From positions 1,116,001 to 1,180,000 of the forward strand of contig NW_025767546.1 of the NCBI RefSeq assembly GCF_003918875.1: a DNA stretch of 64,000 nt. Reading direction: 5' to 3'. Below the pieces are notes generated by a model. That model did not search any database. It saw nothing but the letters and a program-made list of their open reading frames with translations, and had not been told where the DNA came from. The position numbers and the translations under genes were made by a program. Below, piece after piece: positions 1-64,000 of the stretch; position 1 is the stretch's first letter, and every line of letters begins with the position of its first letter. The stretch is from Haliotis rubra (Eukaryota).

Positions 1-1524
1 GCGGAAAGTACAAAATTCTGTGCTAAGTTAGAGTAAATTGCACATAATCAACAGAAATTAGGGTCAGTTTTACTTAAAATGTTGAGACACAGGTTGTTTA
101 TGGATAGCTCTATCCAAATGACAGATAGAAAAACTACAGAAGTTTAGATAAGACAGTAGTTGAGAGAATTATCCACTGACCCTGAACATTTACTAGATAA
201 ACACCTTGTTCATTGTAAGTTTAAACTTAATCATTTCTTAGTATATTTCACATTTCTCTTACATAAAAAAGGAATTTCACATTTAGTTGATCAGAAGAGG
301 ATTTCATGTTTAGTTAGGTGCAAGCTAAGTCAATATTTAGGTAACTTTATTACAAAACCATATTTTGTAAAAAGACTTCCCTTCATCCTGCAATGCTGTA
401 TGAATAACACAATAAATATTGTAATTCTGTCCTACGAGTAAAGTATTCAGATCAAAGAACCCTTACCAGAAGTAGAACCAAGTTGCTTAAATCAAGAAAA
501 GAGTTTTTTAGTACATACAAAACACAAGCTGTCTGACCACCATTTCTAAGAGGAAAGAAATCCTCACACATTTGCAGTGTGATAAACCTTCAGTTTGGTG
601 AAACACATTCTTGACACAACCTCAAATCTAAAGTAATAATGAGCATACTCGTAATTATGTTTCCAGTTTGAATAGAATGACATGTACCTGTGGTCTGCAA
701 AAATACACAAGCTAGTACCTAAAAGGGTTCCACTTCTTGCCTTCGAAGGAAGCGACACACCAAAGTCCAACTTATTATGTTATATGCATTCACTCAATTG
801 AGCCAATCACAAGCTCAACTTGTTCTTGTTGAATATGTGGTCTGAATTAATAAACATGATATACTACCACAGGGGTTTGTTCAGTTAACATAATGGCAGA
901 TTTACCTTCAGAATGATCAGTAACCGTGAGGTTCAACCATCAACTCACAGCCTTACCACTTCATTGCCCCACTCAAATGATGTCTATCAAGTATTTAACT
1001 GTAACAGTAAATATCACGTTCAAATTCCACCATACTTTTGTATGATGTGATATCAAATAACTATGGAAGAAATATCTTCACACTATCTGTAAAACGAAAA
1101 TCAGCCATAACGTTCCTTGTCATGGTGCTTCATTCACCTGAAGCAATTTTATTTCTTGAGTTTGTTGCTTCCCTCAGCTATGACCTTGACGTGACTGTGT
1201 CCAGAGTAAAAACAGATGTCTTGTTGGTACAAAAATCCATGAGATGTCACTGCACAGTATGGTTTCAAAACAAACTATCACTTCATGTTCATGGAAGATT
1301 CCAAAACATACAGTCATTCATTCAAGGAAAAGTAACAGAAGGATTTGTTTCAATAATTGTATTTAATTATCCTAGTTTTGCAACCAAACAACCTAATGAA
1401 GGAGAGTTTACATTAGGCTGCAGGTTCAGCTTTCTGCACAGACCAGAAAACAGTCCACCAGTTTCACATACAATACTCATATATACAGTAACCACACGCT
1501 CTTCAGTGATGTCCACAGTATCAG

Positions 1525-1530
1525 TTTATT
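1525..1530 (-). terminator. Candidate polyadenylation signal (AATAAA) for NDUFA9
   Basis: TTTATT on the + strand about 145 nt beyond the stop codon; a second copy lies at 1148-1153. Confidence 0.45.
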
Positions 1531-1674
1531 GTAAATGGAGATATTTGACAATACCCCATGAGCAGAAGACAATTTTGAAACTGATTCCCAAAACTGGCCT
1601 GATTTGGCAAAGCTTCTGTTTCAAACAACTGACTTAACATCAAAGACAGTTCAACATCCTAAAGCTGGTGAGTT

Positions 1675-4600
1675 TCATGACACAACAGGAGGTGGAACTG
1701 GGTCTGCAAACTCTCCAAGTGCCTCGTCATAGTAGGCATTCATCCGGAAGGGCTTCAGTTCAAAGGGAGCTCGATCCTCCAGCCTCAGCAAGTTGACGCC
1801 GAGATCTTCAAGTGTGGGGTTTCCAGTCAGTATGTCGGTGATGTGATCCTGCAACAACATGTCCACCAGATGCAGGAAGTGAAGAAAGTTGGATGTCCTA
1901 ATGTCATTAGCACTGCATTGAGTGAGTATGTTTTTACGATGCTTTTAGCAATATTCCAGCAATATCATAACAGGGGACACCAGAAATGAGCTTCAAACAT
2001 TGTACCCATGTGGGGAATCGAAACCGGGTCTTCAGTGTGACGAGCGGACGCTTTAACCATTAGGCTACCCCAACGTCCCAATGTCAATAGCAGAAGGCAC
2101 AGAAGTAATTAAACCTGCCTAAAACAGTGGACCTGTGTGATGGGTGTGATCACATAATTCCCCATTTTACTGGTACTTGGGAACAAGATACTGAGAATCC
2201 ATTCTGTTTTGTGTGACTTCATCCACAAGTAAATTGGAATTCTGTCTAGATCATCTACTCATATTGGTCATCCTATTTACCCAACCCTTTCCTATGCCAT
2301 TATGATGCCTAAATACACAAAAGGATTATTGAACAAGATTTCGACAGAGACTGGAGATAATGTTCTTTGATTCTCATTATCGCTATAGGTCTTCACCATC
2401 TCAGCAGTTCATGGATAATAACTATATCTCCTATGCAAGAACACACTTTATGTTAACTGTTCCTACCTTCTCGATTTTCTCCATGGTATAGACGGGTGAT
2501 GCTGGAGCCATGGACAAAGCCATTGCTTTCATTCTGAAAAGCAGATATATATTTTTCGGTACCAAATTTTACAAAACCCAGAAATACTTACTGAATGTGT
2601 GAATCAGTACTTAGGAGTACCTGTCATAACCTTGCCTAGTAACAGACAATTACATTATCACAGGGTACAAGCAACTCAGTGCTGTCCTTGACTGTACCCT
2701 TTACAAAGTGTTCCCATTATTGAAAAGGGATATTCAATTTTCGAAATTTACCCAAATACTACGCAATAATATGTGTTGAGAATGGAACATCTATCTTAAC
2801 TTTCAGTTTTATCATAAAAGGCATTTTTGATATATGTGTATCAAACATACCTGAAAACTGGAGTAAGGTATGACCTCTTGAAGTTCTGGAACCTCATGCA
2901 TCGGTAGAAATAGTCCACTAAATCAGCCAGATAGTAGCGATGTGGCCTGTATATGTATGAATATATGTCAACCTTTCACAAATCACAAACAGATGTACTT
3001 GTATATGCATAAAAAAAATATATACCCAACAAAATCTATTCCAAAGAGTAGACAAATTAAAGGACATGTTCAATAGAAGTGAAACACTAGAGCACATGAG
3101 AGCACACTGACCCCACAGCATCATATGTTTGTCCAACTGAATCAGGGTTTCTGATGGCCTGGATTACTGCTTCAGCCACATCCGATACCTACAAAACAAA
3201 CTTTACATTGTGAGTACACAAAGATGAGAACATTAAAAAAGTACTACCATAACTGACATTTAATATGCAGAGAGTTCCAAACTATCCAGAGCTGTCATTA
3301 ACAGCATCTCTACTACTCAAAACTAGTTAAGCATTAGGCGATTCTTTCAAATTACTGTGATGAGGTGAGGTGAAATAGGGTTTAACATCATACTCGAGAA
3401 TATTTGCTCAAATGACGACGTAAGCTGTTTTTTTAGTGCCAGCTCATTGAGATACCATGCCGCAGTTAAGCATGAATACCCCACTCAGACACATTATACT
3501 GACTCCGAGCCGACCAGTCCTTGTTGTACCCATTAATGCCGAGCACCAGGCAGGGACCAACAAGTACCATATTTTAACATCGTATGGTATGATGCAGCCA
3601 GGGAGCAATCCCGCGACCTTCTGCTCTCCAGGCAGATGCTCTAACCACTACACCACGGAGGTGTTCCATATTACTATGGTTAATCTGCCATGGTCCTTAA
3701 CTTCTAGTTTAGGAAAGTCATGGGTTACTGGGAAACAAGAACAAGCACCCAAACAATGGAAGTCTGCAGGCTCAATCCTTGTTGCCAGCCTTGGACATTC
3801 TACTAGAATGAGTGAGTTTGGTTTTACACCGTGTTTAGCAATATTCCAGCAATTCTGGGCTTCACACACTGTCCCCATGTGTGGAATCGAACCCAGGTCT
3901 ACGGTGTGACAAGCGAACGCTTTCACCACTAGGCTACCCCACTGCCCCTCATTCTTTGCTGTCGACTAATACATGAATAATCGGATTCGAACTAATGACT
4001 TACGAAAACTGGCTGCTTGATAGTGGCATCTCCTTTCTGCCACAATGGCATGGTACCACGCGCTCTCCTGTCTACAAGAGAGTAACAAAATATTCAATCC
4101 AAGGCAAACAACCCTTCACACGTCATCTTTTGTAAAATGTTAATTTTTTCTGCTAATCAGTATTTTTATTCAAATCTCTCGAGTCATAAACTACATTACA
4201 AAAAAGTCATTGGTTCGTCAGTCTGAATACAAATCAGTATATAAGCATCTTTCACTCAGGATACGTAGTAAGATACTTCATACATGAAAAATATCTTAAA
4301 CTCTTCAAATTCTTGATCTACTATCTGCTTGATAACCCCAAACTACATAAGACAAATTCATGAAACGATGTTAAGCCTAAAATATTGTCTGCTTCAGTAA
4401 ATGCTTCATGCTCCCTTTAAGAAGGCATTACTTTCAGTATGTAATGTCTAGGCTCCTGTATCCTGATAACTTACAGACACTGGCATAGTATCTAATGAAT
4501 CGGTCCTCTGCCCCAAAAATGTCAGCAGGTCTGAAGATGGTGGCATCAGGGAACTCTTCCCTCACAGCCTCTTCACCAGCATACTGAAGGGAGGCAACAT

Positions 4601-7600
4601 AAGGTGGTTACTCTTTAAATACTTGATTACAGTGGGTGGGTGAGTGAGTGGTTGGGCATTTATGCTGGTTTGACAAGTACTTCTGCTATATCACAGTGTT
4701 TCAGTTTGGTGGTACGAAATCCTAAGAGATGCATGTCCTATACATTTACCACAATGGTAAAACAAAAATGTTGCTGACAGATCTAGAAACGTAATTGATA
4801 AAAACCTGCATTCAAACACATGATCATAGGATTCCTACACACGTCAAATTGAGGTGCCTTGGACAACTGGGCACCGGTATCCCTGTTTGATTAACAGATC
4901 TACTGGCAGGGTCTAGTTTTTTCTCTCAGAGCATGAACAAATTCCTGAGAAAAAAGAGTCCACGTTTCTCAGTTATCTTATGTATCCGAGTATCATATAT
5001 CCCTGATACCAATTTGCCTCCACAGTTTTGTTACAGAAAGTGGAGCTGGCATCTCTATGTTCTAATCTCCTTCTCATATGCTTGAAATCAACAACAAATG
5101 AAAACTGTCTCTATTTCATGTCTCCAGGGATGGAACCCAATCAGAAGCTGAAATGAAAGCTTCCTTTACCTTAGTTCTGAGGAAGCGTGATCCTCCTTTG
5201 ATGTAAATCTGTTGTGGATTAGGACTCGCATTGAGGGACGAGAAATGAATGAGCCTCTCCACACCATTCTCACGGGCCAGTCTGGCAATCAGGCGGGCAG
5301 TCTCAACATGTACGTCATTGTATTTGAAGTTTCTGAAAAAATATTATGAAACTGTGAAGAAAAGTTAACTGTAAACACAAGCAAGATGAGAAAACAAACT
5401 GACATCCTAAATGATGTACCCAAACCGGGTCAAACTTATGACTGACAATAACATGTTATCAGCTGAGAAGTAGAACCTGGACACCTGATAAGCTGCCTGA
5501 TGCAAGCAGCAAGGTGGGGCTCAGGACCAACATCTGCCGCTGGAGGAGTATCATTGTCCAATTACAATCATCTTTCAATTACATGCAATTGAGTATTGTT
5601 TCACACAGCTTTTAGAAATATTCCTACAATGTCATGCTTGGGGACACAAGAAATGTTTTGATTATCATAATCATGGTAGTCACAATTCAAACCCAACCAA
5701 GACTGTTTGAAATAGATCACAAAGCTTAAATGCTCCTTGTCTGGATGCCAGTGGTTAATGGCTATGATTGATAAGGGGTTCCTCAAAACAAATACAGTGG
5801 TTGCGAACCTAAACGACCCCACAACCTCCTGGTCAGTCCAACCGCCTCAATGGTGTAGTGGTTAGAGCGTCCACCCGGAGAGCGGAAGGTCGCGGGTTCG
5901 ATCCCCGACCGCGTCATACCAAAAGACGTTAAAATATGGTACTTGTTGGTCCCTGCCTGGCGCTCGGCATTAATGGGTACAACAAGGACTGGTCAGCTCG
6001 GAGTCAGTATAATGTGTCTGAGTGGGGTGTTCATGCTTCACTGCGGCATGGTATCTCAGTGGGCTAGCACTATAAAACCAGCTTCAGTCTTGGCTAGTAC
6101 AAGCAGACGCACATACACATAAAAATGCATGCACGTCGTCATATGAGCGAAATATTCTCAAGCATGACGATAAACCCAATTTCACCTCACCTGGTCAGTC
6201 CAATATTTTCAATTTCCCAAATCATGTAAATATTTGTTTCATATCAGTGAGGCTGGTGGATAAGAGTCCTACTACTCCTATAATTCAGATTGAAATACTG
6301 GCTGCTACTTGTATCAATCACTTGAGCACCATTGCTTTCAAGAGTGAAGAAAGCATTGGAACAACATAATACCTACACTGTACAGCACACTGTCATCTAT
6401 AAAGCAACCACACTTATAATGGAAATCCCCTGCAGAAACCATTAAAACAAAATATTAGTTAATTGCTATTTTGGACAAATACAAAGTTGCACTGACAAAC
6501 ATTAGAACTGAACTGGCCTTCAAATTCAGTGGAACCTGAAATAGATTGTAAGCAATTCTACTCTATGTATAGTTGGACCTCCTTTCATAAACCTTCTTTC
6601 TTGGAACCAAAAAAACCATTATAGATGGTAACATAGACTAATTGCCATCCCCCTCCAAGATGTTATTCTTGTAGTGACTCCTTTGGCTCCAGATTTGTTT
6701 AATGCTTAGGACACATTAAATCCAATAAGTTATTTATATTTGGGCAGATAGTGTTACCTTGTTTCCCAGTCTCGTCCAATCAGATTGATGACAACATTGG
6801 AGTGCTGCAAAACCTTCCTCACAGAGTCGTCATCACCGAATGGAGTATGGCTGGAATACAACACAAGAGTCACTCACTGCATCCGTATAGCACATTGGCT
6901 ACTTTCAAACAAAACAGGACAGAAATCCTTGACTCTTAAATTTATGAAGTTATTAATAATGTGAATGATGAATCTTAAAATGAAACCACTGACCCGACAA
7001 AACAGAACTTACAAAGAACAAGATCTGTCCCAAATCCCCAGACAACTTGAGTCTCTGAATGTCAAGTGGTTCGCTGCGGTAGGGGATAATCACCTGCGAC
7101 CCTACTTTCCCTGAAAAATGCAATTATAATTTTGATGATACTCCTTACACATCCCTGTGAATGATGTTGTCATTTAACAATATAGATGTGTTGATATTGA
7201 TCTACTTACACATATACATTGAGCTGATGATATCATTAATAAAGATGATAAAAATGTCAATCAAATTAGCTATTTTTTATATCTATGTTATTTCTGTTCT
7301 AATTCTAAATTTTAAGATTGTTAGCTGAATAAATATTCCAAAACTGCTGTGGTTTTAATTGAATATTATTACCTAATCTGTTTACAACATAGCGGCCAAC
7401 AAACCCAGTTGCACCGAACACAGTAGCTACAATTCCACTGAATGATGATCTTCCGCCACGACCCCTCTTGTAGGCGGCAAGGTTGGTGCTTTCATCTCTC
7501 TTGCTGATATAAACAGCACTAACCAAGCGAGGTACTGTTGCCTTTCCATGTCCTACACAAACAACATGTTGACAGACATATCAAAGTAAACAATGCAATA

Positions 7601-8282
7601 AAAAATGACTAAATAACATTTAAAAACAACCAACACCATAAAGAATATATCAATGCTTCTAGTTCTATACATGATCATTACTAGTGGCAAGGTAACAGAA
7701 AATGTGAAGCTTATTCCAACTTCTGCTGCGCTAAGGTACAATGATCTAGTAGAGTAACTGTTCCATACATATATAGATGTTAATGTTGGCTACGATAAAC
7801 TGCTTTCTACCCAACTGATCAGTAATGTGAGCTACCTAACGACACGATAAATAACCTGGTAGGCCCTTTCAATCTGACACAACTGTCATAACGCCAAAAC
7901 CTTCCGGTTAATTCCATACTGTAGCAGTCTTAGGAAGTGAAACTAGTCCAATAATTCAGAACCAGTGCAATGATGGAAATTCATAAATTGCAGGTTTACC
8001 GATACAATACAGTAGCACCATGATCAGAAAACATCATAACAATAACTGTTCACAAAAAAAATAAAGTTTCAACCGGTGCACTGCAATGTTGGAGGTCAAA
8101 GGGACGGTACAGGTTATTATTGTTACTGTGTAGATGGCTATCAAAATAAAGAGTAAATGTGATTGGTGTTATACTTATGAGCATTTCGACAGATATTAAT
8201 AATTGCGACTGACAATGCAAAAGCTTGGAAACTTACGCCCAACTTGGACGACAGTTTTGGAAACAGTGGCAATCGCCGCCAT
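1675..8282 (-). CDS. NDUFA9: NADH:ubiquinone oxidoreductase subunit A9 (39 kDa SDR-fold complex I subunit), 11 coding exons
   Basis: Exons read manually with GT-AG borders (minus): 8237-8282, 7373-7552, 7013-7110, 6758-6850, 5170-5332, 4475-4583, 4004-4071, 3112-3188, 2851-2946, 2467-2533, 1675-1848. Motifs [73 protein letters not shown]. About 389 aa if one extra base in exon 4 is ignored. Confidence 0.95.
1919..2079 (-). mobile_element. Short tRNA-derived SINE (family 1)
   Basis: A box (GGTAGCCTAATGGTTAAAGCG), B box (GGTTTCGATTCCCC) and a (CTCA)n tail; many copies in the window. Confidence 0.85.
3361..3660 (-). mobile_element. tRNA-derived SINE (family 2, Meta-domain-like), older copy
   Basis: Reverse-complement match to the 5842-6189 element (ATACCATACGATGTTAAAATATGGTACTTGTTGGTCCCTGCCTGG...). 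Confidence 0.8.
3809..3948 (-). mobile_element. Short tRNA-derived SINE (family 1), internal deletion
   Basis: A and B boxes and tail as in the other family-1 copies. Confidence 0.8.
5842..6189 (+). mobile_element. Full-length tRNA-derived SINE (family 2, Meta-domain-like) with 14-bp TSD
   Basis: A box TGGTGTAGTGGTTAGAGCG, B box GGTTCGATCCC and core GTCATACCAAAAGACGTTAAAATATGGTACTTG. Flanked by the direct repeat CCTGGTCAGTCCAA (5828-5841, 6190-6203). Confidence 0.88.
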
Positions 8283-8739
8283 ATTGCCGACTCACATTGC
8301 ACTATGGGAGAATCTTATTTCATATGAAGTGAATTTTAATGTGTAGCGCAATACGTATTAGCAAATAAACATTGAATCCGAATTTATAAATAAACCTTTA
8401 TTATACACGTATATAAATTACATGCATGCGATATCGGACCAAAATTACGGACACATGCAAAATATTTACGTACGGCCCAAACCGGAATGGGAATGATGAA
8501 AATCAAAAGAACATTCGAATTTGTGCAGCATTTCATTAAATTCTTGACATTTAATTCGGTTTTTAATTTGAAATGTACATAATGAACCGTTACTTTTGTA
8601 TGACATCAGCCTTCCCTTCCCTTTTTCAAAATTCATTCTCCGTTTTAAAGTTTGTTTGTGAAAACCACAGTCTTCACAAGTTGCAGCCACCAACCACGAT
8701 CATTTAACAATTTTTTAAAAGAAAATCGAAAAGAATTTG
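8272..8739. promoter_or_regulatory. Bidirectional promoter NDUFA9/TXNL4A, including a putative non-coding first exon of TXNL4A ending at 8739
   Basis: Divergent genes and local CpG enrichment. YY1-like CAATATGGCGGC overlaps the NDUFA9 ATG and ZNF143/Staf-like TCTCCCATAGTGCAATGTG lies at ~8294-8312 (minus). Donor G|GTAAGT at 8740; acceptor TTTCAG/ACAG at ~10786-10790. Confidence 0.6.
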
Positions 8740-10818
8740 GTAAGTGTTTTATTTCACCATTATATAACATTCTAACATTTCGATACATCATAATTCATTC
8801 TAACGGGAGTTAAGATTGTGATCACCCAAACAAGTTAATGTGCTTATTATTTCGTGGTGGGAGCGTTTGATTTACGTTTGTGTGGCTCAGAACGACGGCT
8901 TTGGCGTTCGTTCATTTCTTTATTTACCCACATGTCGGTACTGAATTTTCAAGGCACTCCACAGTGATACCACCGATAAGCCAAATATCTGTATGTGTCT
9001 CTTATCTTGTATAAGTGTATCAGTACTCATTATCCAATACGATCGATTTATATAGCTATAAAATGTACATAACACACTAATTTATGTTTAACTGGTTTTA
9101 AGAATTTTTACCATTACAGTTATTCAATACCTGCTAATAAATGTTAGGTACACAATGAATGTACAAGATAGCATATCATGTGGATGATTTTACAAAATGT
9201 TCTGTATAGATATATGCAACTAAAATGAGAAACTCCTTCAAGTTAACTATTGACTGAAATACCAGATCCTAAACCCCACATGATACAGAACCGTAACCTA
9301 AATTCGTGAATAACCTTGATTCATGGATCGCGGAAATTATCATGCTAGCTCGTAAGCCTCGCTGACAAAAAAAGTTTTGAATTTCTGCACTACACGCAAG
9401 TACACTAAATATAATTGTCCAGCATTGAGATAAATTGCCCCATATCACTAATACCACCATTACCAAATTTTATTTTTACAAAATGTCAAGTAAAATGTCA
9501 AGGTTGCTAGCTCCAACCTTCTCACTTCTCGTTGTCTGTTTTCCTTGGTGTCAGTACTTCTGAATTGGGATGTTGTACATAGTGGTATAAAGTAACCGAC
9601 TACATAATCCACAAATCAAGGAATATTAGGCATTTTCATATTATTTCAATTTGCTGATACAATGAATAAAATAATCAGTGCGTTATACAAAATATAATCA
9701 TGCATTTAAAATATGAATTTCGCCACACTTCCCTTATATCCATGAATCAAGGTTACGCGAGTGTAAATATTAATACCAAATAAATTTAGTTGAATTTACC
9801 CCATTAGGTGCTGTAATAATCATGCAAAGTTTAGATGCATTGGTGAAGAGAAGAGACGTTGAAGTATATAATATGATCTGTTCACATGCTACAGAAACAA
9901 TAGAAGTAACAGTCACTGACCAAGTCATTGCTGGATGAGGTAGCTGAAGACAAAGGGAACCCTATACTAACTAACAAAACTACTTTTCCTATTTATTTGT
10001 TCAGTGTGTTTAGGTTCGTTGAGAGAGCTGTTATCTACTCAAGTTTAAAATACATAAATTAAAGTACACAATATTTACATTGTGGTATATAAATTTCATA
10101 AAGACAAGCAATCAGTTTTTGTGAGAATCCTTGAGTTTGTTAGCTCGATAGGGTGACTAAACTCTGTACTGTTAAACAATGAATATGTAGCTAGTCTTGC
10201 TGAAGGGTTACATAACTGAAAAAGTGGTAGCCTAATGGGCTATTAAAATCCGATTAGCCATGGTTATGATGGTGTCGCAGGCTCTAATGAGTGGTCACTA
10301 GCCATTTCTCACATTTATCCCGCATTGTAATTTACAAGATCCTGCATGATATGGTCAAACCTGATATGACACAAACAAATGCCTAGAATGTCACTGTCAA
10401 ATATCTTGAATGAGACACTGTTAGAAAAAAAAATCTAGAAACTGAGGTACTTGACATATTATTAGTGTGTCAATCATGTTGAAAGAGATGGTTGACTGAA
10501 AAAGGAATCCTGTGCTCAGACTATATAAATTGGTTACTAGCATAGGATTATCAAGTCCAATATCAACTATTTACAGGTAACCTTCTCACAGATGAAATAA
10601 CAGAGTGTGGCATTTAGCAGCTAAAACCTTTTGACTTTCATACATCTAAAGAGTTATATGGGTCTCTTGAAGTTTCAGAATACAGTGGTACCTTCTTCAG
10701 CTCACAAAACCATCTTGTCAATGTAAATGTGATGAAGTTCCTGTAGTTGCCTGTGTTGTATTGGTTACCTGTTCATTACTTTTCAGACAGGTATTGAGTG
10801 GGGTCTTCATCAGCCAAG

Positions 10819-11247
10819 ATGTCGTACATGTTGCAGCATCTCCACAATGGCTGGCAGGTGGACCAGGCCATATTGTCGGAGGAGGATCGGGTGGTCATCA
10901 TCCGCTTCGGCCACGACTGGGACCCCAGCTGCATGGTCATGGATGAAACTTTGTACAAGTGTGCCGAGAAAGTGAAGAACTTTGCTGTGATATACTTGGT
11001 GGACATTTCTGCAGTTCCAGATTTCAACAAAATGTACGAGTTGTATGACCCCTGCACCTCCATGTTTTTCTACAGAAACAAGCACATCATGATTGATTTG
11101 GGTACTGGCAACAACAACAAGATCAACTGGTGTATGGAGGATGTTCAGGAGTTTATTGACATTGTGGAGACAGTGTACCGGGGCCCGAGGAAAGGGCGAG
11201 GTTTGGTTGTGTCACCAAAAGACTACTCTACCAAGTACAGATACTGA
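10819..11247 (+). CDS. TXNL4A: Thioredoxin-like protein 4A / Dim1 (U5 snRNP 15 kDa), 142 aa, intronless CDS
   Basis: MSYMLQHLHNGWQVDQAILSEEDRVVIIRFGHDWDP...NKHIMIDLGTGNNNKINW...SPKDYSTKYRY; canonical 142-aa length from ATG 10819. Confidence 0.97.
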   Translation: MSYMLQHLHNGWQVDQAILSEEDRVVIIRFGHDWDPSCMVMDETLYKCAEKVKNFAVIYLVDISAVPDFNKMYELYDPCTSMFFYRNKHIMIDLGTGNNNKINWCMEDVQEFIDIVETVYRGPRKGRGLVVSPKDYSTKYRY

Positions 11248-11746
11248 CAGCTTTCACAATTGCATTACCGGTATATGTATCATAAAGTGTCATTGGTCAT
11301 TTGTTTCGCTATTCATGTTTCACCAACATTGATACAAGTTACCACATTCAGAGTGCTGCAGTGGCCATGTAATGAAAAATAGACAGTTTCTTGAAGTGAA
11401 ATGCCATTAGAAATGTGTAAACATCAAATAGCCCATAAGTTAACCATAACAAAGGTTGTTGTCAGTAATGACTTATTAAGCATATATATTCACATCCCAT
11501 GCACATAATAGATAAAGTGAAGGTTTCCATTGCCATAAACACTAACCATCAGAAGTTCTCAAGTTATATATCATTGAAAAGTTGAGAAGCAGTGTAGTTT
11601 CTCAATTGTGAAGGCAGACTGTACATTACAATCTGAGGCCCTGTTCAACACATAGACATTTGTTTCGCAATGCCATCTGTTGCCATGGTAACGGACAACA
11701 TCAGGAAAGACTAATTATTATGATTGTCGTATTGTCTGGGACAGGA

Positions 11747-11752
11747 AATAAA
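11747..11752 (+). terminator. Candidate polyadenylation signal for TXNL4A
   Basis: AATAAA followed by a GT/T-rich downstream stretch (tgttgctttttgtgctttgttgg). Confidence 0.55.
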
Positions 11753-11914
11753 CATGTTGTGCTATGTTGCTTTTTGTGCTTTGTTGGTAAGTATAACTGT
11801 CAACATGGTCAAGTGTAGGAATTTGGTTTGTTTTGGTTGACATTCTCTGTGTCTCTGGTCTCATCAATTACAGTGAGAATGAATGGTATGTGAAAGTCAG
11901 CAAAAAGCATACTA

Positions 11915-13041
11915 TACTGAACAGCAAACGAAACACAAGTCTGGCTTTTTGTCAAGTTTTTGAATAGAAGACAACCAAAATCATGTCTAGTCATTTATTG
12001 TCTAGTCATTTATTCTATAGAAAAATGTTCAAATTGATCACAGTCCGTCAAATGGAGAACGCGAAAAGTGACAGACTCTTTAGTAGCACGTATAGCCACC
12101 TTGAGCTTGCACACAGGCCGTGCAATGTGGCCTCATTGAGTTCACTAGAGTCTGAAAGGATGCCTGAGGCAATTGGTTCCGCCCAAACACCAATCTCTAT
12201 TCCAAATGTGCAAGTGTGAGTGGCTGTCTACCTGCCCCAATCCTCCGTCCAATTTCGTCCCAGAATGTTCAATGGGAGCCATATCCGGTAACGAGATGGC
12301 CATAGCAAAATGTTAATGTTGTTCTGAGCCAGACAATCCATCGACACCCTTGCTGTGTGAGGGCTGCAAACGTCATTGGCGTTGTTGACGTGCCAAAATT
12401 GGCCCCACATATGGCCTTCAGCAGTGGATTCCAGCAGCCGGAAGACGACGCCTAATCGTATCGCTGGACACTGCTCCCCTTGACCCAAGAACTAAGGCTG
12501 CTGTTACTGTTGCTGCTTGAGTTCGGTTCCTTAGATGAGTGACCCGGATGAACCGATCTTGCGTATGAGTTGTTACTCGTTGCCGTCCGGTACAGGGACT
12601 ATCAGCAGCAACCCCTGTTTGCTGATGACGTTGAGCAAGTCGTGTAATGGTGGTAAAATGACAGCCCAATTGTCTAGCTACCTCCGTGCAACTTTCCAAT
12701 GGCCATTCCCCTCTGCTCAGTCGTTAGTCTAGGCATCGTTTGTGTGGCGTGTACACCTCCTAGCGTCAATGCTGAACTCTTTTGACACAAACCTTTATAA
12801 AGGATACCTCAGAGTGAAATGCATGTTTTCCATCCAGAACTGTCAATGCACGTGCTAAAATTATTGTTTTGTTGCACTCACTGTTGGTGTGTTTGTGCCA
12901 GTGTTTCGTATGGACGTCAAATTGCATGACATCTCATCGGGGATCATGACGTCACTTTACCATGAACGTTCCATAAACATGAACGCTTACCTTCATGAAA
13001 TTTCATTTTTTCGAAACTTGCGTTTCTTTTGCTGTTCAGTA
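11915..13041 (-). mobile_element. Internally deleted Tc1/mariner DNA transposon
   Basis: 26-bp TIRs TACTGAACAGCAAA(C/A)GAAAC(A/G)CAAGT at 11915-11940 and 13016-13041. Decayed transposase: MPRL...EVARQLGCHFTTITRL...TGRQRVTT..QDRFIR (paired-like HTH) and PHTARVSMDCLAQNNINILLWPSR (DDE C-terminal part). Confidence 0.88.
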
Positions 13042-15949
13042 TATTTCTTACTGGTCTGCAAATAATCAAGTATTGGCCAAGCAAAACAGTGATTGATAGT
13101 GTGAGTAAAAATCCAGAAGTAATGATCAGTCAACGTTGTCCCTCAGTGTGACGTCCTGATACAGTGGTGACAAGAATGGAATCCTGGGGATACATCCTTA
13201 TGAACAAGTGTCTCATTGTCGTGAGGTAAACGGAAAGTAGGTACCAGTACATGAATATCTAATAAAATTTGGTATGTGCATAGTAAACAAACAATACATC
13301 ACTTGGACATGGTAGTTTTTTTCAGTCTATTTGACCAGTGTAAAACACATGCTGTGTGAAACATTTCCACTTGTTTGGGAAACCAGAAAATTACAAAACC
13401 AAAACATATGTCTCAAGTGACTTTCAGTAAATAAGAAAATAATTGAGATTTGAACCTTGAACAAATCATCTGAATCGGAGTGGAATTGTTTTGGTCCAGT
13501 GTACCTTATACTGCACAAAGAGTATTATGTATGTGAAATATATTGTAACAGAATCTGAACTTTATCAACTTCAATAATTCAAAACTCTAACATGTACAGA
13601 TACATGGTGTGTCATCTGTAAATAAAGCATAAATTATGAAAACCCTAAAGAATTATGTTTGTGCATGTTGTGAAATCAATGGAATGTTTCCATCTACGAC
13701 TCATGGTCAAAGGGAGATAATTCTGTCGAATTACCTCCCTTGCACCACACAGCCAGCTTATGTAAGCCCGTCACCAGCTGCAACAACACACGTCGTGGAT
13801 AGTACCCTTGAGGTTTGTTTTAATATTTCTCATTGTAATCCAACTAGCGTACATCCATGGACTTTGATCAGTAGGCGAACGAACATTGAAAGCTTGAATG
13901 TTAAAAAACTCAGTGATGTTTTCCCTCCTGTTGACGTGAAGCCGGCGCCAAGTAGGCCAATAAAGATCCCGAACATTGTACTTCAGCATAACATACTCAT
14001 TTTCCGCTTACACATGCCTGTCTGCTAAACGAACGGTCAGATGTTTACTAGTACATGTACCACATGAAAATGCGAACAGATATCTTTCTTTAAGTTCTGA
14101 ACTACCACCAGGCATATAGAGTGTCGTTAAATCAATAAATGTGGTCTCTCTTTACACGAACACACAATTTACTGAATGTCCTATACTTACAATCCAACAA
14201 AGAATCAGAACCAAGAATCTGTGCTTCAGAACGTTAATCTGAATATGAGGTAGGCAGTACGAGTTGTTATATCCCAGTATCACCCCTAGACCTAATTTGC
14301 AGTAAAAATAAGTTTGTGGGATAACAAAACCTTTTTCAAAGGATCCAGACTGAAGAAATAATATTTTCCAGCCAAAAGTAACATCTGACCAGGAATCTTG
14401 TTTCTGGATAACTTTATTGCTGGGCCACACTTGAACACCCATCTAGCATTACTCTTTTCAAAAGTGATTCCCAATTTCTTGTGCTCAACACAAAGTTAGG
14501 TCAAGAATACTGTGTAACAGAGGTATTCTTTGATGATAGTTTAATGAGGATGAATAATTGAGGAGGTTTTCAGGGATTTATTCAAGACTGGTAACGTGGG
14601 ATATGGAGATCCCCAGTTGGCTCTCAGTCCATAAAACTGGACTAACAAAACGCCCTGAATGATAAAATATACATCAATTAATACATGTCTCTCATATATG
14701 TAACACATATCATGTTATACATTCAATATAGTTACCATAGTGACCATGCCACTATACTATTAATACTATCTAGTATCCAGATTTAAGCAAAAACATGTAC
14801 TGTAATTATCACTCACATATATGACAACTATTATTACTAATATTTACAATCACATTCTAAATACAATACCTCACCTCGTCTCGGGGACGCAGGCAGAATA
14901 GGCCAACAGCTAGTGTAAACATATGATTCTCAGTGAACCTAAATAAACAAAATATTGCCTAAGTATACTGCTAGTATATGCAGATACATCATGAACAGAA
15001 TTAGCGTACACATAAATAGTAATCTTATTTACCCTAATATACACATAAATATGCATGTAGAAACTAAACCTTATAATATACATGCATGATACGCATTACT
15101 GTATCACGCCAATCATGAAATAGCTAATACATATACATGCTACGTTACATAATACAAATTACAGCATCATGGTGGTATAAAATACCCTACTGTACAAATA
15201 AACTCATACCAGTAAACTAATGTATTGGTGCACAAAACATCATACATTTGTCTAAAATACTAGGTATACATATATTTATTGACAAACACCTAACTTACAC
15301 CAAATATGATAAAACACTATTCCTTAAAACATGTATCTAACACACTAAATACTAATAGCCCGACTATACATATAATACTAAAAGATCTAACTTAACCTAC
15401 CCCATAATGTGCTGGTGTTGTGCTCTGATTGTGCTATCTAGGAGAATGATGAAGACGGCCACAAGTGAAAGGCATTAGAAAGCTTTAAGTATGACAAGAA
15501 GGTGGGTGATAGCTGAAATCTTATGAAACAATAGGAACCTTGACAACAGGCCAATGCAGAGATTGAACGCACAGATCACGTACCCTTAACAACAGACCCC
15601 AAGCTAGCTGCTGCCAATAGCTTACCAGTGAGCTAGTTAAACAGTGCAAGTGTTAGTGTTAACCAGGCCAGTTTGGTAATGATAAAGTTTTACACCTACG
15701 TTTAAAATAATGAAGTTTAACACATTAAAATTGCACACTTTTATCTACACACTGCTACATTTATTTGCTACTTTGTTATCCCTTGCCTGGGAGGATTACG
15801 GCACTGAGAGTAAAGTTATAGGTATCGCTGATCCAGAGCAGACTATGCATGTACATTTATCATGTCTTTACTGTGAGTTGAGTCATTTTATCAAGCTTCG
15901 TACAGTCCTATTATCAGTACAGACACTCGCTCATGAGTGATTCTGTTTA

Positions 15950-16330
15950 CAGCTGCTGAATTGATGGCGAAAGCTGAATATAGTTAATATGCCAAGCCTG
16001 TAAACCAGGGAAGTCACACTCAGGGCTTATGTGATCTCCATACACCCCACCACACCCATCTGAACAAGCATCATGATGGAGACTTGTGATAGGGTGCTTG
16101 TCCTGTCTCCTCTCAGTACCAGGGAACATCAAGGGAACCAATCCAGCGGTGTATGTCGGCTTTAAAGTCAATTGACAGCCATACTCGGTGGTTTCTATGT
16201 ACCATAGCTGTTCTTTAGCAATAGTGTTCATCTCAAGAACCGTCTACCACCTCTAGCCACCTGGCTTAACCAACTGAGCTTCCTGCCAGTATCGAGAGTT
16301 TGTGGTTACTGGCACTGAATAGTCCTACAG
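15950..16330 (-). mobile_element. DIRS/Ngaro-like (tyrosine recombinase retrotransposon) RT-RNase H relic
   Basis: Frameshifted minus-strand motifs GRKLSWLSQVARGGRRFLR (RT-RNH connection) and DACSDGCGGVYG...WHINYIQL (RNase H DAS..G.G / HIN.LEL). Confidence 0.65.
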
Positions 16331-17287
16331 CACCAACAGTCGAGGACAGGGTATAAGAAACCATGTCTAATAACTCACCAAGAAATGTAAGCTGTGTTGA
16401 GTACAGGCAGTTTTTGTCCAGTTAATGATAAGACCTAGATATTCCAAACGTGCTTGAAATGCTGTTCACTAGGTATAGTTGCTAACATTTACAAAGTGGA
16501 TTCATCACCTCTCAAGATGTTTTACCCAACTGAAACATATACAAGTGAAATTACAAGCCACCAGTTATCATTTTTAAAACAATGGCAATACACTTTTGAC
16601 AAACCTGTTTGAAGTGTCACGCAACAAAGAAATTCACCTGAAGCAAACTTGTGGGCATGCTCTGATGATGTAATTTGATATATTTGTGAGGCTATGATCT
16701 ATAGATTATGATAACCATTCTGAACAATGCAGCTGTGTGATGCTGTGGTGCTTCATATTTCTGAGACCAATCATCTTTAGGATTGTTAACATGCAAATGT
16801 GCAAATATTGGAATTATTTAGAAATTCCAGGGCTGATATGAGTCTTAATTTATGGCCTTGTTACTTGATCCCATAATATCTACCTGGATACCCACTGTAG
16901 GTCTCAAGAGTTGGGTATACAATGTCTCATTGGAAATTGTCTTACAAGAGTCCGGTGGCTGAAAAAAATATCTGAAACATATAGTAAAAAAGAATCTAAT
17001 CACACATGCACCAAAACTGATTGCAGTTTTAATTTTTCTCAAACATATTCATGTCCGAGGGATTATGTAAATCAGCTATTTATAGTGCAGCCATAGAGTT
17101 CTATTGTTTGATATATGATACAATGATCTAATCATTGAAGGTTATCAAAGAAGCTGAGTTTTGTCTGTAGTAAAATGTGTGGATGTCAGAAGGCATGTCG
17201 GCATTGTTAGAAAGTAATGTGAATATTGACAGCTCGTAGTGAAACCAAGTAGTTATGTTGGTATTTCATTAACACATATAACATCAC

Positions 17288-17790
17288 TACCCATGGGTCA
17301 GGGTCGTCCTGTGGGTACCTGGGTCCCACTCAGGTACCCATGGGTCAGGGTCGTCCTGTGGGTACCTGGGTCTCACTCAGGTACCCATGGGTCAGGGCCG
17401 TCCTGTGGGTACCTGGGTCTCACTCAGGTACCCATTGGGTGAGGGTTGTCCTGTGTGTACCTGGGTCTCACTCAGGTACCCATGGGTCAGGGCCGTCCTG
17501 TGGGTACCTGGGTTCCACTCAGATACCCATGGGTCAGGGTCGTCCTGTAGGTACCGGGGTCTCACTCAGGTACCCATGGGTCAGGGCTGTCCTGTGGGTA
17601 CCTGGGTCTCACTCAGGTACCCATGGGTCAGGGCCGTCCTGTGGGTACCTGGGTCTCACTCAGGTACCCATGGGTCAGGGTCGTCCTGTGGGTACCTGGG
17701 TTCCACTCAGGTACCCATGGGTCTGGGTTTTCTTGTGGGTACCTGGTACCCATGGGTCAGGGTCGTCCTGTAGGTACCTGGGTCTCAGGT
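17288..17790 (+). repeat. 47-bp GC-rich minisatellite (~10 copies)
   Basis: Unit TACCCATGGGTCAGGGTCGTCCTGTGGGTACCTGGGTCTCACTCAGG. Confidence 0.95.
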
Positions 17791-17830
17791 CTCATGAGAC
17801 CCAGGTATATTCATCTGAAAGAGTAACATA

Positions 17831-20800
17831 CTGGCCATTGTAGGTGGAGGTATCTCTGGCCTGGTGTGTGCTGCCAGACTAGGGCAGCTGAACATCCATG
17901 ATGTCACCGTGTTTGATACAGGTAATGTAGCACTCCCGGTCATATGATGGCTGCCACCACCTGTTTCTATGTTTCTGACCTGAGGAAGGAGGTACAAATA
18001 TTGAAAACATTGAACCAGACCAATGGTAAATTAACCTGAAAACACTTTGTGCTTGAACAGTATTTGAAGCAGTATCAACCACTGGCAGACTGTATATGAT
18101 ATACACAGAGGCGTGGCAGGTGGAACCAGAGGTGAAGGTCAACATTCTAACACTCCATTGGTATTGTGGTTCTTAGTTGTAATAATTCAAGGAAATCTTT
18201 TTGAATAAAGTACATAAAGCAGTGCCTGCTTTTACAAGATTAGAGATATTTATGTTCTCATTGCTTCACCCTGCAGGTCAAAACGCAGTGGGAGGGCGCT
18301 GTTCAACCCGCCATGTACAGATTGAGGGGAAGACATACATATTTGATCACTCCGCCCAGTACTTTACGGTCTCTGACAAACGGTTTGCAAAAATTGTGAG
18401 TTTTCTGCATTCAAAAGGGGCAGTGAAAGTGTGGCCAGGGAAGATTGGACATCTGAAGAAGGGCAGATTCTCCACAGATGCTGGTATCACACAGGCTTTT
18501 ATTGGCAGTGAGGGGATGAGGTCCGTGGTGGAGTGTCTGGCATCACTCAGTAAAGTACAGCGGCCATGTTGGGTTGGGAATGTCAGCTTCGACAGCGTGT
18601 CCAGGAAATGGCAGGTAGACAAGTATGGCTTCTTTGACTATTTGGTTGTGGCTCATAATGGTAAGTGTGCCGACAAGCTGATGTCCAGCGCTGGAGTACC
18701 TGACGTTCACCGACTGCTGAGAGTGAGGTTTGGGGATGAGCTTGTTGTCCGGGATCACCGGATGCAGCTCTGTTCATTGTGGGTCCTACTTGTTGCCTTC
18801 AGGGAGCCACTTAAACTCTCCTTCCAGGGAGCTCATGTTGAACATCAAGATATATCATGGATTGCAAACAACACTGCCAAGCTGGGTCAGAAGTTTCCCG
18901 CAAGTAAAATTGAATGTTGGACTGTATTTAGTACAAGAGAGTTTGGTACAGCAAACAAGGTTCCCCAGGAAAACATTCCTCCCGGGAAGGCTCAAGGTGT
19001 AACAGACAAGCTTCTAGCTGCATTCAGTCAGGCAACAGGGAAGGGCCAGCTCCCGGAAGTGGTGTATTCCCGGGTACAGTTGTGGGGGCCGCTGTGCCCA
19101 TGAATGTGCTGGCAACAGATGAAGAGTGTGTGTTTGACAGCTTCAACAATGTGGGTGTCTGTGGGGACTGGCTGGTCAGCCCTTGTATCCAGGGAGCAGC
19201 GGTCAGCGGACTCGCGCTGGCAGAGAGGATACATCAACACTGTAACGGTAGGAGTCATTCATTCATATATGCAATCTTTGAGAATGGTTAAATTCATAAC
19301 ATTTATATATGTAGGATGCTCTTTCGGAAACAAAGTGAATCTTTTGTACACAATGTGTACAAGAGATGTGCTACCCAGTTTTCTTAGAGTGTAAAGAAAT
19401 GGTTGAATTCATTTTTTGTGCTTACGACTACTAGGACAGATGCTTGCCAGATCTCATTATAAATGTATTGTCATTTAAGGGATTTGTTTTTCAGACCCTG
19501 TAATAAATCTGTTATACATCTAGTAATCTTGCAATTGCAATGGTTCATCTGTACAAACTAAACCATTTCAGCAAACACCTTTAATTAAGTCACTGAATTT
19601 GAATATGACCCATCGCATGATGAGCATTGAAGTGTCGTGGTGTATTTTGACTCCTCTGATAGAAAACAAGATGGCATCTGGTACTGGAAAACAAGATGGC
19701 GTCTGGTACTATTATATCTCATTGTTTACAGCAAGGTTACTGTAACAACTTGAAGGCTTCATAAACTTTAGAGAGAACAAATGATTAGTCTTGGTGAGGT
19801 CGACTGTGAACTTGATCCTATCTGACCACCTCCTGTTTCAGGTACACAGGTCCTTGTTTACACATACTGACCTTCTGCAGAGTAGCTGTTTGTATAATAT
19901 TGCAGTGTAAAGGATGTGCTCCCTAGGTGTTATAGATATATTGCAGTGTAAAGGATGTGCACCCCAGGTGTTATAGATGTATTACTGTGTAAAGGATGTG
20001 CTCCCTAGGTGTTATAGATGTATTACTGTGTAAAGGATGTGCACCCCAGGTGTTATATATGTATTGCAGTGTAAAGGATGTGCTCCCTAGGTGTTATAGA
20101 TGTATTACTGTGTAAAGGATGTGCACCCCAGGTGTTATAAATGTATTGCAGTGTAAAGGATGTGCTCCCCAGGTGTTATATATGTATTGCAGTGTAAAGG
20201 ATGTGCTCCCCAGGTGGTCTATATGTATTGCAGTGTAAAGGATGTGCTGCCAGGTGTTATAGATGTATTGCAGTGTAAAGGATGTGCTCCCCAGGTGTTA
20301 TAGATGTATTGCAGTGTAAAGGATGTGCTGCCAGGTGTATTGCAGTGCAAAGGATGTGCTGCCAGGTGTTATAGATGTATTGCAGTGTAAAGGATGTGCT
20401 CCCCAGGTGTTATAGATGTATTGCAGTATAAAGGATGTGCTCCCCAGGTGTTATTAAATGTATTGCAGTGTAAAGGATGTGCTCCCCAGGTGGTCTATAT
20501 GTATTGCAGTGTAAAGGATGTGCTGCCAGGTGTTATAGATGTATTGCAGTGTAAAGGATGTGCTTCCCAGGTGTTCTATATGTATTGCAGTGTAAAGGAT
20601 GTGCTGCCAGGTGTATTGCAGTGCAAAGGATGTGCTGCCAGGTGTTATAGATGTATTGCAGTGTAAAGGATGTGCTCCCCAGGTGTTATAGATGTATTGC
20701 AGTGTAAAGGATGTACTGCCAGGTGTTATAGATGTATTGCAGTGTAAAGGATGTGCTGCCAGGTGTTATAGATGTATTGCAGTGTAAAGGATGTGCTCCC

Positions 20801-22767
20801 CAGGTGTTATAGATGTATTGCAGTGTAAAGGATGTGCTGCCAGGTGTATTGCAGTGTAAAGGATGTGCTGCCAGGTGTTATAGATGTATTGCAGTGTAAA
20901 GGATGTGCTCCCCAGGTGTTATAGATGTATTGCAGTGTAAAGGATGTGCTCCCAAGGTGGTCTATATGTATTGCAGTGTAAAGGATGTGCTGCCAGGTGT
21001 TATAGATGTATTGCAGTGTAAAGGATGTGCTTCCCAGGTGTTATAGATGTATTGCAGTGTAAAGGATGTGCTGCCAGGTGTATTGCAGTGCAAAGGATGT
21101 GCTGCCAGGTGTTATAGATGTATTGCAGTGTAAAGGATGTGCTCCCCAGGTGTTATAGATGTATTGCAGTATAAAGGATGTGCTCCCCAGGTGTTATTAA
21201 ATGTATTGCAGTGTAAAGGATGTGCTCCCCAGGTGGTCTATATGTATTGCAGTGTAAAGGATGTGCTGCCAGGTGTTATAGATGTATTGCAGTGTAAAGG
21301 ATGTGCTTCCCAGGTGTTCTATATGTATTGCAGTGTAAAGGATGTGCTGCCAGGTGTATTGCAGTGCAAAGGATGTGCTGCCAGGTGTTATAGATGTATT
21401 GCAGTGTAAAGGATGTGCTCCCCAGGTGTTATAGATGTATTGCAGTGTAAAGGATGTACTGCCAGGTGTATTGCAGTGTAAAGGATGTGCTGCCAGGTGT
21501 TATAGATGTATTGCAGTGTAAAGGATGTGCTCCCCAGGTGTTATAGATGTATTGCAGTGTAAAGGATGTGCTGCCAGGTGTATTGCAGTGTAAAGGATGT
21601 GCTGCCAGGTGTTATAGATGTATTGCAGTGTAAAGGATGTGCTCCCCAGGTGTTATAGATGTATTGCAGTGTAAAGGATGTGCTCCCAAGGTGTTATAGA
21701 TGTATTGCAGTGTAAAGGATGTACCCCAGGTGTTATAGATGTATTGCAGTGTAAAGGATGTTCACCCCAGGTGTTATAGATATATTGCAGTGTAAAGGAT
21801 GTGCTCCCCAGGTGTTATAGATGTATTGCAGTGTAAAGGATGTTCTACCCAGGTGTTATATATGTATTGCAGTGTAAAGGATGTGCACCCCAGGTGGTCT
21901 AGATGTATTGCAGTGTAAAGGATGTGCACCCCAGGTGTTCTATATGTATTGCAGTGTAAAGGATGTACTGCCAGGTGTTATATATGTATTGCAGTGTAAA
22001 GGATGTGCTCCCCAGGTGTTCTATATGTATTGCAGTGTAAAGGATGTGCACCCCAGGTGTTCTAGATGTATTGCAGTGTAAAGGATGTGCACCCCAGGTG
22101 TTCTATATGTATTGCAGTGTAAAGGATGTGCTCCCCAGGTGGTCTAGATGTATTGCAGTGTAAAGGATGTGCACCCCAGGTGTTATATATGTATTGCAGT
22201 GTAAAGGATGTTCTACCCAGGTGTTCTATATGTATTGCAGTGTAAAGGATGTTCTACCCAGGTGGTCTAGATGTATTGCAGTGTAAAGGATGTTCTACCC
22301 AGGTGTTCTAGATGTATTGCCGTGTAAAGGATGTGCACCCCAGGTGTTCTATATGTATTGCAGTGTAAAGGATGTGCTCCCCAGGTGGTCTAGATGTATT
22401 GCAGTGTAAAGGATGTTCTACCCAGGTGTTCTAGATGTATTGCAGTGTAAAGGATGTGCTCCCCAGGTGTTTATGAGGCTCACATTCTGTTGTTTTCTTT
22501 GCAGTGTAACATCTATAGTTCCGAGGTTTCGTTGTCATGGTTATCTGGCATAATGTACAGAGGTATTCTGTTTATTCTTTTCATACTTTTAAGACTTTAA
22601 TGCAACTTTAATACAATCCAATGAAGTAAGACAAAACACCATCTTATGTTTCAGGACTGGTCACCACCAGCACCAGTTTGAAACCTGTGTTTGTGCCGGC
22701 CAGTGGTCACATTATAGGAGCCTTCCCCACAGACCAGAACATGATCTTCACTCCCAGCAAGTCATAG
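17831..22767 (+). CDS. Renalase-family FAD/NAD(P)-dependent oxidoreductase, plant At3g04650-like; N-terminus unresolved, one apparent frameshift
   Basis: Exon ~17831-17921: LAIVGGGISGLVCAARL...VTVFDTG. Exon 18277-19247: GGRCSTR, FDHSAQYFT, AHNGKCADKL, NKVPQENIP, QLWGAAVP, GVCGDWL, with a one-base-short G run at ~19084-19088. Exon 22655-22767: GHIIGAFP, stop TAG. Confidence 0.85.
19898..22471 (+). repeat. ~41-bp minisatellite (~60+ copies) in the oxidoreductase intron, with a 743-bp higher-order duplication
   Basis: Unit TATTGCAGTGTAAAGGATGTGCTCCCCAGGTGTTATAGATG; identical spurious ORFs start at 20394 and 21137. Confidence 0.95.
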
Positions 22768-22914
22768 CAGATGCTTGCCAACACAGACCAGAACATGATG
22801 TTCACTCCCAGCAAGTTGAAGCAGGTGCTTGCCAGCACAGCCAGGAAAGTCATAGCAGGTGCTTGCCAACACAGACAGGAACATGATCTTCACTCAACAC
22901 TTGGGAAGTGGACA

Positions 22915-22920
22915 AATAAA
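22915..22920 (+). terminator. Candidate polyadenylation signal for the oxidoreductase gene
   Basis: AATAAA about 150 nt after the stop codon at 22767. Confidence 0.5.
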
Positions 22921-23079
22921 CACATTGCATGTGCACTTTGTGAACCTGATGGTTTGTTCTCCATTTTAGATCATGTGGCGTATGTTTGTTGTTGACAAAC
23001 ATGAAACTTGTCTTGTTACTTACATGTGTTTAGAAACATTGTTGAACATTTGTGAACATGGTCATAAGAGGATTCAGCC

Positions 23080-24465
23080 TCTATGTCTCATGTCAGTGTA
23101 ACCTGGTCAGTGTGGATGTTTCTCCACTACAGCTCATTATACAGTATATAGTGTAAAGATGTGTGTGAGTCTATGTCTAGTGTCAGTGTAACCTGGTCAG
23201 TGTGGATGTTTCTCCACTACAGCTCATTATACAGTATATAGTGTAAAGATGTGTGTGAGTCTATGTCTCGTGTCAGTGAAACCTGGTCAGTGTGGATGTT
23301 TCTCCACTACAGCTCATTATACAGTATATAGTGTAAAGATGTGTGTGAGTCTATGTCAGTGTAACCTGGTCAGTGTGGATGTTTCTCCACTACAGCTCAT
23401 TGGTCAGTAAAGATGTGTGAGGATGTTTCTCCACTACACTACAGCTCATTATACAGTATATAGTGTAAAGATGTGTAAAGTCCTCGTGTGTGTGAAACCT
23501 GGTCAGTGTGGATGTTTCTCCAGTCTATAGTGTAAAGTGAGTCTATGTCTCGTGGTCAGTGAAACCTGGTCAGTGTGGATGTTTCTCCACTACAGCTCAT
23601 TATACAGTATATAGTGTAAAGATGTGTGTGAGTCTATGTCTCGCGGTCAGTGAAACCTGGTCAGTGTGGATGTTTCTCCACTACAGCTCATTATACAGTA
23701 TATAGTGTAAAGATGTGTGTGAGTCTATGTCGTGTCAGTGAAACCTGGTCAGTGTGGATGTTTCTCCACTACAGCTCATTATACTGGTCATATAGTGTAA
23801 AGAGTGAGTCTATGTCCGGTCAGTGAAACCTGGTCAGTGTGGATGTTTCTCCACTACAGCTCATTATACAGTATATAGTGTAAAGATGTGTGTGAGTCTA
23901 TGTCTCGTGGTGTAACCTGGTCAGTGTGGATGTGTCAGTGAAACCTGGTCAGTGTGGATGTTTCTCCACTACAGCTCATTATACAGTATATAGTGTAAAG
24001 ATGTGTGTGAGTCTATGTCTCGTGTCAGTGTAACCTGGTCAGTGTGGATGTTTCTCCACTACAGCTCATTATACAGTATATAGTGTAAAGATGTGTGTGA
24101 GTCTATGTCTCGTGTCAGTGAAACCTGGTCAGTGTGGATGTTTCTCCACTACAGCTCATTATACAGTATATAGTGTAAAGATGTGTGTGAGTCTATGTCT
24201 CGCAGTGTCAGTGTAACCTGGTCAGTGTGGATGTTTCTCCACTACAGCTCATTATACAGTATATAGTGTAAAGATGTGTGTGAGTCTATGTCTCGTGTCA
24301 GTGAAACCTGGTCAGTGTGGATGTTTCTCCACTACAGCTCATTATACAGTATATAGTGTAAAGATGTGTGTGAGTCTATGTCTCGTGTCAGTGTAACCTG
24401 GTCAGTGTGGATGTTTCTCCACTACAGCTCATTATACAGTATATAGTGTAAAGATGTGTGTGAGT
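23080..24465 (+). repeat. 90-bp minisatellite (~15 copies, scrambled centre)
   Basis: Unit GTCTATGTCTCGTGTCAGTG(T/A)AACCTGGTCAGTGTGGATGTTTCTCCACTACAGCTCATTATACAGTATATAGTGTAAAGATGTGTGTGA; period 90 seen at 24001/24091/24181. Confidence 0.95.
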
Positions 24466-27400
24466 TATGTTCTGATTAAAAGACACATATTGTGAAGTGA
24501 TTATACTCTGTGTGTTTATCAATAGTAGTGTTGGTAAACCAAGGGTAGACTGATGTATGGATGAGGTGAGTGTCGACAATAGTGGTGGGGGTCATCAATA
24601 GTAGTGTGGGTACCAAATATACAGCATTCTCTAATGCAAACCCAGCAAAATTCTATGCTTTCTGGTCCTCCTTCCATACACTTTTTGCTAATTATACCAA
24701 TTTAGATGTTCTTTAAATATAACGCAATTTGACAGTACATCTGAATATTTGTATACATATTAGCCTTTGGGTAAAGATAGCAGATATACAGTACAACCAG
24801 AAATTATTGAGAATTTAAGATTGTAAATTTTCATGTATTTATGTGTGTATAGACAATCTAGTGAAGATATGTTTAGGGTAGTCAACTTACTGTAAAACCT
24901 TTTAAAGCTCAATTGATTGTAACAAACTCGTGTCGACAAACTTTGAAAGGTAATAACAAACTAAAGGGTGTGATATTTACTAGATTTATTATATAAAATA
25001 ACTGACAAAAACAAGTTCACTTCAAAGTTGTTTGAACATTTTGTTTATGTTATGCATACAAGAGAGATTAAATAGGCATATGGTATATACAATGACAGGT
25101 ACTGACTTCCTCAAATCTTCAACACATATGTACATACAGTATACTGATAGTACACATAATGTATCCACACTGGTGACTGATACGTCTATCAGAGGATCTA
25201 ATACAATCAAATAAACAGTAATCAATTTGATACCAAATACTGTTTGTTCATGATCAAGAACGGATCATTCTATTGCATTTTGGCTTTATTTCATCGCAGC
25301 TGTGATATGCATAGACAAGAGTTGATCAAAACTACTACTTCATGAAGTAAAACAACAAGGTAATAAATAAAGGGTAAAAGTCTCTAAAGATGGAGATGGG
25401 GATCTGACAGTGTAAAACAACGACCTTGTGTAGAGACGATACAAACATGTAATGGTCATCCAAATGGTTAAGTTGAGAACCAAGTTGAGCAATATAACAA
25501 CATGGTGATCGTTAAGTCAGTCATCTCCATAGTAACTGTTCAAGGAGACTATATCACAGGATGACATCAAAAGGAAAATTCTCGCTATCTGAACATTACC
25601 TTCTTCAGGTAACAAACATGAATGAAAGGAAATTCCTGCCTGTTAAATGCAATATTTGAAAATTCTTTGAGTTAAGTAGTGCCTTATTTAAACATGAGAT
25701 TTTCATAAGAGTATGTCAGTGATGAACATCAGGTAGTCAAGCCAAGTTTGTTGTTTAACACTGGACTGAGCAATATTACAGCTATATGGTGGCAGGCTGT
25801 AAATAAACCCCAAGTTTGGACCAGACAATCCAATGATTGATCTATGAAAGTGGGATACAGTGACATGTGTCTACCAGGGCATGCCCTGCATGTGTGAGGA
25901 AATGTGCTGGAGTCTTACAACAGGTCCACCTGATGGTCCAGGTGTGGTCCACCTACCTGGGTACCAGCTACAGAACTAGGTGAGGATGGCACTAGGTGTA
26001 AATGTACTCAAAGTCATCCAAAGTAGATGAGGTATGTTTAGAGATGAAAATATGTGTTAAAACAACACTTTTAATACGATTATGAAAAGCTGTGTCATAA
26101 AGATACACTTTAATTTGTCAAAGACACTAACAGCATGATATTTTGTATGGCTGCTCAACAGCCAAGATGTAGGCGAAGCCCCTGAGATCTTTGAGAACAC
26201 AACATACCAAGACAGCCATGTTGGATAGTCTCACTGCTGCAGCCAGAGAGCTAGGATATATATTCCACTTAAGTTTGCAAACCTACATACATTTGTTCTT
26301 TTAAAACATCAGAATGAAGGTGCAATAATAAAATAATGGCACACATTAAACAAAATAACCATCCAAATATTTTGATCTGATTTAGTATGTGAGTAGAATG
26401 TTTTGGCAACTTTGTCCTGTAAACTGAAGGCATTCACATTGAGGCTAGTTGATGAAAGGTACTTTCACTATTGTGTAACTATACAGTGAGATATCACAGT
26501 ATGTGACTTGTCATGCGTCTGCTCCATATAGCAGTGAACTTTGGTCTTGGAGACAGATATAATACAGATATCACTTATTCACAACAGTTGATTTCAATCC
26601 AACCCATAAACAATTTCATTGAGATCAGATATTTGACAGCTTTCTAGAATGATTTGACTTCACTTCTATACTGCTCTGACTCGAACATATTTCCACAGAG
26701 AAAGGTAATGTATCGGAGATAAATGTGGTTGATCCCATACATGTACACAGTTTCCTCAGATATGACTTCCCCGGAAAAGAGCATCATGTGATTTGGGACG
26801 ATGGATTTCGAGGTATATGTAATGTAAGCAAACATCACAAGTGCTTCAGAACCACATAACCAGAGTCATTGTCATGGAGATAAGTTGGCAACAGCTACAG
26901 CTTCTTCAAAAGACACTAATAAAATAGTTACAGAATCAAACATTTTGTTCACTCTGTATAAAAACAGTATGTAACACTTGTGGGTTTTTTCAAGTTAAGA
27001 AATTTGAACTATTTTAATCCAGAAGATGTAATTAGATTAGGCTGAGACCCCATGGAGGTCACAACTGTGCCTCGATCGCATGCAGTATTGAAATAATGCC
27101 CTATGGACAAGAAATATATTAAAAATAGATACTAATTTGTTCAAGATACTACCAACTGCATGCTTCCAAACTATTCTTTCTGTTAACATGAAAGTGCGGA
27201 CATTCTGTCGGCGATGACACAGTGAGTAAGAACAGTTGAAACTACAGCAGACTGAAGTTTGTATTGTGTCTCACATAAGACAAGTGAGGTTATGAGAAGA
27301 AGTTGAATGGATACCTAATGCAGATATATGATTCATGAAAGTTGTTGAATCAATACCCAATTCAGATGTACAATTTGCTGGAGGAATCTTTTCTTTCATA

Positions 27401-27498
27401 GCACAATGTGGTGTATGGTTGTTCCGAGTTGGGTGGCACTCTATGAGAGATCTGGCTAGCCACACAAGTGACCTGCAGATTCTTGACCAATGACTAGT

Positions 27499-30400
27499 CT
27501 ATTTGTCCTTCTTGGCTTCAATAACACCATTAGCCGTTACGACGCTACCGTTCCTCTTGTGGCCCCGTGTAGTACCATTTGCAACTTTTCCATTGGCGAC
27601 CTGGGCCTTTGACTCTCCTCCCTGCAGCACAAGCAATTTGTGATGTAGACATGTGAATCAGTAACTGATGGACACGACTTGTAATAAGATGGTTTAGCAG
27701 GCAATGGTTTGATCTGATTAAGACAAAAATGATCTTTGAAGAAATGCTGTATTTTTATTGTGAAAAAGCTGTATCAGGACATACTGTCTTGATTAATTTA
27801 AGCAGGTTTTAAGAAGAAATACTTTTCATCCTTCAAGCTCCAACAAGTTTAAATTGAAAATGAGCTTGATGTTTTTACACCCATGAAAACTGTGTGACTA
27901 TATGGGTCAAGTTCCCCAATCCCTTGTACTTACTGACAGGTCCACTGTGAATGGCTATAAACATGATCTTTGGACTCCTATATACACCTACCCATAATAC
28001 AGCATAGTAACCCTTACCCATTGTATAACCTAATACCTACCCATAATACAGCATAGTAACCCTCACCCATTGTATAACCTAATACCTACCCATAATACAG
28101 CATAGTACCACAGATAGCATAACCCTCACCCATTGTATAACCTAATACCTACCCATAATACAGCATAGTACCACAGATAGCATAGCCCTCACCCATTGTA
28201 TAACCTAATACCTACCCATAATACAACATAGTACCACAGATAGCATAACCCTCACCCATTGTATAACCTAATACCTACCCATAATACAGCATAGTACCAC
28301 AGATAGCATAACCCTCACCCATTGTATAACCTAATACCTACCCATAATACAGCATAGTACCACAGATAGCATAACCCTCACCCATTGTATAATAATACCT
28401 ACCCATAATACAGCATAGTACCACAGATAGCATAACCCTCACCCATTGTATAACCTAATACCCACCCATAATACAGCATAGTACCACAGATAGCATAACC
28501 CTCACCCATTGTATAACCTAATACCTACCCATAATACAGCATAGTACCACAGATAGCATAACCCTCACCCATTGTATAACCTAATACCTACCCATAATAC
28601 AGCATAGTACCACAGATAGCATAACCCTCACCCATTGTATAACCTAATACCTACCCATAATACAGCATAGTACCACAGATAGCATAACCCTCACCCATTG
28701 TATAACCTAATACCTACCCATAATACAGCATAGTACCACAGATAGCATAACCCTCACCCATTGTATAACCTAATACCTACCCATAATACAGCATAGTACC
28801 ACCAATAGCATAACCCTCACCCATTGTATAACCTAATACCTACCCATAATACAGCATAGTACCACCAATAGCATAACCCTCACCCATTGTATAACCTAAT
28901 ACCTACCCATAATACAGCATGGTACCACAGATAGCATAACCCTCACCCATTGTATAACCTAATACCTACCCATAATACAGCATGGTACCACAGATAGCAT
29001 AACCCTCACCCATTGTATAACCTAATACCTACCCATAATACAGCATGGTACCACCAATAGCATAACCCTCACCCATTGTATAACCTAATACCTACCCATA
29101 ATACAGCATGGTACCACCAATAGCATAACCCTCACCCACTGTATAACCTAATACCTACACATAATACAGCATAGTACCACCAATAGCATAACCCTCACCC
29201 ATTGTATAACCTAATACCTACCCATAATACAGCATGGTACCACCAATAGCATAACCCTCACCCATTGTATAACCTAATACCTGCCCATAATACAGCATGG
29301 TACCACCAATAGCATAACCCTCACCCACTGTATAACCTAATACCTGCCCATAATACAGCATGGTACCACCAATAGCATAACCCTCACCCATTGTATAACC
29401 TAATACCTGCCCATAATACAGCATGGTACCACCAATAGCATAACCCTCACCCACTGTATAACCTAATACCTGCCCATAATACAGCATGGTACCACCAATA
29501 GCATAACCCTCACCCATTGTATAACCTAATATCGTACCTACCCTTAACACAGCATAGTACCACATAGCATAACTCTCACCCACTGTATCACATAATACCT
29601 ACCCATAACTAAAGCATATAACCACCCATTGTGAAGTATATTACCCATCTCAAATGGAGCATAGTACCAACCCATTATCCAGCATAATACTCACCCATAC
29701 TAAAGCCTAATACCTAACCATAATAAAGCATAATACCCAATACAGCATAATACCCACCCATAATAAAGCCTAATGTCTCAACCATTATCAAGCCTAATGC
29801 CCACCCTTAAAAATGCATAAGACCCAGCAATAAAGACACTACTATCCAAGTATTTCTGAACTGTAAGTAACCAACCCACAACCATTTCCAGCACTATCAT
29901 GAGAACCATGAGATAACTGTCCTGATGAGGTAACCAACCTCCATCCCCAGAGTCACTGTTCTCTAAGTATGGAAAATCATGTTTTGCCATCAATACTGAA
30001 CCGTCGTGGTGAGGACACCAAGCTGTCCTCAGAGGAAGCAAAGTTTGGGGTCATGGATTTACCTTGGTCTTGGCTGATCGAGATTTCAAGTAGGTGTGGA
30101 AGTAGAAGTTGAGAAACAGAAGAAGAATGGTGAATGCGTAAAATATCAACGCCCAGTGTAGAGCTTCCGGGAAGTCGCAACCTTTACCCAGCGACTGAAC
30201 AGCATGCACGATTCCGGTCACAAACTGAATCTAAAATGGCACAAAAAACAAAAAGCGTAAAAAACAAATTTACCTTTGATTTAGACGTGGGCTTTTTCTT
30301 GAGGTATGCTTGGATGTAAAAGTTGATAAATAGGGTGATAATTGTTATTCCATAGACTAGGCCCGCATACTGCATCCAATTGGGAAAGTCGCACTCTATT

Positions 30401-33400
30401 AACAATCCTTGGATTCCGTACACCATTCCGATAAAGAATTGGAGCTACAAGCAGAAGAGAAATACGCATGCATAAAGGACGTGCCGCAGCACCAAGCTTG
30501 CTTTAGGTCTAGCAATCAGTGAGGATTCATTCACCATTATTTACTGTTACATGGAAGAACGTGAACATTGAACCATGCCTGTCAATATTGTACACTATGT
30601 TAGTTTCATGTAAACCAATGAAAGTCAGGTTGGAAGATATTGCGATATGACAAGGACAAGGAAATAACCTTTTTTACAATGTATGTACATGAGAAAGAGG
30701 AGCATTCTTAATTCCATTTTCAAAATACATAATTTTGTGTTGATTTTTGGACTTCATTTTGATTTCAGTAATTACAATTTGTATCTTATACATACGGTAA
30801 ACTGCCATTGTCATATCATAAGGTTGACGCAGGAATGTATGACTGGAAGTGACAGATAGGAAATGGAATTCCTGGCATGCCTACACAAGATAATCGAAGG
30901 GAGTATGAAACCAGATGTTGCTACCATATTAACATATCTTCTGAACTAGCCATAAAAATTCGCGAATGTATTTATTGGACACACAAAGTTTTCAAGCAGA
31001 GCACAAGTGTGGGTGCAAAAACATGGAAAGTTTTCAAAAGAAACTATTTTAGAAAACATTCCCACACAGATTTCAACTCATTCAGACAGACACATTTCAA
31101 AGGAGAGCACACTTTGAAACACACTTTGTTTCATTTAATTTACCAACTTTCAAACTCTCTGGTTTTAACGAGGATGGTAGGTCAGGGTATTTTTCTGAGA
31201 AGCATTTGACTTTTGTTGAACAGCGCATAAATGTATTAGTATGAGGTGCATTACATCAAGCTTCAGGATCTGTTAGATCAAGCATTAGTTTATAAGAAGC
31301 AGAAGCACCAGCCTAGCACTAGCCATTGCTGATTGAAAGAGGAGAGAAGCAAGAAGAAAGCAAGGGTAAGAGAGGATATCATTGCATGAAACCTACGTGG
31401 CCATGTTGTTTCTGGTTAAACTGATAATCATAACAGTAAATGATGCCCCAAAACAGCCTGATCCATCAAATTGATGATGATGCACAAGTTCTCATTTCGA
31501 TTTTAAAAGTTGTTTTAGTTTCACATTTTCTAAATAGACGTATTCTTGTTGATGTTTTCATGAGACCTCATAGGGATATTACTCATGATCTGGGCATGGT
31601 CTGTCAGTCACCATAGAGCACAGCTTGGTTAGCCAACCTTTGGGCTAAACACTTGATATCCTGATGACCTACCAGTCAATGTTTATTAAGACATTGCACC
31701 TAACTCTAGACCACAGTTAAATTCACAAGAAGAAAACAGACCAGCCATTGGTCACAATGACTACCACTCATTTACAGTGGTGACTGGGTGCCTGAATCGC
31801 ATTTAATGCCTCTGAACAATTAGTTCTATGATGGCTTCTTATCTCAGGTGCCATTGTACAAAGTGATCTTAGCATTAAGGTGATCATAACTCCTATGGCT
31901 TAACATAGACTCGGCGGTGGGATAGCCTAGTGGTTAAAGCGTTGACTCGTCACGCCGAAGGCCCGGGTTCGATTCCCCACATGGGCACAATGTGTTAAGC
32001 CCATTTCTTGTGTCCCCCGCCGTGATATTGCTGGAATATTGCTAAAAGCGGCGTAAAACTAAACTCAGTCAGTCAGTAACATAGACTCACAACAGTTTTA
32101 ACATTGATGTTGCTTTGTACAACGGTACCTAGTGTGGGATATATAGCCATTGTGATGTGGCTTGTGTTCTCAGGTAGCCAATAAGCACAGGTATGGTGCA
32201 AACAAACCAAGGATTATGATTAGTGCAAATGTGGGATAATTTCATTAGATCCTGGCACAGCAAAGGGAGACAACTCTGTTTAATGAATTAAAGCTACCAC
32301 CACTGGGCCATATTTACCTCAAGTGGGTAGTGCGTGGTAGGGTAGAATCACTATCCATCTTGTCTAAGTGGATCAAAGTGGATAGTGATGCCCGGAGGAG
32401 TCTAGTGCAGGATGGGGCTACAGAAGCAGGTACCCAAAGCACAAGGCTGTCATAGAGCTAAGGTGGACATAACTCGGATACTGTAGCATAGGCCTTACAA
32501 CAGTCCTGGTGCTAAGATCATTTTGTGCAACAGGACCATGAAGGACGAAGGATGGGCTACAGAAGGTGGTGGTGGAAATACAGGACGATAAATGCACGTA
32601 AAAGGAAACTAAGGGATATATGGAGGAAAGTAATGGATAATATGTCACTAGGGAAAGTAAACAATATACGAGGGATAATAAACCCAATAACACAGTAAAG
32701 ATGTATCTACAAACATGGTTTCTATGTAAAACTTGATGCTAGGCAAGCTTGTCTGCTAACAACACTAGGTTTGCATGCGTACTTCAATATCCATTGCTAG
32801 CTCCATTCTTACAAGGAAACTAAGGAGAAACCACTCTGTGATGGTATATCATCTTCACAAATGTGACATATGAAAATGCAGATTAATCTTCACTCCACAC
32901 AGGATTCATAACTGACAGAATGTGGAGGTAACCTGTTGTCATGACATACCATCACCCTGATTAATGAACAAATGTTATATATCAGAATACAAAACTAGGC
33001 TGCATTGGTGGATCCAGAGGGGGGGTTCAGGTTCCCACCCCCACCCCCGAAAATGACTTAAGACCACATTGAAGATTTTTGGGGGGGGTTCAGGGTGTTC
33101 GAAAAAAAACCCACCAACCCCCCCACCCTCGAAATTCCAGGATCCGCCTATGGGCTGGACTATTTCTCAAAACAAGAAAATGAAGTGTACTAAAAAGTAA
33201 ATGAATAAAAACTAAATGTTACAAAATGGGATAAAATGGATTAAAACAAGGTTAAATTATGAATTGAAAATATTACAAAATAGGTCAGGAAGGAAGAGAT
33301 GGGAAAAACAAGCAAAACATTTATATCATTTGCAAAATATCTCACTAAGTACGATCAAGATTAGAATTAGTAACCCATGCTTGTCGTAAGAAGCAACTAA

Positions 33401-36400
33401 CAGGATCGGGTGGTCAGGCTCACTGACTCCCAGTTGCATAGATCCATGCTCATACTGTTGATAATTCTATTGTCTGGTCCAAATTCGATTATTTTTAGAC
33501 CACCACCATATAGCTGGAATATTGCTGAGTGTGGCATTAAACAATAAAGAAAGAAAACAAACCAAACATTCAAGTATATGCTCTACAGGCAAAAACACTC
33601 TATGGCAACTCAACTAGAAGCATCTTTGTCACTGTGAATCATGGATCATGGAAGTCCGTCAAGATCCGGGTTAGAATTGGTCTTCAGTAACCCATGCTTA
33701 TCGTAAGAGGCAACTAACGGGATCGGGTGGTCACTATCCCGACACAAAGAATTAAAACATTCCATCACCTGTCACTTCAGAATGACCTTTACTCTGACCG
33801 ATTCCAAATGCTGGACATTGTCTACATCTCACTTAAATGGGATAAACATTTGAAAGGAAGAGATTTTCAGAGCCTATGGGATGTAATTAAGTACAATTTT
33901 AGCCATTTATTGGCGATTCCAGAATTTCCTTTTTTCATATTTCATATTCTGAATCACCCCCATTTTCAAACTAGTGCTGGTAAATTTAAGAATGCAGTTT
34001 AAGCATTTGCTTTTGGATATACAAATGTTGACTTCCTGTCAGTTATTTCATTCGGCTGGTTGAAGTTTGCAGAAGACGTCTCTGACGTGACATGTAATGT
34101 TATGTCCTAAGACTTATTGCTTTGCAGAAGCAAGAACTAAGATCTGATTAATATGAAATTTCCCTTCAACAGTGTAACCTGCATATGAACAAAACTATGC
34201 AAAGATGTGGCATCAACTAACAACAGAATACTCTAAACGGTAAACGTAGCGATGACACAAAAAGAAAGAGCTTCAAAATCTGATCATGAATTATTGAAAA
34301 CAAACAGCACTAAACACCAAATAAGTGGTCAAATAGCTAATGTAGGAAGAATTAATTCTAACCACATTTACAATCTACACTATCTACCAAGTTAATAACT
34401 ATCAAAGTTAATGCAGAAGTTCATCTGGGTCAATTCCAACGAAATGGACCTAACATTTTTCAGACAGTGGTCTACCCAGAATGCATGGACATACAGGTGT
34501 ATCACTCATCTTGCCCACAAACTTCAGGATCCCTTGGGCTTTTTTAGAATAGTAATATGTAAAATTATCAAAACCAATGGCTCTTATCCCTGCCATGAAG
34601 TTGTAATCAGTGCTTTCTGCTGATAGCAAGGTGTCCTTGAACTATAACAAGTGGCCTTGACCTTTATCTACATTCCAGTATGGAGTGAGCGAGAAACACA
34701 CTGCACTTTGTGTTATGGGGAAACCAATGGACTGAGAATGCTGACACATGCATGCCCTTGTGGTACACTCAAGACAGCTGCCCACACTCGCATGTCCAGC
34801 AGGATTGGGTGACCCAATTTCAGTTGGTGCCAGAAAATCTGATACATTATTCCATCAAATAATGATGTGTGATGGTGCACAATCCTGCCACTCATGTGTC
34901 AGCTATCTCAGCCCTACACCGGTCAACAGCATGCAGTAACAGTCAAACAAGGACTCACCAGTTGGAGTTTGGTCAGGTAGCGCTTCCACCAAAGGTATTT
35001 TTGGTACTCTGGTCCAAGAGCCGACACGCCGTAGTATGTGTACATCACAACATGGATGAATGAGTTGATCATGGCACCGAAGAAGGCTGGAAAGTCAACA
35101 TTTACAGGAAGGTCAAATCAATTTATTGGACAATTATCAAAGATTATAATGCATAAGCCATAGGCTTAAAAAGACCTTCTCCTCAAATACACTCTTCTTT
35201 GTCATTAAGATTTTGTTCATTTATTACTAGTGTAGGATTGAGATTTCTATCATGGTGTTAACTAATATTACAAAAACAAAGATCCTCCACTTCTTAATTT
35301 TAGGTTGCCCCTCTCAAAATCATTATTCTTTTTTTTTAAACATATCTTTGTTCTCGTCTTGTTTTCAAACTTGAATGCGTGACCCTAAATTGAGCATGTA
35401 TTTCAAAATTTTGTTTTTAATGAAATCATCCACACACAAAAACATCAGTCCAATAAAAGATCTTGAACGAAAATATCTTGTACCCTGTGTGTATTCAGTA
35501 AAAGAATAGAGTTGGTTCAATATGTTCTGGTATACTCACACTGTCCGCCGGCCACCCACTTGATGCCGATCCACCAGATGGGAAACATGGAGGCGTGGTG
35601 GTACACGTGCAGGAAACTCACTTGGTTGTCCTTCTTCCGCAGCATGATGAAGAATATAGTGTCCAACATCTCCACACACTTGGAGAAGTAAAACCACCAC
35701 AGAGCACTGGCTATCTGGAGGCCAAACACAGACACGTTACACAGGCTCTCACAGACAATACAGGCTGATAACAGACACGTTACACAGGCACTCACAGACA
35801 CGTTACACAGGCACTCGCAGACAATACAGGCTGATAACAGACACGTTACACAGGCACTCACAGACAATACAGGCTGATAACAGACACGTTACACAGGCAC
35901 TCACAGACACGTTACACAGGCACTCACAGACAATACAGGCTGATAACAGACACGTTACACAGGCACTCACAGACAATACAGGCTGATAACAGACACGTTA
36001 TACAGGCACTCGCAGACAATACAGGCTGATAACAGACACATTGTACAGGCACTCACAGACAATACAGGCTGATAACAGACACGCTACACAGGCTGATAAC
36101 AGACAATACAGGCTGATAACAGACACGCTACACAGGCACTCACAGACCCGCACAGGCACTCGCAGACAATACAGGCTGATAACAGACATGTTACACAGGC
36201 ACTCGCAGACAGTACAGGCTGATAACAGAATACACGTTACACAGGCATAACAGACACAGGCACTCACAGGCGTTACACGGGCACTGCAGACAATACAGGC
36301 TGATAACAGACACGTTACACAGGCACTCGCAGACAGTACAGGCTGATAACAGACACGCTACACAGGCACTCACAGACAACACAGGCTCGTGAGATAACAG

Positions 36401-38963
36401 ACAGACATTACACAGGCACTTTCGCAGACAATACAGGCTGATAACAGACACATTTACACAGGCACTCACAGACACGCTACACAGGCACTTGCAGACAATA
36501 CAGGCTGATAACAGACACGTTACACAGGCACTCGCAGACACAGTACAGGCTGATAACAGACATTACACAGGCACTCACAGACACGTTACACAGGCACTCG
36601 CAGACAATACAGGCTGATAACAGACACGTTACACAGGCACTCACAGACAATACAGGCTGATAACAGACACGTTACACAGGCACTCACAGACAATACAGGC
36701 TGATAACAGACACGTTACACAGGCACTCACAGACACGTTACACAGGCACTCGCAGACAATACAGGTTGATAACAGACACGCTACACAGGCACTCACAGAC
36801 AATACAGGCCAATAACAGACATAACACTCACAGACAATACAGGGCAATAGCAGACATGTACCAGTTCTAACAATTTACAATACAGGCTGATAACAGACCG
36901 CTACACAGGCACTCACAGACAATAAAAGCAACACACTGACATGTGCCAGTTCTAACAATTTATAATTGACCACCATAGCTGCACCTACTAAATTTCACCT
37001 GCTCAACCAACTAAAAGCAACACACTGACATGCATAAACTACTAACTACTACTACTATGACCACCACTACTAATACTACTACTAAATACTACTACTAAAN
37101 NNNNNNNNNNNNNNNNNNNNNNNNNNNNNNNNNNNNNNNNNNNNNNNNNNNNNNNNNNNNNNNNNNNNNNNNNNNNNNNNNNNNNNNNNNNNNNNNNNNN
37201 NNNNNNNNNNNNNNNNNNNNNNNNNNNNACTACTGTCTTACCTTCATTTCACCATGGTCGTTGGTGTAGTTGACCGGCTGACAAGAATAACTATAATTTA
37301 ACTTTGTTGAATACCATAGAAGCTGAAACAGGAAAGAAATTACTTTGCAGTCATAAATATAATAAAAAAAACAATATCTCAACATTACTGCACAAACAAT
37401 TTCATTTCTATAAACAGTGCATACAATTTTCTTCACATTGGTACAAAGTGAAACTATAATGTTGTTCTGATCTAAGACTAGGACTGTTGTCTTCTTAACA
37501 CATGCCAATACTGAAACATGCATTACTATAGAAATAAGAGATGATTTAATGACTATATTTCCACTACATTGCTCATGTAATATTAGCTTTATGTGTGAGC
37601 AATGACAGACTTCTTCAAGTCTCTAAAATCCACAAATTATTGACACAAACTTACCTGTGAGCATATATGAAAGTTCATCACAATTAAACCAAAATTGTAG
37701 AAAAATAACGTCCATTTGAATTTAAACGGCTCTCTGTCTTTCATTATTTTTGGCCCAACCCATACTGCAAACAAGTACAATGCTGTGATGGCTAGTGTGG
37801 GTGTGTAGCTTTGCATTAAAAACCAGTCCTTGACTCGGTCATCTGGAAAAGAGCAGAAAAACACACATCACACACACAATAAATATTACCGCTGATAACC
37901 CAAATAAAATACTTGATAGCAATGCACATTTTAAGCCCATGTCTTACTAATGGATTCTGCTTTAGTGTGTTAGACATAACGTGTGTTTCATAAGTGTGGA
38001 AAGATCAAACAGCATTTCAGCTGCAATAATGGTGTACAGTGGCCATACAGAGGCAGGCGTCAACTGTATTTGAAGAACATCCAGTTAAAGAGATCAATAA
38101 ATTTTTCAATCCAATGGGCTCAAAAGCTTTCTACTTTTCAGCCCATGTACTGAATAACAAAGGAGGCTTAAAAATGTGCAGCCTTTGTACACTCTTTTCA
38201 CTAATTTAGGGTATGTGACCCTTACGTTTTTACATAAACCAAACAATTTTAAAACAAATGGACTCGTCAATTAAAAAGTCTACAACCATTCAATTAAACG
38301 CCAATAATTAGGATTTTAATCTATCCAAGAGAAAATAACAAATGTACCCTGAAAAGATTTGTTCCGTTAGTGGCACATGTCAATAAATTAATTAGTACAA
38401 TGAGCATTAGTTTATGATAACGTGAAGTAACACCAGAAACCTGTACTCCAAACACAGTGGGGAATAATACTTCTTTTATTTATGGATCAGAAAATTGATT
38501 CAATTTCAAAGTAAGTGCCCTCCCCCCTCCCCTCATGTCATGTACAAAATCAATTACCCCTCGCCCCTTTCCCATAATTTTAAAGCATTATTTTTTAATA
38601 TAATTAATATAATTATGTACAAAATTGCAGACCCCCTAGTACATGTGTACAGAATTGCTGACCCCCACCTCCCCAGAACAAAATGGGTGATCCCCTTCCT
38701 TCTCCTCACCCCACCCTCCCCCAACCACCTTAAAATCACTATCATCCCCTAGCCATAAATTATGAATCGTCCCCAAGTGAATAAATCTGCCCATATACAA
38801 ACACGCTATTTCTTGTCAGGATGTTCAGTAAGTGCACATTGTGAAATGGGAACACAATATGTCTCAATAATGGTGTTACAGACACACAACACCAACCTGT
38901 TCGTGTTAGTGCCCATGCATAGAACTTCTGAAAATGTTCAACTTTATCTGTAATCAGCTCCAT
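27499..38963 (-). CDS. ELOVL4: Very-long-chain fatty acid elongase, ELOVL4-like (gene A), with mutually exclusive exon 7a/7b
   Basis: Coding exons (minus): 38897-38963, 37655-37842, 37242-37322, 35540-35714, 34959-35086, then 30274-30444 or 30063-30230, then 27499-27621. Motifs [44 protein letters not shown], and C-terminal ER-retrieval KKDK*. 309-310 aa; exon sizes 188/81/128 are typical of ELOVL4. Confidence 0.92.
27985..29600 (+). repeat. 63-bp minisatellite (~25 copies) in the last intron of ELOVL gene A
   Basis: Unit TACCTACCCATAATACAGCATAGTACCACAGATAGCATAACCCTCACCCATTGTATAACCTAA; degenerates toward ~29830. Confidence 0.95.
30063..30230 (-). CDS. ELOVL gene A alternative exon 7b (168 nt, phase 0/0)
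   Basis: gtgccattttag|[56 protein letters not shown]|gtaaat; open frame that the ORF track does not show. Confidence 0.9.
30274..30444 (-). CDS. ELOVL gene A alternative exon 7a (171 nt, phase 0/0)
   Basis: ctcttctgcttgtag|[57 protein letters not shown]|gtaaat. Confidence 0.9.
31913..32076 (+). mobile_element. Young family-1 SINE with 12-bp TSD, nested in a small MITE (31846-32130)
   Basis: TSD TAACATAGACTC at 31901-31912 and 32077-32088; host ends AGGTGCCATTGTACAAAG / CTTTGTACAACGGTACCT. Confidence 0.85.
32557..32706 (-). pseudogene. Possible diverged third copy of ELOVL exon 7 (relic or alternative terminal exon)
   Basis: tgtttgtag|[49 protein letters not shown]; F39, Y43-F44-H45 and L48 are in the same register as exon 7b. 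Confidence 0.35.
33003..33152. mobile_element. 150-bp non-autonomous DNA transposon (MITE) with 5-bp TSD
   Basis: TIRs CATTGGTGGATCC / GGATCCGCCTATG, G/C-run-rich interior, GGCTG on both flanks. Confidence 0.7.
33355..33733 (+). mobile_element. Two fragments of a third SINE-like family
   Basis: GTAACCCATGCTT(G/A)TCGTAAGA(A/G)GCAACTAAC..GATCGGGTGGTCA occurs twice (~33370 and ~33687), with tail ATAGCTGGAATATTGCTGAGTGTGGCATTAAAC. A related reverse fragment lies at ~25745-25850. Confidence 0.65.
35727..36930 (+). repeat. Compound minisatellite (23-bp + 20-bp subunits, ~43-bp period) abutting the ELOVL A exon 5 acceptor
   Basis: CAGACACGTTACACAGGCACTCA + CAGACAATACAGGCTGATAA in variable order. 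Confidence 0.93.
37038..37235. other. (ACT)n microsatellite flanking a 129-N assembly gap (37100-37228)
   Basis: Run of N with ACTACT repeats on both sides. Confidence 0.95.
38505..38773 (-). mobile_element. Truncated PIF/Harbinger-type MITE (same family as 59123 and 59514)
   Basis: Reverse-complement similarity to the 59.1-59.8 kb copies; ends CCCCTAGCCATAAATTATGAATCGTCCC. Confidence 0.75.
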
Positions 38964-41150
38964 CTTGATCAACCTGTAACCAAAACACAACACCATGAGT
39001 AAACATTTAATGAGACTCCACACACATTCCATAGATAATAATTCATAACAAAAGTCCACAAATCTTTTATAAATGTTATTATCATAGAAAGAAGCTCACA
39101 TATTTTTTTGCAGCACACAGCAACTCATATCAATAAAAATAACATAAATCCAACTGCTGTTTAAAAGAATAAACCTAAAATGTGAATTAGATTACAATGT
39201 AATTCATTCGTAAATAAATTCCCTACTTGACAATGTAAAACTGTTTTATGTCAGCATTCCCCCCCTCGTAGCGTACAATATTGATCAAATAAACCACCTT
39301 TCTTAAACCATGTGCCTCACTATCAAACCACATGTCCTGGCCTGCCAAGTCCTTGCTCACGTTCAACCTTTGAACTGTTTTAAGCTGTGTTTTGGGGTAG
39401 TATTTTAGCAACAGGCATGACACTCGACATCAAAGAAAAGAGGTCACGGTTCCAGATCTTGTTCGGGCTTGAAAACATGGCATGGCCAGGCATGCATGTT
39501 TACACCAGAGGATGAATGACTGCCATGTTGCCAGGGGCAACAGGGTTTTAGGTACCATACAGATCAGAGAAGGAATGCACGGTTGAGTGGTCAATAACAC
39601 AAGGTAGCGAATACTCTCTCCTTGTTGCCCTAACATCCACACAATACACACTGATTGAGTGGTTTACATATATATCAATATTTGAGTAGCTCTTGCTCCC
39701 TTCAAACCTTAGCCACCTAATATTAAATTGTTTACAAAGAAACGAGTGATTAGAAGCAACTTATAAGATTACTGATATGAGAACAGAATTTGATACTTTC
39801 ATAAATAGGTTTATACCATTGAGTGACACATATCTATACTATCTTTCCAATGTCATTTCTCCGCTGAGTTTCAGACATTGTTATACATACTGTGTGGGAC
39901 ACTTTGTTTCTGTGTAATTATGTAATCATTGCCATTTTTAACTGCTAAATTGATTTACATGACAACATTTCAGACAAAGCAGTCTTTGAAAGACTCAAAC
40001 GTACTCTGACTGCCAAACATTCAGAGTCCCTTTAAGAAATATCCTAAGGTTAGAGAACAATAAAGACATTTTTCTGACAGAGAGGACAACACTGGCAAAT
40101 AATATCTTATTTGTCCTTTAATACATAGAATGTCTGAAATATGACCACTGCATAGTTAAACATGACATACATAGTTAAATCTTCAATTCCTCTCAACAGT
40201 AGGACATACACTAGTACAGTATTGTTTTAGAACCTTCTCTTCTTCAGGCTATGTGTAAAACCAACAAGCATTCTGTTCTCACCTGGACATAACAGAACAC
40301 AGTGATCCATCAATATTCAGTGATCCATCAATATTCGGTATTGAACTGTCTATATTTATTCCAGTGGCCTATTATAGCACTGGTAATTAAATAATTTATA
40401 ATGTATGCCAGATACCTCTGCTCTTACGGCTTTGAATCAAACAAATGTATTATGTACAATTTCTCATATCACTACTAAACTGTCCTAGAATCACATGGCC
40501 CAGGTGAAGAGTAGGGGAAGCCCCAACAGATTGTGACTGCAAGAATCTGTACTCTTGTGATTAAAACATATGTATCGTGGCAGTGACATGTAAGGAACAA
40601 AAACAGTTTGCATCATACTGGTTTGAGGCTGGTTAAAATGACTGATAATTGTAATTATTAAGAATTAGTAACAAATATTTACATGAAAATTGTGTCATTA
40701 TGAAATAAACTTCAATTTACACAAACAAAACTAACAGATATCTCTTTATTCATATGCCACTTCTAAAGTGTGTACAGAATGCTGTTTTGTCAGAACCGAT
40801 GCATATATGTGTCACCATTCACCAGCTAGGTAAAATATTTTGATTTTGTAAATTGGAACCTTTTTGCTTTCTCTTATACGTCTTTATCAATCATCAATCA
40901 ATATTTAGGTCATAATTATCAATTACTATAACCTATTTTGATAGCGGGCCATATACTGGTTCTAATTGTTCTTGCAAACTATGATGGGAAATTTATTATT
41001 TTACTCAAAAGGCTTTGAATCTATGGCCCAAACACATTGATTGTGTGGTATTGAAGGCTGGGTTTATATGGACATTTTGATGGGTACAGCTTCTAAACAA
41101 GAACAGTACAAGAAACAAGGCACAGATATTATTAAAATGTAACTCTCAGA

Positions 41151-41500
41151 TAGGGCTGGGACGATTCACTGATGCATCGTGATACATTTAAGTTTGATAC
41201 AGCTATCGTATCGCCGACTGGTGTATCGATACAAAATGATACACAAGTTTTTTTTCAAAACAGTATTATCTTAAACATGTTACAGTACTTATTTAGAGAA
41301 ACATATGCAAGTATGATAGAGTTACTTGTTTGATTATTACAATAGTGTTATTGTTAAACACAAATACCTTGAAATAAATCATTTTAAATCTTGATACCGT
41401 TTCATTCTTTCAAAGTGTATGTATCGTGATACGTATCGTATCGCAGGTAAAATATCGCGATATGTATGGTATCGTGACACAGTGTATCGTCCCAGCCCTA
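41151..41500. mobile_element. Non-autonomous hAT-like MITE
   Basis: 15-bp TIRs TAGGGCTGGGACGAT / ATCGTCCCAGCCCTA and subterminal TATCG repeats; no intact TSD. Confidence 0.8.
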
Positions 41501-42569
41501 CTTGCTTTTCACCTGCATATTCACTGCTTCACTTAAATGTGTTACATCATCCAACCATGTTTTGTTATATTCAATATCATCTTTTCTGATACTCTGCATT
41601 CCATTTCAGTTGTTAACTGCTTGCCCATAACAATTATCCTATTTGATACAATTCACACACAAGAGTCGTTGGTCAACAAAAACTCAAAACACTTCATTTT
41701 GTTTCAATAGCATACAGATAACTCATCAAGATTATCAGAAAACATTGTGAAATTCACATTCACTACTGTGCAGATTAATGCTGTACAGCCAGGTACTTTA
41801 CTTCCTCAATAGATCTCTTCCCAGATCTCTTATTGTAGTAATCTACATGTTACTATTAACATGGTTTAACACTTATGGGTCAGCCATCTATGACATTTAG
41901 GACAATTACTAATATGATATTAACTTTGTCATAAAATATCTCTACACTTGGTAGATTATTCAAACATATAACTTCAATGTCTTTCATCATCACCATCAAT
42001 GGATTGAACTGTCAGAAACATGTGTATATATACCAAGCTAAATGATTTTCTTGTAAGTTGTATTCATTTGATTTTGCAAATTTTCCAATGTATGTCATTA
42101 GTATGTAATCTGCTTATATTATCATTAATGAATGTGTGCATATACACATGAATAAAAGGTTGAAATGGACTACAAGTCTGCTTTAACTATACAACATACC
42201 AAAACTTAGGTTAATTTAATAATTCACCAGAGTTCTGCACAACGTGTATCAGGATATGGAATGGTGTCACGCATAAGTAATGCCATTGTGAAACACATAT
42301 GTTGAAATTGAATCTAACACAGAATGGGGGCACGCCCACAAATCAGGAATGCGTTTTTTAGGAATAAAATAGGTTGGAAACGGAAATCAAGTGCATCACA
42401 TTGGATAATAAACGTATGTTTCATTATGACTGAAAGCGCTAACTGATATGCATGGCAGATCGCGACGTATCTAAGAGTGTGCATGGTCTAAATAAACAAA
42501 CTGAACCGAAGCGTCCATGCTGGTTCGCGAGGTACTCGAGATCGGTGATCGGAGTATGTGGGGACTCAC

Positions 42570-43051
42570 CTCTGTTGCTGGAGCGAATGAAATTTCTGTT
42601 CTGTTGAAATTGAAGTATCTTAGGTCTTTTCTACCAACTGATGCTGATCTCAATTGGCCGTAATGCGTGTACAGACAAGGCAAATGCCATTGAGGTTGCT
42701 ACCAACAACAACTAATACAAACTTCACGCACCTACAAACAACTATGGCACCGGTCAAATAACCAATGACAATGGATGTTACACGATAACGCACCGCTTGT
42801 GTATCTAACGTTCATTTTCATTGGCTCATGCTGGGACAGCACGTTTGGAGGAATTCCATTTATCATTAGCCAATGAGCATCGCTGTAAATGAATCCATCA
42901 TTGGAGATATTTTCTTAAGTTAAATGTGATTGGCTCTTACCGGAGGAAGTGTCCGGTGAATCCCAGTCTGGAGAAGTGACCCCTAACCTCGTGTAAATCA
43001 ACACATTTCAGTATCCAGGCACCGCATCAACCCTGACTGTTCATCATTGCT
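42570..43051. promoter_or_regulatory. Bidirectional promoter of the two ELOVL genes with their non-coding first exons
   Basis: Minus donor GAG|GTGAGT at 42570/42569 and plus donor CT|GTAAGT at 43051/43052. CCAAT/ATTGG at 42653, 42762, 42820, 42870, 42900 and 42929; ETS-like GAGGAAGTG at ~42943; CpG-enriched. Confidence 0.7.
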
Positions 43052-45535
43052 GTAAGTACTCTTTGTGCATGATAATTGTCTCCAAACACGAATATTGCCA
43101 TATGTGGTTTTTACTTTATCGAAAATTGTTCATTGAAAACTCCAGGCGCTGTATCTGCAAAGGTCATTTTGCACATGACTTTAATGCATGATGATCGATT
43201 TACGGTTCCACCCTATTAATTGGACAATCTAATGATTAGGCGATTACTATATAACTGTTTTTCAGTAGTGTCAATGTAGTTCTCAACATATGCTATACGC
43301 CACTTCACGCTGTCCTTTAACAGATCAAGTGATCTACGTTATCAGGATCGCTACAAGGATCAACCCTCTGCCAATATAGGGGAAAACCACACTCACCCGA
43401 CTAGGCCAAGATCGTGGTACGACTACGAGTCTAAAGTCCAGAGCATGATAGCTGTTATACGTGAACTTTAATTGATATTTGCGTTGTGCATTCTCGGCGA
43501 ATTGCAGAGTGATCGCAATCTTTGATCGGATGACAGGCACCTCATTTAAATACCCCCAATACCCTAAGTGTAAAGAAATACTCAAGTGAAGTGATCATCA
43601 AGAAAAAGTGATATTGGTAAGGGCATGTTCTACCTTTGAATTTTAGGTTTGCTTTACTATGCGCATTGTGGTTGAAGTATCTGCAAGTGATTGAGCTTTT
43701 TTGTTAAAATATCTTAATAGTGTTTTTGAAATGAAAGTTACATCTTAAATATTATTTTAATACCCAATACAGTCATCTGTTACATGTTTGCCTCTATTGT
43801 AGTTTCGTTCTGTTCCATTACCCATTTTGACTGATCCAGGTATAGACATTATGTACATATGAACAAATATCTATAACATCTATGGTAAAGTATGGGATGA
43901 GTGAAATTAAGAGTAAGTAAATAGTAACTGGTACGCTTTATACAGTCTTAATGTAAGAGTGTTTTGGGTCTTTTTATGTTTCAGCACAGAGGATATGTTT
44001 TTGTATGGTTTTCAGTTAGCATTGATGCATATATTTAAAAAAAATACTCTTAAGCCTGTCCACATGTTCAGTATTTTCCATTTATCTGTCCAGAAAATGT
44101 ATATAAGTATAGAGTAATGACTTGTTTCTTATAATAAACACCACAACAGGGCATTTTGATTGAAACTGAGGTTTCTAAGTATCAGTACTCTTGCAGCACT
44201 AATTCTTATGCCATTATTATTTCAACCTGGTCATCAGCTTATGATACTGGGAATGTTTATCACTGGTTTCATAAAATCTGTGTTTTTGCCAATGCAAACA
44301 GTTAAAACAGGTTCTCTTTATGTCTGATAATGTCAGAAAAATATATCAGCACATAATTGACATCAGTGTTGAACTGACATCAAAAAGTATTCATTCAATG
44401 CCTAATTCTTTTTGAAGAACTTTCTAATTTTTGTTATTGTCAGTGACTTATGTTGGTTTACAGCTAGTTATGAAAACATTTGTCTTTAAATGCCAACAAA
44501 ACAATTAGATTTATTAGAATAACAATGGCAACTAATCAATGCTAATTAGGCAATTGTACAAGATAGAAGTGATTAGTGTGGGTATTGTTAATGTCACCTG
44601 GATCATCAGTTAATTACCTGAGTTAACGAGCTGTTTTGTTGTCCCTGTTTCAGTTATACAGTATGTCACAAGAGAGCATTTAATGATGGAAACAGGAAAA
44701 TCTGTTTAGTATTTACAGGTTTGATCAAATCAATGTGTGACATGTTTGCATACATCTTGGAAGTACAGAAACTTCCGCCTGTATTTAAAGGATCTAAAGT
44801 GTATATATATGCTGACAGGATAAATCTCATCAATATTTCAAGGATTTGTATACAGTACCTCAAGCCCTAAGCTAGTCTGTCTCACAGTCCCAGAAACATA
44901 TTATTTTCCCTACAGCCTAGCCCTCCCTGCAATGCTAAAGCCCTAAATGAAGCAATCTAATTTCCTCATGTTCTAAATCTCTGGTCTCCCTAGGGTTCCT
45001 TTTCAATTTAAATGGGTTTATTTGATGCAATCAGAACTGTATATATTCAGGGACTGAGCGTTAGTCAACCCCTGCCACTCTCCACACTGCTTAGTATCAC
45101 AGAACAGTTAGGATTGCAGAAAGTCCAGCTCAGTGTGGGTCTTATTTGACTTCCAGTAAAACAGGGTCTCATAGCTTGACTTATACACTAGTGTTTACTA
45201 CACTGCAGTTCCACCCTTTATACGTAGGCGATGGAGGTACATATACATAGTGTATCCAAACCTGAGAATTATTTACAATGAAATGACTGTAATGACTGGT
45301 TTCAGTCACATGAAGTCTGCACCACAGCCTCCATTCTGAGTAATGACAGAACCATGCTTACAGACACCGATACCGATACCGATGGTTTAGGTCCAGTGTT
45401 TATGGTGATGAATTTAAGGTTCACACCAGCCCAGATTTGACAATAAGTAATTAATGAGCTATAAGGGTCAACACAGCTTAGATTTTAATGTTGCCATGGT
45501 TATGGACAACTTGCCATGGTTATAGACAGATTGTA

Positions 45536-45600
45536 GCGGTGAGGTAGCCTAGTTGTTAAAGGGAATCTTGCTAAAAGTGGTGTAAAACCAAACTCACTCA
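45536..45600 (+). mobile_element. Internally deleted family-1 SINE
   Basis: A-box head joined directly to the tail TTGCTAAAAGTGGTGTAAAACCAAACTCACTCA. Confidence 0.6.
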
Positions 45601-47839
45601 ATTATAAACATATTAAACAGAACTGGTATTTTGAATTTGAGTTTATCAAACATACGTGCAAACCAAACCTTGACACAAACATTTCAAACAAAGATATCCT
45701 GTTTGACAACATTAATGTTGAGTGACCAGCTTACAAGCAGAGCCTGACTGACATGCAGCATAAACATTGTCATAACTATTATACTCATCTGATCATTGTG
45801 AGGGCAAACTATCTGTAGACACTGCAAGTCAGCAAAATGTCAACCATTTTATGTTTATAACACTTAACAGTGTCATTATAGAGATTGAAATTTTGCATGA
45901 ATATATTAATTTGTATTTATATGTTGAAAAGGTGTAGTTTGTAAGTACCCTTGAATGTGTATTTAAACTAGTATGGACTCTTCTGTGTCTGAAAAAAATG
46001 TAATTTTTGTCTAAAGCAAAAAGTAAAAATGCCATTATTATATATATCCTTAATTTGTAACTGAAATGCAATCATTGTAGAAATTTGCAACAAATATGCA
46101 CCATTCATCCATACAATCATTTTATACACCATACACCATAAACCCTTGCAGATACTGAAACAGATTTCACTAATTTCCACTCTATTTTCAAATTGTATCT
46201 GAACATTGTGTCATAATATGTAGGTGATGATTTGTCCGTAACTGTTTAGTTTACAATTTCTTGAACATTGTTTGTCAAATCCAAATGGGTATGATGAAAT
46301 TCACACTTTGCATACAAGACATTCCATTTCGCATACTGTATCAGCTTCCTGTCTTACTGAATTGAATGCATACAACCTAATCAGTGATAATACATTTGAG
46401 TGCAAGTACAATAAAAATATGCATCAAAGTTAACATTTTGATAATGAAACCTCTGGTGTAAGACTTCAACTATCAATTTCAAAACAAACTGACAAAACAC
46501 ACTCTCAAATGAACAATCAGCTGCTCTACCACTTCGCTTTGGACGAATCAGGTGGTGATTATTGCAATATAGGCATCCCTGATGTTTCATGAAATGACAG
46601 AACAAATATTTCAGGCAGGGTATGAAACTACCAAAAATTTCAGCCAGACCACAGGGCTGTTTAGATGTAAAACTTGCCAGCCCTGACCAAAACTTACCTG
46701 CCTGCAAATAATTTAGGTTTGACATCCAATTTAGCTTATCATCCATTATTGGAATTCATCATTTACTTTACGAATGAATTATTAATGATTTATTATCCTG
46801 AAATATGATGAATATCTTCATATACATTTCTAAATTTTAACCTGACCGACGGGAATCTGGCAGTCCGTGTTGAAAATAACCCGTCCAGGGCGGTCGGGCA
46901 GTCAGGTATTTCGATTGCTGTTTGAGGACACAACACTAGATATATCATTGTTTAAGGGAAAAGATATCCTGTTTTCACACCAGCGTGAACGTTACCAATA
47001 AAAGTGAAGGCTACTCTTAACTGTCTGTAAGTGTAATAGTAACAAGTTTAGCTCACATCACGCATACGTGTGCTGTCAGTTTAGGTTGGACCGTCCAGAT
47101 CAGCGCACCTAGTGGGTTAGCGAAGGGAAGATAATTTGAAAAAGATCGCAAATTATATGGAAAGTTGTTACATTGCTTAAAAGTATAAATATGTATGAAA
47201 CTGTAAAATAAAAGTGAGTATATACTATTGGAAATAAAGCTCTCAGCTGGTAACATTTCATACATAATGATATGATGTGCATAAGAAAGAGACAAATGCA
47301 ATTACATTCTTATTAGTTATAAACCATATAAAAGTATATTTATTGGGATATTAGTCTGCTGTTATGCGGCTCCATGATTACTGCATATCGTATATCAACA
47401 TATTCAAATGATCTTGTGATTCTGGGTATACAACTGCTAAGGACAACCTCAAATTAAAAGCATTTAACACATAGCTTCAAGCCTGGGGAGATGAGAGCTA
47501 TTCAAGAGCAAGTTTACATTGGCATTGGCACATTATAAACGGAGGCATCTAAAGACACTGTAAGTTGTTGTTTCATTAACATATGATCCTCGATCTGAAT
47601 CAGAGATGCTCCCTGATTATGTTTATAAGTTTGTCGATGCCATGTCTGTGCTCATGACTTTCACCAATCTGGTGAACATGAAAACCCTGTATCACTGTTA
47701 ATAAGTGAAATACTGTCCTGATGAAGTCGTTTACACACTCACACACAATCTAGTGTTGAATATTTAAACATGGAAAGTCTGAATAATACCCAATTTAATG
47801 AAGTTTCTGTCAGCATTCATGTACTTATATGGCATAAAG

Positions 47840-48088
47840 CATTTCTGGTGTCCCCCGCCGTGATGTTGCTGGAATATTGCTAAAAGCGGTAAAACCAAAC
47901 TCAGTCAGTCAGTCTATGGCATAAAGGGGTGGTGGGGTAGCCTAGTGGTTAAAGCGTTAGCTTGTCACACCGAAAACCCGGGTTCTATTCCCCACATGGG
48001 TACAATGTGTGAAACCATTTCAGGTGTATCATGCTGTGATATTGCTAGAATCCTCCTAAAGCGGCATACAACTAAACTCACTCACTCA
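47840..48088 (+). mobile_element. Two tandem family-1 SINEs (5'-truncated 47840-47914; full-length 47927-48088)
   Basis: TSD TATGGCATAAAG at 47828-47839 and 47915-47926; A and B boxes in the second copy. Confidence 0.85.
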
Positions 48089-49156
48089 TGCTTTGGCGTA
48101 AAGAATACATCCTAACTTTTACATAGTCAAGCCAGGATCTGCACTCACCTCAACTTTGTTGGCTATTTCATCACCATATCTATACATGAGCATGAGTGTA
48201 ATCATGGGATAGCTCCAGTATATTTCACACCAGGCTTTTTACCCTTAATAAACTGACATGCTGTGGTATAACTTAAGCATGACAAGTGTAGTTAGAAGTT
48301 TCAACACTTTTCTGGTCAGCCATGGCAACAAGGCAAATTAGTGTTGAATATAACTGGTCTTGTTAAAAATACAAGTCAGGACTATAGATTGTCTTCCTTC
48401 TGATTACTTATGATTTATACCAGAGGAAAATATCAGTACTTTGACCATGCCCAGATACTGCTACATACAATTTATGCAGCAGGTGTCAGCAGGGGTTATC
48501 AGGTGCCCCACAGCACTTCTGACGACAACCAGTCTCGTCACACAAGCTTTTATGCTTATCTCAGGAACAAGGATTAACTGTTTATGCCTGCTTTGATTCC
48601 ATGATAACCTGTGTATTTTATCAAATCTGCAACCAAAAACACCACAAACTGAATTAATTTTGGTTTGTTGGTATACATATATGCATGGAATGTTTCAAAA
48701 AGAAAATAACAGCAAAACTGTGTAACCAAAATAAAGAACAAATTACATTTCACACATACGCCTTTCCAGGTGTTTGTTTATTGTCTACTTGTCGCTAATA
48801 GATGGCAACTAAGTAAAAACCCAAATTTGGTAGTGATAGTTTCTTTGGTTATTCAACATGTTTGAAACTTCATTTGTCCTAAAGCCCAGTCTATTTGATA
48901 CTTTTTAGACCAGATGAAATCGTTTCTTAAAAATATTCCGCTTAAAAAGCTGTCTGGCATGTGTGAGGTGACTTTTAATTTGCATCTGATCATGTATGTA
49001 TGTCACATGTTACAAAACATTAACAAGCAATACCTGTCTGAGTTTGAATAGGTGAGATTCCCCTGGTGAATTATTCATTTCAGTATTTACTGTAGATTTA
49101 TATAGGAGATAGCTTTGAGCAGGTCTCAGTCGGCTTACAAACTACACAACTGACTG

Positions 49157-49320
49157 GAGTGAGTGAGTATGGTTTCACACCGTTTTTAGCTATATACCAG
49201 CAGTATCACAGTTGGGGCGGACAACACAAAAGGGCCTCACACATTGTATCATGTGGGGAATCAAACCTGCATCTTCGGTGTGACGAGCCAACACTTTAAC
49301 CACTAGGCTACCCTACTGCC
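49157..49320 (-). mobile_element. Family-1 SINE, diverged
   Basis: Reverse-complement A box, degenerate B box and (CTCA)n tail. Confidence 0.75.
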
Positions 49321-51147
49321 TCCAGCAGACTGGAACCAAAGGAGCTGAAAACATCGTCTGGAGTCCCAGAGTGTGTTGAGCAGTCAAAAATGTAATTATT
49401 AAGGATCATTAATTTGGGAGAAGAGACAATTGACGTTAACTGATTATCCATGCAAAATCATACTTTATAAATTTTCTATGATCTGATGAAATATCACAAA
49501 ATACTAATGAAACAAACATTCATTGTTAGAATATCGATCCTGCCATTAAAATTTGTAAAGCATTGTATTATAAAGAGTTATATATTAACCCACCTAATAA
49601 CATGTATAAATAGTTATTAGGTACAGAGAACATGCATAATAAGTTTTCGATATACTAAGTATGTGCATTTTATTTCGGTTGATGGCTTGGATCGTTCACT
49701 TAATTCACTGCGGACAGATTATCCATAATTCCTTATGGTCATTGGTTATTTATAATCATTAATTTACTGGTCGGGAATTGAAGTACAGTATTCACTAGCC
49801 CCATTCAGGAAACATTGGCATGATGGCTGACAGAGGAAATGCTTAACATTAGGTATAATGGATCAGATATGGTGCCATGATTTACCCGTACATCCGTTAC
49901 TATCCGAGCATGATGATTCTATATCTCTGAAGATACATGTGATGTGACTAGTCATGCATAGAATTAGTTTAATTCCATATAAGTTTTCCAAAAGTATTCT
50001 TAATATCCCAGTCTTATTCCTGGGCAGCCTGCATTATAAAGTCACCATGATTAGACAGTCAGATCAGGGCCGCATTAACTGGCCATGTGACTTATACATA
50101 ACCTCCTATGGCAACAGCCTCTTGTTAGCTGGGACAATAGAACATGGAGCATTTCATGCAAAAACAGATTATTATTATTATCGTCATATTGGATCAGGAT
50201 TTTAAGTGTTGCTGTGTGTAAGAATACATGAAGTAGGCATAGCATGACAAAGAATTTTGCGTAATTTTCATGAACAGTTCAGTTGTGAACATGGTGAACT
50301 CGTTCAACTGCAGCTTTGATTAAAATGATTCATTTTCATTTTCAAAGATCTTTTCCTGAAGAACAGGGAATGATGCACATGAATAAATAATCCTGCAATA
50401 TAGTTATATGTGAATATTGTGAAGTATTATTATGCATGCAAAGAGGCCATTAGTTAAAAATAAGATATGGAATTACCCAACTGAAACTGCAGGAAGCTTT
50501 TGGATGCAATGATATACCGGTACTCTGTATTTCTTTTGCATCTGCATATATTTTTTATATATTTTATTTCTGGGAGTATGGAATGCCAGATTTTGTGTAA
50601 ATTCCTGGTTGTGTCTCTGTAGCCCAGTATTTAAAATGACACTTTGACATTGTGTTGACTTGACTTTGACAAGTGACAGGGTAACAAAGGTTGTTAAAAC
50701 TGTCTGATGGACGGTTGTCAGTGAATCCTGTCACTTATTATGACTTATCCGTTTATAATATGTTTTCAATACAGTCACACTTACTTGTAAAAAACATTAA
50801 CCTAAATGTTACCAAATGTTAACAGACCATGGTTCTTTAACGTTAGCTGTTAACACTTTTGTTAATTCTTTTACTGTATAAAAATAATGGTGCAGATTTT
50901 GCAGAACTATTTTAGAGAAATGAAGTGAAATTTCTAATTTTGTATTTTGATGTAAGAAAGGATAATTATTTGTATGAAAATGTCACGAAAAAAAAAAATA
51001 TCATAGATGTTAGGAAAGATATTACATGTTTAAATCCGTTATTTTTGATAATGATAGCAGAACAGACCAGTGTTAATATCTGGGCAGCATCATTGACTCA
51101 TAACTCACATGGGATGCAAACAGGTATGTAAGGGTCAACAGAGGTTT

Positions 51148-51316
51148 GAGGCAGTGGGGTAGCCTAATGGTTAAAGCGGGTCCGCCCACCACGCTGAAGA
51201 CCTCGGTTCGATTCCTGATATGGGTACAATGTAAGAAGCCTATTTCTGGTGTCCCCACCATGATATTGCTGGAACATTGCTAACAGCGGTGTAAAACCAT
51301 ACTCACTCACTCACTC
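51148..51316 (+). mobile_element. Family-1 SINE
   Basis: GGGTAGCCTAATGGTTAAAGCG...GGTTCGATTCC...ACTCACTCACTCACTCA. Confidence 0.85.
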
Positions 51317-51924
51317 AAAAGTGGTTGTTTTCTATGTTGTTTAAGACATTTTCAGATTGACTCTACCTTCATGTCATGTTTTTTAAAACACTGTTATCTG
51401 TTCACTGATTTGCTGATGCTGAGAACAAACAGGGCCTGGGTTGTATTCATGAATGCTAGTACAAAGTTTTTGTGATCATAAATTGTTGATCATCCTTTTG
51501 TTGGTGACTCATTTAATCTATATTATATGTGTGACCTCCTTATTTCCTTGTGCTGATGTAACCCATGTTTCCGTGGTGATGATAAAGTGTTATCTTGTCA
51601 CTGCTTGTTGACAGAATGTATTCTGTAGGGATCATACAATGATTGTATGTCAAACAGTATATGTACACTTACATTTGCCACAATTGGACGTCCCTTCAAT
51701 TTACTGGCCCAAGCCATACTATACCTTTGTCCAGTTCATAATTGAGAAAAGAAATGTTGGTTATGCCTCCATCTTGGAACAAGGTCGTTGTGCTGCATGG
51801 TGTTCCCACTTGTAATGGGGTGACCGTCCCGGGTACACATTACAGCCACTACTGGTCAAGTACTGGTCAGTGTGGTCATGTCAGGGAAACAGAGTCGTTC
51901 TTCAAGAAGGGCACTAATTAATCT

Positions 51925-52092
51925 GGGCGGTGGGGTAGCCTAGTGATTAAAGGGTTCGCTCATCACACGGAAGACCTGGGTTTGATTCCCGACATGGGTA
52001 CAATGTTTGAAACCCATTTCTGGTGTCCCCTTGCCATGACATTGCTGGAATATTGCTAAACGCGGCATAAAATCAAACTCATTCACTCACTA
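51925..52092 (+). mobile_element. Family-1 SINE
   Basis: GGGCGGTGGGGTAGCCTAGTG...GGTTTGATTCCC...tail. Confidence 0.85.
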
Positions 52093-52139
52093 CTTTTTTA
52101 GTATGTTCCTCAACAACATCAACCACTTGTAATTTGATT

Positions 52140-52702
52140 CTTTACCATGACATATAATGTGTGGGGATATAGTCAACGCCTATGAAGTGTGTGTCCGTCC
52201 GTCCTAAATAATTTCATTTCCGGAGCGTAACTGAAAAGAACAAAAATTTGTATATGTATCAAACAGAACCTGAAGTGGTGCCTTTTGAGCTAACTCAAAA
52301 ATTGCTCAATATCTATCAATAAAACTTGGCAGACATATGATACAGATCCCAAAGTAGTGCCTTTTGCTATTTGCGGATTTTTGGCATTTTTTATTTTTCT
52401 TGTTTTCCATTGAAACGAATCAGACTTAGTCTCAAAAGGGAGGGATGGGCTTCGTTTCTGGAGCACAACTTGAAAGCCGTTCAGTATCTTTCTACAACTA
52501 CAAGACTTGGCAGATATATCAAACAGATCTTGAAGTGGTGCCTTCTGCTATTTGCAGATTTTTTGCGTTTATATTTTTCTTTCATGATTTCCATGGAAAC
52601 GATTTGGACTTAGTCTAAAGGACTTTAAGTAACTCTCAGATGATTTGTTCTTTCAAATTTGTGGGGGCCGGGGGGATTTATCATCTTCTGATGACTCTTG
52701 TT
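52140..52702 (+). mobile_element. Helentron-associated non-autonomous element (HINE/DINE-1/pearl-like)
   Basis: T-rich start, (GTCC)n microsatellite at ~52194-52204, internal tandem core (CAGA.C..AAGT.GTGCCTT.TG, three times), 3' hairpin TCATC-TTCT-GATGA followed by CTCTTGTT. Confidence 0.65.
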
Positions 52703-52750
52703 TGTATTTTACAGCCGTCCTAAAGTGGTGACCTTGACCTTGATCTAACC

Positions 52751-55700
52751 ATGGCAGCCCTTACAGCGCTAATGGACAAATATACATGGGTCATGACCGA
52801 GTTGAGAGGTAAGGACATCATGTTTTAAAAATGTAGAGGATATCTGAAGGTGTGTAAAAAATATGTTCAATGTTCTTCAGGCAGGAGTTTCAGTATTGTT
52901 TAGCAAACCCACTTGTAGATAACCTTATGTGATTTATGACATGAGGTGGTTGATAGCCTGGTGCTAAAAGCATTCACTCCTAACACTAAACCATGGTTAT
53001 AATAATGCTAGCAAGAGCTATATACCAGTGTTCTTCATTCTTAATTCATTAATAAGATGAAAATGAATGATGTCTCAAATTATGTGACTGGGTGTTTTGC
53101 TTCTTTTATTCTCTCTGTAACATATACAAAGCAGCAATTGTTTAATATATTGTTTTTATGTAGTAATACATTCTTGAGTTGTTTACCGTGTTAATGTGTT
53201 TACTGACAGCTGATTGACAGACTGAGTACGAGTCCACTGGAGAGTTACATATGTTATATTAGGGATTACACTTTCTCAATAAAGTACAGATTCTAGTACT
53301 TTCGTTAGGTTAAGTCCCATACAGGATTCAAACTCACACCCTCAGAGTCAGGCACCTAATCGCCAGCACACAAAGTCAGCCATCTAACCCGCTCAGCCAC
53401 CGATGCTTCCAACAGAAGTACTAGAATCTGTACTTTACTGACAAAGTGTAATCCCAAATATATCATATGTTACATTTGACCACTTTCCTAAAATGGGATT
53501 GTCTATTCATTGAAGAGTTATTGTTAACACACATTGTTAACCTCTGATCTGTGTTACCTGTGATGCTGAATCTCTTGTAGTGGAGATATGGAGATGGTAA
53601 CTAATATCTCAACTGTAGTAAATAACCATGGTAACTGTTTGTGATGTTTACGTTTTTGTATTACAACACAATAGTAACTGATATCTATGCTGTTTTAGAA
53701 AATAACCGTGGTAACTGTTTATGGTATCTGTGTTGTTGTAGATGTTAATCAGGTGACTAATATTCCTGCTGTAGTAGTGTTACGTGAGCTTCTTTCCTTT
53801 AGAACGCTGCCATTTTTCTTTCTACCTCACGTCACTCTCTTACCTAAAATACTATTTTCCTAAAGCAAACGTTTATGCAAAACCAATTAACAGTGAGCTA
53901 CTACTGAAACATTGTTCTGTGACAATTTCTGAACTAGCAAGCATATCTTTGATTAAAAACAAAATAACTAGCCAATAAAATGTATGTTACATGACAGTAG
54001 AAGATCACCATGGTAACTGTTCATAGCATATATACTGTAAGTAACTGTGATATCTGATATCGGTGTTTTTGTAGACCCTCGGACGGATGGATGGTTTATG
54101 ATGGAATCTGTGTGGCCGACGGTGGCTGCAGTGTTGGTGTATCTTGTTGTTGTTGCCTGGGGTAGCAGGCTGATGTCCAATCGCCCAGCCTTCAAGGTCA
54201 ACAACCTCCTCGTGGCGTACAACTTCCTCCTCATGCTGCTGTGTATGTACCTGTTTGTTGAGGTAATCCAACTTCTTCCTCATGCTGCTGTGTATGTACC
54301 TGTTTGTTGAGGTAATCCACCACTTGCACATTTTTTGTTAGCAGGATCTTGTTAACCAAGTCATCTAAGGAGGCACATTTTTTAGAGTTGCCTCCATTAG
54401 CAGTGTCAGATCTTGTTAACCCTCCATTTTAGCATTAGCGGTGTCAGGATCTTGTTAACCAAGTCATCTAAGGAGGCACATTTTAGACAGGCACAGAGTT
54501 GCCTCCATTAGCGGTGTCAGGATCTTGTTAACCAAGTCATCTAAGGAGGCACATTTTAGACAGGCACAGAGTTGCCTCCATTAGCGGTGTCAGGATCTTG
54601 TTAACCAAGTCATCTAAGGAGGCACATTTTAGACAGGCACAGAGTTGCCTCCATTAGCGGTGTCAGGATCTTGTTAACCAAGTCATCTAAGGAGGCACAT
54701 TTAGACAGGCACAGAGTTGCCTCCATTAGCTGTGTCAGGATCTTGTTAACCAAGTTATCTAAGGAGGCACATTTTAGACAGGCAGATCTTGTTTGTTATC
54801 TAAGGAGGCACATTTTAGGCACAGAGTTGCCTCAGGATCAGGATTGTTAACCAAGTCATCTAAGGAGGCACAGTTTTTAGACAGGATCTTGTTAACCAAG
54901 TCATCTAAGGAGGCACATTTTAGACAGGCACAGAGTTGCCTCCATTAGCGGTGTCAGGATCTTGTTAACCAAGTCATCTAAGGAGGCACATTTTAGACAG
55001 GCACAGAGTTGCCTCCATTAGCGGTGTCAGGATCTTGTTAACCAAGTCATCTAAGGAGGCACATTTTAGACAGGCACAGAGTTGCCTCCATTAGCGGTGT
55101 CAGGATCTTGTTAACCAAGTCATCTAAGGAGGCACATTTTAGACAGGCACAGAGTTGCCTCCATTAGCGTGTCAGGATCTTGTTAACCAAGTCATCTAAG
55201 GAGGCACATTTTAGACAGGCACAGAGTTGCCTCCATTAGCGGTGTCAGGATCTTGTTAACCAAGTTATCTAAGGAGGCACATTTTAGACAGGCACAGAGT
55301 TGCCTCCATTAGCTGGTGTCAGGATCTTGTTAACCAAGTCATCTAAGGAGGCACATTTTAGACAGGCACAGAGTTGCCTCCATTAGCGGTGTCAGGATCT
55401 TGTTAACCAAGTCATCTAAGGAGGCACATTTTAGACAGGCACAGAGTTGCCTCCATTAGCGTGTGTCAGGATCTTGTTAACCAAGTCATCTAAGGAGGCA
55501 CATTTTAGACAGGCACAGAGTTGCCTCCATTAGCTGTGTCAGGATCTTGTTAACCAAGTTATCTAAGGAGGCACATTTTAGACAGGCACAGAGTTGCCTC
55601 CATTAGCGTGGTGTCAGGATCTTGTTAACCAAGTCATCTAAGGAGGCACATTTTAGACAGGCACAGAGTTGCCTCCATTAGCGGTGTCAGGATCTTGTTA

Positions 55701-58700
55701 ACCAAGTTATCTAAGGAGGCACATTTTAGACAGGCACAGAGTTGCCTCCATTAGGTGTCAGGATCTTGTTAACCAAGCCATCTAAGGAGGCACATTTTAG
55801 ACAGGCACAGTTGCCTATTAGCGTGATGTCAGGATCTTGTTAACCAAGTCATCTAAGGAGGCACATTTTAGACAGGCACAGAGTTGCCTCCATTAGCTGT
55901 GTCAGGATCTTGTTAACCAAGTCATCTAAAGGAGGCACATTTTAGAGCGGTGTCAGGCACAAGAGTTGCACAGAGTTGCCTCCATTAGCGGTGTCAGGAT
56001 CTTGTTAACCAAGTTATCTAAGGAGGCACATTTTAGACAGGCACAGAGTTGCCTCCATTAGCGTGTCAGGATCTTGTTAACCAAGTCATCTAAGGAGGCA
56101 CATTTTAGACAGGCACAGAGTTGCCTCCATTAGCGTGTCAGGATCTTGTTAACCAAGTTATCTAAGGAGGCACATTTTAGACAGGCACAGAGTTGCCTCC
56201 ATTAGCGGTGTCAGGATCTTGTTAACCAAGTCATCTAAGGAGGCACATTTTAGACAGGCACAGAGTTGCCTCCATTAGCGTGTCAGGATCTTGTTAACCA
56301 AGTTATCTAAGGAGGCACATTTTAGACAGGCACAGAGTTGCCTCCATTAGCTGTGTCAGGATCTTGTTAACCAAGTTATCTAAGGAGGCACATTTTAGAC
56401 AGGCACAGAGTTGCCTCCATTAGCGTGTGTCAGGATCTTGTTAACCAAGTCATCTAAGGAGGCACATTTTAGACAGGCACAGAGTTGCCTCCATTAAGTT
56501 GCATTAGCGTGATGTCAGGATCTTGTTAACCAAGTCATCTAAGGAGGCAGGGATCTTCCATTAACCAAGTTATCTAGGAGGCACATTTTAGACAGGCACA
56601 GAGTTGCCTCCATTAGCGGTGTCAGGATCTTGTTAACCAAGTTATCTAAGGAGGCACATTTTAGACAGGCACAGAGTTGCCTCCATTAGCGGTGTCAGGA
56701 TCTTGTTAACCAAGTTATCTAAGGAGGCACATTTTAGACAGGCACAGAGTTGCCTCCATTAGCGGTGTCAGGATCTTGTTAACCAAGTTATCTAAGGAGG
56801 CACATTTTAGACAGGCACAGAGTTGCCTCCATTAGCGGTGTCAGGATCTTGTTAACCAAGTTATCTAAGGAGGCACATTTTAGACAGGCACAGAGTTGCC
56901 TGCATTAGCGGTGTCAGGATCTTGTTAACCAAGTTATCTAAGGAGGCACATTTTAGACAGGCACAGAGTTGCCTCCATTAGCGGTGTCAGGATCTTGTTA
57001 ACCAAGTTATCTAAGGAGGCACATTTTAGACAGGCACAGAGTTGCCTCCATTAGCGGTGTCAGGATCTTGTTAACCAAGTTATCTAAGGAGGCACATTTT
57101 AGACAGGCAGTGAGTTGCCTCCATTAGCGGTGTCAGGATCTTGTTCACCAAGTTATCTAAGGAGGCACATTTTAGACAGGCACAGAGTTGCCTCCATTAG
57201 CGGTGTCAGAATCGCAGATTCACTTATATTGTTGGTGGGATTAAGCTGGTGCTGATGGGTTAAAGTGGTGATTTAACTGACATTCAAATCGTTCAGAGCA
57301 TCATTATGAGTAAACAAAAATAATTCCAGCCTCCCTGATACCAGTTAGCCCGACTCTTATATTCTCAACTTTGGCAGCACCTTTTTCACAAAGACGTTGG
57401 TGCCGTGACGATCACAATACTTAGTCAACAGTTCAAGCACAGTTCAAGGTTTATAATCATAATAAATGTGCATTTGTAATGCGCCTTTTCCATATACAAG
57501 GCATATGCTCAAAGCGCTGACATGTTACAATTATATGCAAATGTACAGGGAGGGAAATATAGTTAGTTGTAATGAGAGGAAAACAGGTGGGTCTTCAGCA
57601 AGTGCTTGAATAGTGTAAAGTCAGCTGCTGATCCTATGGCCAAAGGGAGAGAATGTGGAAGATAATTCCACAGTAGAGGGGCAGCAACAAGCAAAGGAAA
57701 GGTTTCTCTGCTAAACCACAATCTTGGGTATGCTTGGTAACGATCTTCAGTGACAATTGTGTATCATTCAGTAATAGGCCGGGGCTAACATACTAAACTC
57801 CTTCAATGTGATCAGGATTTTAAGAGAAAACAATTTCTTATCTAAAATGTGAGCAGAACATTTTGATTTCCATGATACCTTGAACAATGTTTATGATGGG
57901 TTATTATGTGAGAATGTAGAGTTATTATGTGAGGATGTAGAGTTATTATGTGAGGATGTAGAGTTATTATGTGAGAATGTAGGGTTATTATGTGAGAATG
58001 TAGAGTTATTATGTGAGAATGTAGAGTTATTGGACTGCCATATGTGTTTCTGGACTCAAAGTTACTGCGTTGCCCCCTGTGGTGCTTATTGGTACACCTC
58101 TACACTTCAGTTTGTCATCTCTGCCTGGCTGCAGCCGGGGTTCAGTCTAACCTGTCAACCTGTAGACTACTCCAATGATCCTATGGCGGTGCGGGTGAGT
58201 AGCCAACAGTTATTCTGCAGATGGGGAACAATTGTCGAAATTGGAAAGGGATACATCCTCGATAATCTCCGGGGTATATGTTCCGATAAATCTCATCTTA
58301 GTACCCTGGATGCATCTACGGCTCAGCCCGATAATTAGATTACCTTCCTTTGCTGGCTCCAACTTCTCACTGTAGCCAATCAGATAAGTTGTTATAACTG
58401 AGCTTGCCAGTGTCAACTAAGATTGCGGCCACAGTCCACGAAGGTTTGTTCGCTGTGGGACTCAGTTTTAGGGAAAAAATAATACAGACAAATTGACAGG
58501 TTTGAAACCTTCAAAAAATATATGCAGGAACTCCTTCTACCACTTTCCAGGTACCTCAACGATTGTGTTGCAAAGTTTAATTGGTTAGATAAAGGAAGTG
58601 GAATTGAGTTATGGTAAAAGCCTTGTGATTGGTACGCTCGACTTCCCTGTGTATTTCCTTCCATGGTATCATAAAACATCCCAAACTGGTGCTATCAGTA

Positions 58701-61091
58701 AAACTGTTATACTGTACACTCTTCTTATGGAACAAGATAGAGGGATGATATTTAATTCATCTTTGTACCCTGAATGCTGCATTTCTGCTGTTTTATCACT
58801 GACTGGAGTATGTGTTGTGTTTCAGCTGGCACATGTGTGTTGGTGGTTTTACTTCTCCAAGCTTATAGAGCTGCTAGATACCGTAAGTACTTACTGTAGG
58901 TATTTAGGAGACATGCCTAGTTTATGACTAATAACATTAGATGACACTGGTTTGTATGGAAGGTAACCTTTCATGGCTAATCTGTGCCTTTCTCTAATGT
59001 TCACAGATATCCTTTCAGAGGACATGAGAGAAATAGATTTCATTAACACTTTGACAAACCAATGAAATGACTTCAGGGGGAATCTACATTAGCCAATCAC
59101 TAAGTAGGTTTTTTGAGCCTTAGGGACCGTTCATAATTTATGAGGGGTGGGGGGATGTGATGATGATTTTAAGGGGGTCATCCATTTTGTTCTTGGGAGG
59201 TAGGGGGTTATCAAATTTGTACACATGTTCTAGGGGGTCAGCAATTTTGTACATAAAAATACTTTCAAGTTATGCTTTAAAAATATGGGAAGGGGAGGGG
59301 GCATTGATTTTGTACATGACATGTGGGGGTCACTTACTTTGTACATAAATTTTAGGGGGTCATTCACATTGTACATGCTTCTCCATTAAAATCATCATCA
59401 CCCTCCCTAGCCATAAATTATGAACGGTCCCTTATGGCACAAGATTCAAAATGGTTATTTCCATTTCACACAACACACTATGAAAAATACTTTGACAGTG
59501 GATCATCATCTAAGGGACCGTTCATAATTTATGGCTAGAGGGGTGATGATGATTATTATTTTAAGGGGGGGGGTCACCCGTTTTGTTCTGGGGAGCTAGG
59601 GGGGTCAGCAATTTTGTACATAAAAATATGTTTAAAATTATGCTTGGAAATTATGGGAAGGGGAGGGGCGGTCATTGATTTTGTACATGACATGCAAGGG
59701 GGTCACTTATTTTGCACATAAATTTTAGGGGAGCCATTCACATTGTACATGCTACTCCATAGAAATCATCATCACCCCCAACCCCCCCCTAGCCATAAAT
59801 TATGAACGGTCCCTAATAGAAGACATCAGCTAGTTTGACTAAAATAACTTTAGTTTGAGGTGAAACATTTGTAAACTCTAATCAATTTCTTTCTTGTGTT
59901 GAGAAAGAGAGTGTGGTTTCTGTGACCATGTCCAAGTATTGTGTTATCAGTTTAGTAATATAAGTGGGAGCACCTGACTGACTGTCTTTTCTGCAGGTGT
60001 TTTTCGTTCTACGGAAGAAAGGTAACCAGATCTCATTCCTCCATCTGTACCATCACTCTACTATGCCCATTCTCTGGTGGGCAGGGGCCAGGTTCGTCCC
60101 AGGAGGTGAAGGTCAGTGTCAAACTGTTATGCCACAACAACAACATTAAAAAAATCAGTTGTTTTAAGTTGTCTTTGTCCTGACTCATACGTTATTGCTT
60201 TATCTCCCTTTCCTTTCGAGGTACAGTGGAAACCTCTGTCCTGTTGTTCCCTAATGAACAGTCAAAAATAGCTCACCCCAAATGGGCCTCTCCCTGCCTC
60301 AGTGCCAGCATCCCATGTGACAGCTAGCTGCTTGTCAGTCTCTTGAACTAAGTTGTCTGTTAGCAGTCACTGTTCTCTAGTTGTCATCAATGTCATTATT
60401 TGTTTGGATTTTATGGTGCGTGTAATGAGACCGTGAATGTTGCAGGTTACTTCTCGGCCAGCATCAACTGTTTGATTCATGTGATCATGTACCTGTACTA
60501 CCTCCTGTCTGCCATGGGGCCCAGCATGAAGAAGTACCTGTGGTGGAAGAAGTACATGACCACAATGCAGCTGGTGAGTACTCACATTCACGTCCATGCT
60601 GGTGGGAGTCCCTGGCCATGTACACCCTCCTTGACGAGCTGGAATCTCTTTGAACACTTTTATCTGTTCTGGAAAAACATTGTCAGGATTTTGCTAACCC
60701 AACTTAATATTTGAGTGAGTTCTAAGAAAAATGAGTTATTCGGCTGAGTACTGCTGAAATATTTTCTGTGCCTGATGCACTTTGACGTGACAAATTATCA
60801 CTCCTCTTCCTCTTCCCACAGATGCAGTTCTGGGCCATCCTCGGCCACACCACCTACTCCATTTACCTCGACTGTGGCTACCCCCTCGGCTACAACATCG
60901 GCTTCCTCACCTACATGATCTCACACATCGTCCTCTTCTCCAACTTCTACTACCAGACCTACATCAATAAGTCCCAGCGTCCCACCTCTCTGGAGAACGG
61001 TAGCGCCAAGGCCAAGCAAAAGAATGGCATCATTAACGGCACCGTCCAAAGCGGAGTGACAAATGGCAGTCTGCGGAAGCGGATTGAATGA
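52751..61091 (+). CDS. Very-long-chain fatty acid elongase (gene B; ELOVL4 or ELOVL1/7-related, subfamily uncertain)
   Basis: Coding exons 52751-52808, 54075-54262, 58111-58194, 58826-58882, 59997-60111, 60446-60573, 60822-61091; 299 aa. Motifs [54 protein letters not shown]; C-terminus LRKRIE. Confidence 0.93.
53247..53470. mobile_element. Foldback element: ~55-bp inverted repeats enclosing a tRNA-like (Pol III A/B box) core
   Basis: GGGATTACACTTT.TCA.TAAAGTACAGATTCTAGTACTT and its reverse complement; minus-strand core GGTGGCTGAGCGGGTTAG...GAGTTTGAATCC. Confidence 0.7.
54221..54319 (+). repeat. 49-bp tandem duplication of the ELOVL B exon 3' end plus donor site
   Basis: ...CTCATGCTGCTGTGTATGTACCTGTTTGTTGAGGTAATCCA occurs twice. 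Confidence 0.92.
54340..57210 (+). repeat. 73-bp minisatellite (~39 copies) in an ELOVL B intron
   Basis: Unit CAGGATCTTGTTAACCAAGT(C/T)ATCTAAGGAGGCACATTTTAGACAGGCACAGAGTTGCCTCCATTAGCGGTGT. Confidence 0.96.
57465..57830 (-). mobile_element. 3' fragment of an L2/CR1-group LINE
   Basis: Minus strand reads [11 protein letters not shown]...[10 protein letters not shown] (RT C-terminal motif), followed by a 3' tail GCGCTTTGAGC...GAAAAGGCGCATTACAAAT. Confidence 0.75.
57895..58030 (+). repeat. 21-bp tandem repeat (~6 copies)
   Basis: AGAGTTATTATGTGAG(A/G)ATGT. Confidence 0.9.
59123..59431 (+). mobile_element. PIF/Harbinger (Tourist-like) MITE, copy 1
   Basis: TIR GGGACCGTTCATAATTT / AAATTATGAACGGTCCC; TTA TSD on both sides. 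Confidence 0.9.
59514..59813 (+). mobile_element. PIF/Harbinger (Tourist-like) MITE, copy 2
   Basis: TIR GGGACCGTTCATAATTTATGGCTAG / CTAGCCATAAATTATGAACGGTCCC; TAA TSD on both sides. Confidence 0.9.
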
Positions 61092-61576
61092 TGAAGGGCC
61101 AGAGTAGTTGTTAGTGATGTTTGTGTAACTGAATATCAGATATAACTAACTGACACTCATGTCAACTGACAATCATCCTGCCGATAGTGCTTACAACATT
61201 CATTGTACATCACTGTTCAGGGCTGCTAAACTTGTCATCAGGGCCCCTACCAAGCTCACCTATATCACATAATGTACTTATGTCACATGCAGTCATGGCT
61301 CAATATTACTTCCTCCTCTGCCAAGGGATCTCACACAGACTGAGACATACTTTCAGCATACCAGTGTTATCAGTGAATCCACTGCCTTCACATTGTAGAA
61401 TTATTCTACTGCAGGGATAGTTTTTAGGGTTTCACTTGTGTTCATTGCTCACCTTCCAATGAAATATGCCAGTACAGTCTGCAGAGGGAATATACGTGTG
61501 GCCTGTCATTCATTAGTCCAAGGAGAAAGGTGTAGTGATATGTTTGTTGCACAAGCCTGGTGAAATGTCCATGGAA

Positions 61577-62120
61577 GATGATATGTAAATTACATACACC
61601 CGTTGCTATGTGCATGGAAATTGGTGGGTGTATGAATGTATATTACATACACCCGTTGCTATGTACATGGAAATTGGTGGGTATATGAATGTATATTACA
61701 TACACCCGTTACTATGTGCATGGAAATTGGTGGGTATATGAATGTATATTACATACAGCCGTTGCTATGTGCATGGAAAATGGTGGGTGTATGAATGTAT
61801 ATTACATACACCCGTTGCTATGTACATGGAAATTGGTGGGTGTATGAATGTATATTACATACACCCGTTGCTATGTACATGGAAATTGGTGGGTATATGA
61901 ATGTATATTACATACACCCGTTGCTATGTGCATGGAAATTGGTGGGTATATGAATGTATATTACATACAGCCGTTGCTATGTGCATGGAAATTGGTGGGT
62001 GTATGAATGTATATTACATACACCCGTTGCTATGTACATGGAAATTGGTGGGTATATGAATGTATATTACATACACCCGTTGCTATGTACATGGAAATTG
62101 GTGGGTAGATGATATGTATA
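61577..62120 (+). repeat. 53-bp minisatellite (~10 copies), probably in the ELOVL B 3' UTR
   Basis: Unit ATATTACATACACCCGTTGCTATGT(G/A)CATGGAAATTGGTGGGT(G/A)TATGAATGT. Confidence 0.93.
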
Positions 62121-64000
62121 TTTCACACATCTCTCATTATATACATTAATGGATGTGTATTATGTACACTCAGTGGTATATACAGGTAGATGCAGCTGTA
62201 TATCATACGCATATGACACACACTGACACACACATGAGCATGGAGTCACACACACACATCATGCATACACATCTCACCCACACTCTCTCGCGCACGCACA
62301 CACAGAGGTAAGGGAATATTGGTACATTATGGGATGTTGCGACACCAGCCAATTTTGAGTCCATGTATTGCACGAGTCAATGATGTGGACAAGTCGATGT
62401 GGTTTGGGGAGAACACTACACATTGTCCTTGAAATGACATGAGCCTTGGTGCAGTTATCATTGATATTAGACACTCATCATTCAATTCTGTATGTTAATT
62501 TATTGTAAATATCCCCATCTGCACTTTCATATTTTCATGAAAATAGCCCATCAATGCAATGAGATTAATGGTACAGATAATTTCAGAGTTCATGTTTTAA
62601 TGGTGATTATTAAGCTGGTTTAATGTATTTGCTGTTATAATTATTGTGTAATCATTGCAATAATTCTGCTGGACATAATAGCTGCTCTTAATTATGCATT
62701 CATTTAGTTATGACTTTGCAGGATGCTGTGTCTTAGAACTGTCAAGCCTTAACTAAGTTAAAAATATTGTTTTCCCTGAGTTGACATTGTCATCCACAGA
62801 GAGAGATTCTACATGAAAGCTTGTCAACAGTGTGCATGTTTTCAGCAATAACTATTAACTATACAACCATTACTCACCAACTCCAATCTAATATGTTGTG
62901 TTCTACCATTCCAAACATATTGGTGGTTATATTTTATTTTGTTTGCACATAATTGAGTTGTGAGTTGTTAGCATGGTTACACTGCTTTTCCTGTATGGTT
63001 GGGGAACTTTTCACGGTATATCCCAGTATATGTCAACTTCAGTAATTTCATATACCAATATACATGACATCCTAGGGGGATCTGTTGAAACATATATCCC
63101 AGGTTATGTGAAGATAGTTGGACATGTACCATTTTATCAAGTATTTAGATTTGTTAATCTGTGTTTTAATTTCTGTTTGTTACACAAAACTCAGGACAAT
63201 CAACAAGGGGAGACCACTCTTATGTGTGTCCCATTTCATATTAACCAAGGCTAGAAAAAGGTTAGAATCAAAACGATGAGAGAAGGTCAAGGTTATGGTT
63301 AAGAATAATTTGTCATCAAATGCCAAAAGTGGTCATGGTTAGGTTTAGATAAGTTCTAGTTGCACCATTTGTGACTTCAGTATATAAATGTGTTGAGGAG
63401 CATGTGTGACTGTTGCTACTAGCTGTGGTCATTCTTGGTATTCCAGTGAAATATGTAATCAAAGTGCTACCTCTAGTCAGCAGACGTCACTCAGGGTGGC
63501 CATCGCTAGCAGCGTCAGATCACGGGTGGGCATGAGTAGCTAATGGTTGTTATTTTCTTTGTTAAAGGTTGTGTGCATTACAATATAGTACAAATTATTA
63601 GAATTCTATTTTACAGTTTTTTCCCTTATGATATTACACTCAGATGTCTTTTTGACTTTTTTATGCACTTTTATATCACAGTCACTGATGTTTTTATTTG
63701 CATTTTGTTATTTTCCTACTACTCAGATGGTTTGTTTGTACAAGTGCCAATGTGTAATAACGACATCTGTTTTATACCAGTGAACAATCGAAATTCAAGT
63801 GGTTGTTGTTGAATGCATATATTCGATTACATTATTGTCATTTTTCTTATTGCATAATTGATGAGACTGACCTGAAAAAGTACAGGTACCTTATGACTGC
63901 TTGCCATCTGTGTCATGACAACCCAGTGTGTCTAGAGACTGTATTTATTTATGAAGTATATTTGTTTTGGATGCACTGTTGTTCATCCGTTTACAAGGCC

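Follow-up and report, generated by a model that had tools for sequence, protein, structure and literature searches.

The ELOVL4-like gene of Haliotis rubra described here very probably contains a tandem-duplicated, mutually exclusive pair of exons. Two adjacent homologous exons, a and b (7a and 7b in an earlier sequence-only reading), encode alternative versions of the TM6-TM7 segment, and the exon upstream is joined to one or the other of them before the last coding exon (34959 to a or b to 27621). The gene lies within the window, the whole stretch of 64,000 nucleotides of contig NW_025767546.1 that was analyzed, and comprises the following features.

38897..38963, minus strand: first coding exon, with the start ATG at 38963
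37655..37842, minus strand: constitutive coding exon 2
37242..37322, minus strand: constitutive coding exon 3
35540..35714, minus strand: constitutive coding exon, with KxxExxDT and the HVYHH histidine box
34959..35086, minus strand: constitutive coding exon upstream of the cassette, with NxxxHxxMYxYY, TM5 and the start of TM6
30445..30542, minus strand: candidate splicing-regulatory region at the end of the upstream intron, 86-96% of columns identical among three Haliotis species
30274..30444, minus strand: cassette exon a, 171 nt, 57 codons, phase 0/0
30231..30273, minus strand: spacer between exons a and b, 43 nt, sequence read directly
30063..30230, minus strand: cassette exon b, 168 nt, 56 codons, phase 0/0
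27499..27621, minus strand: last coding exon, with the cytosolic tail, the di-lysine ER retention signal KKDK and the stop codon

Gene structure and annotated isoforms

The exon at 34959..35086 ends in ...TKLQL in phase 0, and its donor at 34959 joins exon a or exon b. The acceptor at 27621 takes the donor of either cassette exon, and both cassettes are in frame with the flanking exons. A run of N at 37100-37228 falls within the intron downstream of coding exon 3.

Read on the minus strand from 30444 to 30274, exon a consists of CTCCAATTC...AAATCAAAG, preceded by ttgtag and followed by gtaaat; exon b, from 30230 to 30063, consists of ATTCAGTTT...AAGACCAAG, also followed by gtaaat. The spacer (30273 to 30231) reads GTAAAT...TTTTAG, running from the donor of exon a to the acceptor of exon b, and each exon thus has its own AG acceptor and GTAAAT donor in addition to a similar length and the same phase. 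The translations are identical at 22 of the first 49 residues and at 24 over the whole exon, with 55% nucleotide identity. Each cassette peptide alone matches Pfam PF01151 (ELO) at profile positions 183-241 of 242 (E values of 9e-9 and 3e-10), with scores of 35.7 and 40.3 bits that are above the gathering cut-off of 27. The resemblance between the two exons is not due to chance. A six-frame profile scan of the whole window detects no third copy of the cassette in this gene, and one further copy in a neighbouring elongase gene on the plus strand. The sequence-only reading had described two intact, homologous minus-strand exons in phase 0/0, of 171 and 168 nt and 43 nt apart. That description is correct to the base, and its exon translations and count of shared residues are reproduced from the window.

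Two H. rubra isoforms are present in RefSeq. X1 (XP_046552397.1, 310 aa) is the exon a form and X2 (XP_046552398.1, 309 aa) the exon b form, each matching its exon at 100%; exon a corresponds to residues 214-270 of X1, and exon b to the same segment in X2. Splicing the window at GT-AG sites reproduces both proteins exactly, and the cassette is the sole difference between them; exons a and b are thus alternative cassettes of one ELOVL4-like gene, as the sequence-only reading had proposed.

The mutually exclusive switch is well supported, for abalone itself by the RefSeq models. In three Haliotis species, the X1 and X2 models have one cassette each, and no RefSeq isoform in the Haliotis clusters has both copies. 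In oyster, full-length a-only and b-only open reading frames are found on Logan contigs of 1.2-3 kb, which represent spliced mRNAs, and both isoforms recur across many RNA assemblies. In another mollusc, an a-only reading frame is present on a spliced 1557-nt Logan contig (L007). None of the Logan-derived full-length proteins among the hits includes both copies. Searches of a 5.8-billion-protein index yielded no candidate with exon a alone as the query, and 9 hits with the cassette region of XP_046552397.1 (P0274), none of them an abalone fragment spanning the junctions.

Position of the cassette in the enzyme

All of the best full-length relatives carry the name ELOVL4 or ELOVL4-like, vertebrate ELOVL4 showing about 50% identity, and PF01151 is listed for all full-length relatives. 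From the list of ELO motifs in PMC12405942, HxxHH with a Gln at -5, KxxExxDT, NxxxHxxMYxYY and TKLQL(L/I)Q are present. The cassette begins at the second Gln of TxxQxxQ, and although the exon junction splits this motif, the second Gln is kept in both exons. Beyond it, the cassette comprises the C-terminal two thirds of TM6, a luminal loop with a disulphide Cys, TM7 and the start of the tail. The earlier designation as a TM6-TM7 segment thus agrees with the TM6-loop-TM7 arrangement given by alignment to ELOVL7 and by the models described below.

Human ELOVL7 (6Y7F) has the same fold, is 40-42% identical to both isoforms, and has all catalytic motifs in common with them; it is, however, a member of another ELOVL subfamily, with only one exon product for TM6-TM7. 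In a HMMER alignment, the cassette corresponds to ELOVL7 residues 213-270, covering Q214, C231, F238, I242, F253 and R266, the roles of which have been described (bioRxiv 10.1101/2020.11.11.378570). Cys99 and the cassette Cys231 align to ELOVL7 C99 and C231, which form the disulphide between loops 2 and 6. AlphaFold models of both isoforms (pLDDT 74-76) have the seven-helix ELOVL fold and superpose on 6Y7F with TM-scores of 0.87-0.91 and rmsd values of 2.1-2.2 A. Alignment and modelling together show that the cassette forms one wall of both the acyl tunnel and the proposed lateral substrate portal.

The two types of cassette differ consistently across 26 type-a and 31 type-b sequences. In TM6, a Tyr is always present in type a, and a His in type b and the outgroups; in TM7, Gly/Ser, Val/Ala, Gly and Val/Ile in type a correspond to Leu, Phe, Ala and Phe in type b, the type-a residues being the smaller ones. 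The assignment of such positions as tunnel-facing follows the HMMER alignment to ELOVL7, which may be off by one or two residues near the loop. The sequence-only reading regarded exon b as ELOVL4-like and exon a as the diverged variant. The first part stands insofar as exon b keeps the ancestral His and Leu, but exon a keeps other ancestral residues that are changed in b.

Consistent differences at tunnel-facing positions suggest that the isoforms most likely differ in the acyl chains that they accept or release, given where the cassette is located and which residues are specific to each type. It may instead be that the switch is real and the substrate range unchanged, with the cassettes altering self-association, contacts in the elongation complex, stability, turnover or regulation. 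The catalytic and CoA-contact residues of the cassette (Q, C, the F253 equivalent and the basic tail) are common to both types, which speaks for this alternative. The type differences, however, fall at or beside the ELOVL7 acyl-pocket residues F238 and I242 and also on the same face of TM7. In yeast Elo2/3 and in ELOVL2/5, specificity is set by this region, and TM6, the loop and TM7, together with ELOVL5 W231 and ELOVL2 C217, are known determinants (PMC10449689). An unchanged range is credible but unlikely.

Conservation within Haliotis and the choice of exon

Comparison of H. rubra, H. rufescens and H. asinina shows that both cassette exons are intact in all three genomes, with no sign of the decay expected of a disused copy. 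Exon a is identical to that of H. rubra at 171 of 171 nt in H. rufescens and at 170 of 171 nt in H. asinina. Nonsynonymous divergence (pN) is at most 0.03 in both cassette exons. Synonymous divergence (pS) is near 0: none of the approximately 35 sites in exon a has changed (P of 1e-5 to 1e-4 per species pair), and pS is 0.03-0.08 in exon b, as compared to 0.20-0.41 in the constitutive exons. Both copies are under strong purifying selection, and no other 500 nt in an 8-kb stretch are as well conserved as the cassette block.

Such near-invariance at synonymous sites suggests that both the exons and the upstream intron contain regulatory information. One candidate element is a UGCAUG at 30472-30467, 28 nt upstream of exon a; the motif also precedes exon a in Lingula, at a distance of 26 nt, and in Owenia, at distances of 43 and 75 nt. 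Stable RNA structure was considered as a source of the synonymous constraint and rejected, as the 481-nt region folds no better than shuffled sequences (z +1.41), and no Rfam match is found in 29800-33100. Docking or selector pairing is retained as a lead only. Two 14-nt complements were identified, one between the upstream intron (30541-30528) and exon b (30136-30123), and one between a conserved intronic block (32785-32772) and 30472-30459, but in 3 kb chance alone would give roughly one such pair, and the changes among Haliotis species are wobble-compatible only, with none compensatory.

The spacer itself may explain the exclusivity. A UUUAC branch-point candidate has its A at 30258, 15 nt from the exon a donor and 27-28 nt from the acceptor, and is followed by a pyrimidine tract and the TTTTAG acceptor of exon b. 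Outside the donor, A residues occur in the spacer only at +16, +37 and +42, and the A at 30258 is probably the only plausible branch point for exon b; it and the pyrimidine tract are kept in the three Haliotis species. With the branch point 15 nt from the exon a donor, U1 on that donor and U2/U2AF on the adjacent branch point and tract would not both be placed at once, and the 43-nt spacer would not be removable as an intron. Judging from these distances, joint inclusion is most likely prevented sterically. Spacer lengths are 42-43 nt in Haliotis, 61-65 nt in L001 and L002, 63 nt in the chiton and 59 nt in Lingula. In Owenia, however, the spacer is 286 nt, and steric hindrance therefore cannot be the universal mechanism.

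Exclusion could alternatively be due to competing regulators or RNA pairing, the short spacer being a by-product of tandem duplication. Owenia, with its long spacer, nevertheless retains two single-cassette models; UGCAUG is close upstream of exon a in Haliotis, Lingula and Owenia; the frozen synonymous sites suggest regulator binding inside the exons; and the complement between the upstream intron and exon b would provide a pairing. Against this, molluscs and Lingula, whose lineages separated in the Cambrian, all have spacers of 42-66 nt, while neighbouring introns vary by kilobases, and neither the chance-level pairings nor the folding energy of the region adds support. A mechanism of this kind in place of steric exclusion is distinctly unlikely.

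Distribution and age of the duplication

Both exons recur in other mollusc genomes, including chiton and bivalves, and beyond the molluscs in Lingula and Owenia. Isoform pairs of the a/b type are found in H. rufescens, H. cracherodii, Dreissena, Saccostrea, Crassostrea and Sinonovacula, and the same pair has been annotated or cloned in many gastropods and bivalves. The chiton, Lingula and Owenia genomes contain the tandem exons; in Haliotis, L001, L002, the chiton and Lingula, these are in the order a then b, all with lengths that are multiples of 3 nt. Both types are conserved, with intact splice sites, across classes and phyla. Single copies are present in Octopus, Capitella, sea urchin and a retrogene-like copy in Lottia.

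Type a forms one clade in the tree (support 97/93), and the AU test rejects a duplication that arose within gastropods only (p 0.0017). The pair is older than the split between gastropods and bivalves. A single origin across phyla is favoured by the tree, with AU tests not rejecting separate duplications in Owenia (p 0.27), Lingula (p 0.12) or the chiton (p 0.07), and the pair is probably older than the split between molluscs, brachiopods and annelids.

This distribution also bears on whether one exon is a little-used relic and the second RefSeq isoform splicing noise, as might be supposed from H. asinina and Liolophura, in which only the b isoform is annotated. Such a reading is very improbable: exon a is intact and nearly invariant in three Haliotis species, H. 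asinina included, both types keep intact splice sites across phyla, both clam cDNAs have been cloned, and both oyster isoforms occur in many RNA assemblies.

Routine inclusion of both exons, giving a nine-helix protein, is barely credible, even though the frame and topology would be kept (171 nt adds two helices) and both copies are joined in several automatic models (Nucella, Elysia, Sinanodonta, Tegillarca and Biomphalaria pfeifferi), since those are ab initio predictions from genomes, with none among the Haliotis RefSeq clusters or the mRNA-derived Logan hits, and since no branch point within the 43-nt spacer is suitably spaced for use. As co-inclusion keeps the frame, nonsense-mediated decay would not remove double-exon transcripts. 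In one UniRef model from oyster, exon a is spliced to an acceptor that lies within exon b.

Comparison with known systems

In alpha-tropomyosin, exons 2 and 3 are mutually exclusive because the branch point is too near the upstream donor. The abalone gene resembles this case in having adjacent homologous exons; it differs in gene and phylum, and the abalone mechanism is proposed from distances only. A closer parallel in organism is the alternative oxidase of Crassostrea virginica, also a mollusc enzyme gene with a tandemly duplicated exon, in which one copy of exon 10 is used per mRNA, the downstream copy is nearer to other taxa and the upstream copy is changed near functional sites (PMC5589949). 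There, exon 10 is terminal (3' alternative splicing), whereas the abalone cassette is internal with a shared downstream exon. The oxidase case was described as the first in a mollusc (PMC5589949).

Within the elongases, vertebrate ELOVL2 and ELOVL5, and teleost elovl4a and elovl4b, likewise derive two ranges from one ancestral enzyme with determinants in TM6-loop-TM7. In vertebrates this involves duplication of the whole gene; in abalone, one exon is duplicated and splicing chooses the copy.

The products themselves are not new, and the novelty claimed by the sequence-only reading, that no such ELOVL exon switch was known, was overstated. Predicted X1 and X2 ELOVL4-like isoforms are present in RefSeq for Haliotis, Crassostrea/Magallana, Saccostrea, Dreissena, Mytilus, Pomacea, Littorina and other molluscs, as automatic annotation only. 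In the clam Sinonovacula constricta, the cloned cDNAs Elovl4_a (QCF41171.1) and Elovl4_b (QCF41172.1) encode proteins of 291 aa each that are identical outside the TM6-TM7 segment; Elovl4_a has the b-type cassette, the counterpart of abalone X2, and Elovl4_b the a-type, the counterpart of X1. Ran et al. reportedly cloned this pair in 2019 as two of "four fatty acyl elongases". The papers citing the clam work that were examined do not mention the two Elovl4 forms, and Surm et al. 2015 (PMC4550275) give oyster X1 and X2 an Elovl entry each, without exon structure. No paper describing the exon switch itself was found in the searchable literature.

Implications for elongase diversity

It is tentatively proposed, as a reading with slightly less than even odds of being right in its entirety, that the a/b switch is ancient (Cambrian or earlier) and regulated, and is common to molluscs, brachiopods and at least one annelid. 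One ELOVL4 gene would then yield two acyl-pocket geometries, with UGCAUG (Rbfox-type) and exonic signals choosing the isoform, and the literature would be counting isoforms as separate elongases. Oyster and clam isoforms have so far been listed in that way, and invertebrates have been said to have "one sole Elovl4".

In both exons, synonymous variation has been almost entirely lost, which makes them a clean example of splicing-related constraint on coding sequence. The gene also provides a natural domain swap for the study of elongase specificity, in which two TM6-TM7 cassettes, apart for approximately half a billion years, are placed in an otherwise identical enzyme, and it draws attention to a few residues, at the His/Tyr position of TM6 and at four positions in TM7. 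Several of the species concerned (abalone, oysters and clams) are important in aquaculture, where the capacity for fatty-acid synthesis is of practical interest. If the proposal is correct, the switch would do by splicing what vertebrates do with ELOVL paralogues.

Gene structure and the exon pair

The sequence-only reading had proposed two homologous exons in an ELOVL4-like gene on the minus strand, exon a of 171 nt (30444->30274) and exon b of 168 nt (30230->30063). Reading of the sequence confirms the pair, and the AG acceptor, AAG/GTAAAT donor and phase 0/0 claimed for it hold for both members. They are separated by a 43-nt spacer (GTAAAT...TTTTAG), are identical at 22 of their first 49 residues, and share 55% identity at the DNA level. 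Each peptide taken singly scores above the Pfam gathering threshold for ELO, its match covering profile positions 183-241 of 242. When the whole window was scanned with a profile, no third copy of this cassette turned up in the focal gene.

The exon peptides of the window match at 100% a 309-aa protein, isoform X2 (XP_046552398.1), in whose 90% cluster isoform X1 (XP_046552397.1, 310 aa) also falls. The isoforms differ only within residues 214-270, encoded by exon a in X1 and by exon b in X2. Both are rebuilt exactly from the window by a spliced-alignment script using only GT-AG introns:

Features of the focal gene (coding exons from spliced alignment)
38897-38963, minus strand, constitutive coding exon
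37655-37842, minus strand, constitutive coding exon
37242-37322, minus strand, constitutive coding exon
35540-35714, minus strand, constitutive coding exon
34959-35086, minus strand, constitutive coding exon
30274-30444 or 30063-30230, minus strand, alternative coding exon (a or b)
27499-27621, minus strand, last coding exon
28057-29625, intronic minisatellite between exon b and the last exon; 63-bp unit, 25 copies, 96% matches, strong strand skew
35727-36821, second intronic minisatellite; 43-bp unit family, extending to the acceptor of the histidine-box exon

A run of N at 37100-37228 is intronic and was left unaltered. The encoded protein has the full set of elongase motifs and ends in KKDK. 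The window allele carries one extra Leu codon (35640-35642, minus strand), an in-frame indel within a highly conserved stretch between KxxExxDT and the histidine box; it is missing from the second H. rubra contig copy (XP_046576948/9) and from H. rufescens, H. cracherodii and H. asinina. A neighbouring ELO-family gene (59982-61088, plus strand) lies head-to-head with the focal gene. Its exons encode HLYHH, and its terminal exon holds a single TM6-TM7 copy and a stop codon, with no duplicated cassette.

Isoforms and transcripts in other species

The same X1/X2 pairs are annotated in H. rufescens, H. cracherodii, Dreissena and Saccostrea, and the cassette is the sole difference between two annotated proteins of Owenia. 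Two razor clam cDNAs in GenBank, QCF41171.1 ("Elovl4_a") and QCF41172.1 ("Elovl4_b"), likewise differ in the cassette segment only, with crossed naming: Elovl4_a has the b-type cassette and Elovl4_b the a-type. Many Logan contigs of 1.2-3 kb from Pacific oyster carry a complete ORF for either the a-isoform (298 aa) or the b-isoform (295 aa), and such contigs must represent spliced mRNA. One Logan contig of 1557 nt (L007) holds an unbroken a-only ORF.

Proteins containing both cassettes in tandem are limited to genomic read-through ORFs and ab initio genome models, the latter in Nucella, Elysia, Sinanodonta, Tegillarca and Biomphalaria pfeifferi. The pair can be called real, conserved and, very probably, mutually exclusive, a familiar kind of arrangement; confidence in this core structure is high. 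In a 340-aa protein model of Magallana gigas (UniRef A0A8W8NFD2), the whole of exon a is joined to an acceptor ~13 codons inside exon b, as would be expected if the nearest exon b acceptor were sterically unusable.

Constraint within Haliotis

Pairwise Nei-Gojobori counts among H. rubra, H. rufescens and H. asinina give pS of 0.20-0.41 and pN of 0.006-0.033 for the constitutive exons. For exon a, pS is 0 of ~35 synonymous sites in every pair (pN <=0.007; P per species pair 9e-6 to 1e-4), and for exon b it is 0.03-0.08 (pN 0.016-0.032; P per species pair 5e-4 to 2e-3). When the three species are aligned over 8 kb, starting at the upstream exon and running to the 3' end, conservation peaks in the block at 30043-30542, where 90-100% of columns are identical, exceeding the constitutive exons. 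This block reaches ~100 nt upstream of exon a and ends ~20 nt past the exon b donor, a pattern typical of regulated alternative exons. Decay of either exon in Haliotis is ruled out by the synonymous constraint together with this pattern. The comparison with other mollusc genomes and the selection test suggested by the sequence-only reading find both exons kept; in the three Haliotis, pN is low and pS lies below that of the constitutive exons.

A separate intronic block of ~400 nt (32560-32975, minus strand) is 72-82% identical in the three Haliotis species, far above the flanking intron, and holds a GCAUGC element complementary to sequence directly upstream of exon a.

Distribution and age of the duplication

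In the loci compared that hold the tandem pair, exon a always precedes exon b and exon lengths are multiples of three. The spacer measures 42 nt in H. rufescens, 43 nt in H. asinina (where b alone is annotated), 61 and 65 nt in two mollusc-like loci (L001 and L002), 63 nt in the chiton Liolophura, 59 nt in the brachiopod Lingula and 286 nt in the annelid Owenia. Capitella, sea urchin, the intronless Lottia gene and the Octopus bimaculoides gene, searched over 57 kb, yielded a single cassette each. The single detectable Octopus cassette is b-like, and cephalopods appear either to have lost exon a or never to have had it. The ELOVL4-like gene of Lottia gigantea (L012:2001-2867) is a single uninterrupted ORF with a b-type cassette, and resembles a retrocopy derived from b-isoform mRNA. 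At L001:8206-8215, the 5' end of exon b is ~10 nt shorter than in all others, and the usual acceptor leads into a frame with a stop; this may be either real decay or an assembly error.

A maximum likelihood tree built from 76 cassette peptides (51 columns) unites every a-type sequence, including those of the chiton, Lingula and Owenia, in one clade (support 97/93). A tree forced to group all a and b cassettes of gastropods is rejected (AU p 0.0017), so the duplication is older than the gastropod-bivalve split. Separate duplications are not rejected for Owenia (AU p 0.27), Lingula (0.12) or the chiton (0.07). They are nevertheless less likely. The exon order and phase, the short spacer and the diagnostic residues, all held in common, speak for a single origin. 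One origin for molluscs and Lingula is highly probable, and one that includes Owenia as well is likely.

Cassette position and diagnostic residues

The cassette aligns (HMMER) to residues 213-270 of human ELOVL7, a segment in which Q214 lines the malonyl pocket, C231 forms a disulphide between luminal loops, F238 and I242 line the acyl pocket, and F253 and R266 contact CoA, with a portal proposed between TM4 and TM7 (bioRxiv 10.1101/2020.11.11.378570). AlphaFold models of X1 and X2, similar in confidence, place TM6 at ~205-228 and TM7 at ~235-261, and superpose on the ELOVL7 crystal structure (6Y7F) with TM-scores of 0.87-0.91. Chain length in yeast elongases is set by TM6, loop 6 and TM7, and swapping ELOVL5 W231 and ELOVL2 C217 exchanges substrate preference (PMC10449689).

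Residues were compared across 26 a-type cassettes, 31 b-type cassettes and 19 non-spiralian sequences. At the site equivalent to ELOVL7 H221, Tyr stands in all a-type cassettes (26/26) and His in all b-type cassettes (31/31) and 16 of the 19 non-spiralian sequences. In TM7, the Leu, Phe, Ala and Phe of type b correspond to Gly/Ser, Val/Ala, Gly and Val/Ile in type a, whose smaller face suggests a roomier pocket. At further sites it is type b that has departed from the outgroup residue, which type a retains. The earlier view of exon b as ELOVL4-like and exon a as the diverged variant is right in part: b keeps His at the H221 position, but at those further sites a is the unchanged one, so both copies have become specialised. 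In Haliotis exon b, Ala-Leu (X2 residues 236-237; window region 30110-30115) replaces the Trp-Met found 5 and 6 residues after the cysteine in all remaining cassettes of both types and in the outgroups without exception. The replacement is kept in four Haliotis species, at the positions of ELOVL4 W246 (SCA34) and ELOVL5 G230/W231. On balance, the a and b isoforms may well differ in substrate range.

How exclusion may work

Outside the donor, the 43-nt spacer has adenines at +16, +37 and +42 only. The first lies in UUUAC, which fits the branch consensus well and is 27-28 nt from the acceptor. A branch point at this candidate site would be 15 nt from the exon a donor, far under the spliceosome requirement, so that the spacer could not be removed as an intron, and commitment to one site should prevent use of the other. 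Tropomyosin-type exclusion is a steric mechanism of the same kind. Such a mechanism, already proposed from the short spacer, is fairly likely. It agrees with the spacers of 42-66 nt kept in molluscs and Lingula. The 286-nt spacer of Owenia does not fit it, however, and another mechanism must exist at least there.

Upstream of exon a, UGCAUG occurs at a distance of 28 nt in the three Haliotis species, 26 nt in Lingula, and 43 and 75 nt in Owenia; the chiton, L001 and L002 lack it within 300 nt. A regulatory role for this motif, which was noticed after the fact, is a hypothesis. Searches for RNA structure yielded no stable fold, no Rfam family and no convincing long-range pairing.

Relation to previous work

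Full-text searches on mutually exclusive exons, mollusc alternative splicing and clam or bivalve isoforms returned no account of this ELOVL exon switch, in agreement with the sequence-only reading, which knew of none. Going by its title, Ran et al. 2019 reportedly characterised clam Elovl4_a and Elovl4_b functionally. The products are already known, through automatic annotation and the cloning of both clam cDNAs. Surm et al. 2015 (PMC4550275) entered oyster X1 and X2 as two Elovl entries, for which exon structure could not be given; a 2024 paper regards a single Elovl4 as usual in invertebrates. A duplicated-exon case in oyster alternative oxidase was called the first in a mollusc (PMC5589949). 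The gene-level explanation, the age and the constraint pattern appear to be undescribed in the searchable literature, and Ran et al. 2019 and Wu et al. 2023 may say more. The isoforms are already in public databases; the finding places a familiar kind of exon pair in an enzyme family where none was found described.
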